A DNA stretch of 32,609 nucleotides, taken from an uncultured Pseudomonadota bacterium (GTDB lineage Bacteria; Pseudomonadota; Alphaproteobacteria; RF32; CAG-239). This document shows positions 1-32,609 of this stretch, piece after piece. The first letter of the stretch is position 1. Each line of letters starts with the position of its first letter. The translations under genes and the position numbers were made by a program. Location: positions 1-32,609 of the forward strand of contig CADBMG010000078.1 of assembly GCA_902795745.1 (NCBI GenBank), in the 5' to 3' direction. A model generated the notes under the pieces. That model was not told the DNA's origin and made no database searches. It worked only from the letters and a program-made list of their open reading frames with translations.

Positions 1-13
1 AGCAATGTGCTAA

Positions 14-57
14 AAAATGCAAGTGGAAAATTAAACTTGCATTTTGTTTGATTTTTT
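14..57 (+). terminator. Candidate intrinsic terminator of an upstream + strand gene outside the window. It may also overlap the promoter of the next gene.
   Basis: Perfect 11-bp inverted repeat AAAATGCAAGT (14-24) / ACTTGCATTTT (35-45) with a 10-nt loop, followed by T-rich tgtttgatttttt. Confidence 0.35.
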
Positions 58-110
58 ATATGTTAAAAACATAGTTGATTAATGGGCTTAAATGTTGAAG
101 ATAAATTGAT

Positions 111-1223
111 ATGAAAAAACATTTATACATTGTTCGTCATGGTGAAACAGACTATAATGCACAGGGCATTTGTCAAGGACAGTTAATTGATGCCGATTTG
201 AATGAACGCGGACGGGTGCAGGCACAAAAACTTATAGCAGCACTGCAAGATAAAAATATAGGAGCTATATACAGCAGTCCGCTTAAACGTGCCAAGCAAA
301 CAGCAGAGATTATTGCCTCCGGTTTGGGTTTGGATGTTAATTTGCACGAAAAATTGATTGAAGGAAATTTCGGTATAGCTGATGGGACGTCGATGAAAAT
401 AGTTCGTACTTGGCCGACATATAAGCTATGGACTAATCCTAATCCGAAGTATGATGATGTGCATTATGAAAACGGCGAGAGCAAAAAGCAAATACGTTTG
501 CGAGTTTTAGAAGCCTTAAAAGAGATTTGTGCGCAGGAAAAAGCGGATAATATTTTGATAGTTGCTCATAGTGCTATTTTACGTTTTTTGAATTGGTCAA
601 TCGGTAATTATATTCAACAAATGCCGAATGGCTGTGTGTCAGAATTCTTATTTGAAAATGGAGAGCTTAAAGAGGCACAAAAAGGAAAAATTTTATTGCT
701 TTCATGCTGTGCTCCGTGTTCTTGTGCCGTCATCAAGACATTGGCGGAAAAAAATACGGATTTTGCGGTGGCGTTTTATAATCCGAACATTCGTCCGTAC
801 GATGAATATGTTAAACGGCGCGATGAAAATGAGCGTGTATGTAAGATGTATGGTATAGAGTTTATTGAGCTTGAATATGATAATGATCGTTGGTGCAGTT
901 TAACTAAGGGTTTGGAGAATGAACCGGAGCGTGGCAAACGTTGTTCGGTGTGTTTTGAAATGCGCATAAGGCGAGTGATGGAATATGCCAAAGAACATGG
1001 TTTTACGGCAGTTGCTTCGGTTCTGGGTGTTTCGCGGTGGAAGAATCTGGCACAAGTTAATGAGGCCGCAGTAAAAGCATCAGCGACGACAGGTGTGGTT
1101 TATGTCGAAATTGAGGGGCGCAAAAACGGAATGCAGGAATTGCGTGCGGCTCTGATTAAAGAATTAAATTTATATAATCAAATATATTGCGGGTGCAAAC
1201 CGCAACTTAACAAAGGAGTGTAG
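111..1223 (+). CDS. queH: Fusion protein with an N-terminal histidine phosphatase (phosphoglycerate mutase/CobC-like) domain and a C-terminal QueH (DUF208) epoxyqueuosine reductase domain.
   Basis: The N-terminus has VRHGETDYN (RHG catalytic motif) and later VAHSAILR (second His). From about aa 190 the QueH hallmarks appear: LLLSCCAPCS, FYNPNIRPYDEY, RCSVCFEMR, and a C-terminal YCGC. It is one uninterrupted 370-aa ORF. Confidence 0.8.
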   Translation: MKKHLYIVRHGETDYNAQGICQGQLIDADLNERGRVQAQKLIAALQDKNIGAIYSSPLKRAKQTAEIIASGLGLDVNLHEKLIEGNFGIADGTSMKIVRTWPTYKLWTNPNPKYDDVHYENGESKKQIRLRVLEALKEICAQEKADNILIVAHSAILRFLNWSIGNYIQQMPNGCVSEFLFENGELKEAQKGKILLLSCCAPCSCAVIKTLAEKNTDFAVAFYNPNIRPYDEYVKRRDENERVCKMYGIEFIELEYDNDRWCSLTKGLENEPERGKRCSVCFEMRIRRVMEYAKEHGFTAVASVLGVSRWKNLAQVNEAAVKASATTGVVYVEIEGRKNGMQELRAALIKELNLYNQIYCGCKPQLNKGV

Positions 1224-1225
1224 AA

Positions 1226-2206
1226 ATGCAGAAAATTATTCCGAATAAATTGCAAAAGGGTGATAAAGTGATGATTGTAGCACCGGCGCGCGGTTTGAAA
1301 TTAATCAGTGCCGATTGTCGTGAACTTGCTGAAAAAAGGTTGCGTGAGATGGGACTGAATCCGGTGTTTGCTCCTAATACAACCGATGCAAATTTTGATG
1401 CTATGTGCAGTTGGAATGCTCAAGCACGGGCAGATGATTTAATGACAGCTTTTTCCGATAAATCAGTTAAGGCAATTTTTACCGTGTTAGGTGGTTTTAA
1501 CAGCAATCAGATTTTACCGTTGCTTGATTTTGAAATTATTAAGGCGAATCCGAAAATATTTTGCGGTTTTTCCGATATAACGGCGCTGCATGCAGCAATT
1601 AATGCTAAAACCGGTTTGCAAACATATTACGGTCCGCATTACAGTTCAATAGGTATGAGAAAAGGGTGTGAGTACACATTGCAATATTTGCAAAAAATAT
1701 TGTTCAGTGATGAGGTTGTAGAAGTTTTGCCGGCGGAACAATGGAGCGATGATGCGTGGTTTATTGATCAGGAAAATCGCGAATTTATACCTAATGACGG
1801 CTTTTGGAATATTCATAACGGTAGTGCAAAAGGCACGATTGTCGGTGGTAATTTGTGCACTTTTAATTTGCTTTTAGGTACGGATATGCGTCCGGTATTT
1901 GCTCCTGATACGATTTTAATGATTGAAGATGACGGCGGAAGCAATGCGGCAGTGTTTGATCGTAATTTGCAAGCCTTATGTTATCAGCCTGATTTTCGAA
2001 ATGTTAAGGCTTTGGTGATAGGGCGTTTTCAAAAAGAATCAAAAATTGATAGGAAAATGTTGGAGTTTATTATCAACAATAAGCCTGAACTGAAAAATAT
2101 TCCGGTGTTGGCGAATGTCGATTATGGTCACGCCACGCCGATTATTACCATTCCTTTAGGCGGAGAGGCTGAACTCAATAATGGAAAGTTGACTTTGGCA
2201 AAATAA
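1226..2206 (+). CDS. ldcA: LD-carboxypeptidase (peptidase S66, LdcA/MccF-like).
   Basis: GFSDITALH nucleophile-Ser motif, IEDDGG, and C-terminal DYGHATP matching the S66 Ser-Glu-His triad context. The start lies 2 nt after the upstream stop. Confidence 0.8.
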   Translation: MQKIIPNKLQKGDKVMIVAPARGLKLISADCRELAEKRLREMGLNPVFAPNTTDANFDAMCSWNAQARADDLMTAFSDKSVKAIFTVLGGFNSNQILPLLDFEIIKANPKIFCGFSDITALHAAINAKTGLQTYYGPHYSSIGMRKGCEYTLQYLQKILFSDEVVEVLPAEQWSDDAWFIDQENREFIPNDGFWNIHNGSAKGTIVGGNLCTFNLLLGTDMRPVFAPDTILMIEDDGGSNAAVFDRNLQALCYQPDFRNVKALVIGRFQKESKIDRKMLEFIINNKPELKNIPVLANVDYGHATPIITIPLGGEAELNNGKLTLAK

Positions 2207-2225
2207 ACAAATTATTTACGTCAAA

Positions 2226-2259
2226 ACAAAAAATCCCCGACTGACGTCAGGGATTTTTT
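2226..2259. terminator. Bidirectional rho-independent terminator between convergent ldcA and the DUF1013 gene.
   Basis: aaaaaaATCCCCGAC-tgac-GTCAGGGATttttt: a 9-position stem with one mismatch, an A-run 5' and a T-run 3'. Confidence 0.6.
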
Positions 2260-2276
2260 CATTTTAAGCAAAGTTT

Positions 2277-3098
2277 TTACTTTTTCTTTGCGGTTGCTTT
2301 CTTTGTTGTTTTTTTAGCAGCAGCTTTTTTCGCTGCGGTTTTAGTCTTTGTTGTTTTTTTAGCCGTAGTTTTGGTTGTTGCCGCTTTGGCGGTTTTAGCT
2401 TTGGTTACCGTTTTTTTAGCAGCTGTTTTTTTCGTTGCCGTTTTAGTTTTTACTGCTTTACTTTTTGGTGCAGTCTTTTTCGCGGCAGTTTTAGTTGTTT
2501 TAGTTTTTACTGTTTTTTTCTTTGCTGCAACCTTAGTCTTTTTAGCTTTTTTAGCAGGTTTCTTTTTGGTCTTAGGTTTAGGATTACTTAATGCCTCTGA
2601 TACGCTAACTGCTTTTTCCAGTGAAATTTCATCACAGAGGCCTAATGTCATCGGGTTTTTCGGCTTTAAGTCTTCATAGCCTTTATTTCGAACCTTGGCA
2701 ATTGTCGGTTTTGTAGTGCCTAATAATTTGGCAATTTGCGAATCGATAATGTTAGGAAATTGTTGCAGAATCCATAAAATTGCCGCCGGCTTTTCACTAC
2801 GCTGCGTCGGGGTTAGCAGCTTTTTAGCCTTGGCATTGCGCTCTTTAACATTGTTCTCTAAAACGTTTGCTACCAAATCGGCATGCGAATCGGCTTCACA
2901 ACGATGAATTTCTTCCCAAGTTAGCTGATTGTTGTTAATCGGACTCAGACCGACAATATTATAAGCTACATCGCCGTCTGCAATGGCTTGAATTTCTAAT
3001 TCGTGAATTTCGCAAAACTTAGCAATTTGGCGAAAAGTCAGTGTCGTATTTTCAACAAGCCATACGGCTGTTGCTTTTGGCATTAAAGGTGCTGTCAT
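2277..3098 (-). CDS. DUF1013-family protein (alphaproteobacterial, two HTH-like repeats) with a C-terminal Lys/Ala/Thr-rich histone-H1-like tail of about 108 aa.
   Basis: The N-terminus MTAPLMPKATAVWLVENTTLTFRQIAKFCEIHELEIQAIADGD and the second repeat IIDSQIAKLLGTTKPTIAKVRNK resemble DUF1013. Residues about 166-273 are almost only K, A and T (AAKKT, TKTKT repeats). Confidence 0.75.
   Translation of the reverse strand: MTAPLMPKATAVWLVENTTLTFRQIAKFCEIHELEIQAIADGDVAYNIVGLSPINNNQLTWEEIHRCEADSHADLVANVLENNVKERNAKAKKLLTPTQRSEKPAAILWILQQFPNIIDSQIAKLLGTTKPTIAKVRNKGYEDLKPKNPMTLGLCDEISLEKAVSVSEALSNPKPKTKKKPAKKAKKTKVAAKKKTVKTKTTKTAAKKTAPKSKAVKTKTATKKTAAKKTVTKAKTAKAATTKTTAKKTTKTKTAAKKAAAKKTTKKATAKKK
2280..2603 (-). 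repeat. Low-complexity coding repeat that encodes the K/A/T tail. It consists of degenerate short tandem units and is T-rich on the + strand.
   Basis: Reiterated gttttag / ttttttagc / gctgc(g/a)gtt units on the + strand. The mirror ORF 2371-2679 (+) is an artefact of this repeat. Confidence 0.7.
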
Positions 3099-3186
3099 AA
3101 TTTTATTCCTTTCATTTTTTGTTCTCTATATGCTTACTGTAAACAAGCAACTTTCAATATACAAGCATATTTTTCACTTTATAAAC

Positions 3187-3216
3187 GCAAAAGGCCTGCT
3201 CAATGCAGGCGCTTTT
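3187..3216 (-). terminator. Candidate terminator downstream of rpmE.
   Basis: GCCTGC (3194-3199) / GCAGGC (3205-3210), a 6-bp stem with a 5-nt loop. On the minus strand it is followed by CTTTTGCGTTT, about 20 nt after the rpmE stop. Confidence 0.45.
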
Positions 3217-3235
3217 AGCAATTGCTTTGGTAACA

Positions 3236-3463
3236 TTAGTTATTTTTCAAACCAAAAGCGGCAAACTTATTGTTAAATTTGCTTACCTGACCGCCACTGT
3301 CTACCAAGCGACGTTGACCGGTCCAAGCCGGATGCGACTTCGGGTCAATTTCGAGCAACATCTTATCGCCGGCTTTACCCCAAGTCGATTTGGTTTTAAC
3401 TTCTGTTCCATCTGTCATCACATATGTAATCTCGTGATAATCAGGGTGAATTCCTTTTTTCAT
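3236..3463 (-). CDS. rpmE: 50S ribosomal protein L31.
   Basis: [12 protein letters not shown]...[24 protein letters not shown] is the canonical L31 sequence. There is no CxxC pair, so it is the non-zinc form. Confidence 0.95.
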
Positions 3464-3565
3464 TTATATTCTCCAATTAACAACTTACGATATTTTTTAG
3501 CCTTTATACATTATGCTTTTCAAATACGCAAGCATTATTTTTATCATTTTTTAATTTTTTTCGAT

Positions 3566-4348
3566 TTAAGCGAACAAATCAGCTGCTTTTTGGCGCAAAG
3601 CTTCATTGCAAGCAATAATTCTGCCGCCGCTTAGTGCTTTGAGCAAATCTTCGCTACGCACGTCCTTTTCGCCCATTGCCAATACATAACCTCCGGCTTC
3701 TTTAACCAATAATATGCCGGCAGCCATTGAAATAATCGGAGTGTCGACAATAGCAGCAATATCGGTTTTGCCGGCAGCAACATAGGCTAAATCCATAGCC
3801 GGACAGCCGCTGATGTTGAGGTTAGGCGAAACGCTTAAAGCTTTCTGGACTAAGGTCGCAGCAGCATTGGTGCTGAACAATGCGTTTTCAATGTTTTTGC
3901 GACCGGCTACCCGTAAACGTTCGTGGCTGCGGAAGCCTTCTTTGAATGCTCCGGCACCTTTTTCGGCAAAAAACATCTCATCGGTTATCGGATTATACAC
4001 TGCCGCTAATGTCACGGTGTTGTTTTCAATCATGGCTACCGATAGAGCAAAACGCGTGTTGCCGTGTGCAAAATTTGTCATACCGTCAATAGCGTTAATT
4101 ACAAAATAGCTATTGTTTGTCGGGAGCGAATCGACTGTTTCGCTGACAAAAGCGTAGTTAGGCTTTATTTTAGCGAGTTCTTCTTGCAAAATATTGCGTA
4201 CTTTTTCATACGAATGTTGAGCAAATCGTTCTCCGCCGTGTACCGAAGTCTGCAGGTGTTCCAATTCGTTGAAATCACGCGCCAACGGAATAGCAGCCTT
4301 TTTCAGTGCGCCAATGGTTAAGGTCAAAAGAGGAGAAAGATATGCCAT
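3566..4348 (-). CDS. suhB: Inositol monophosphatase family protein (SuhB-like).
   Basis: FVINAIDGMTNFAHG (DPIDGT-NF-like metal site), the WDxAAG-equivalent MDLAYVAAG, and a length of 260 aa. Confidence 0.85.
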   Translation of the reverse strand: MAYLSPLLTLTIGALKKAAIPLARDFNELEHLQTSVHGGERFAQHSYEKVRNILQEELAKIKPNYAFVSETVDSLPTNNSYFVINAIDGMTNFAHGNTRFALSVAMIENNTVTLAAVYNPITDEMFFAEKGAGAFKEGFRSHERLRVAGRKNIENALFSTNAAATLVQKALSVSPNLNISGCPAMDLAYVAAGKTDIAAIVDTPIISMAAGILLVKEAGGYVLAMGEKDVRSEDLLKALSGGRIIACNEALRQKAADLFA

Positions 4349-4911
4349 TATTTTGCTCTTTCAACATAATTAGCTTCGGCTGTGCCGACAACGATTTTAT
4401 CACCTACGCCGATGAACGGAGGAACAGTTGTGCGTACGCCGTTATCCAAAATTGCCGGTTTGTATGACGAAGAAACGGTTTGTCCCTTGATTACAGGTTC
4501 GGTTTCAACAACCGTGCAAACTACTTGCAACGGCAAATCAACGGAAATAGGACGACCGTCGATGTAAGAAATTTTTACATCCATACCGTCAGTCAAAAAC
4601 GGGCGCGAATCGCCTAAAATATCTGCCGGCATGGTAAATTGTTCGTAAGTATCGGATTCCATAAAGGTTAATCCGGAAGCATCTTCAAACAAAAATTGGC
4701 AATCTCTGTCTTCTACCATCAACTTTTCAACCGTATCCTCGGTTCTAAAGCGTTCATTGGTTTTGGTACCGGCTTCAACTTCTTTCATTTCTACCTGCAT
4801 AAAAGCTCCGCCTTTTCCCGGTTTGATGTGTACGGCTTTGGTAATTGTCCATGGCTTGCCTTTATATTCAATAACCCAGCCAATTCTTATTGCTCCTGCG
4901 AGTTGTTTCAT
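4348..4911 (-). CDS. efp: Translation elongation factor P.
   Basis: IEYKGKPWTITKAVHIKPGKGGAFMQVEMKEV contains the conserved KPGKG loop. Length is 187 aa, and a GGAGA SD lies upstream. Confidence 0.95.
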   Translation of the reverse strand: MKQLAGAIRIGWVIEYKGKPWTITKAVHIKPGKGGAFMQVEMKEVEAGTKTNERFRTEDTVEKLMVEDRDCQFLFEDASGLTFMESDTYEQFTMPADILGDSRPFLTDGMDVKISYIDGRPISVDLPLQVVCTVVETEPVIKGQTVSSSYKPAILDNGVRTTVPPFIGVGDKIVVGTAEANYVERAK

Positions 4912-5025
4912 CTTTTATTCTCCATATATACAATTTTAAAAGTGATTGATGAGGGCAACATAAAACATTTATTTTTTTTTCGCAACAAAAATTTTGCTTT
5001 TCGTAATTTTTTAACAAAAAAAATG

Positions 5026-5053
5026 TTGACTTTCAGAAAAATAGCGATATTAT
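5026..5053 (+). promoter_or_regulatory. Candidate sigma70-type promoter for the GC-rich orphan gene.
   Basis: TTGACT (5026-5031), 16-nt spacer, TATTAT (5048-5053), about 30 nt upstream of the ATG at 5083. Confidence 0.35.
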
Positions 5054-5082
5054 TCTTTTTGTCTAACCAATAATTAAGATAT

Positions 5083-5592
5083 ATGGAAAAGAAAAAAATT
5101 TTGCCTTTCATCCTGATGCTTATGGATGAAAGTGGTGCTACGGTTGATGATATCCGTGAGGCACAGATTCTTGCTCGCAGGTCCAAGTATGCCGACGAGA
5201 GGTTTGATTTGCTGGTTGAGGTTGACGGAGAGCGCAGGCGTGTGCCTTTTAGTGAAGGCAAGGAAATGAAGCCGCTCGGTATTTTTCCGCGCAACAGTTC
5301 AAGGTTCTTTATCCTCTTCGGTGTGAGCCAGCCGGCGCCGTATCCTGATGAGCTGCGCAGCCAGATGGCCGACAAGCACGTGGCCGAGAAGGTCATCGCT
5401 CCGGTTTTGCCTGAACTCAACGCCAAGCTCAAGGAGGTCGGCATTGCTCCGCTTTCCGGTCGTTACTGGATTGACGGAATGGAGCATTCCGGCAACGGCT
5501 ACTGGGCGTTGATCTGCAACAAGCTTAATGCTGATGTGACGTACCTCGACGAGAAGCACAAGGCGATGATTCTGCTCGGAGGGTATCTCTGA
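5083..5592 (+). CDS. Hypothetical protein with no family recognised. It is a compositionally foreign (GC-rich) orphan gene.
   Basis: 169-aa ORF. The frame shows strong G/C at codon third positions (AAG, GAG, CTC, GCC, GAC). Hand-counted 60-nt blocks give 52-60% GC between 5161 and 5460, against about 38% in a host coding block. It has its own promoter-like element and terminator. Confidence 0.6.
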   Translation: MEKKKILPFILMLMDESGATVDDIREAQILARRSKYADERFDLLVEVDGERRRVPFSEGKEMKPLGIFPRNSSRFFILFGVSQPAPYPDELRSQMADKHVAEKVIAPVLPELNAKLKEVGIAPLSGRYWIDGMEHSGNGYWALICNKLNADVTYLDEKHKAMILLGGYL

Positions 5593-5606
5593 GCATGAAA
5601 TCTTTG

Positions 5607-5646
5607 AAAAAATCCTGTTCCCCCACAAGGGCGGCAGGATTTTTTT
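5607..5646 (+). terminator. Rho-independent terminator of the GC-rich orphan gene.
   Basis: AAAAAATCCTG (5607-5617) pairs with CAGGATTTTTT (5635-5645). An inner CCCCC/GGG(C)GG helix extends the stem, and a T6 run follows. Confidence 0.65.
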
Positions 5647-5720
5647 GTACTGTTATATTTTTACTTGATTTATGATAAAAATCAGCTAAGGTGGGTACAT
5701 ATTAATGACAAAGGAGAAAA

Positions 5721-6302
5721 ATGATGTTGCTTTTAGCTTTATTTCTTGCCGTTTTTATTTACAGCGTTCCGGTTTTGGCGAATCCGGCTTGTGCCGTATG
5801 TACGGTAGGGGTGGTTGCCGGTTTGAGTGTTGCCCGCAATTTGGGTGTTGATGACGGTGTGGTAGCAATTTGGTCCGGCGCATTACTCGCACTCATCGGT
5901 TATTGGACAATATTGTGGTTTGAAAAGAAAAATTGGAATTTTCCTTTGCGTAATTTTTTATTAATGGCTTTGTCCTTAGCGATGATAGGCGGGGTTTATA
6001 TTAAAGATTTGGTGTATACTCCGCAGCCGATTTTGATTTTTTATATGGATCCGTTTTTGTTCTGTGCCTTACTCGGTGCGCTTATTTTGATATACAGTTC
6101 GGTATTTTATCAATGGATGAAAGCAAAAAACGGCGGACACGCTCATTTTCCGTTCGAAAAAGTGGTGTTACCGATTGCGGCATTGGCTCTTGCCAGCTGG
6201 GCGGTTGATTATTTGCAACTGTGCCAACCGACGGCGGAGGACGGAATTGAGGCTGTTTTGAATATACCTGCCGACGGTTCTGATATTTATGACTTTAATT
6301 AA
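5721..6302 (+). CDS. Hypothetical integral membrane protein with several predicted TM helices.
   Basis: AAGGAG SD 5 nt upstream. The sequence is very hydrophobic, with an N-terminal signal-like segment followed by CAVC. No family recognised. Confidence 0.6.
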   Translation: MMLLLALFLAVFIYSVPVLANPACAVCTVGVVAGLSVARNLGVDDGVVAIWSGALLALIGYWTILWFEKKNWNFPLRNFLLMALSLAMIGGVYIKDLVYTPQPILIFYMDPFLFCALLGALILIYSSVFYQWMKAKNGGHAHFPFEKVVLPIAALALASWAVDYLQLCQPTAEDGIEAVLNIPADGSDIYDFN

Positions 6303-6470
6303 AAAAGTTTTTTCATCAAAGTTGCTTTGAAACGGCTTTTTTATCAATGACGGAAATCTTCTGAATGATATTCTGAAAATCTTTTTTGCTGCTTTTCCTG
6401 AAAAATGATAAAAAATAATTATATATAAGAAAACGAGAAAAATACCATTTGAAAGATGTATTAAAATCAA

Positions 6471-6499
6471 TTGACAACCAATATAGAATCTTTTATATA
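6471..6499 (+). promoter_or_regulatory. Candidate sigma70-type promoter for the XRE regulator/trmB pair.
   Basis: TTGACA (6471-6476), 17-nt spacer, TATATA (6494-6499). An AGGAG SD follows at about 6527. Confidence 0.45.
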
Positions 6500-6537
6500 G
6501 GTATACATAATAAATTAATATTTTATAGGAGCAGAAG

Positions 6538-7035
6538 ATGAGAAGAACAAAGTCTATACGCGGCAGAATGGACGATAATGAGCCAAATCCGATTGATGTT
6601 CACGTAGGAAAGCGTATTCGCTTGCGTCGTACTATTTTGCACATGACGCAGCAGCAATTGGCAGAAAAGTTGGGCTTGACTTTTCAGCAAGTGCAGAAAT
6701 ATGAAAAGGGTTTGAATCGCGTAGGAGCAAGCCGTTTGTGGGATATCAGCTGTGTTTTGAGCGTACCAATGAACTTCTTTTTTGAGGATATTGATGCTCG
6801 TGTTGCCGAATGCAGTCCGCGCCCGAAAAATGAGGGTGATGCTTATGTTCATGATGTACCGCCGGAGCTTGAAGATGATCCGATGAAGCGCGCCGAGACG
6901 TTGGAACTTGTTCGTGCATATTATAAAATAGTGAACCGTACTTTAGCTAAGAATATTTTCAATTTGTTGGTAGGTTTGTCCAGATCCAATTATAATACTC
7001 CGGATTTGGAATCATTAGAAAATGACGATAAATAA
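6538..7035 (+). CDS. XRE-family helix-turn-helix transcriptional regulator.
   Basis: VGKRIRLRRTILHMTQQQLAEKLGLTFQQVQKYEKGLNRVGASRLWDISCVL is a classic Cro/C1-type HTH. Confidence 0.85.
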   Translation: MRRTKSIRGRMDDNEPNPIDVHVGKRIRLRRTILHMTQQQLAEKLGLTFQQVQKYEKGLNRVGASRLWDISCVLSVPMNFFFEDIDARVAECSPRPKNEGDAYVHDVPPELEDDPMKRAETLELVRAYYKIVNRTLAKNIFNLLVGLSRSNYNTPDLESLENDDK

Positions 7036-7771
7036 TTCGGAAGAATTCAGAGATAAACCGAAATTTTTCGGTAGACGCAAAGGGCGTACAATACGCAAGG
7101 CAAAAAGTTTTCTCATTGAGAATTTTTTGCCGCGTTTGCGTTTATCTTCGGCAGAAAAAATAGATTTGGATAAATGCTTTGCAGAATCAAAAGAAAAATA
7201 TTGCCTTGAAATAGGTTTTGGAGATGGAGAGCATTTGGCTGCGTTAGCTATGACCCAACCCCAGAACGGGTTTGTCGGAGTTGAAGTTTATAAAAACGGT
7301 GTGGCAAATTTGCTCAGCATTTTAACCGGAATTAAAGAAGGTGATGACTGTGGCGAGGTTGATGAAATACATTTAGTTTCCGGCAGAAAAGATAATGTGC
7401 GTGTTTTTGACGACGATGTTCGTTTATTGTTTGCAGCTTTGCCGAGTGGAGTTTTTGATAAAATATATCTGTTGTTTCCGGATCCGTGGCCGAAGAAGAA
7501 ACATGCCGGACGGCGTTTTGTTAATCCGGATAATTTACGGGAATTGTCACGCTTGTTAAAGCGTGGAGGAATATTGCAAATTGCTACCGATCATCAGGTT
7601 TATAAGCGTTGGGTGATGGAGCAGATGCGCAATAATAAGGATTTTTGCTGGACGGCAAAATGCTCTGATGATTGGCGCAATCCTCCTGCCGATTGGTTTG
7701 AGACCAAATATCAGCGTAAGGCAATACGGGAAGGGCGTAAGCCGGTGTTTTTTGAATATAAACGAGTTTGA
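7022..7771 (+). CDS. trmB: tRNA (guanine46-N7)-methyltransferase.
   Basis: LEIGFGDGEHL (SAM-binding site) and LLFPDPWPKKKHAGRRF (TrmB signature). It overlaps the XRE gene by 14 nt. Confidence 0.9.
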   Translation: MTINNSEEFRDKPKFFGRRKGRTIRKAKSFLIENFLPRLRLSSAEKIDLDKCFAESKEKYCLEIGFGDGEHLAALAMTQPQNGFVGVEVYKNGVANLLSILTGIKEGDDCGEVDEIHLVSGRKDNVRVFDDDVRLLFAALPSGVFDKIYLLFPDPWPKKKHAGRRFVNPDNLRELSRLLKRGGILQIATDHQVYKRWVMEQMRNNKDFCWTAKCSDDWRNPPADWFETKYQRKAIREGRKPVFFEYKRV

Positions 7772-7772
7772 T

Positions 7773-8681
7773 TTACAGCTTGCAATGCTCGCAGCAATCT
7801 TTTTCTTCAATTTGAATATTGCAATGTGAAATGCCGAATTTTTCTTGCACCAATGAAGCAATTTGCGGAATAATCTGCAATTGGCAGGTTTCAACATGGC
7901 ATTCCAGTCCGATGTCGTTTTCGTTGATACACCATAAATGAACATGATGAATGCCTTTAACTCCGTTTATTTGCAAAATTGTTTGTTTGATATCTTCAAT
8001 ATTAATGTTGTCAGGAGCCGCATTCATCAAAATATTCACTATTTTCGGAAAAGAAATTATCGATTGACAAATCATGTAAGAAGCTATCAGCAAGGCTATG
8101 ATGCCGTCGACTCGATAAAAACCGAATTTGACAACGCAAAAGCCGGAAATAATGACGCCGATTGAACCGAAAGCATCTGCCAAATTATGCACAAAAACCA
8201 TTTTCATATTAGTATTATGGTGCGAATCGTGATGCGATATTTTAGCAGTAGCGGCATCAATCAATAAAGCTAAAATTGAAATAAAGATAATCAGCATTCC
8301 GTCAATCGGCTGCGGCGCAATCAGTCGTTCAATTCCTTCAATGAGCAGATATATACCGGAGATAAACAGCAGAATTAAATTAACGAATCCGCCGATAATT
8401 TCCGCACGTTTAAAGCCATAGGTATATTTGGCTGAGGCTTTTTTGTGTCCGATTTTGAAGGCTATAACCGCAATTAATATTGACAGGGCATCGGAAGTAT
8501 TGTGCAAGGCATCACCTATTAAGGCAACGCTTCCGGCCCAGATGCCACCGATAATTTCAACCACCGAGAGCATCATATTAACGACAAACGACAGTAGGAG
8601 TAAATTAACCGATTTTTCGCTTACTTCTCCGTGATGATGACAAATGTCGTGGTGTTTATGATTATGTGAATGTTCCGTCAT
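7773..8681 (-). CDS. Cation diffusion facilitator family metal efflux transporter (CzcD/ZitB-like).
   Basis: His-rich N-terminus (HSHNHKHHDICHHH), six hydrophobic segments, the DALHNTSD and HNLADAFGS motifs typical of CDF TM2/TM5, and a C-terminal cytoplasmic domain with Cys/His. Confidence 0.9.
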   Translation of the reverse strand: MTEHSHNHKHHDICHHHGEVSEKSVNLLLLSFVVNMMLSVVEIIGGIWAGSVALIGDALHNTSDALSILIAVIAFKIGHKKASAKYTYGFKRAEIIGGFVNLILLFISGIYLLIEGIERLIAPQPIDGMLIIFISILALLIDAATAKISHHDSHHNTNMKMVFVHNLADAFGSIGVIISGFCVVKFGFYRVDGIIALLIASYMICQSIISFPKIVNILMNAAPDNINIEDIKQTILQINGVKGIHHVHLWCINENDIGLECHVETCQLQIIPQIASLVQEKFGISHCNIQIEEKDCCEHCKL

Positions 8682-8767
8682 TTTTTGTTCCCTGCTTATA
8701 AATTTTGCAAACAGCGTATTATCAAAAATATAAAGTTAAGTTAAAAAACAACGGAACATTTGTTTTT

Positions 8768-9256
8768 TTAAGAAATAAAAGTATTGCCGTTAAGAGCTAC
8801 GACTGTCCAATTTAAGTAAGTGGCAAACAATAACCATGCCATGTATGGCAGTAACAGATAAGCGGCGGTATGGTTTACCTCGTAAAATTGTTCAATTAAA
8901 ATTGCGGTGGCAAAATCGAGTATAATCAGTACAACAAATCCGAGCATAAACCAACCTTGAGCGAAAAATACGTAGCACCATAAAATTTGTAAAAGCATGT
9001 TGCCCAAAAACAGCCACACTTGGTTGCGAATCGGAAGATTCTCTGCATTTAAGACCATATCAAATGCCAGTACGAGCAAAACATACAATACACTCCAAAC
9101 AATAGGAAAAACAATGTCAGGCGGAGTAAGGGCTGATTTTTGAATTTGCTCGTAGAAATTTTGCATGCCGATACGATTAAACCAGCTGCATAAAGCTGCA
9201 GTTATGACTACGGTTATCAGGCTGAAAAAGAAATTAAGATAAGCATTTTTGAACAT
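8768..9256 (-). CDS. tspO: TspO/MBR family tryptophan-rich sensory protein.
   Basis: PPDIVFPIVWSVLYVLL and LLLPYMAWLLFATYLNW motifs, five TM segments. The start is placed at the internal ATG (MFKNAY...) preceded by a GGAGAG SD. The ORF track extends to 9310. Confidence 0.85.
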   Translation of the reverse strand: MFKNAYLNFFFSLITVVITAALCSWFNRIGMQNFYEQIQKSALTPPDIVFPIVWSVLYVLLVLAFDMVLNAENLPIRNQVWLFLGNMLLQILWCYVFFAQGWFMLGFVVLIILDFATAILIEQFYEVNHTAAYLLLPYMAWLLFATYLNWTVVALNGNTFIS

Positions 9257-9393
9257 TTTTCTCTCCTCATTTTGTAAATTTTTTATTTTGATATATGCAA
9301 TGATGCGCAAAAATCAACATTTCTTGTAAAAAATATTGCATTTTGTCAAAAAATGTGTATGATAAAGGAAATTATGGGATTTTAAGGAGCTTG

Positions 9394-11295
9394 ATGATGG
9401 CAATGAAAGATGGTTCGTATTTTACGCTTATCGGTGGTGTCAATAAAGAACGGATTGGTGCAAACAGCCTGTTGTTGACGGATGTTGTTGATGACAAAAC
9501 TACAAGAATAATGGTCGATTTAGGCTCATTGTTTCCTACCGATGAACAAAAAAATAAGGCTTTGGAATATAATATGAACCTGAGTGCTTTATTGCCGGAT
9601 GTGCGCAAATATTTCGATTACAGTGACAATAAGGGTGAACATAAAGCAAGCGAACCGATTGATGCATTGTTGATAACGCATTTTCATGAAGACCATATTG
9701 GAGCATTATCGCATTTAGCGCTGGCAGGTTTTAAACTGCCAAAAGTTTATGCCAGTTATGATACTGTTGAAACGATAAAGGCGTTGTTGCGCAAAAGTAT
9801 GAAGATTCCGTATAAAAATTGGCCGGAATTTAAAGTAATAAAACCTTATAAAAAGTTTAAAATAGGCTCAATGGGTATTGCCGGTTATTGTGTTTCGCAT
9901 CCGACACCGGGAGCAATGGGCTTCAAATTCAAGATGAAAGATGCCGTGTTTGAAGATATGGGGGATAATCGTTTGGCAGCATCGCAATTCAGTGAGCCGC
10001 TGGATTTTAAGAAATATCAAAAATTGTCAAAAGAGTTTCCTACGACTCATCTTTATGTTGATTCAACCTCCATTGCCGTTGATGACAGTCATATGTTTGG
10101 TAAAAATATGACTTTGAAAGAGGTTGAAAAATTGTCTCAGCAAAGTATTGATGAATGTGTCAACGAGGTGCTTGATATTTTGCGTAATCGTCCGGGTAAA
10201 AGATTTTATGTTCCGCTGATTTCGCGCAGTATGGAAAATATGTATGTGTATTTGAAAGCAGCGCAGATTTTTGCCAAAGAACAAGAGGCTGTAGGCAATA
10301 AATTTAAGGCATTTCTTGACGGTTTTCAGATGCAGATTGTTTATACCAGCTTGCAGAACAGACATTCGGATTTTGATGATATTATTTTCAATAGTCAGGA
10401 TATTGAAAATGCTGATGCGAAGGTGTTTAATAAAGAGTATCCTTCAGGCATGGTTTTCATTAGCGGGGCATTTGGTGAAAAGTCGGAATATCAGATGTCA
10501 GGCTTAGCGCGTTTGGCACGCGGAATGCATACGAGGTTTAAGTTTGATGATAATTCAGTGCTTCTTCAAGGCCAGAGACTGATTGATGGGTTACATCCGG
10601 AAGAAGTGCGAAAAGATTTGCAACTTGCTGCCTCGCAAGGAGTTGAAGTTATTGCCAATGATTTTGGTTTGGATCCGGGAAATTTTGAGCGTCGCCATAT
10701 TCAACTTTCCGGACATAACGGCGAAAACGGGACGAGGTTTATGCTGAAATTTATTAAAGACAGCCGTCCGAATAAAGATGAGCCGATGGTGGTGTTCTTC
10801 GGTCATGCCAGTGAAGGACAGGCAAGAGAGGCCGCCGAAATTTTAGATGATATAGTTGATAAAAGTCATCCTCTTTCCAACGGTCAGATCTATAAATTGT
10901 CTAAGAAAAAAGTTAAACTATTGGAAAATGTTAATGAAGATGAAATGAAAATGGTTGCGGTGGATTATAATCCGTACGCCGGAGTGAGCGTTTATAAGTT
11001 GGTAGACTGTGATTTAAATGAATTAGCAACTCTTAAAACAGTGGCACTTGAATCTATGAATGGGAAGGTTGAATATATCAGCAATCCGGACCAAATTATC
11101 GCCAAAGAAGAAAAACATATTTCTAATCGCAATAAAGCTTACGCAGAAAAGCATAAGTCCAAGCTAAAACCAAAATCTGATGAAGCACGTTTGGCAATTA
11201 ATGCCAGAAAAGCAGAACGCGAGGCAAATCGCAAAGCAAGGACAGCACAGAGGCGAGCACAGCGCAGTATAAAAAACGGCGGATACGGTAAATAA
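9394..11295 (+). CDS. RNase J-like metallo-beta-lactamase/beta-CASP ribonuclease with a Lys/Arg-rich C-terminal tail.
   Basis: ITHFHEDHIGAL (HxHxDH motif), the overall size, and a later GHASEGQ region. The start is set at the ATG at 9394 after an AAGGAG SD; the track ORF opens at a TTG at 9343. The last 60 aa or so are highly basic. Confidence 0.65.
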   Translation: MMAMKDGSYFTLIGGVNKERIGANSLLLTDVVDDKTTRIMVDLGSLFPTDEQKNKALEYNMNLSALLPDVRKYFDYSDNKGEHKASEPIDALLITHFHEDHIGALSHLALAGFKLPKVYASYDTVETIKALLRKSMKIPYKNWPEFKVIKPYKKFKIGSMGIAGYCVSHPTPGAMGFKFKMKDAVFEDMGDNRLAASQFSEPLDFKKYQKLSKEFPTTHLYVDSTSIAVDDSHMFGKNMTLKEVEKLSQQSIDECVNEVLDILRNRPGKRFYVPLISRSMENMYVYLKAAQIFAKEQEAVGNKFKAFLDGFQMQIVYTSLQNRHSDFDDIIFNSQDIENADAKVFNKEYPSGMVFISGAFGEKSEYQMSGLARLARGMHTRFKFDDNSVLLQGQRLIDGLHPEEVRKDLQLAASQGVEVIANDFGLDPGNFERRHIQLSGHNGENGTRFMLKFIKDSRPNKDEPMVVFFGHASEGQAREAAEILDDIVDKSHPLSNGQIYKLSKKKVKLLENVNEDEMKMVAVDYNPYAGVSVYKLVDCDLNELATLKTVALESMNGKVEYISNPDQIIAKEEKHISNRNKAYAEKHKSKLKPKSDEARLAINARKAEREANRKARTAQRRAQRSIKNGGYGK

Positions 11296-11366
11296 GTTAA
11301 TTTTATTAAAAATGCTCTTGTAATTTGCTCCTAAATGATATATTCCTTGTTGCAGGGAGAAAAAGG

Positions 11367-12167
11367 TTGCGAATTAATAAAAATAATATCAAAATTTATG
11401 ACAATCCGGCTGACTTTGAAGGGATGCGCCGAGCAGGTAGAGTGGCTGCTGAATGTTTGGATTTTATTACCGATTATGTGCAGGTAGGCGTAACAACCGG
11501 TGAACTTGATGATTTATGCCTGAAATTTATGGAAGAACACGGAGCGGTTTCTGCTTGTTTGGGGTATCACGGATATCCGAAAGCAACTTGTATTTCAATT
11601 AACCAAGTGATTTGTCACGGTATTCCTGATTATGAACGTAAGTTGGCGGACGGCGATATTTTAAACATTGACGTAACGACTATTGTTGACGGTTATTACG
11701 GTGACACGAGCCGGATGTATTTTGCGGGAAAGCCGAAAATTAAAGGTAAGCGTTTGTGCGAAGTAACGTATGAATGTTTAATGCGCGGAATTGATGTGGT
11801 AAAACCAGGGGCACATTTTGGTGACATCGGTGCTGTAATTGAAGAATATGCTCACAAGTACGGTTACTCGGTGGTTGATATGTTTTGCGGTCATGGTTTA
11901 GGTAAAGTCTTTCACGATGAACCTAATGTGATGCACTGCGGCAAAAAAGGTACGGGACCGATTATGGAAGAAGGAATGTTTTTTACCATAGAGCCGATGA
12001 TTAATTTAGGTAAAAAAGACGGTGTGATTCTCTCTAACGGATGGACTGCCGTGACCTGTGACCATGCATGGTCGGCACAATTTGAACATTCAATGGGGGT
12101 GACCAAAGACGGTGTTGAGGTATTCACTTATTCGCCGAAAGGTCTTGATAAAACACCATATAAATAA
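11367..12167 (+). CDS. map: Type I methionine aminopeptidase.
   Basis: MRRAGRVAAECL, ICHGIPD, LNIDVT..DGYYGD, FCGHGLG, FTIEP and the FEHS metal-ligand motifs. The start is uncertain. A TTG at 11367 follows a GGGAGA SD, while the track ORF opens at 11325. Confidence 0.9.
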   Translation: MRINKNNIKIYDNPADFEGMRRAGRVAAECLDFITDYVQVGVTTGELDDLCLKFMEEHGAVSACLGYHGYPKATCISINQVICHGIPDYERKLADGDILNIDVTTIVDGYYGDTSRMYFAGKPKIKGKRLCEVTYECLMRGIDVVKPGAHFGDIGAVIEEYAHKYGYSVVDMFCGHGLGKVFHDEPNVMHCGKKGTGPIMEEGMFFTIEPMINLGKKDGVILSNGWTAVTCDHAWSAQFEHSMGVTKDGVEVFTYSPKGLDKTPYK

Positions 12168-12178
12168 AAGGACTATAC

Positions 12179-12949
12179 ATGACAACAGCACAAAATGAAG
12201 AACCCTCATATTTTGGTCATAGGGCCAGATTGCGTGAGCGGTTTTTGTTTGATGACGGCGCGAGTATGCCGGATTATGAGGTTTTGGAATTGTTGTTGAT
12301 GTATGCTATTCCGCGTCGCGATGTTAAACCTTTGGCTAAAAAGTTGATTAAAGAGTTTGGGGATTTGAACGGAGTGTTGCACGCTTCGACGCAATTGTTG
12401 CGTGAAAAATGTCAAATCAGTGATAACATTATTACTTTGCTGCGACTGGTTGATGTGATGATTTTGCGTTCAACCAGTGCCGCTTTTGCCGATAATCATC
12501 GTCATATTTTTACGGCATGGGTAGATTTTGAAAATTATTGCCGCGCTCAGTTCGGTCACAAGAATGTTGAGGAAATGTGGTGCTTTTACTTTAACAGCCA
12601 ACGCGAATATTTGGGCGAAAAGCATTTGAGTACCGGTTCGGTTAAGAGTTCTTCCGTACCGATTCCGGCAATGATGAAGGAAGCAATTGATAAAAAAGCA
12701 CAAATGCTCGTTTTGGCTCATAATCATCCATCAGGAATTTGTCGACCATCGCCGGAGGATATTTTGATTACCGAAAAAGTGATGCAGGCTGCCGAGGTTA
12801 TGGATTTGGAAGTTTTTGATCACATAATTGTTACTACTTATGATACGTTCAGTTTCAGAGCAAATGGTTATATAAACAACGGAAAAATATCCTATGAGGA
12901 GTGTACTTCGGTGAATTTTACCTCCAAAAGTGCAATAAAAGCAAAGTAG
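12179..12949 (+). CDS. radC: RadC-family (JAB/MPN domain) protein.
   Basis: N-terminal GHRARLRERF, an HhH-like region, and the LAHNHPSG..PSPEDI JAMM motif. Confidence 0.85.
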   Translation: MTTAQNEEPSYFGHRARLRERFLFDDGASMPDYEVLELLLMYAIPRRDVKPLAKKLIKEFGDLNGVLHASTQLLREKCQISDNIITLLRLVDVMILRSTSAAFADNHRHIFTAWVDFENYCRAQFGHKNVEEMWCFYFNSQREYLGEKHLSTGSVKSSSVPIPAMMKEAIDKKAQMLVLAHNHPSGICRPSPEDILITEKVMQAAEVMDLEVFDHIIVTTYDTFSFRANGYINNGKISYEECTSVNFTSKSAIKAK

Positions 12950-12974
12950 CTGTTAATAAACACGATATTTTGTT

Positions 12975-13003
12975 TTGACATTTGCAAAATTTGCCTTGAT
13001 TAT
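12975..13003 (+). promoter_or_regulatory. Candidate promoter for the HU gene.
   Basis: TTGACA (12975-12980), 17-nt spacer, GATTAT (12998-13003). The spacer contains the palindrome TTTGCAAA. Confidence 0.35.
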
Positions 13004-13053
13004 ATAGGGGAAAGGTGCAGAACCTTAATTTAATCAATAGAAAGGAATAAATT

Positions 13054-13326
13054 ATGAATAAGACTGAATTCATTGATGCCGTTGCTAAAGAAGCAGATGC
13101 ATCGAAAGTTGCTACAACGCAAGTTGTTAATGCTGCTATTGCTGTTATTATGAAAGCTTTGAAAAAAGGTAATGCTGTGCAAATTACCGGTTTTGGTACA
13201 TTTGATGTAGCTAAGCGTGCTGCTCGTACAGGTCGCAACCCGGCTACCGGCAAAGAAATCAAAATTCCTGCTTCTAAGGCTCCTCGCTTTAAAGCCGGCA
13301 AAGTATTGAAGGATTCTTTAAAGTAA
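13054..13326 (+). CDS. hup: HU-family nucleoid-associated DNA-binding protein.
   Basis: MNKTEFIDAVA...GFGTFDVAKRAARTGRNPATGKEIKIPASKAPRFKAGK is the canonical HU/IHF fold signature. Length 90 aa. Confidence 0.95.
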   Translation: MNKTEFIDAVAKEADASKVATTQVVNAAIAVIMKALKKGNAVQITGFGTFDVAKRAARTGRNPATGKEIKIPASKAPRFKAGKVLKDSLK

Positions 13327-13347
13327 TTTTTACCGACAAAGTAAAAG

Positions 13348-13384
13348 AAAAATCTCTGTTACTATGTTAACAGAGATTTTTTTT
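13348..13384 (+). terminator. Rho-independent terminator after the HU gene.
   Basis: AATCTCTGTTA (13351-13361) / TAACAGAGATT (13368-13378), a perfect 11-bp stem extended by A/T pairs, followed by a T-run. Confidence 0.75.
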
Positions 13385-13437
13385 ACTCTCTGTTTGCGAA
13401 TCGAAAAAATGGTTGTTTACATTAATATCAATGCGTC

Positions 13438-13466
13438 TTGACGAGATGTTAAAATACCGCTAAACT
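13438..13466 (+). promoter_or_regulatory. Candidate promoter for the 13508 gene.
   Basis: TTGACG (13438-13443), 17-nt spacer, TAAACT (13461-13466). Confidence 0.35.
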
Positions 13467-13507
13467 ACCGAGTAATGAAAATTTTATAACGGAATAAGGA
13501 TTAAGTA

Positions 13508-14878
13508 ATGCAAGTATTTGCTTTTTTTCTGGCATTTTTTTCTTCGGTAAGTTGGCTTATTTACGCATTGTTGTTTGCGCGTTCAAAATTAGCGGCGGAA
13601 GGTTTGTGGGAACAAAGTCCCGAGATGATGCTGATATTGTTGACGGTAGTGTTTTTGCCGCTGTTGGTGGTATGGATGATATTCGGGTTTGTAAATCAAT
13701 ACATCAATAACCGGATGATTAATCGCAAGCAAAGCGAACTCTTAACACAACTGCAAAAAAATCAGGATTATACCGATTTGGTAGTAAGAGTGATGCTTGA
13801 TGCCGAGCATGAAATTAAAGATGGTTTCGTTATAAATAAGTTTGAAGTATTAATCAGCGATATGAATGAGGCATTGAGCGAAATTATTCAAAGATGCAAT
13901 ATTGCCTCTTCGGCACAGTTGGAGCAATTGTGGCAACGAGTGGGACGGGGCGAACGTTGGACACTGGGTAAAGCCGTATTGGAGGCGAGCAAAAGTCGTA
14001 GTACTTTTGATGCTTGGGTACATGAAAAAGTCGGAAGAGATAAAGTGTTCAGAGGGGCTCTTTTAGAGTTTTGTTCTCGCTATCAAAACTTATTGCAATT
14101 ATTGGAAAAGCACGATCGAGATCGTATTTTTATCAGGATGATAGAAATGGGAGTGTTCGGTAAGGTGTATTCGATTATTGCTCCGCTTGCTTCCGGAACA
14201 GACGGATTGTCGGCAGATAAACAGGACAATTTGCATACATCATCAGATTGGAGCGACAAAAATGACTATGCTTCGGTTTTGAAATTAGCTACGATGGAAG
14301 AGCCGAATGCACAAAATTCCATTATGAATGTTGATAAAAATGATGAAGAAAACAATGATGATGACGAAGAACTTGTTGAAGAAAAGTCCTCTATATTTTC
14401 TCGTTTTAAGCTATTCAGACGCAAAGAAGATGAGGAGCAAAAAACTTCAATTATCGATCAAGATCCTTTCTTTCAAGCATTGCATAACAGTTTTCAAAGC
14501 GAATCGGATACAAAAGAGCCTAGTTTCTCTGCGACAGCCGATTTTGAACATGATGATGAGCCTCGTTTAAGCAGTGTAAGTTCTCATACAGAAGAAACTG
14601 TCGCAAACACTTTGACGGCGACGAGAGATTCCGGATTTGATGATGTTTCCGCTTCCACGGCGGATATGCAAAAGGAACCGACCTTGCAAAGCGGAGCCGG
14701 AGATTTTGCTGCACGGTTGGCTGCGGTTAGGCAGGAAGCTATACAGTCCGCCGGAGTTGCAACTGCTCAAAGTGCGGAAAAGCAAACCGTGCCGGAACCG
14801 GTAAGTGCAGATAAGGACGATGAAGATTTGGTATATCCATTTGGCGGTTGGACCGATGAAAATAATTACGGTCAATAA
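13508..14878 (+). CDS. Hypothetical membrane-anchored protein with a central helical domain and a long acidic, Ser/Asp/Glu-rich C-terminal region.
   Basis: There are two N-terminal hydrophobic helices, followed by a conserved-looking globular part (LWQRVGRGERWTLGKAVL...). From about aa 230 the sequence is low-complexity and acidic (NDEENNDDDEELVEE). An AAGGA SD lies upstream. Confidence 0.6.
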   Translation: MQVFAFFLAFFSSVSWLIYALLFARSKLAAEGLWEQSPEMMLILLTVVFLPLLVVWMIFGFVNQYINNRMINRKQSELLTQLQKNQDYTDLVVRVMLDAEHEIKDGFVINKFEVLISDMNEALSEIIQRCNIASSAQLEQLWQRVGRGERWTLGKAVLEASKSRSTFDAWVHEKVGRDKVFRGALLEFCSRYQNLLQLLEKHDRDRIFIRMIEMGVFGKVYSIIAPLASGTDGLSADKQDNLHTSSDWSDKNDYASVLKLATMEEPNAQNSIMNVDKNDEENNDDDEELVEEKSSIFSRFKLFRRKEDEEQKTSIIDQDPFFQALHNSFQSESDTKEPSFSATADFEHDDEPRLSSVSSHTEETVANTLTATRDSGFDDVSASTADMQKEPTLQSGAGDFAARLAAVRQEAIQSAGVATAQSAEKQTVPEPVSADKDDEDLVYPFGGWTDENNYGQ

Positions 14879-16658
14879 AATAGTTTTTTGCTTTATTTTA
14901 ACTCTTTGCAGTGCGGCACAGGCAAAAATCAGTGACAGAATAGCACTTTACGGGCAATCAAAATATCCATCGGGTTTTTCGGCATTTGAATATGTTAATC
15001 CTACCGCGCCGCAAGGTGGTAAGATGGTTTTGCCGGCATATGGTACGTTTGATAATTTTAATCCGTATATATTTAAAGGTGTGGCGGCAATTTTTGTACC
15101 GCTCTTAACAATGGAAACGCTGGGAATATCTCCGGTTGACGATCCGTTTACGGTTTATCCTTTGCTGGCGGAAAAGTTCGATTTGCCGGAAGATAAATCT
15201 TATGTCGGGTTTATTTTGAATAAAGAGGCAAAATTTGCAGATGGAACACCTGTTTTGGCCGATGATGTTATTTTCAGCTTTAATGCGATTATGGAAAAGG
15301 GTTCTCCGGTTTATAAAATGTATTATGCCGATGTGGCCAGAGCAGAAAAAATAAATGATCATGAAGTGCGTTTTTATTTCAAAGAAGGCGTCGAAAATAA
15401 AGAGTTGCCGATGATTTTGGCTCAATTCTATATTTTTTCTGCAAAAGATTGGCAAGGTCGTGAGTTTGATAAGCCCACTTTGCAAGTGCCACTTGGCAGC
15501 GGACCGTATGTAGTTGATGATTTTCAGGTTAATAAATATATCTCATTTAAAAAGAATCCTCAATATTGGGGAAAAGATTTGTCGGTGCAACGCGGCTTTT
15601 ATAACTTTGAGCAAATACGCTATGATTATTATCAAGACACTACGGTTACACTACAAGCACTTTTTGCCGGTAATATTGATGTGCGTGAAGAGTATATTGC
15701 TAAGATTTGGATGACCGGTTATGACAATGATTTGATAAAAACCGGTAAAGTGGTGAAAAAAACTATTGAACATCATAATCCGGCGATTTTGCAAAATTTT
15801 GCTTTCAATGTGCGGCGTGATAAATTTAAGGACAGAAGAGTGCGCAAGGCAATAGATTTGGCTTTTAACTTTGAGTGGGCAAACGAAAAACTTTTTTATA
15901 ATCAATATCAGCGTCTTTACAGCTATTTTACTAATACAGGAATGGAAGCAACGGGCTTGCCGGAGGGAAGAGAATTGGAGATTTTGCAACGCTACAAAGA
16001 GCAATTGCCTTCGGAAGTGTTCAGCGAACCATATCAATTGACGGTGAATAAAGAGATAAATAATCCGCGCGAAAACTTAAAAAAAGCAGTGGTTCTTCTT
16101 AAAGAAGCAGGTTATGATTTTGTCGGCGATAAAATGACTAATATGCAAACAGGTGAGCCGTTAGAAATTGAGATTTTAAGCAATTCGGCAAATGGTGCAA
16201 CCTTCACCAAAGTGATGTTGCCGTTCATCGAAAATTTGCGTAAAATCGGTATAAAAGCAGTATTCCGCAATTTGGAGGTCAATATTTTTAAAAATCGTTT
16301 GGATACGTTTGATTTTGATATGGCAATTGTGTCGTATCGTGTATCGCAATTACCGGGCAATGAGCAAAGAGAATATTGGGGGAGCGAATCGGCGGATATG
16401 CAAGGAAGTAACAATGTAATTGGGATAAAAAATCCGGTTGTCGATGCGCTGATAAAAGGCTTGGTTGCTGCTCAGGAAAAAACGGATTTTGTAGCGTACG
16501 TGAAGGCACTTGACAGAGTATTGTTGCACGAAAATTATATGATTTTTCAATGGTTTTCACCGGTAGAGAGAGTGGCATATTGGGATAAGTTTGAGCAGCC
16601 TCAAACGAAAATAAAAACCGGTTTTCAGCCGTTTACGTGGTGGGCAAAGGAGAGATAA
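14856..16658 (+). CDS. yejA: ABC transporter periplasmic substrate-binding protein, family 5 (YejA/oligopeptide-like).
   Basis: The start is placed at the ATG giving the signal peptide MKIITVNKIVFCFILTLCSAAQA. The roughly 600-aa SBP_bac_5-type sequence (ADGTPVLADDVIFSF, WGKDLSVQRGFYNF) resembles YejA. It overlaps the upstream gene by 23 nt. Confidence 0.85.
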   Translation: MKIITVNKIVFCFILTLCSAAQAKISDRIALYGQSKYPSGFSAFEYVNPTAPQGGKMVLPAYGTFDNFNPYIFKGVAAIFVPLLTMETLGISPVDDPFTVYPLLAEKFDLPEDKSYVGFILNKEAKFADGTPVLADDVIFSFNAIMEKGSPVYKMYYADVARAEKINDHEVRFYFKEGVENKELPMILAQFYIFSAKDWQGREFDKPTLQVPLGSGPYVVDDFQVNKYISFKKNPQYWGKDLSVQRGFYNFEQIRYDYYQDTTVTLQALFAGNIDVREEYIAKIWMTGYDNDLIKTGKVVKKTIEHHNPAILQNFAFNVRRDKFKDRRVRKAIDLAFNFEWANEKLFYNQYQRLYSYFTNTGMEATGLPEGRELEILQRYKEQLPSEVFSEPYQLTVNKEINNPRENLKKAVVLLKEAGYDFVGDKMTNMQTGEPLEIEILSNSANGATFTKVMLPFIENLRKIGIKAVFRNLEVNIFKNRLDTFDFDMAIVSYRVSQLPGNEQREYWGSESADMQGSNNVIGIKNPVVDALIKGLVAAQEKTDFVAYVKALDRVLLHENYMIFQWFSPVERVAYWDKFEQPQTKIKTGFQPFTWWAKER

Positions 16659-17746
16659 TGCGCGGATATATATTGAAAAGATTGCTATTGATTCCCTTCA
16701 CTCTGTGGGGAATAATAACGGTTAATTTTGCCATTATTCAATTGGCTCCGGGAGGACCTGTTGACTATATGTTGGCGCAATATCGCGGAATGAATACCGA
16801 TGCCAAATCGCAATTGACATCAAGTGTTGAAGCAAAGCAAAATGTGGTCAACGAATCGACAACAAGTGCAAAATATGTAGGAGCACAAGGGGTACCGGAA
16901 GACCTAATAAAAGCTCTGGAACAACAATTCGGCTTTGATAAACCGTGGTATATGCGTTACGGTAAAATGTTGAAAGACTATTTGCTGTTTGACTTTGGTA
17001 AAAGTTATTACCGCGATAAAACAATTTTGGAATTGATAAAAGAACGATTGCCTGTTTCGGTTTCACTGGGTTTGTGGTCAACTTTACTGATTTATCTTAT
17101 AGCCATTCCGCTCGGAATAAAAAAAGCACAAAAAGACGGCTCTAAATTTGATATTATCACTTCATTTGCCGTGGTAATCGGTTCGGCGATGCCGGTATTT
17201 TTGTTGGCGGTATTTTTTATTGTATTTTTTGCCGGCGGAATATATTGGCAATGGTTTCCGCTGAGAGGATTGGTAAGTGACAATTGGGATAATTTAAGTT
17301 TTTTGGCTCAAATTAAAGATTATTTTTGGCATATAACATTGCCGGTTTTAACCATGGTTATCGGTGGTTTCGCCGGTTTGACCATGCTGACGAAAAATTC
17401 TTTTCTTGATGAAATAAATAAGCAATATGTGCTGACAGCAAGGGCAAAAGGAGTACCGGAGAATCGTATTTTATACGGACATATTTTTCGCAATGCAATG
17501 TTGATTATTATTGCCGGATTTCCGTCATTGTTGATTAAAATGCTGTTTACCGGTTCATTGTTGATTGAGGTAATTTTTTCACTCAATGGCTTGGGACTGC
17601 TGGGGTATGAGGCAATAACAACGCGCGACTATCCGGTAGTTTTCGGTACGTTGTACATATTTGCATTGCTCGGATTGGTATTAAAACTTATCAGCGATAT
17701 TACATATTCGTTGGTTGATCCGCGGATTAATTTTGAAAAGATGTGA
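16658..17746 (+). CDS. yejB: ABC transporter permease (YejB/OppB-like).
   Basis: MRGYILKRLLLIPFTLWGIITVNF N-terminus, YVLTARAKGVPE (EAA loop region), and a C-terminal LVDPRI. There is a TAATG overlap with yejA and an AAGGAGAG SD. Confidence 0.85.
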   Translation: MRGYILKRLLLIPFTLWGIITVNFAIIQLAPGGPVDYMLAQYRGMNTDAKSQLTSSVEAKQNVVNESTTSAKYVGAQGVPEDLIKALEQQFGFDKPWYMRYGKMLKDYLLFDFGKSYYRDKTILELIKERLPVSVSLGLWSTLLIYLIAIPLGIKKAQKDGSKFDIITSFAVVIGSAMPVFLLAVFFIVFFAGGIYWQWFPLRGLVSDNWDNLSFLAQIKDYFWHITLPVLTMVIGGFAGLTMLTKNSFLDEINKQYVLTARAKGVPENRILYGHIFRNAMLIIIAGFPSLLIKMLFTGSLLIEVIFSLNGLGLLGYEAITTRDYPVVFGTLYIFALLGLVLKLISDITYSLVDPRINFEKM

Positions 17747-17794
17747 TTTTTATAAATTGCCATATTTATCATAGAAGAAAATTGTGTCAAAAAC

Positions 17795-17829
17795 AAGGTG
17801 TTCATTTTGAGCTGAACACCTTATTTTTT
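17795..17829. terminator. Bidirectional rho-independent terminator between yejB (+) and the 174-aa orphan gene (-).
   Basis: AAGGTGTTCA (17795-17804) / TGAACACCTT (17813-17822), a perfect 10-bp stem with an 8-nt loop. T-runs are present on both strands. It overlaps the stop codon of the minus-strand gene. Confidence 0.7.
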
Positions 17830-18326
17830 CCCTCAAATTGGGCAAGATATATCTCGGCCAATTTTTCTTTTTCGTTCCATTTGCCGTCGACTTTCATCAG
17901 CCAACGTTCTACTCCGCTGTTGGCGACAGTAGCTCGTGGATTTTCGGCAAAAGCCTTGATATGTTTGAACATATCTTCCGCACCGTCGCAACCGACGGCT
18001 ACACGGCAGAGATTTTCTGCCATTTCCGGTACCAAACTCCAACGCTTGATAGCAATGAAGACGACATCGGATGCCAGCGCATTGTTCATGTACTCAAACA
18101 TAATTGCAAGAGCACTGTTGAAAGGAGGATACTTTTGGTAGTACTCCTTGGCAAAATCGGCTGCTTCGGTTTCATTAGCGCAAACAGCTTTTGCTAAGGC
18201 CTGCTCTTCATTTTCACTGAGGACATCCACGAATGCGGTTTCGCTGTTTTCGGATAAACGGCGATAAAAAACCTGAGCTCGCAATTCCTTGAATTGTCCG
18301 CTCGTTATCAAATCCATATACTCCAT
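17802..18326 (-). CDS. Hypothetical acidic cytoplasmic protein with no family recognised.
   Basis: 174-aa ORF with a consensus promoter 20-50 nt upstream and a terminator at its stop. Hand counts give about 45-55% GC, above the host background. There is no clear SD at the first ATG. A second ATG three codons further in follows GGAG. Confidence 0.6.
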   Translation of the reverse strand: MEYMDLITSGQFKELRAQVFYRRLSENSETAFVDVLSENEEQALAKAVCANETEAADFAKEYYQKYPPFNSALAIMFEYMNNALASDVVFIAIKRWSLVPEMAENLCRVAVGCDGAEDMFKHIKAFAENPRATVANSGVERWLMKVDGKWNEKEKLAEIYLAQFEGKNKVFSSK

Positions 18327-18352
18327 ATATTTAAATAATTAAAAATCATCTC

Positions 18353-18381
18353 ATTATACATAAACTTTGCGGTTTTGTCAA
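18353..18381 (-). promoter_or_regulatory. Perfect-consensus sigma70 promoter on the minus strand, upstream of the 174-aa orphan gene.
   Basis: The minus strand reads TTGACA (18381-18376), a 17-nt spacer, then TATAAT (18358-18353). Confidence 0.5.
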
Positions 18382-18412
18382 TATATGTAATCGGTTGTGT
18401 TAAAACAAATTT

Positions 18413-19789
18413 TTAATCCACCTTGTGGCGCACCACCTCAAAACGAGATAATTTTATATCCTCACTTTCAGCAATACCGGCTTTCTGTTTAGCTATCACT
18501 ATTTGTTGTTGCGGCGTATCAACTCCTTCTATATCCGGCAAAAGCAGACCGCGCCTATTACCGTTTTCGACAATTACACCGTATTTTTTAGCATTCAGCT
18601 CGGCAATAGAAGAAACAGGCTCTGCCGGCATTAAAATATCGACACTATACACCAGCTCGCTGAGTTCGTATGCCCGCACCGGCTCAAAGCGAGGGTCACG
18701 AGAACAGGCCGCAACGGCATTTTGCATAATTTCAGCAGCCAAGCAATTTTGTGCGGCATTGATTGTACCAATACAACCACGCAAAATTCCGCGCTTTTTT
18801 ATAGAAACAAATGCTCCGGCGCGGGCAAAAAGCATCTCTGTCGGCAAAGAAATATTTAACGGCATTTTTTTACTTGTAACATATGTTTCAACTGTTTGTC
18901 TTGCCAACTGCACATACGCATCTTCTTTTTGCCGCATTTTTTCAAGTTCAGCTAAATATTGCGTTCCGAAATGGCGTGTTTTGTCTTCGCTACCGACTGC
19001 AAATTGTGCTACACCATAGCCAACACCGAACGGTCCTTCATAAGAGAGTAATTTAGCTTTAACCTTTTTGCCATCCAATGCACCGGCCATAATCACAAAC
19101 GAGCGATGTCCGCACTCTGAGGCAGCTTCGCATAATTGCGGAGACATATTCAACATAGTCATAAAGTCGGCATTTTGCAAAACGGATGTGATTTTTTGAT
19201 CATAGATAGGACCTTCTTTTACGAAACCGTACGGACCGTTTGCCGATAGTTTGTGCGACAAATCACCGCTGGCGATGATTACAGTGCGGCGGTTCAACTT
19301 ATCAGCGGTTAGGGCAATTAATCTTCCCAATTCGTAGTGATGCAATAAACTTAAATCTGAAAGACCTATGCGTACAACTTGGTATTTTGAGTACGCCTCA
19401 TCAAAAAAATGTAACGGAATAAATGTGCCATGATCAAGAGAAGCGTCTTGCTCTCCTGATGTGCCGCAAGGAAAATCGAATCGTCGGCAAATTTGCTCCA
19501 AACAGCTGACAAATTCTTTGTCATAATCACAACGGAGTGTTACATCCGGGGCGTTAAAACGTGCCATATTGCCGGTGGCTTCGCTATGAGGCGAAACATG
19601 GAAATAGTCACGATACATTACGCTGTGAGGACTGATAATCACTACTGTTTCCGGCTTATAAGCGGCTAAAAATTTCATAGCTTTTTTATAAGCTTTAATT
19701 GTATTTTTGATTTTTTGCTCTTCGCCTTTGCCTATTTGCGGTAAAATAAGCGGCGGGTGCGGTACGGAAACAGCAGCTAAAATTGACAT
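18413..19789 (-). CDS. Fusion protein with an N-terminal class III extradiol dioxygenase subunit-B-like/Memo-like (LigB superfamily) domain and a C-terminal AMMECR1 domain.
   Basis: The N-terminus has SVPHPPLILPQIG...VVIISPHS...ASGDLSH (LigB/Memo-type His ligand pattern). The C-terminus has GAFVSIKKRGILRGCIGTI and ACSRDPRFEPV (AMMECR1 LRGCIG and DPRF motifs). The start is set at the ATG after a GGGAGA SD; the track ORF extends to 19819. Confidence 0.8.
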   Translation of the reverse strand: MSILAAVSVPHPPLILPQIGKGEEQKIKNTIKAYKKAMKFLAAYKPETVVIISPHSVMYRDYFHVSPHSEATGNMARFNAPDVTLRCDYDKEFVSCLEQICRRFDFPCGTSGEQDASLDHGTFIPLHFFDEAYSKYQVVRIGLSDLSLLHHYELGRLIALTADKLNRRTVIIASGDLSHKLSANGPYGFVKEGPIYDQKITSVLQNADFMTMLNMSPQLCEAASECGHRSFVIMAGALDGKKVKAKLLSYEGPFGVGYGVAQFAVGSEDKTRHFGTQYLAELEKMRQKEDAYVQLARQTVETYVTSKKMPLNISLPTEMLFARAGAFVSIKKRGILRGCIGTINAAQNCLAAEIMQNAVAACSRDPRFEPVRAYELSELVYSVDILMPAEPVSSIAELNAKKYGVIVENGNRRGLLLPDIEGVDTPQQQIVIAKQKAGIAESEDIKLSRFEVVRHKVD

Positions 19790-19889
19790 GTATTTCTCCC
19801 TAAAATGTATTTGTGACAATGTTACTCTTAAATATTTAAGTTTTTATTTAGTTTAATACGAGTAAATCAAATTACTCTTTCGTTATTTA

Positions 19890-19918
19890 TTGACATCGTA
19901 AAATCAATAAGATATGAA
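19890..19918 (+). promoter_or_regulatory. Candidate promoter for truB-rpsO.
   Basis: TTGACA (19890-19895), 17-nt spacer, TATGAA (19913-19918). Confidence 0.3.
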
Positions 19919-19946
19919 TATTGCAGTAATTTTTTAAGGATAAAAG

Positions 19947-20885
19947 ATGAAGCAAAAAAAGAGAGAGGATGTTGACGGTTGGCTCATAATCGACAAACCT
20001 AAGGGAATGGGGTCTACTGAGGTGGTGGGTAAAACCCGTTGGTTATTAAACGCCAACAAAAACGGACATACCGGAACTCTTGACCCTTTTGCTACCGGAG
20101 TGTTGCCGATTGCTTTCGGTGAAGCAACAAAGCTGGTTCCTTTTGTTACCGAGGGTGAAAAGGAATATGAATTTGTCATTAAATGGGGTGAACAAACTTC
20201 GACTGATGATATTGAAGGAGAAGTGGTTGCTCGTAGTTCAAAAATTCCGAATCGTGAGGAAATTATTGCTGCATTGCCTTGTTTTATCGGTACAATAACT
20301 CAAATACCGCCGATATATTCTGCCATAAAAATTAACGGACAGCAGGCATACAAGTTGGCGCGCAAAGGACAAAATGTTGATATGCCGCCACGACAGGTGG
20401 AAATATATGCCTTGGAATTATTGGAAATAGGAACCGATACGGCTAAATTTCGCGTTAAATGTTCCAAAGGTACATATGTGCGTACATTGGGGCGCGATTT
20501 AGCGATAAAATTGGGAACAGTAGGGCATTTAATTGAGCTAAGACGCACAAAATGTGGAATTTTTGATCTGAATTCAAAAATTTTACTGGATTCTTTGGAA
20601 AAAATGGAGTATGTAGAAGAACGACGGAAGTTTCTTTTGCCGATTGAAACGTCTCTGCGCGACATCGCGGAGATTGCTGTTTCGGCAGAAGATGCTCTCA
20701 AACTAATGCACGGACAGGGGCTGTCTCCAAAGGGTTTTGACATTCAACCGTCAGAAAATCCGGTAGCAGCCAAGTTTGGGGATTGTTTGATTGCGTTGGT
20801 GCGAATTGATGAACGCAAAATTTCACCGATTCGTGTGTTTAACTTAAATAAAATAAAGGAAAAAACAGATGTCGATAACAAATGA
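19947..20885 (+). CDS. truB: tRNA pseudouridine(55) synthase.
   Basis: [23 protein letters not shown] (catalytic Asp motif), [27 protein letters not shown]. Confidence 0.95.
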
Positions 20886-21138
20886 AGTAAAAAAAGAAAT
20901 TGTTGCTAAATATGGTAATTCCGCAACCGATACCGGTTCGCCGGAAGTTCAAATTGCTATTTGGACATATCGTATTAATGCTTTGATTGAACACTTTAAT
21001 GTTCATAAAAAAGATTTACACTCTCGCTTAGGTTTGATGAAGATGGTAAGCCGTCGTCGTCACTTGCTGGACCACTTAAAGAAAACCAGCGAAGAGAGAT
21101 ACCAAGCAATTGTGAAAAAACTTGATTTGCGTAAGTAA
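20869..21138 (+). CDS. rpsO: 30S ribosomal protein S15.
   Basis: [37 protein letters not shown]...[11 protein letters not shown]. Length 89 aa. It overlaps truB by 17 nt. Confidence 0.95.
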
Positions 21139-21145
21139 TAACATT

Positions 21146-21173
21146 GGGGCGGTAAAGATGGCTTTGCTGCCCC
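21146..21173 (+). promoter_or_regulatory. Stem-loop in the rpsO-pnp intergenic region, a candidate attenuator or RNase III-type processing hairpin of the pnp leader.
   Basis: GGGGCGGTAAAG-atgg-CTTTGCTGCCCC: a 12-bp stem including 2 G-U pairs, 7 nt after the rpsO stop. No U-run follows. Confidence 0.45.
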
Positions 21174-21263
21174 GCAAAAATCCTAAGCTCTCTGTTTTGA
21201 AAGTTTGGGTGCGGAAAAAGATGAATGGAAAAAGAAGAATTTTTTAGAAAGGAAAGAAAATAG

Positions 21264-23381
21264 ATGATAGATTTTAAAATTAGTCGTAAAGAGATGAATT
21301 GGGGAGGCCGTGAATTAGTATTAGAAACGGGCAAAATTGCTCGTCAGGCAACAGGTGCCGTAATGGCTACATACGGAGAAACAATGGTTTTAGCAACTGT
21401 GGTTGCGGCAAAAGAGGCTAAACCGGATCAGGATTTCTTTCCTTTAACAGTAAATTATCAGGAAAAATATTATGCTACCGGTAAAATTCCGGGGGGCTTT
21501 AACAAACGTGAAGGTAAACCGTCGGAGCGTGAAATCTTAATTTCTCGCTTGATTGACAGACCGATTCGCCCGCTATTTCCTGATGCATTTAAAAATGAAG
21601 TGCAAATTGTTTGCACTGTACTATCCCATGACCAGAAAAACGATTCTGACGTAGTATCAATGATTGCCGCCTCAGCTGCATTAGCAGTTTCCGGTATTCC
21701 GTTTATGGGACCGGTCGGTGCTGCTAAAGTGGGTTATCACAAAGGTAAGTACATCTTAAACCCGACAATAGAACAACAACAGTCTTCGGAATTGGAATTG
21801 ACGGTTGCCGGTACCAAAGAGGGTGTTTTAATGGTAGAATCGGAAGCACAAGAACTCTCCGAGGAAACAATGCTTGGCGCAGTTATGTTCGGTTTTGAAA
21901 GTTTTCAACCGGTTATTGAATTGATTGAACAATTGGCAGCCGAAGCTGGTAAAGAAAAATGGGAAGAGCCGAAGTTTCCGGAAGAATATGATGCTTTGAG
22001 TTCGCGTATTATGAATGAATACGGTGCACGATATGAACAGGCATTCAGCATTACCGATAAGCAACAGCGCGGCGATATGCTCGGAGCTTTGTCCGAAGAG
22101 ATTAAAGCGACGATTGATCCGGAAAATGAATTGGAAAATCGTTATGTCGGTGATGCTATTGAAAACGTTATGCATCACACTATGCGTGAAAAAGTTTTAT
22201 CTACCGGTCATCGTATTGATGGTCGCGATACTAAAACGGTTCGCCCAATCAGCTGTGAAGTAGCGGTTTTGCCGGAAGCTCATGGTTCCGCGCTATTTAC
22301 TCGCGGAGAAACGCAGGCAATGGTTGTAACTACATTAGGTACGCCGGAAGATTCACAGTTGGTGGACGGTTTATTCCCTGAGTATAAGCAAGATTTTATG
22401 CTCTATTATAACTTCCCTCCGTTTTCGGTAGGCGAATGCGGACGCTTGGGAACACCGGGACGTCGTGAAATCGGTCACGGTAAATTGGCATGGCGCGCAA
22501 TTCATCCGATGTTACCGAAAGATAAAGAGGTTTTCCCTTATTCTCTACGTGTTGTATCCGATATTATGGAATCAAACGGTTCTTCGTCTATGGCTACGGT
22601 ATGCGGTACGTGTCTGTCTCTTATGGATGCCGGTGTGCCGATGAAAAAGCCTGTTGCCGGTATTGCTATGGGATTAATCAAAGAAGATGACGGTCGTGTA
22701 GCAATTTTGACTGATATTTTGGGCGATGAAGATCATCTCGGGGATATGGACTTTAAAGTTGCCGGTACCAAAGATGGTGTAACCGCTTTGCAAATGGATA
22801 TAAAAATCACCTCCATTACCAAAGAGATTATGCAAAATGCCTTGGCTCAGGCACATGAAGGACGTATTCATATTTTAGGCGAAATGGCTAAGGCTATTGC
22901 CGAACCGCGTCCTGAGATTTCACCGAAAGCTCCGCGTATTCATACAATGAAGATTCCTACAGATAAGATTCGTGAAGTTATCGGTACGGGCGGTAAAGTT
23001 ATTCGTGAGATTATCGAAAAGACTAATACAAAGATTGAAATCGAAGATGACGGTACGGTTTTGATTGCTTCCAATAATAACGAAAATTGCCAGAAGGCCA
23101 TTGACATTATTATGGACATTGTTGCCGAGCCGGAAGTTGGTCACGTTTATAAAGGTACTATTACCAAAATTATGGACTTTGGTGCATTTGTCCGTTTTGT
23201 GGGACAAACCGAAGGTTTAGTACATATTTCCGAGATTAAAAATGAGCGTATAGCCTCGGTTTGCGACTTCTATAAAGAAGGTGACACAATTTGGGTTAAA
23301 TGTTTGGGCACTGACAGCCGCGGCAAAATTAAGCTTTCGGCAAAGTGTGTTGACCAAGAAACCGGAAAGGAAATTGAATAG
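21264..23381 (+). CDS. pnp: Polyribonucleotide nucleotidyltransferase (PNPase).
   Basis: [14 protein letters not shown], two RNase PH domains, KH ([11 protein letters not shown]) and S1 ([18 protein letters not shown]) domains. Length 705 aa. Confidence 0.97.
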
Positions 23382-23403
23382 TAGATATTTTCTTTTGCAA
23401 AAG

Positions 23404-23440
23404 AAAAATCCCTTCTTGATTTGTTCAAGAAGGGATTTTT
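23404..23440. terminator. Bidirectional rho-independent terminator between pnp (+) and the ACP-like gene (-).
   Basis: AAAAATCCCTTCTTGA (23404-23419) / TCAAGAAGGGATTTTT (23425-23440), a perfect 16-bp stem with a 5-nt loop. Confidence 0.8.
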
Positions 23441-23441
23441 G

Positions 23442-23702
23442 TTAGCGAATGAACGGCGAATGATGCACGGCGTAGTTAACATAGTCGCCGATAGTTTTGA
23501 GATTTGAAATATCATCTTCTTTGAGAGATATTCCAAATGCTTTTTCAAACTCGATGGTAAACTGAACTTGATCCAAGGAGTCAAACAGAGCATCGTGCAG
23601 CTTGGTGTGCTCAGTTACGTTCTCAGTTACCAATGTAATACTTCCGGCGTGCAAAATTTCCTCGATCTTGTTCATCGCCTGTTTTTTGGTTATTTTTTTC
23701 AT
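23442..23702 (-). CDS. Stand-alone acyl carrier protein-like (phosphopantetheine-attachment) protein.
   Basis: LFDSLDQVQFTIEFEKAFGISL has the DSLD Ser attachment motif with the expected spacing. The start is uncertain. The first ATG is at 23702, the track opens at a TTG at 23708, and an internal ATG at 23675 would give a typical 77-aa ACP. Confidence 0.7.
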   Translation of the reverse strand: MKKITKKQAMNKIEEILHAGSITLVTENVTEHTKLHDALFDSLDQVQFTIEFEKAFGISLKEDDISNLKTIGDYVNYAVHHSPFIR

Positions 23703-23789
23703 AAGCAAATATATATATTAATAATAAAATAATTGCCTTTCAATATGCGGCAAGATAATCATGGTGTCAAGAGTAAAAATGTGTGATTT

Positions 23790-23819
23790 TTGCAATAATA
23801 GTGCTTGCAGTCCTATAAT
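23790..23819 (+). promoter_or_regulatory. Candidate promoter for the dksA-led gene chain.
   Basis: TTGCAA (23790-23795), 18-nt spacer, TATAAT (23814-23819). An overlapping alternative is TTGCAG-17nt-TAAAAT just downstream. Confidence 0.35.
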
Positions 23820-23869
23820 ATTATTGGTAAAATCATCTTAATATATGTATTAGCAACAGGAGATAAATA

Positions 23870-24295
23870 ATGACAACGTCTATTGTATTACCACCGGACT
23901 ATAAACCGTCGGCAGATGAAGAATATATGAACGATATGCAATTAGAATATTTTCGTCAGAAATTAATTAATTGGAAAAAATCAATCGTATCACAATCGGC
24001 AGATACGTTAGAAGATTTGCGTCAGGGCGGTTTGAGCCAACCTGATGACATTGACCGTGCATCACTTGAAACCGACAAGGCTCTTGATTTGCGCACCAAA
24101 GACCGTATTCGTAAGTTGATTACAAAAATTGACGAAGCATTGGATAGAATAGAGGAAGGTACATACGGTTATTGTGAGGAAACCGGAGAGCCGATAGGTA
24201 TTGAACGTTTGGAAGCAAGGCCGGTTGCCACTCTTTCAATTGAAGCGCAAGAACGTCATGAACGTATGGAAAAAACTTTTGATGATGAAGCATAA
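23870..24295 (+). CDS. dksA: RNA polymerase-binding transcription factor DksA (variant with one Cys, lacking the 4-Cys zinc finger).
   Basis: Coiled-coil tip DDIDRASLETD (DxxDxA) and GTYGYCEETGEPIGIERLEARPVATLSIEAQ. Only the first of the four E. coli zinc-finger Cys positions is retained. Confidence 0.9.
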   Translation: MTTSIVLPPDYKPSADEEYMNDMQLEYFRQKLINWKKSIVSQSADTLEDLRQGGLSQPDDIDRASLETDKALDLRTKDRIRKLITKIDEALDRIEEGTYGYCEETGEPIGIERLEARPVATLSIEAQERHERMEKTFDDEA

Positions 24296-24868
24296 ATGAC
24301 AGAAATCAAAGACTATATTTTAGCTTCCGGATCGCCGCAACGAATTGCTTTGTTGCGGCAAGTTGCTTATGAACCGAAAGAAATTTTGCCGGCAGATATT
24401 TGTGAAGATTGTCTGCTTTATGAAAAGGCTTTGCCGTATGTGCGGCGTATGGCGCAAGAAAAAGCTCGTCATGTGGCATCTTTGCGACCTAATGAAAATA
24501 TTTTGGCTTGCGATACGGTAGTGGTTGCAGGGCAAAAGATTTTGCATAAATCAAAGAATGATGACGAACAGCGTGCAGTTATGCAAATGCTTTCGGGAAA
24601 AACGCATAGAGTAATCAGTTCGGTATGTTTGATTAATAAAAATGGTAAGCTTTCGCAACGTACAGTGAGCACTAAAATAACCATGAAATTATTAACACCG
24701 CAGGAAATAGAAGATTATGTTGCTTGTGGCGAGTGGCACAATGTTTGCGGCTATAAAATTGAAGGCAAATTGGCCGGCTATGTAAAACGAATGGTCGGTT
24801 CATATTCCGGAGTGGTGGGCTTGCCGCTGTATGAAACATTGAGTATATTAAAAGGAGAGGGAATCTAA
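24296..24868 (+). CDS. maf: Maf-family nucleoside triphosphate pyrophosphatase.
   Basis: ILASGSPQRIALL N-terminal motif, ACDTVV, GKTHRVISSV, and C-terminal AGYKIEG...VVGLPL. Confidence 0.9.
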   Translation: MTEIKDYILASGSPQRIALLRQVAYEPKEILPADICEDCLLYEKALPYVRRMAQEKARHVASLRPNENILACDTVVVAGQKILHKSKNDDEQRAVMQMLSGKTHRVISSVCLINKNGKLSQRTVSTKITMKLLTPQEIEDYVACGEWHNVCGYKIEGKLAGYVKRMVGSYSGVVGLPLYETLSILKGEGI

Positions 24869-26031
24869 TGCAAGCAAAGAAAATAGTATATGACCATAAC
24901 GAAACATCCTTCGGCATTGCCGTTTTTGATGATAACGGATTGGCGGAAATTGATATTTATAATGCCAATCGTGCGGTGGAAGGTAACGTTTATTTGGGAC
25001 GCATTGTGAAGAAAATTAATTTAGCTAACGATAAATACGGCTTTATGGTTAACATAGGCGACGGTATTGAAGCTTTTTTAAGTTCTTATGAACCAGCCCT
25101 CAAGGAAGCAAATATGAATGAGGGGCAAAGTGTGGTGGTGCAGGTTGCACAGGAAAAACATGCGGAAAAAGGAGCAAAAGTTGTTCGTAATATTCAATTG
25201 GTTGGTGTGAACTTGGTTTATTGTCCGTTCAAATATGATGTTGAATATTCTCGCAAAATTGAGGATGTGGCAACTGCCGAAAAATATCAGAGACTGGTAA
25301 GAGAGCATTGTGTCGGTCAAGAAGGTTGGATTTTGCGTACAATTTCAGTTGAAGCCGAAGAACAGCAAATTTTAGATGAAATGAATGAATTGCGCAACAT
25401 TTATGAAAATATCCGTAAAAAAGCTCGCACATTGAGCGCGCCGGCTTTGCTTTTTGCTAAAGAAAATCCGTTATTGGAATATATTCGTCGCTACAAAGAT
25501 ACTTTGGAAGAAGTTGTTGTTGATTCGCCGAATTTGGTCGATGAAGTGAGTAAGGTTTTTGATGGAAAAGTAACTCAGCAACGTGACGGTTTCGAAGAAT
25601 ATGGCGTTGAAGATGAAATTGTTGAAGCGATGAATCGCACGGTTAAACTCAAAAACGGTGGAGCTTTGCAGATAGAAGAAACCAGAGCTTGTGTGGCAAT
25701 AGATGTTGACAGTAGCGGTGTTCATAATGCCGGAGATATTGATGCATTGAATATTGAAGCCGCTAAAGAAATTGCACGTCAAATCAGACTGCGTAATTTA
25801 GCCGGAAAGATAGTTATTGATTTTGCCGGATCATCAGAATATCGCTTTATGAAAAATGTTATAGATGTTTTGCATGAAGAATTGGCTGATGATGCTGCGC
25901 ATAGCCGTGTTTTGGGGTTAAGTCGCGGCGGAAATGTCGAAATTTTGCGACAACGTCGTCGTCCGAGTTTGCGTGATTTGTATACGGTGGAATGTCCAAC
26001 ATGCAGTGGCACAGGAAGGGTTGAGCCGTGA
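24868..26031 (+). CDS. rng: Short RNase E/G family ribonuclease.
   Basis: S1-like GNVYLGRIVKKIN...FMVNIGDG, a catalytic core (QIEETRACVAIDVDS, NIEAAKEIARQIRLRNLAGKIVIDF), and a C-terminal CPTCSGTG. There is a TAATG overlap with maf. At 387 aa it is shorter than E. coli RNase G. Confidence 0.85.
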   Translation: MQAKKIVYDHNETSFGIAVFDDNGLAEIDIYNANRAVEGNVYLGRIVKKINLANDKYGFMVNIGDGIEAFLSSYEPALKEANMNEGQSVVVQVAQEKHAEKGAKVVRNIQLVGVNLVYCPFKYDVEYSRKIEDVATAEKYQRLVREHCVGQEGWILRTISVEAEEQQILDEMNELRNIYENIRKKARTLSAPALLFAKENPLLEYIRRYKDTLEEVVVDSPNLVDEVSKVFDGKVTQQRDGFEEYGVEDEIVEAMNRTVKLKNGGALQIEETRACVAIDVDSSGVHNAGDIDALNIEAAKEIARQIRLRNLAGKIVIDFAGSSEYRFMKNVIDVLHEELADDAAHSRVLGLSRGGNVEILRQRRRPSLRDLYTVECPTCSGTGRVEP

Positions 26032-26240
26032 GCCGAGTTATAGTAACGCATAAATGTCCGATTTGTAAAAAAATATATACTGATGGGGCGTATGCTCCAT
26101 TTTGTTCTAAGCGATGTGCAGATGTTGATTTGGGGCGATGGTTTAACGGAAGTTACGCCGTAGCGTCGGAAGATTTAGACGAACTTGAAACGGAAGAATT
26201 AAGCGAGGCTTTGGAAAATGCACAAAAATCTGACCGCTAA
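26028..26240 (+). CDS. yacG: DNA gyrase inhibitor YacG (zinc finger).
   Basis: CPICKK...PFCSKRCADVDLGRWFNGSY followed by an acidic tail. It starts at a GTG overlapping the rng stop (GTGA). Confidence 0.9.
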   Translation: MSRVIVTHKCPICKKIYTDGAYAPFCSKRCADVDLGRWFNGSYAVASEDLDELETEELSEALENAQKSDR

Positions 26241-27348
26241 TCCCATAGATATTATGCAAAAAGAGGGCACAATTTATGTTGTGCCCCAAGGCAGTGTACT
26301 GCACTACGACAGCCAAAATGATTTACGAAAAATAGAAGGTTATACTTCCGGAGATGTTAAACAAATAACATTTTTGCCTGATAATTTGCAACAATGGGAT
26401 TCTTCACTGGTTCTGCTTGTTTTTATGGTTAAGCAAATGGCGCAAGCAAAAAATATTTCCGTTAATTTGGAAAAAATGCCGCAGAATTTACGTGATTTGG
26501 TAGATATGGCTTTTGCCGTTGATCGTAAGCCGGAACATAAAAGCAATAATCGTGGCGGAATATTGGAACAAGTTGGCAAACAAACATCAAATATTTTTTC
26601 AGCATTTACCAATGCACTTAATTTTTTCGGAGCGGTTTTTGTCGGCTTGGGACGTTTACTGAGTTTTCGTTCCGTAATGCGATATATTGATTTTTGCTCA
26701 GCATTGGACGATTGTGGGCCGAAAGCATTGGCAATAGTGTCACTCATCAGCTTTTTAGTAGGGTTGATTTTAGCATTTGTCGGAGTAGTACAGTTACAAA
26801 CATTCGGTGCACAAATATATGTGGCAAGTTTGGTTACTATCGGTATGTGCCGCATTATGGGGGCAATTATGGTTGGTATTATTATGGCAGGACGCACCGG
26901 ATCGTCTTATGCCGCCACAATCGGTACGATGCAGGTTAATGAAGAGTTAGATGCTCTGCAAACAATGGGATTTTCGCAAATTGATTTTTTAGTTATGCCG
27001 AGGTTATTGGCTCTTGTTTTGGCAATGCCTATATTAACAATGCTTGCCGATTTTATGGGAATGGTCGGCGGTGCTTTTGTCGGTGTTTTTATGATAGGTC
27101 TTCCTTATCAAGAATATTGGAAATACGCATTTGACGCATTTAGGTTGAATAACTTTTTAGTCGGAATCTTTCACGGTTTTTGTTTTGGAATTATTATCGC
27201 TCTGTGTGGTTGCTACTGTGGCTTAACCTGCGGTCGTGATGCTGACAGCGTGGGTGTTGCTACTACTCGTTCAGTAGTTCGTTCCGTAGTTTGGATGATT
27301 GTTATAACCGGTATTATTACGGTTGTATGTCAGGAGATAGGAATATGA
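26218..27348 (+). CDS. mlaE: MlaE-family lipid ABC transporter permease with an N-terminal STAS-like extension of about 115 aa.
   Basis: The C-terminal 260 aa or so have MlaE-type motifs (GPKALAIVSLISFLVG, AGRTGSSYAATIGTMQVNEELDAL). The N-terminal soluble extension resembles MlaB/STAS. It overlaps yacG by 23 nt, and an alternative start lies at 26254. Confidence 0.85.
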   Translation: MHKNLTANPIDIMQKEGTIYVVPQGSVLHYDSQNDLRKIEGYTSGDVKQITFLPDNLQQWDSSLVLLVFMVKQMAQAKNISVNLEKMPQNLRDLVDMAFAVDRKPEHKSNNRGGILEQVGKQTSNIFSAFTNALNFFGAVFVGLGRLLSFRSVMRYIDFCSALDDCGPKALAIVSLISFLVGLILAFVGVVQLQTFGAQIYVASLVTIGMCRIMGAIMVGIIMAGRTGSSYAATIGTMQVNEELDALQTMGFSQIDFLVMPRLLALVLAMPILTMLADFMGMVGGAFVGVFMIGLPYQEYWKYAFDAFRLNNFLVGIFHGFCFGIIIALCGCYCGLTCGRDADSVGVATTRSVVRSVVWMIVITGIITVVCQEIGI

Positions 27349-28100
27349 GTGGGCAAGCGGTAATAAATGTAAAAAATTTATCTGTGGGTTATGGCGATTA
27401 TGTTTTGTTGCGTGATGCAAATTACCAAGTAAATAAGGGCGATGTTTTTATCATTATGGGCGGTTCGGGATGCGGTAAAAGCAGTATGTTAAGGGTTCTT
27501 ACCGGATTAATTCCGCCTTTGAAAGGTGATGTTGAAATAAGCGGTGTTAATATTGCAACAGCACCAGATAAGGATATTCAAAAAATCAGAGAAAAATCGG
27601 GAATTTTGTACCAGAGCGGAGCTTTGTTCAGCTCAATGACTTTGGCTGAAAATATTATGTTACCATTACAGCAATATTCAGATTATTCTGCCTCCACAAT
27701 TCGCGAAATAGCTTCTCTGAAACTTGCACTGGTCGGTTTGAAAGGTTTTGATGATTTTTATCCATCCGAAATCAGTGGCGGGATGAAAAAACGTGCCGGT
27801 TTGGCAAGGGCTTTGGCACTGGATCCGGATATTGTTTATTTTGATGAACCATCAGCCGGACTTGATCCTATAAGTTCGCACAATTTGGACGAGCTTATAT
27901 TGGAAATAAATCGTAGTTTGGGTACAACAATTGTTGTGGTAACGCATGAGTTGAGTTCTATTTTTACTATTGGAAGCAACTCTATTTTTCTAGATGCCCA
28001 AAGCAAAACTATTATGGCGCGCGGCAATCCTAAAGAGTTATTAAAGAATCCGCCTAACGAGACGGTATATGAATTTTTAACACGAGGAGAAAAAAAATAA
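27345..28100 (+). CDS. mlaF: MlaF-like ABC transporter ATP-binding protein.
   Basis: Walker A GGSGCGKSS, Q-loop, signature ISGGMKKR, Walker B IVYFDEPSAGLD, H-loop VTHE. There is an ATGA overlap with mlaE and an AGGAGA SD. Confidence 0.85.
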   Translation: MSGQAVINVKNLSVGYGDYVLLRDANYQVNKGDVFIIMGGSGCGKSSMLRVLTGLIPPLKGDVEISGVNIATAPDKDIQKIREKSGILYQSGALFSSMTLAENIMLPLQQYSDYSASTIREIASLKLALVGLKGFDDFYPSEISGGMKKRAGLARALALDPDIVYFDEPSAGLDPISSHNLDELILEINRSLGTTIVVVTHELSSIFTIGSNSIFLDAQSKTIMARGNPKELLKNPPNETVYEFLTRGEKK

Positions 28101-28101
28101 A

Positions 28102-28881
28102 ATGCAACAGAAGAAAACATATAAATTAGTAGGTCTATTTGTTATAATAGGTTTTGTCTGCTTTATCGGTATAATAATGAGATATGCCGGAAACCAGTTG
28201 ATGGATAATAAAGACAATTTGGTAGTTATGTATTTTGAAGAATCCATCAGCGGCTTGAATGTGGGATCTTCGGTGGTATTTAAAGGTGTGGAAGTAGGTA
28301 AGGTGGCAGATATTAAACTTTGGGCAAATTTGCAAGAAGGAACATTTAAGATTCCGGTAATTGTCGCTTTTGATCCCAAGCGTAATTTGGGCGAAAAAAT
28401 CAATAAAGCGAAAATGTCAAACCGTGAAGTTTTGAACAGATTAATAAAAAAGGGTTTGCGTGCAAGGTTAGCTTCGGCAAATCTTTTAACTGGTCAATTG
28501 ATGATAGAATTAGTTATGGACCCGAAGGTTGAAGCAGTATTTCGCGGTAGTGGGCAATATTTGGAGGTGCCGACAGAGTTGTCTCCTTTTGCCTTGATTT
28601 CACAGGATTTAGAGGAGGTATCCCTTAGAGAATCGTTATCGCGTTTGGGTAATATAATTGAAGATTTAGAAGATAATTTACCGCAAATTTTAGAGAATAC
28701 TACGCGAATAACCGAAAAATTAGATAAGGCACTAGATAGAAACAGCGGCGAAGCATCTCAATCGATGAAGAGCTTTAATTCTGCAATGGAAGAAATAAGT
28801 AAGACCAGTCGCTCGATTAAAAATCTGACCGATTATTTGGAGCGTCATCCGGAAGCTTTATTGAGAGGAAAGGAAAAATAA
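28102..28881 (+). CDS. MCE-domain protein (MlaD/PqiB-like substrate-binding component) with a C-terminal helical extension.
   Basis: An N-terminal TM anchor, a single MCE-like beta domain (GLNVGSSVVFKGVEVGKVADI), and a helical C-terminus. There is a 1-nt gap to mlaF. Confidence 0.75.
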   Translation: MQQKKTYKLVGLFVIIGFVCFIGIIMRYAGNQLMDNKDNLVVMYFEESISGLNVGSSVVFKGVEVGKVADIKLWANLQEGTFKIPVIVAFDPKRNLGEKINKAKMSNREVLNRLIKKGLRARLASANLLTGQLMIELVMDPKVEAVFRGSGQYLEVPTELSPFALISQDLEEVSLRESLSRLGNIIEDLEDNLPQILENTTRITEKLDKALDRNSGEASQSMKSFNSAMEEISKTSRSIKNLTDYLERHPEALLRGKEK

Positions 28882-28882
28882 A

Positions 28883-29449
28883 ATGAAGAAGCTGATTTTA
28901 TGTTTATTTTTGACGTTGACGGCATGCAGTTGGCGCACGCCTAATTCTACTTTTTATATGATGAACAGTGATAATCTGTCGCAGGTTTCAACCCGCAAAG
29001 TAAATGTTGCCGTTTCTCGTGTTAAAGTGCCGGATTTGCTTGATAGACCGCAAATTGTGACTTATGAAAAGAACAGTGATGAAATTCAAATTAGTGAATT
29101 TGAGCGCTGGGGTGAAGTTTTTCCCGATGTGGTTCAGGCTACAATTACCAATGATTTGATGGCAATGTTGCCGAATGCGTATGTAAAACGAACATACTTT
29201 GACAATCAAAGTATGAACTATTCGGTAAATGTGGAAATCAATAAAATGGCGGCGTATCGCGGTGATAAGGTTATTTTTAGTGCATGGTGGAATATTATGA
29301 ATGCGTCAGGGCGCGTTCTAAAGCGCGGGCAAGAAACTTTTGAAGTTAAAGTTAAAGGTTCTTCAATGCGTGATTTGGTTGACGCACAGGCACAAGCGGT
29401 GCACCAGTTATCGAAAGTTATTGCCACAAATCTGAGTAAAGGAATTTAA
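28883..29449 (+). CDS. ABC-type transport auxiliary lipoprotein (PqiC/YmbA-like, DUF330).
   Basis: Lipobox LTLTAC at residues 11-16. The size of about 188 aa and the position directly after an MCE gene match the known PqiC-type arrangement. Confidence 0.7.
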   Translation: MKKLILCLFLTLTACSWRTPNSTFYMMNSDNLSQVSTRKVNVAVSRVKVPDLLDRPQIVTYEKNSDEIQISEFERWGEVFPDVVQATITNDLMAMLPNAYVKRTYFDNQSMNYSVNVEINKMAAYRGDKVIFSAWWNIMNASGRVLKRGQETFEVKVKGSSMRDLVDAQAQAVHQLSKVIATNLSKGI

Positions 29450-29464
29450 AAAACGGTCAAGACT

Positions 29465-30757
29465 ATGAAATATGATAACTACATACCTTTGAAAAATAAT
29501 CCTGATGCGTCGGAAACATCTTTTTGGATTAATTTCGCAGCGTTTATTGTGGTTTTAATGACTCTTTTGGGGCTACGTTTTGCCGGTTTTAAAGTGACGC
29601 CATATATGTTTTTGATAATGGCAGCTGTTTTAACTTTTACCATTGTTGTGTTGGAGAAGATATTTTATCCGCAAACGAATTTTTATCGCAGATGGCATAT
29701 CCGCCGCAAAGTCAGTTGGATCCACATTTTTTATAAGGAAATAACGTTATTGCTGACGCTTGGCGTCATCGGCTTTCTGTATTGGTTATTTCCGATGTAT
29801 TCTTATGATGATTTTACTTTGCGCTATTTCCCTTTTTTGCGGATTTTTGTGCCCATTTTGTTGTTGGGAAGCATACCTTATTTTTGCTTAATGGATAAGA
29901 TTGATGACGAACCGGAAGATGTTTATTACAAAATAGGATATGCCATAATACATCGGCAAAAAACATTGTCGCGTTTTGAACTGGGCAATTATGCTCGCAG
30001 TTGGTTGGTAAAAGGATTTTGGCTCAGTTTGATGCAACCGTATATGATGACGGATATTAACTGGTTGTTCAATCTTGTATGGGAAAATATAAAGAATAAG
30101 CCGATTGAATGGTTTTGGTTTGCCAACAGCTTTTGCTTTTTTATCGATTTAACTTTCGCATCGGTCGGATATTTGATGAACTTTAAATTGCTAAATTCGC
30201 AAACTCGAACCGCCGAACCGACGCTATTAGGCTGGATGGTGGCAATTATGTGCTATTGGCCGTTTTGGGGTGTTTTGTTCTATCAATATTTTTTCCGTTA
30301 TGAAAAAATTGGCTGGATGTCTGTCTTTGTAACGGAAAGTACTTGGTGGTGGGTTTGGTTTATATCCATAATTTTATTGGAACTTTTGTATGCTTTGGCA
30401 ACAGTTGCCGCCGGTATTCGCTTTTCTAATTTAACATATCGCGGATTATGGAATACCGGACCTTATAAATGGAGCAAACATCCGGCTTATGTTTGTAAAA
30501 ATATCAGTTGGTGGCTAATTGCTATGCCATTTATGATTAACAATACCGAAGAGGCAATAAAAGCGTGTTTTATGCTGATAGGGGTAAATGTAATCTATTA
30601 TTTGCGAGCCAAAACCGAGGAACGGCATTTGTCGCATTATCCGGAATATGAAGAATATGCCCTAAAAATGAATGAAAAAAGTATCTTTACCGGAGTGGCA
30701 AAAATTTTACCGTTCTTAAAATATAAGCCTCTGAAAAAAGAGGACAGATTGTTCTAG
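29465..30757 (+). CDS. Polytopic membrane protein with a C-terminal ICMT/PEMT-like methyltransferase-type domain.
   Basis: It has about 9-10 hydrophobic segments. The C-terminal region GLWNTGPYKWSKHPAYVCKNISWW...YYLRAKTEERHLSHYPEYEEYALKM resembles the GxY..RHPxY...EE..L...Y..Y pattern of isoprenylcysteine carboxyl/phospholipid methyltransferase-like proteins. The N-terminal 250 aa or so are unassigned. Confidence 0.55.
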   Translation: MKYDNYIPLKNNPDASETSFWINFAAFIVVLMTLLGLRFAGFKVTPYMFLIMAAVLTFTIVVLEKIFYPQTNFYRRWHIRRKVSWIHIFYKEITLLLTLGVIGFLYWLFPMYSYDDFTLRYFPFLRIFVPILLLGSIPYFCLMDKIDDEPEDVYYKIGYAIIHRQKTLSRFELGNYARSWLVKGFWLSLMQPYMMTDINWLFNLVWENIKNKPIEWFWFANSFCFFIDLTFASVGYLMNFKLLNSQTRTAEPTLLGWMVAIMCYWPFWGVLFYQYFFRYEKIGWMSVFVTESTWWWVWFISIILLELLYALATVAAGIRFSNLTYRGLWNTGPYKWSKHPAYVCKNISWWLIAMPFMINNTEEAIKACFMLIGVNVIYYLRAKTEERHLSHYPEYEEYALKMNEKSIFTGVAKILPFLKYKPLKKEDRLF

Positions 30758-30783
30758 ATGCAATGGTATGAAACCAACCGTCT

Positions 30784-30817
30784 GACACTTGCTTTTTATA
30801 AGTGGGTGTCTTTTTTT
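30784..30817 (+). terminator. Rho-independent terminator ending the dksA-to-ICMT-like gene chain.
   Basis: GACACTTGCTT-tttat-AAGTGGGTGTC: an 11-bp stem including 3 G-U pairs, followed by T7. Confidence 0.6.
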
Positions 30818-30851
30818 AATTTACATCCGATTACATACCTTTAAAATAATC

Positions 30852-30880
30852 TTGCAAAAAAATGCAAAATAAAGTATACT
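30852..30880 (+). promoter_or_regulatory. Candidate sigma70 promoter for rpoB.
   Basis: TTGCAA (30852-30857), 17-nt spacer, TATACT (30875-30880), about 190 nt upstream of the rpoB ATG. Confidence 0.5.
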
Positions 30881-31071
30881 CCGCACAGTTTAAAACAAGG
30901 TTCAATCTTGTGATAAAAAAATTATTTGGAGAATGCGGCTGAGTGGGCGGATTTGCCAGTGGTGCGGCCGATTCATTTTAAGACAATAGTAGATTTTAAC
31001 CTTCTGTTGACGGGATTGAGTTTTTTTCATAAGAATTGTCGCAGAATCAATATGTTAGAGGATAAAAACAG

Positions 31072-32609
31072 ATGACAGAGTCTTATACGGGCAAAAAGCG
31101 TGTAAGAAAGAATTTCGGCCGAATCGACGCAGTGATGGATATGCCGAATTTAATTGACGTGCAAACCGGCTCTTATTCGAGCTTTATTAATAATAAAGAT
31201 AACAAAGGTGAACATTGTGAATTCGGGTTGGAAGAAGTATTCAAATCCATTTTCCCGATTAAAGATTTTTCCGGTAACGGAGAATTGGAATTCGTTGATT
31301 ATGTTTTGGAAGAACCAAAATATGATGAAGATGAATGTATCAGACGCGATATGACGTATGCGGCGCCTATTAAAGCGACGTTACGTTTGGTTGTGTTTGA
31401 TAATGATGATGCAACGGGTACAAGATCGGTTCACGATGTTAAAGAACAGGCCGTCTATATGGGCGATATTCCGCTGATGACGGAAAAAGGAACGTTTATT
31501 TTCAACGGTACGGAACGTGTAGTTGTTTCTCAAATGCATCGTTCACCGGGAGTGTTTTATGACAGCGATGGCGGCAAAACAATTTCGTCAGGTAAAAAGC
31601 TGTTTTCGGCACGTATCATTCCATATCGCGGTTCATGGCTTGATTTTGAATTTGATGCCAAAGATTTAATTTATGCTCGTATTGATCGTCGCCGTAAATT
31701 ACCGGTTACATCAGTTTTGTATGCTCTTTATTCCAAAGAAACGGAAGAAAAATTGAAAAAGGGTCAAGAAGTTGCTCTTGAAAATATTCAAGGTATGGAT
31801 AAAGAAGAAATATTAAACTATTTCTACGAAACCGAGACTTATTTGGCTGATAAGAAAAATTGGAAGATGAAATTTGAACCGAAACGGATGAACGGTGTTA
31901 AATATCAATTTCCGTTGATTAATGCTGCCACCGGAGAAACCGTTTGGGATGCAGGTAAAAAGTTAACCGTGCGTTCAGCACAAAAGTTAGCTGATGAAGG
32001 CTTGGAATATTTTGTAGTTTCCAAAGATCAGCTCTATGGCAAGTTCTTGGCTAAAAATATTGTTATGCCGAAAACCGGAGAAGTTTTGGCCGAGGCAGGA
32101 GATGAAATTAACGAAGAATTGTTGGATAAATTGATTGCCGCAAAAATTAAAGAGATTGATGCTTTATATATTGACGGCTTGAACGTCGGGGCATATTTGC
32201 GGAATACTTTGGCAATTGATCGTAACCGCAATCGCCAAGATGCACTCTTGGATATTTATCGTGTTATGCGTCCGGGTGAGCCGGCAACATATGAAGCTGC
32301 TGATGCTTTGTTCAAGCAATTGTTCTTTGATCCGGAACGTTATGACTTGTCGGCCGTGGGTCGTGTTAAGATGAATGCATCTTTGGATACATCTTTTGAA
32401 GAAGCTCCTGATACATTGCGAGTTTTGCGCAAAGACGATATTTTAAAGATTATCAAAAAATTGATTAACATTCGTGATGGTAAAGGTACGGTTGATGATA
32501 TTGACCACTTAGGTAATCGTCGTGTACGTTCGGTTGGCGAATTGATGGAGAACCAATATCGTATGGGTCTTTTGAGAATGGAACGTGCTATCAGAGAAAA
32601 AATGAGCGC
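31072..32609 (+). CDS. rpoB: DNA-directed RNA polymerase beta subunit. Only the 5' part is present because the gene continues beyond the window.
   Basis: My own translation from the ATG at 31072 gives [38 protein letters not shown]...[17 protein letters not shown]...[23 protein letters not shown]...[24 protein letters not shown]. The frame stays open to the end of the window. It is absent from the ORF track because no stop codon is reached. Confidence 0.97.

Follow-up and report, generated by a model that had tools for sequence, protein, structure and literature searches.

How does a gene with 52.5% GC come to lie between AT-rich neighbors in the core chromosome of an uncultured gut/rumen alphaproteobacterium? 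We addressed this question for an open reading frame (ORF) at positions 5083-5592 of a 32,609-nucleotide contig, hereafter the window. The original prediction described it as a foreign cassette, recently acquired, orphan, derived from a captured fragment with a locally acquired 5′ end, and possibly serving defense. The parts of this description that concern an own promoter and terminator, an atypical composition, and the lack of a curated family hold, while orphan status, recent arrival, 5′ capture, and a defense role are not supported. We conclude that the GC-rich coding body characterizes the lineage of the gene, and that it is evidence neither of a recent import nor of a fragment that was captured and given a new 5′ end. 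On balance, we lean toward a joint reading in which the ORF is a real lectin-fold gene of an uncurated family, which encodes a binding module, occurs species-wide, and has the composition of its lineage.

With the 32.6-kb window itself taken as the host background, the composition of the ORF is clearly atypical (52.5% versus 39.7% GC). A sliding GC calculation across the 32.6 kb placed the 510-nt maximum at positions 5131-5640 (54.1%; mean, 39.7%; standard deviation, 3.0%), and the runner-up reached 47.6%. The GC contents of 60-nt blocks between 5101 and 5460 (45.0, 51.7, 56.7, 55.0, 60.0, and 58.3%) reproduce those that had been counted by hand. GC contents at the first, second, and third codon positions of the ORF are 57.6, 35.9, and 64.1%, respectively. 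Because GC3 is 0.383 ± 0.057 in the 34 background ORFs that were greedily selected from the window with ORF 5083-5592 left out, the ORF, with a GC3 of 0.64, lies about 4.5 standard deviations out. The reported foreign-looking codon usage was recovered as well: in comparison to the window background, the ORF is enriched in AAG (AAG/AAA of 11/2 versus 130/385), GAG (GAG/GAA of 9/5 versus 118/329), and CTC (7 of 19 versus 34 of 594 leucine codons). The described switch from an AT-rich start to GC-rich codons is also real, since the first 45 nt of the ORF have 31% GC and the rise occurs at about 5113-5173. The DNA upstream of the ORF is AT-rich (18 to 27% GC).

In its organization, the unit fits a self-contained, monocistronic gene, for which a promoter and a terminator of its own are predicted. 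A predicted sigma-70-type promoter occupies positions 5026-5053 of the forward strand (−35 hexamer TTGACT at 5026-5031, 16-nt spacer, −10 hexamer TATTAT at 5048-5053), as had been proposed. It matches at 10 of 12 positions and is the top promoter-like site within 4800-6500, and its hexamers are identical in every conspecific allele that covers them, although nearby intergenic DNA is only 88 to 98% identical. A similar ATATTGAC −35 context is found upstream of several other genes of the family. The promoter is followed by a short, AU-rich 5′ leader (5054-5082, forward strand), delimited from the sequence with the transcription start inferred from the −10 position. It carries no Shine-Dalgarno sequence, and AT-rich leaders that likewise lack one occur at every family locus examined. 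The stop-to-stop frame opens at 5074, and, therefore, there is no in-frame start upstream of 5083; the start codon at 5083 is unpaired in the centroid fold. Downstream of the coding sequence (5083-5592, forward strand, stop codon included), which encodes a 169-aa protein, folding revealed an intrinsic terminator at 5606-5646 of the same strand. It consists of an A-tract, a GC-rich hairpin (stem 5607-5617/5635-5645), and a T-tract, and it is as strong as originally claimed (ΔG = −20.8 kcal/mol, z = −4.17; none of 200 shuffles was as stable). The hairpin is present in all alleles, and a T5619C substitution in the others makes the stem stronger. The terminator 3′ of the P0002 gene, a family member in L082, resembles the one at 5606-5646.

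RNA genes often form GC-rich islands in AT-rich genomes. Since the GC-rich segment is such an island, and long ORFs lie antisense to the gene (4908-5444 and 5299-5628), the segment could represent a structured RNA or contain an antisense gene that overlaps the ORF, and not be primarily protein coding. We consider this reading very improbable. The only Rfam match is to the terminator-like tail (E = 0.05, well under the gathering score), the core of the segment (5293-5502) folds like its shuffles (z = −0.19), and the antisense ORFs are not conserved across the genes of the family; on these grounds, both the RNA-gene and the antisense-gene readings were rejected. The sense frame, on the other hand, has codon-position structure (GC3 > GC1 > GC2), signs of purifying selection, and a confident predicted fold. 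The ORF list, dN/dS, a family profile match (E = 1.6e−43 to the product), and AlphaFold modeling jointly indicate that ORF 5083-5592 is a genuine protein-coding gene. Allele differences within it are mostly at third positions, with dN/dS of 0.11 to 0.24 among conspecific alleles, from which we infer that the gene is under purifying selection.

The gene stands alone as an islet in a core region of the chromosome. Its two neighbors are host genes, as had been suggested, and both are conserved. On one side lies the divergently oriented efp gene (4348-4911, reverse strand; Pfam domains EFP_N, EFP, and Elong-fact-P_C), whose protein is identical across conspecific contigs and whose dS ranges from 0.05 to 0.18. 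On the other side, a native, widely conserved gene for a 193-aa multi-pass membrane protein occupies positions 5721-6302 of the forward strand. This protein has 1,157 homologue clusters in related Alphaproteobacteria; among the 120 matches listed, those other than the window's own have 57 to 84% identity, and none has a Pfam domain. Among conspecifics, the membrane gene is 99.5 to 99.8% identical in nucleotide sequence.

A recent transfer from a high-GC donor into the space between these two genes, with a locally acquired 5′ end and an anti-defense, immunity, or effector product, would fit the strong deviation in composition and codon usage. It would also fit the absence of the gene beside efp in 80 further species from the clade, a neighborhood that differs between strains (in contig L001, an insert of 1.9 kb lies 0.7 kb downstream), and the patchy distribution of the family, whose members occupy a different locus in each host. 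However, the cross-species absence is uninformative about insertion, because other species arrange their genes differently on either side of the locus: synteny is lost there both upstream of efp and around the membrane gene, which has a different neighborhood in another species. The promoter and terminator regions are AT-rich and not donor-like. We found neither mobility hallmarks nor an identifiable donor: the window contains no tRNA gene and only short, low-complexity flanking repeats, its genes include no integrase or transposase, the neighbors are housekeeping genes, and no homologue from a high-GC context emerged in exhaustive, profile, IMG/VR, phage, and plasmid searches. There is also no family-wide defense signal, and the neighbors at eight family loci show no homology to each other that would reveal a shared partner gene.

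Presence of the gene within the species also argues against a recent arrival. Nine conspecific contigs extend to the locus (the window, L093, L094, L095/L001, L097/L102, L103, L111, L098, and L099), and each of them has the gene. Presence/absence polymorphism was thus not observed among these close relatives, and the uninterrupted efp-to-membrane-gene junction that the original prediction had proposed to look for is found in none of them. Likewise, no empty site was found among contigs with identical efp and membrane proteins or with an exact 30-mer from upstream of the membrane gene. The alleles are substantially diverged: the gene is 89 to 93% identical in nucleotide sequence among strains, while the IMPase and membrane genes are 99.1 to 99.8% identical in all but one strain, and overall allele dS is 0.17 to 0.38 in the gene versus 0 to 0.04 in flanking genes. 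Together with the family comparisons described below, these observations make recent transfer quite unlikely in our judgment.

Over the 2.9 kb compared, polymorphism and recombination peak at this locus, and the divergence is distributed unevenly along the gene. A polymorphic 5′ block with mosaic haplotypes (5083-5292, forward strand; dS of 0.13 to 0.75, dN/dS of 0.08 to 0.34) is followed by a near-invariant core (5293-5502, forward strand), which is the GC-richest part of the gene (57.6% GC, GC3 of 0.73) and has 0 to 6 allele differences, with a dS of 0 to 0.09 that is close to the background of the flanking genes. A polymorphic 3′ block (5503-5589, forward strand), which encodes the last β-strands of the predicted domain, has two main haplotypes (dS of 0.26 to 1.17, dN/dS of 0.04 to 0.22), and the polymorphism ends at about 5640. 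The mosaic blocks would be exchanged between strains by homologous recombination. A C-terminal block that varies among strains, in a protein with a lectin-type fold like that of Mtd, also brings to mind the target of a diversity-generating retroelement, in which this block would be hypermutated from a template repeat. This explanation is extremely improbable, and for the window it is effectively refuted. There are only two main haplotypes, the substitutions are of mixed types and not adenine specific, no part of the gene has a second copy in the window that could be a template, no reverse transcriptase is found among the window genes, and the dN/dS of the block is low.

The 169-aa product has no match in Pfam, NCBIfam, or PHROG, in agreement with the claim that it belongs to no recognized family. 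It is not an orphan, however. A word-indexed protein search retrieved a single match, a 92% identical allele, but phmmer against 1.84 billion representatives returned 43 matches at E ≤ 1e−3; the family comprises about 43 representatives at 50% identity and, in a profile search, 64 clusters at 90% identity. All 64 clusters are unnamed or annotated as "hypothetical protein [Alphaproteobacteria bacterium]," and the approximately 43 representatives are all unnamed and come from gut/rumen Alphaproteobacteria. Neither search returned a match from a high-GC context, where the original prediction had proposed to look for a donor. Viral and metagenome protein-pattern scans (IMG/VR included) gave no match to the family where the alignment was uniform enough to scan with, tblastn against phage and plasmid collections retrieved no homologue, and a PDB sequence-profile search with the family yielded no credible match. 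From these searches, the family appears to be uncurated and confined to gut/rumen Alphaproteobacteria. In longer proteins of the family, the C-terminal domain also occurs behind N-terminal transmembrane segments; a second copy of the domain in these long forms was considered and discarded, as hhalign matched only the C-terminal domain. Among the short forms, none of 62 members exceeds 1.6 on the Kyte-Doolittle scale over any 19 residues, and thus none has a signal-like or transmembrane hydrophobic segment, and the 169-aa product is predicted to be soluble, with neither a signal peptide nor a transmembrane segment. In the window protein, residues 162 and 164 are Met and Leu, while they are nearly always Lys and Arg in the family, and its function may therefore have shifted.

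The unusual composition also recurs within the family. Four members that are 36 to 45% identical to the window protein, at four loci in low-GC hosts (about 40% or less), have coding bodies with 53 to 55% GC. The genes for three members (P0002, P0003, and P0004) have 51.6 to 53.6% GC and GC3 of 0.65 to 0.71, and are located at unrelated loci with flanks of about 28 to 41% GC. At all four loci of the subfamily, the flanks and the first 45 nt are AT-rich, the GC excess is restricted to the coding body, and GC3 is 0.65 to 0.72. More distant members exceed their own flanks by 3 to 8 GC points. Since diverged members of the subfamily have this composition in other hosts of low GC, it belongs to the lineage of the gene. 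The same comparison speaks against a captured fragment with a local 5′ end: the N-terminal 35 residues align family-wide (MEKK...I..IM.E.GIT.EDI), and the first 45 nt are AT-rich at every locus examined. The label "recently acquired" is not supported by the closest relatives, which share the composition elsewhere, nor by the nine contigs and the allele dS above that of the flanks. The subfamily may have an older horizontal origin, and recent transfers may also have happened repeatedly, from a GC-richer pool outside the sampled genomes.

Could the GC3 of a long-resident gene instead be actively maintained, either by GC-biased gene conversion or by selection at the codon level (rare-codon tuning or mRNA stability)? 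The mosaic blocks at a recombination hotspot are consistent with such maintenance, as are alleles that all retain 52.5 to 54.3% GC despite block dS of up to 0.75, the GC3 of 0.65 to 0.72 kept by the four subfamily members in low-GC hosts, and the excess of the more distant members over their flanks. Confinement of the excess to the coding body favors a codon-level cause. If gene conversion were responsible, the recombining intergenic DNA should gain GC too, yet it has about 22 to 33% GC. G/C-ending codons are not preferred in the highly expressed genes efp and rpmE, and ordinary translational selection therefore does not fit. There is also no RNA-structure signal and no conserved antisense ORF. 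We regard active maintenance as unlikely; a GC3 of 0.65 to 0.72 that persists in low-GC hosts and is confined to the coding sequence is fitted by none of the mechanisms tested.

What the lineage-trait gene encodes was approached through its structure. AlphaFold with a 62-sequence alignment gave a model with a pLDDT of 90.7, while the model from the single sequence was unusable (pLDDT of 39). In the model, the product combines an N-terminal two-helix hairpin (residues 3-35, positions 5089-5187, forward strand; model helices 3-17 and 21-35, with a motif conserved in the family) and a C-type-lectin-like domain of the Lcl-CTD/DUF1566/Bd2740 type (residues 40-169, positions 5200-5589, forward strand), assigned by Foldseek on the AlphaFold model. 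Lectin-fold or DUF1566 proteins are the top matches in two independent structure libraries. In the PDB, the matches are 8oks (Bd2740 CTD), 8q4e (Lcl CTD), the CD72 CTLD, and snake-venom C-type lectins (probabilities of 0.89 to 0.99 for 8oks_B, 8q4e, and CD72; target-normalized TM of 0.41 to 0.54). In BFVD, they are a phage DUF1566 protein (probability of 1.00, E = 0.021, target-normalized TM of 0.55) and C-type lectin proteins, and the best two have target-normalized TM of 0.55 to 0.66. The best E values are modest (0.005 to 0.09).

Lectin-fold and DUF1566 proteins of this kind are described as trimeric, Ca-independent, C-type-lectin-like binding heads (PMC11162425; PMC10769870). Lcl, Bd2740, and Mtd have such trimeric heads, and by this analogy the product would most likely act as a nonenzymatic module that binds a glycan or a protein and may oligomerize through its N-terminal helices. 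Known relatives of the lectin-like fold act extracellularly, whereas the short forms of the family are devoid of any export signal. A more speculative proposal, to which we give little credence, is that this family of small, signal-less lectin-fold proteins provides strain-specific recognition or protection factors (which, for example, bind a phage or competitor protein), with alleles shuffled under frequency-dependent selection and coding-body GC held by a nonmutational force, such as mRNA or decoding selection.

These observations show that a sharp compositional island is, by itself, no proof of recent transfer. The amelioration model does not predict the same GC profile in four hosts of low GC, each time at an unrelated locus. 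For an abundant, uncultured gut/rumen clade, the analysis defines an uncurated protein family, to which it adds a predicted lectin-like, DUF1566-type fold and, as a hypothesis, a soluble binding module whose variation among strains is mosaic. Should the composition turn out to be under selection, the gene would usefully illustrate how codon-level selection can act on a single gene of an AT-rich genome; otherwise, it would be an ordinary accessory gene.

Among known systems, two candidate relationships were rejected. The motif I..IM.E.GIT.EDL in the first ~28 residues resembles positions 52-77 of the H-NS N-terminal domain profile (Histone_HNS_N, PF22470). Matches to this profile are below threshold in 10 of 44 members, the window protein not among them (best E = 2.5e−4; 13 to 15 bits in two inspected matches versus a gathering score of 24.5), and no C-terminal DNA-binding domain is present. 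The PADLOC profile of Druantia DruD (PDLC00012) matches 2 of 62 members weakly (E = 5.9e−5, 20.6 bits), both alleles of the source species, whose neighbors are efp and the core membrane gene rather than Druantia genes. With no phage or plasmid homologues either, the suggested anti-defense, immunity, or effector role is not upheld.

The remaining comparisons are with lectin folds, although no lectin-family sequence model matches the product or the tested members. Metazoan and snake-venom CTLDs (CD72, rhodocetin, convulxin, and mannose receptor) resemble the modeled fold overall, with target-normalized TM of 0.41 to 0.51 for the single-domain ones and Foldseek E values of only 0.15 to 1. The window protein has a single Cys, and hence no conserved disulfides, and it has no EPN/QPD or WND motif, which sets it apart from canonical Ca-dependent C-type lectins. 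Read by eye, its G-x-Y-W-x-D/N-G is reminiscent of the WIGL core motif of C-type lectins. The best PDB match is the CTD of Bdellovibrio bacteriovorus Bd2740 (8OKS; E = 0.031, probability of 0.99, target-normalized TM of 0.54), at a sequence identity of ~8%. This domain is a Ca-independent C-type lectin fold that forms the binding head at the tip of a MAT adhesive fiber, and Bordetella phage Mtd is cited as its sole trimer-matching homologue (PMC10769870). Whereas Bd2740 caps a surface fiber of 627 aa, the window protein has no fiber, stalk, or export signal. Legionella pneumophila Lcl, in turn, is a secreted surface adhesin. The secreted or surface character of the DUF1566/Lcl class does not extend to the short members, given their lack of signal-like segments, and PF07603 (DUF1566) matches neither the window protein (E ≤ 1) nor any of 44 members (E ≤ 0.1) or 10 members (E ≤ 5). 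Unlike Lcl, the window protein stands alone at ~170 aa, with no signal peptide and no collagen-like stalk. Its model nevertheless aligns to the Lcl CTD (8Q4E) with a Foldseek probability of 0.98 (E = 0.087, root mean square deviation of 2.6 Å over 76 columns, target-normalized TM of 0.41). Like the Lcl CTD, the product would have a C-type-lectin-like fold that contains neither disulfides nor a Ca/carbohydrate motif, and each of the two proteins has a helical region N-terminal to its head domain (PMC11162425).

The GC-rich gene at positions 5083-5592 (+ strand; 169 aa), located between efp and a gene encoding a 193-aa membrane protein, has both a real gene anatomy and a real compositional anomaly. 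Its GC content is 52.5% (GC1 57.6, GC2 35.9, GC3 64.1), compared with 39.7% for the whole window. When a 510-nt frame was slid along the whole window, the highest GC value (54.1%, at 5131-5640) stood apart from the next best (47.6%) and from the mean (39.7%, sd 3.0%). The GC3 of the gene lies ~4.5 sd from that of 34 other, greedily selected ORFs of the window (0.383 ± 0.057; the gene itself left out). The atypical composition noted in the original prediction is confirmed, and its hand-counted GC values of 60-nt blocks were reproduced exactly by computation. The preference for AAG, GAG and CTC that it described is equally clear: AAG and AAA encode lysine 11 and 2 times (130 and 385 times in the background), GAG and GAA encode glutamate 9 and 5 times (118 and 329), and CTC accounts for 7 of the 19 leucine codons (34 of 594). 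Because efp and rpmE, highly expressed genes of the window, do not use G/C-ending codons, this bias is not an ordinary expression-linked one. Also as predicted, the gene begins AT-rich (31% GC in the first 45 nt) before GC rises at about 5113-5173.

The ORF is a real gene. Its start codon is unambiguous because the reading frame opens at 5074, and most differences among full-length conspecific alleles fall at third codon positions (dN/dS 0.11-0.24). The promoter and terminator originally assigned to it were both supported by computation: the predicted promoter TTGACT-16-TATTAT (5026-5053, + strand) is the best sigma-70-like site of the region, and a strong, GC-rich terminator hairpin follows at 5606-5646 (+ strand; dG −20.8 kcal/mol, z = −4.17). 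Both promoter hexamers and the hairpin are conserved in conspecific alleles, in a setting where the neighboring intergenic DNA is just 85-98% identical, and in the other alleles the substitution T5619C turns a G-U pair of the terminator into G-C. An RNA gene was rejected, as Rfam returned only a terminator-like sub-threshold match and the GC-rich core folds like its shuffles (z = −0.19). An overlapping antisense gene was also rejected, as antisense ORFs are not conserved among the homologous genes. The terminator resembles that of P0002, a 45%-identical relative (contig L082, about 6780-6830), the two sharing TCCCC...GGGCG.CA.GA.TTTTTTTGT, a likeness suggesting that gene and terminator may travel together as a unit.

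The closest relatives, 36-45% identical to the window protein, are encoded in other low-GC genomes, at chromosomal loci that are unrelated and flanked by housekeeping genes, and their GC profile almost matches that of the window gene. Across this set, GC is 18-27% in the upstream 150 nt, 31-38% in the first 45 nt of the coding sequence, 53-55% in its remainder (GC3 0.65-0.72) and 29-44% in the downstream 150 nt. More distant members have a smaller excess over their flanks (41-46% versus 35-39% GC). An AT-rich leader without a Shine-Dalgarno sequence and a Lys-rich N-terminus are also common to the family. Since relatives at other loci have the same profile, the proposal that a captured fragment gained a local 5′ end is refuted, and the anomaly extends beyond this genome. 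The GC-rich composition is a trait of the gene lineage, and its confinement to the coding sequence is unusual and conserved across hosts. A cassette recently moved from a GC-rich donor should have brought GC-rich control regions, but none of the loci has them; no GC-rich homologue of the gene is known either, and this explanation is not supported. Selection at the codon level may lie behind the GC pattern, or else the coding body by itself may have been captured repeatedly.

The neighbors of the window gene are native genes. In a sample of 80 related species, 56-80 keep the order efp, IMPase, rpmE, trcR. Homologues of the 193-aa membrane protein (5721-6302, + strand) form >1,100 clusters in related Alphaproteobacteria; the 120 that were listed are 57-84% identical to it, and none belongs to a Pfam family. 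The gene for this protein has other neighbors in another species (contig L110, 8001-8585), where it is found among pilin-like genes (PilS/Bundlin-like) and secA. The region upstream of efp varies from species to species among the 80, in none of which a family member is found there. Given this variation and the moved membrane gene, cross-species synteny cannot define an empty site. Within the species, the comparison covered contigs from independent samples that encode the same efp protein as the window (L093, L094, L095 [= L001], L097/L102, L103, L098 and L099) and a JGI contig, L111, recovered by exact 30-mer search. All nine contigs that reach the locus, the window included, carry the gene, and none has an efp-to-membrane-gene junction without it. 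Genes for tRNA, integrase and reverse transcriptase are all absent from the window, as are meaningful flanking repeats and any further copy of the gene. No homologue turned up when IMG/VR, INPHARED phages and PLSDB plasmids were scanned at the protein level, or when JGI metagenomes were scanned with a peptide pattern. In one conspecific contig (L001, 1951-3888; SRR27608066), a 1.9-kb insert separates the membrane gene from an HTH gene (window 6302-6379), and the stretch just downstream of the gene thus varies between strains. The insert has three small ORFs of 75, 130 (with a lipoprotein-like N-terminus) and 154 aa with no Pfam matches on record, and PADLOC found no match for the latter two.

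Within the compared 2.9 kb, the window gene and its two intergenic regions form a polymorphism hotspot, which ends at the terminator. Nucleotide identity among strains is 89-93% in the gene and 99.1-99.8% in the IMPase and membrane genes, except for the L096 IMPase (97.2%). The alleles are mosaic: the 5′ block (5083-5292) reaches a dS of 0.75 between alleles, the core (5293-5502) diverges at about the background level, and the 3′ block (5503-5589) has two main haplotypes. Such a pattern points to diverged alleles being exchanged repeatedly by homologous recombination under purifying selection, and not to a decaying or freshly arrived gene; the claim of recent acquisition is not supported. All alleles remain at 52.5-54.3% GC. 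GC-biased gene conversion could be invoked to maintain this excess, but it should also lift the GC of the recombining intergenic DNA, and it has not. Divergence of efp (4348-4911, − strand) is purely synonymous (dS 0.05-0.18, dN = 0), its protein being identical in all conspecific contigs. This dS is several-fold above that of the IMPase and membrane genes (0-0.04), and therefore a deep-coalescing or recombining tract spans efp and the GC-rich gene. In L096 the IMPase gene is split into calls of 79 and 171 aa, with 21 polymorphic sites clustered at window 4100-4200; a frameshift in this allele, import of a tract or misassembly could account for this. The TrcR-family protein (2277-3098, − strand) ends in a long C-terminal tail that is rich in Lys/Ala/Thr and resembles histone H1, which gives a strong AT skew at 2250-2700, and its length varies among conspecific contigs (273, 320 and 239 aa).

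The original prediction recognized no family for the product. This holds for curated families, as Pfam, NCBIfam and PHROG searches gave no match, but the protein is not an orphan. While a word-indexed search returned only a 92% allele, phmmer run exhaustively against 1.84 billion representatives recovered 43 proteins (E ≤ 1e−3), mostly of 160-190 aa, and a profile search yielded 64 clusters at 90% identity, each unnamed or a "hypothetical protein [Alphaproteobacteria bacterium]." These are found mostly on contigs assembled from rumen and gut metagenomes. The family shares the motifs FDLLxxVDGxxxRLPFxxGKxxxPIGIFPF, LNxxLxxLGxPxLxGxY and AKxRYxG; at two positions where nearly all members have K and R, the window protein carries M162 and L164, and its function may have shifted. 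Long members (356-485 aa) carry N-terminal hydrophobic segments (one to about four in P0059, P0062, P0070, P0086, P0091 and L090 8001-9071) and an extra region of ~160 aa before the common C-terminal domain. This region has lectin-like motifs, and hhalign aligned the C-terminal domain only. No partner gene is conserved among the neighbors of eight family loci. One member has as neighbors, at 4386-7241 of contig L087, a 742-aa protein with a PcfJ domain and a protein of 185 aa whose N-terminus, IAQVIEAMGITDRDE, resembles the N-terminal hairpin motif of the family.

The only defense-library match was to Druantia DruD (PADLOC, E = 5.9e−5, 20.6 bits; window 5281-5535, residues 67-151). It is limited to 2 of 62 family members, both alleles of this species (window protein included), with no Druantia neighbors, and probably does not reflect homology. 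Elsewhere in the window, a 650-aa metallo-beta-lactamase-fold protein (9343-11295, + strand) has an orthologue on L001 to which a precomputed Pfam annotation weakly assigns Anti-Pycsar Apyc1; our Pfam scan (E ≤ 1e−5) of the 650-aa protein returned Lactamase_B and Lactamase_B_2 only, and no Apyc1.

An AlphaFold2 model built from a 62-sequence alignment (mean pLDDT 90.7) has helices at residues 3-17 and 21-35, followed by an alpha/beta domain (40-169). The first-ranked Foldseek matches in the PDB were the C-terminal domains of Bdellovibrio Bd2740 (8oks; prob 0.99, target-normalized TM 0.54) and Legionella Lcl (8q4e; prob 0.98) and the C-type lectin-like domains of CD72 and snake venom. In BFVD, the top named matches were a phage DUF1566 protein and herpesvirus C-type lectin proteins (target-normalized TM 0.55-0.66 for the two best matches). 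No family member matches PF07603 (DUF1566) or any lectin sequence model, and a PDB sequence-profile search was empty; the modeled kinship to DUF1566 and lectins is thus one of fold, not of family membership. The N-terminal motif matches the end of the H-NS N-terminal domain in 10 of 44 members, in no case above threshold. The window protein represents a new family, so far uncurated, of the C-type-lectin-like/DUF1566 fold class. Judged by its fold and architecture only, the best-supported reading is a soluble, non-enzymatic binding module, which the N-terminal hairpin would possibly oligomerize. The Lcl domain, which contains DUF1566, and that of Bd2740 are trimeric, Ca-independent C-type-lectin-like binding heads (PMC11162425; PMC10769870), and the sole trimer-matching homologue cited for Bd2740 is phage Mtd, a lectin-fold protein (PMC10769870). 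These adhesin heads are extracellular, whereas the short forms of our family have no export signal (0 of 62 with a signal-like or transmembrane hydrophobic segment); the long paralogues would deploy the same domain behind membrane anchors.
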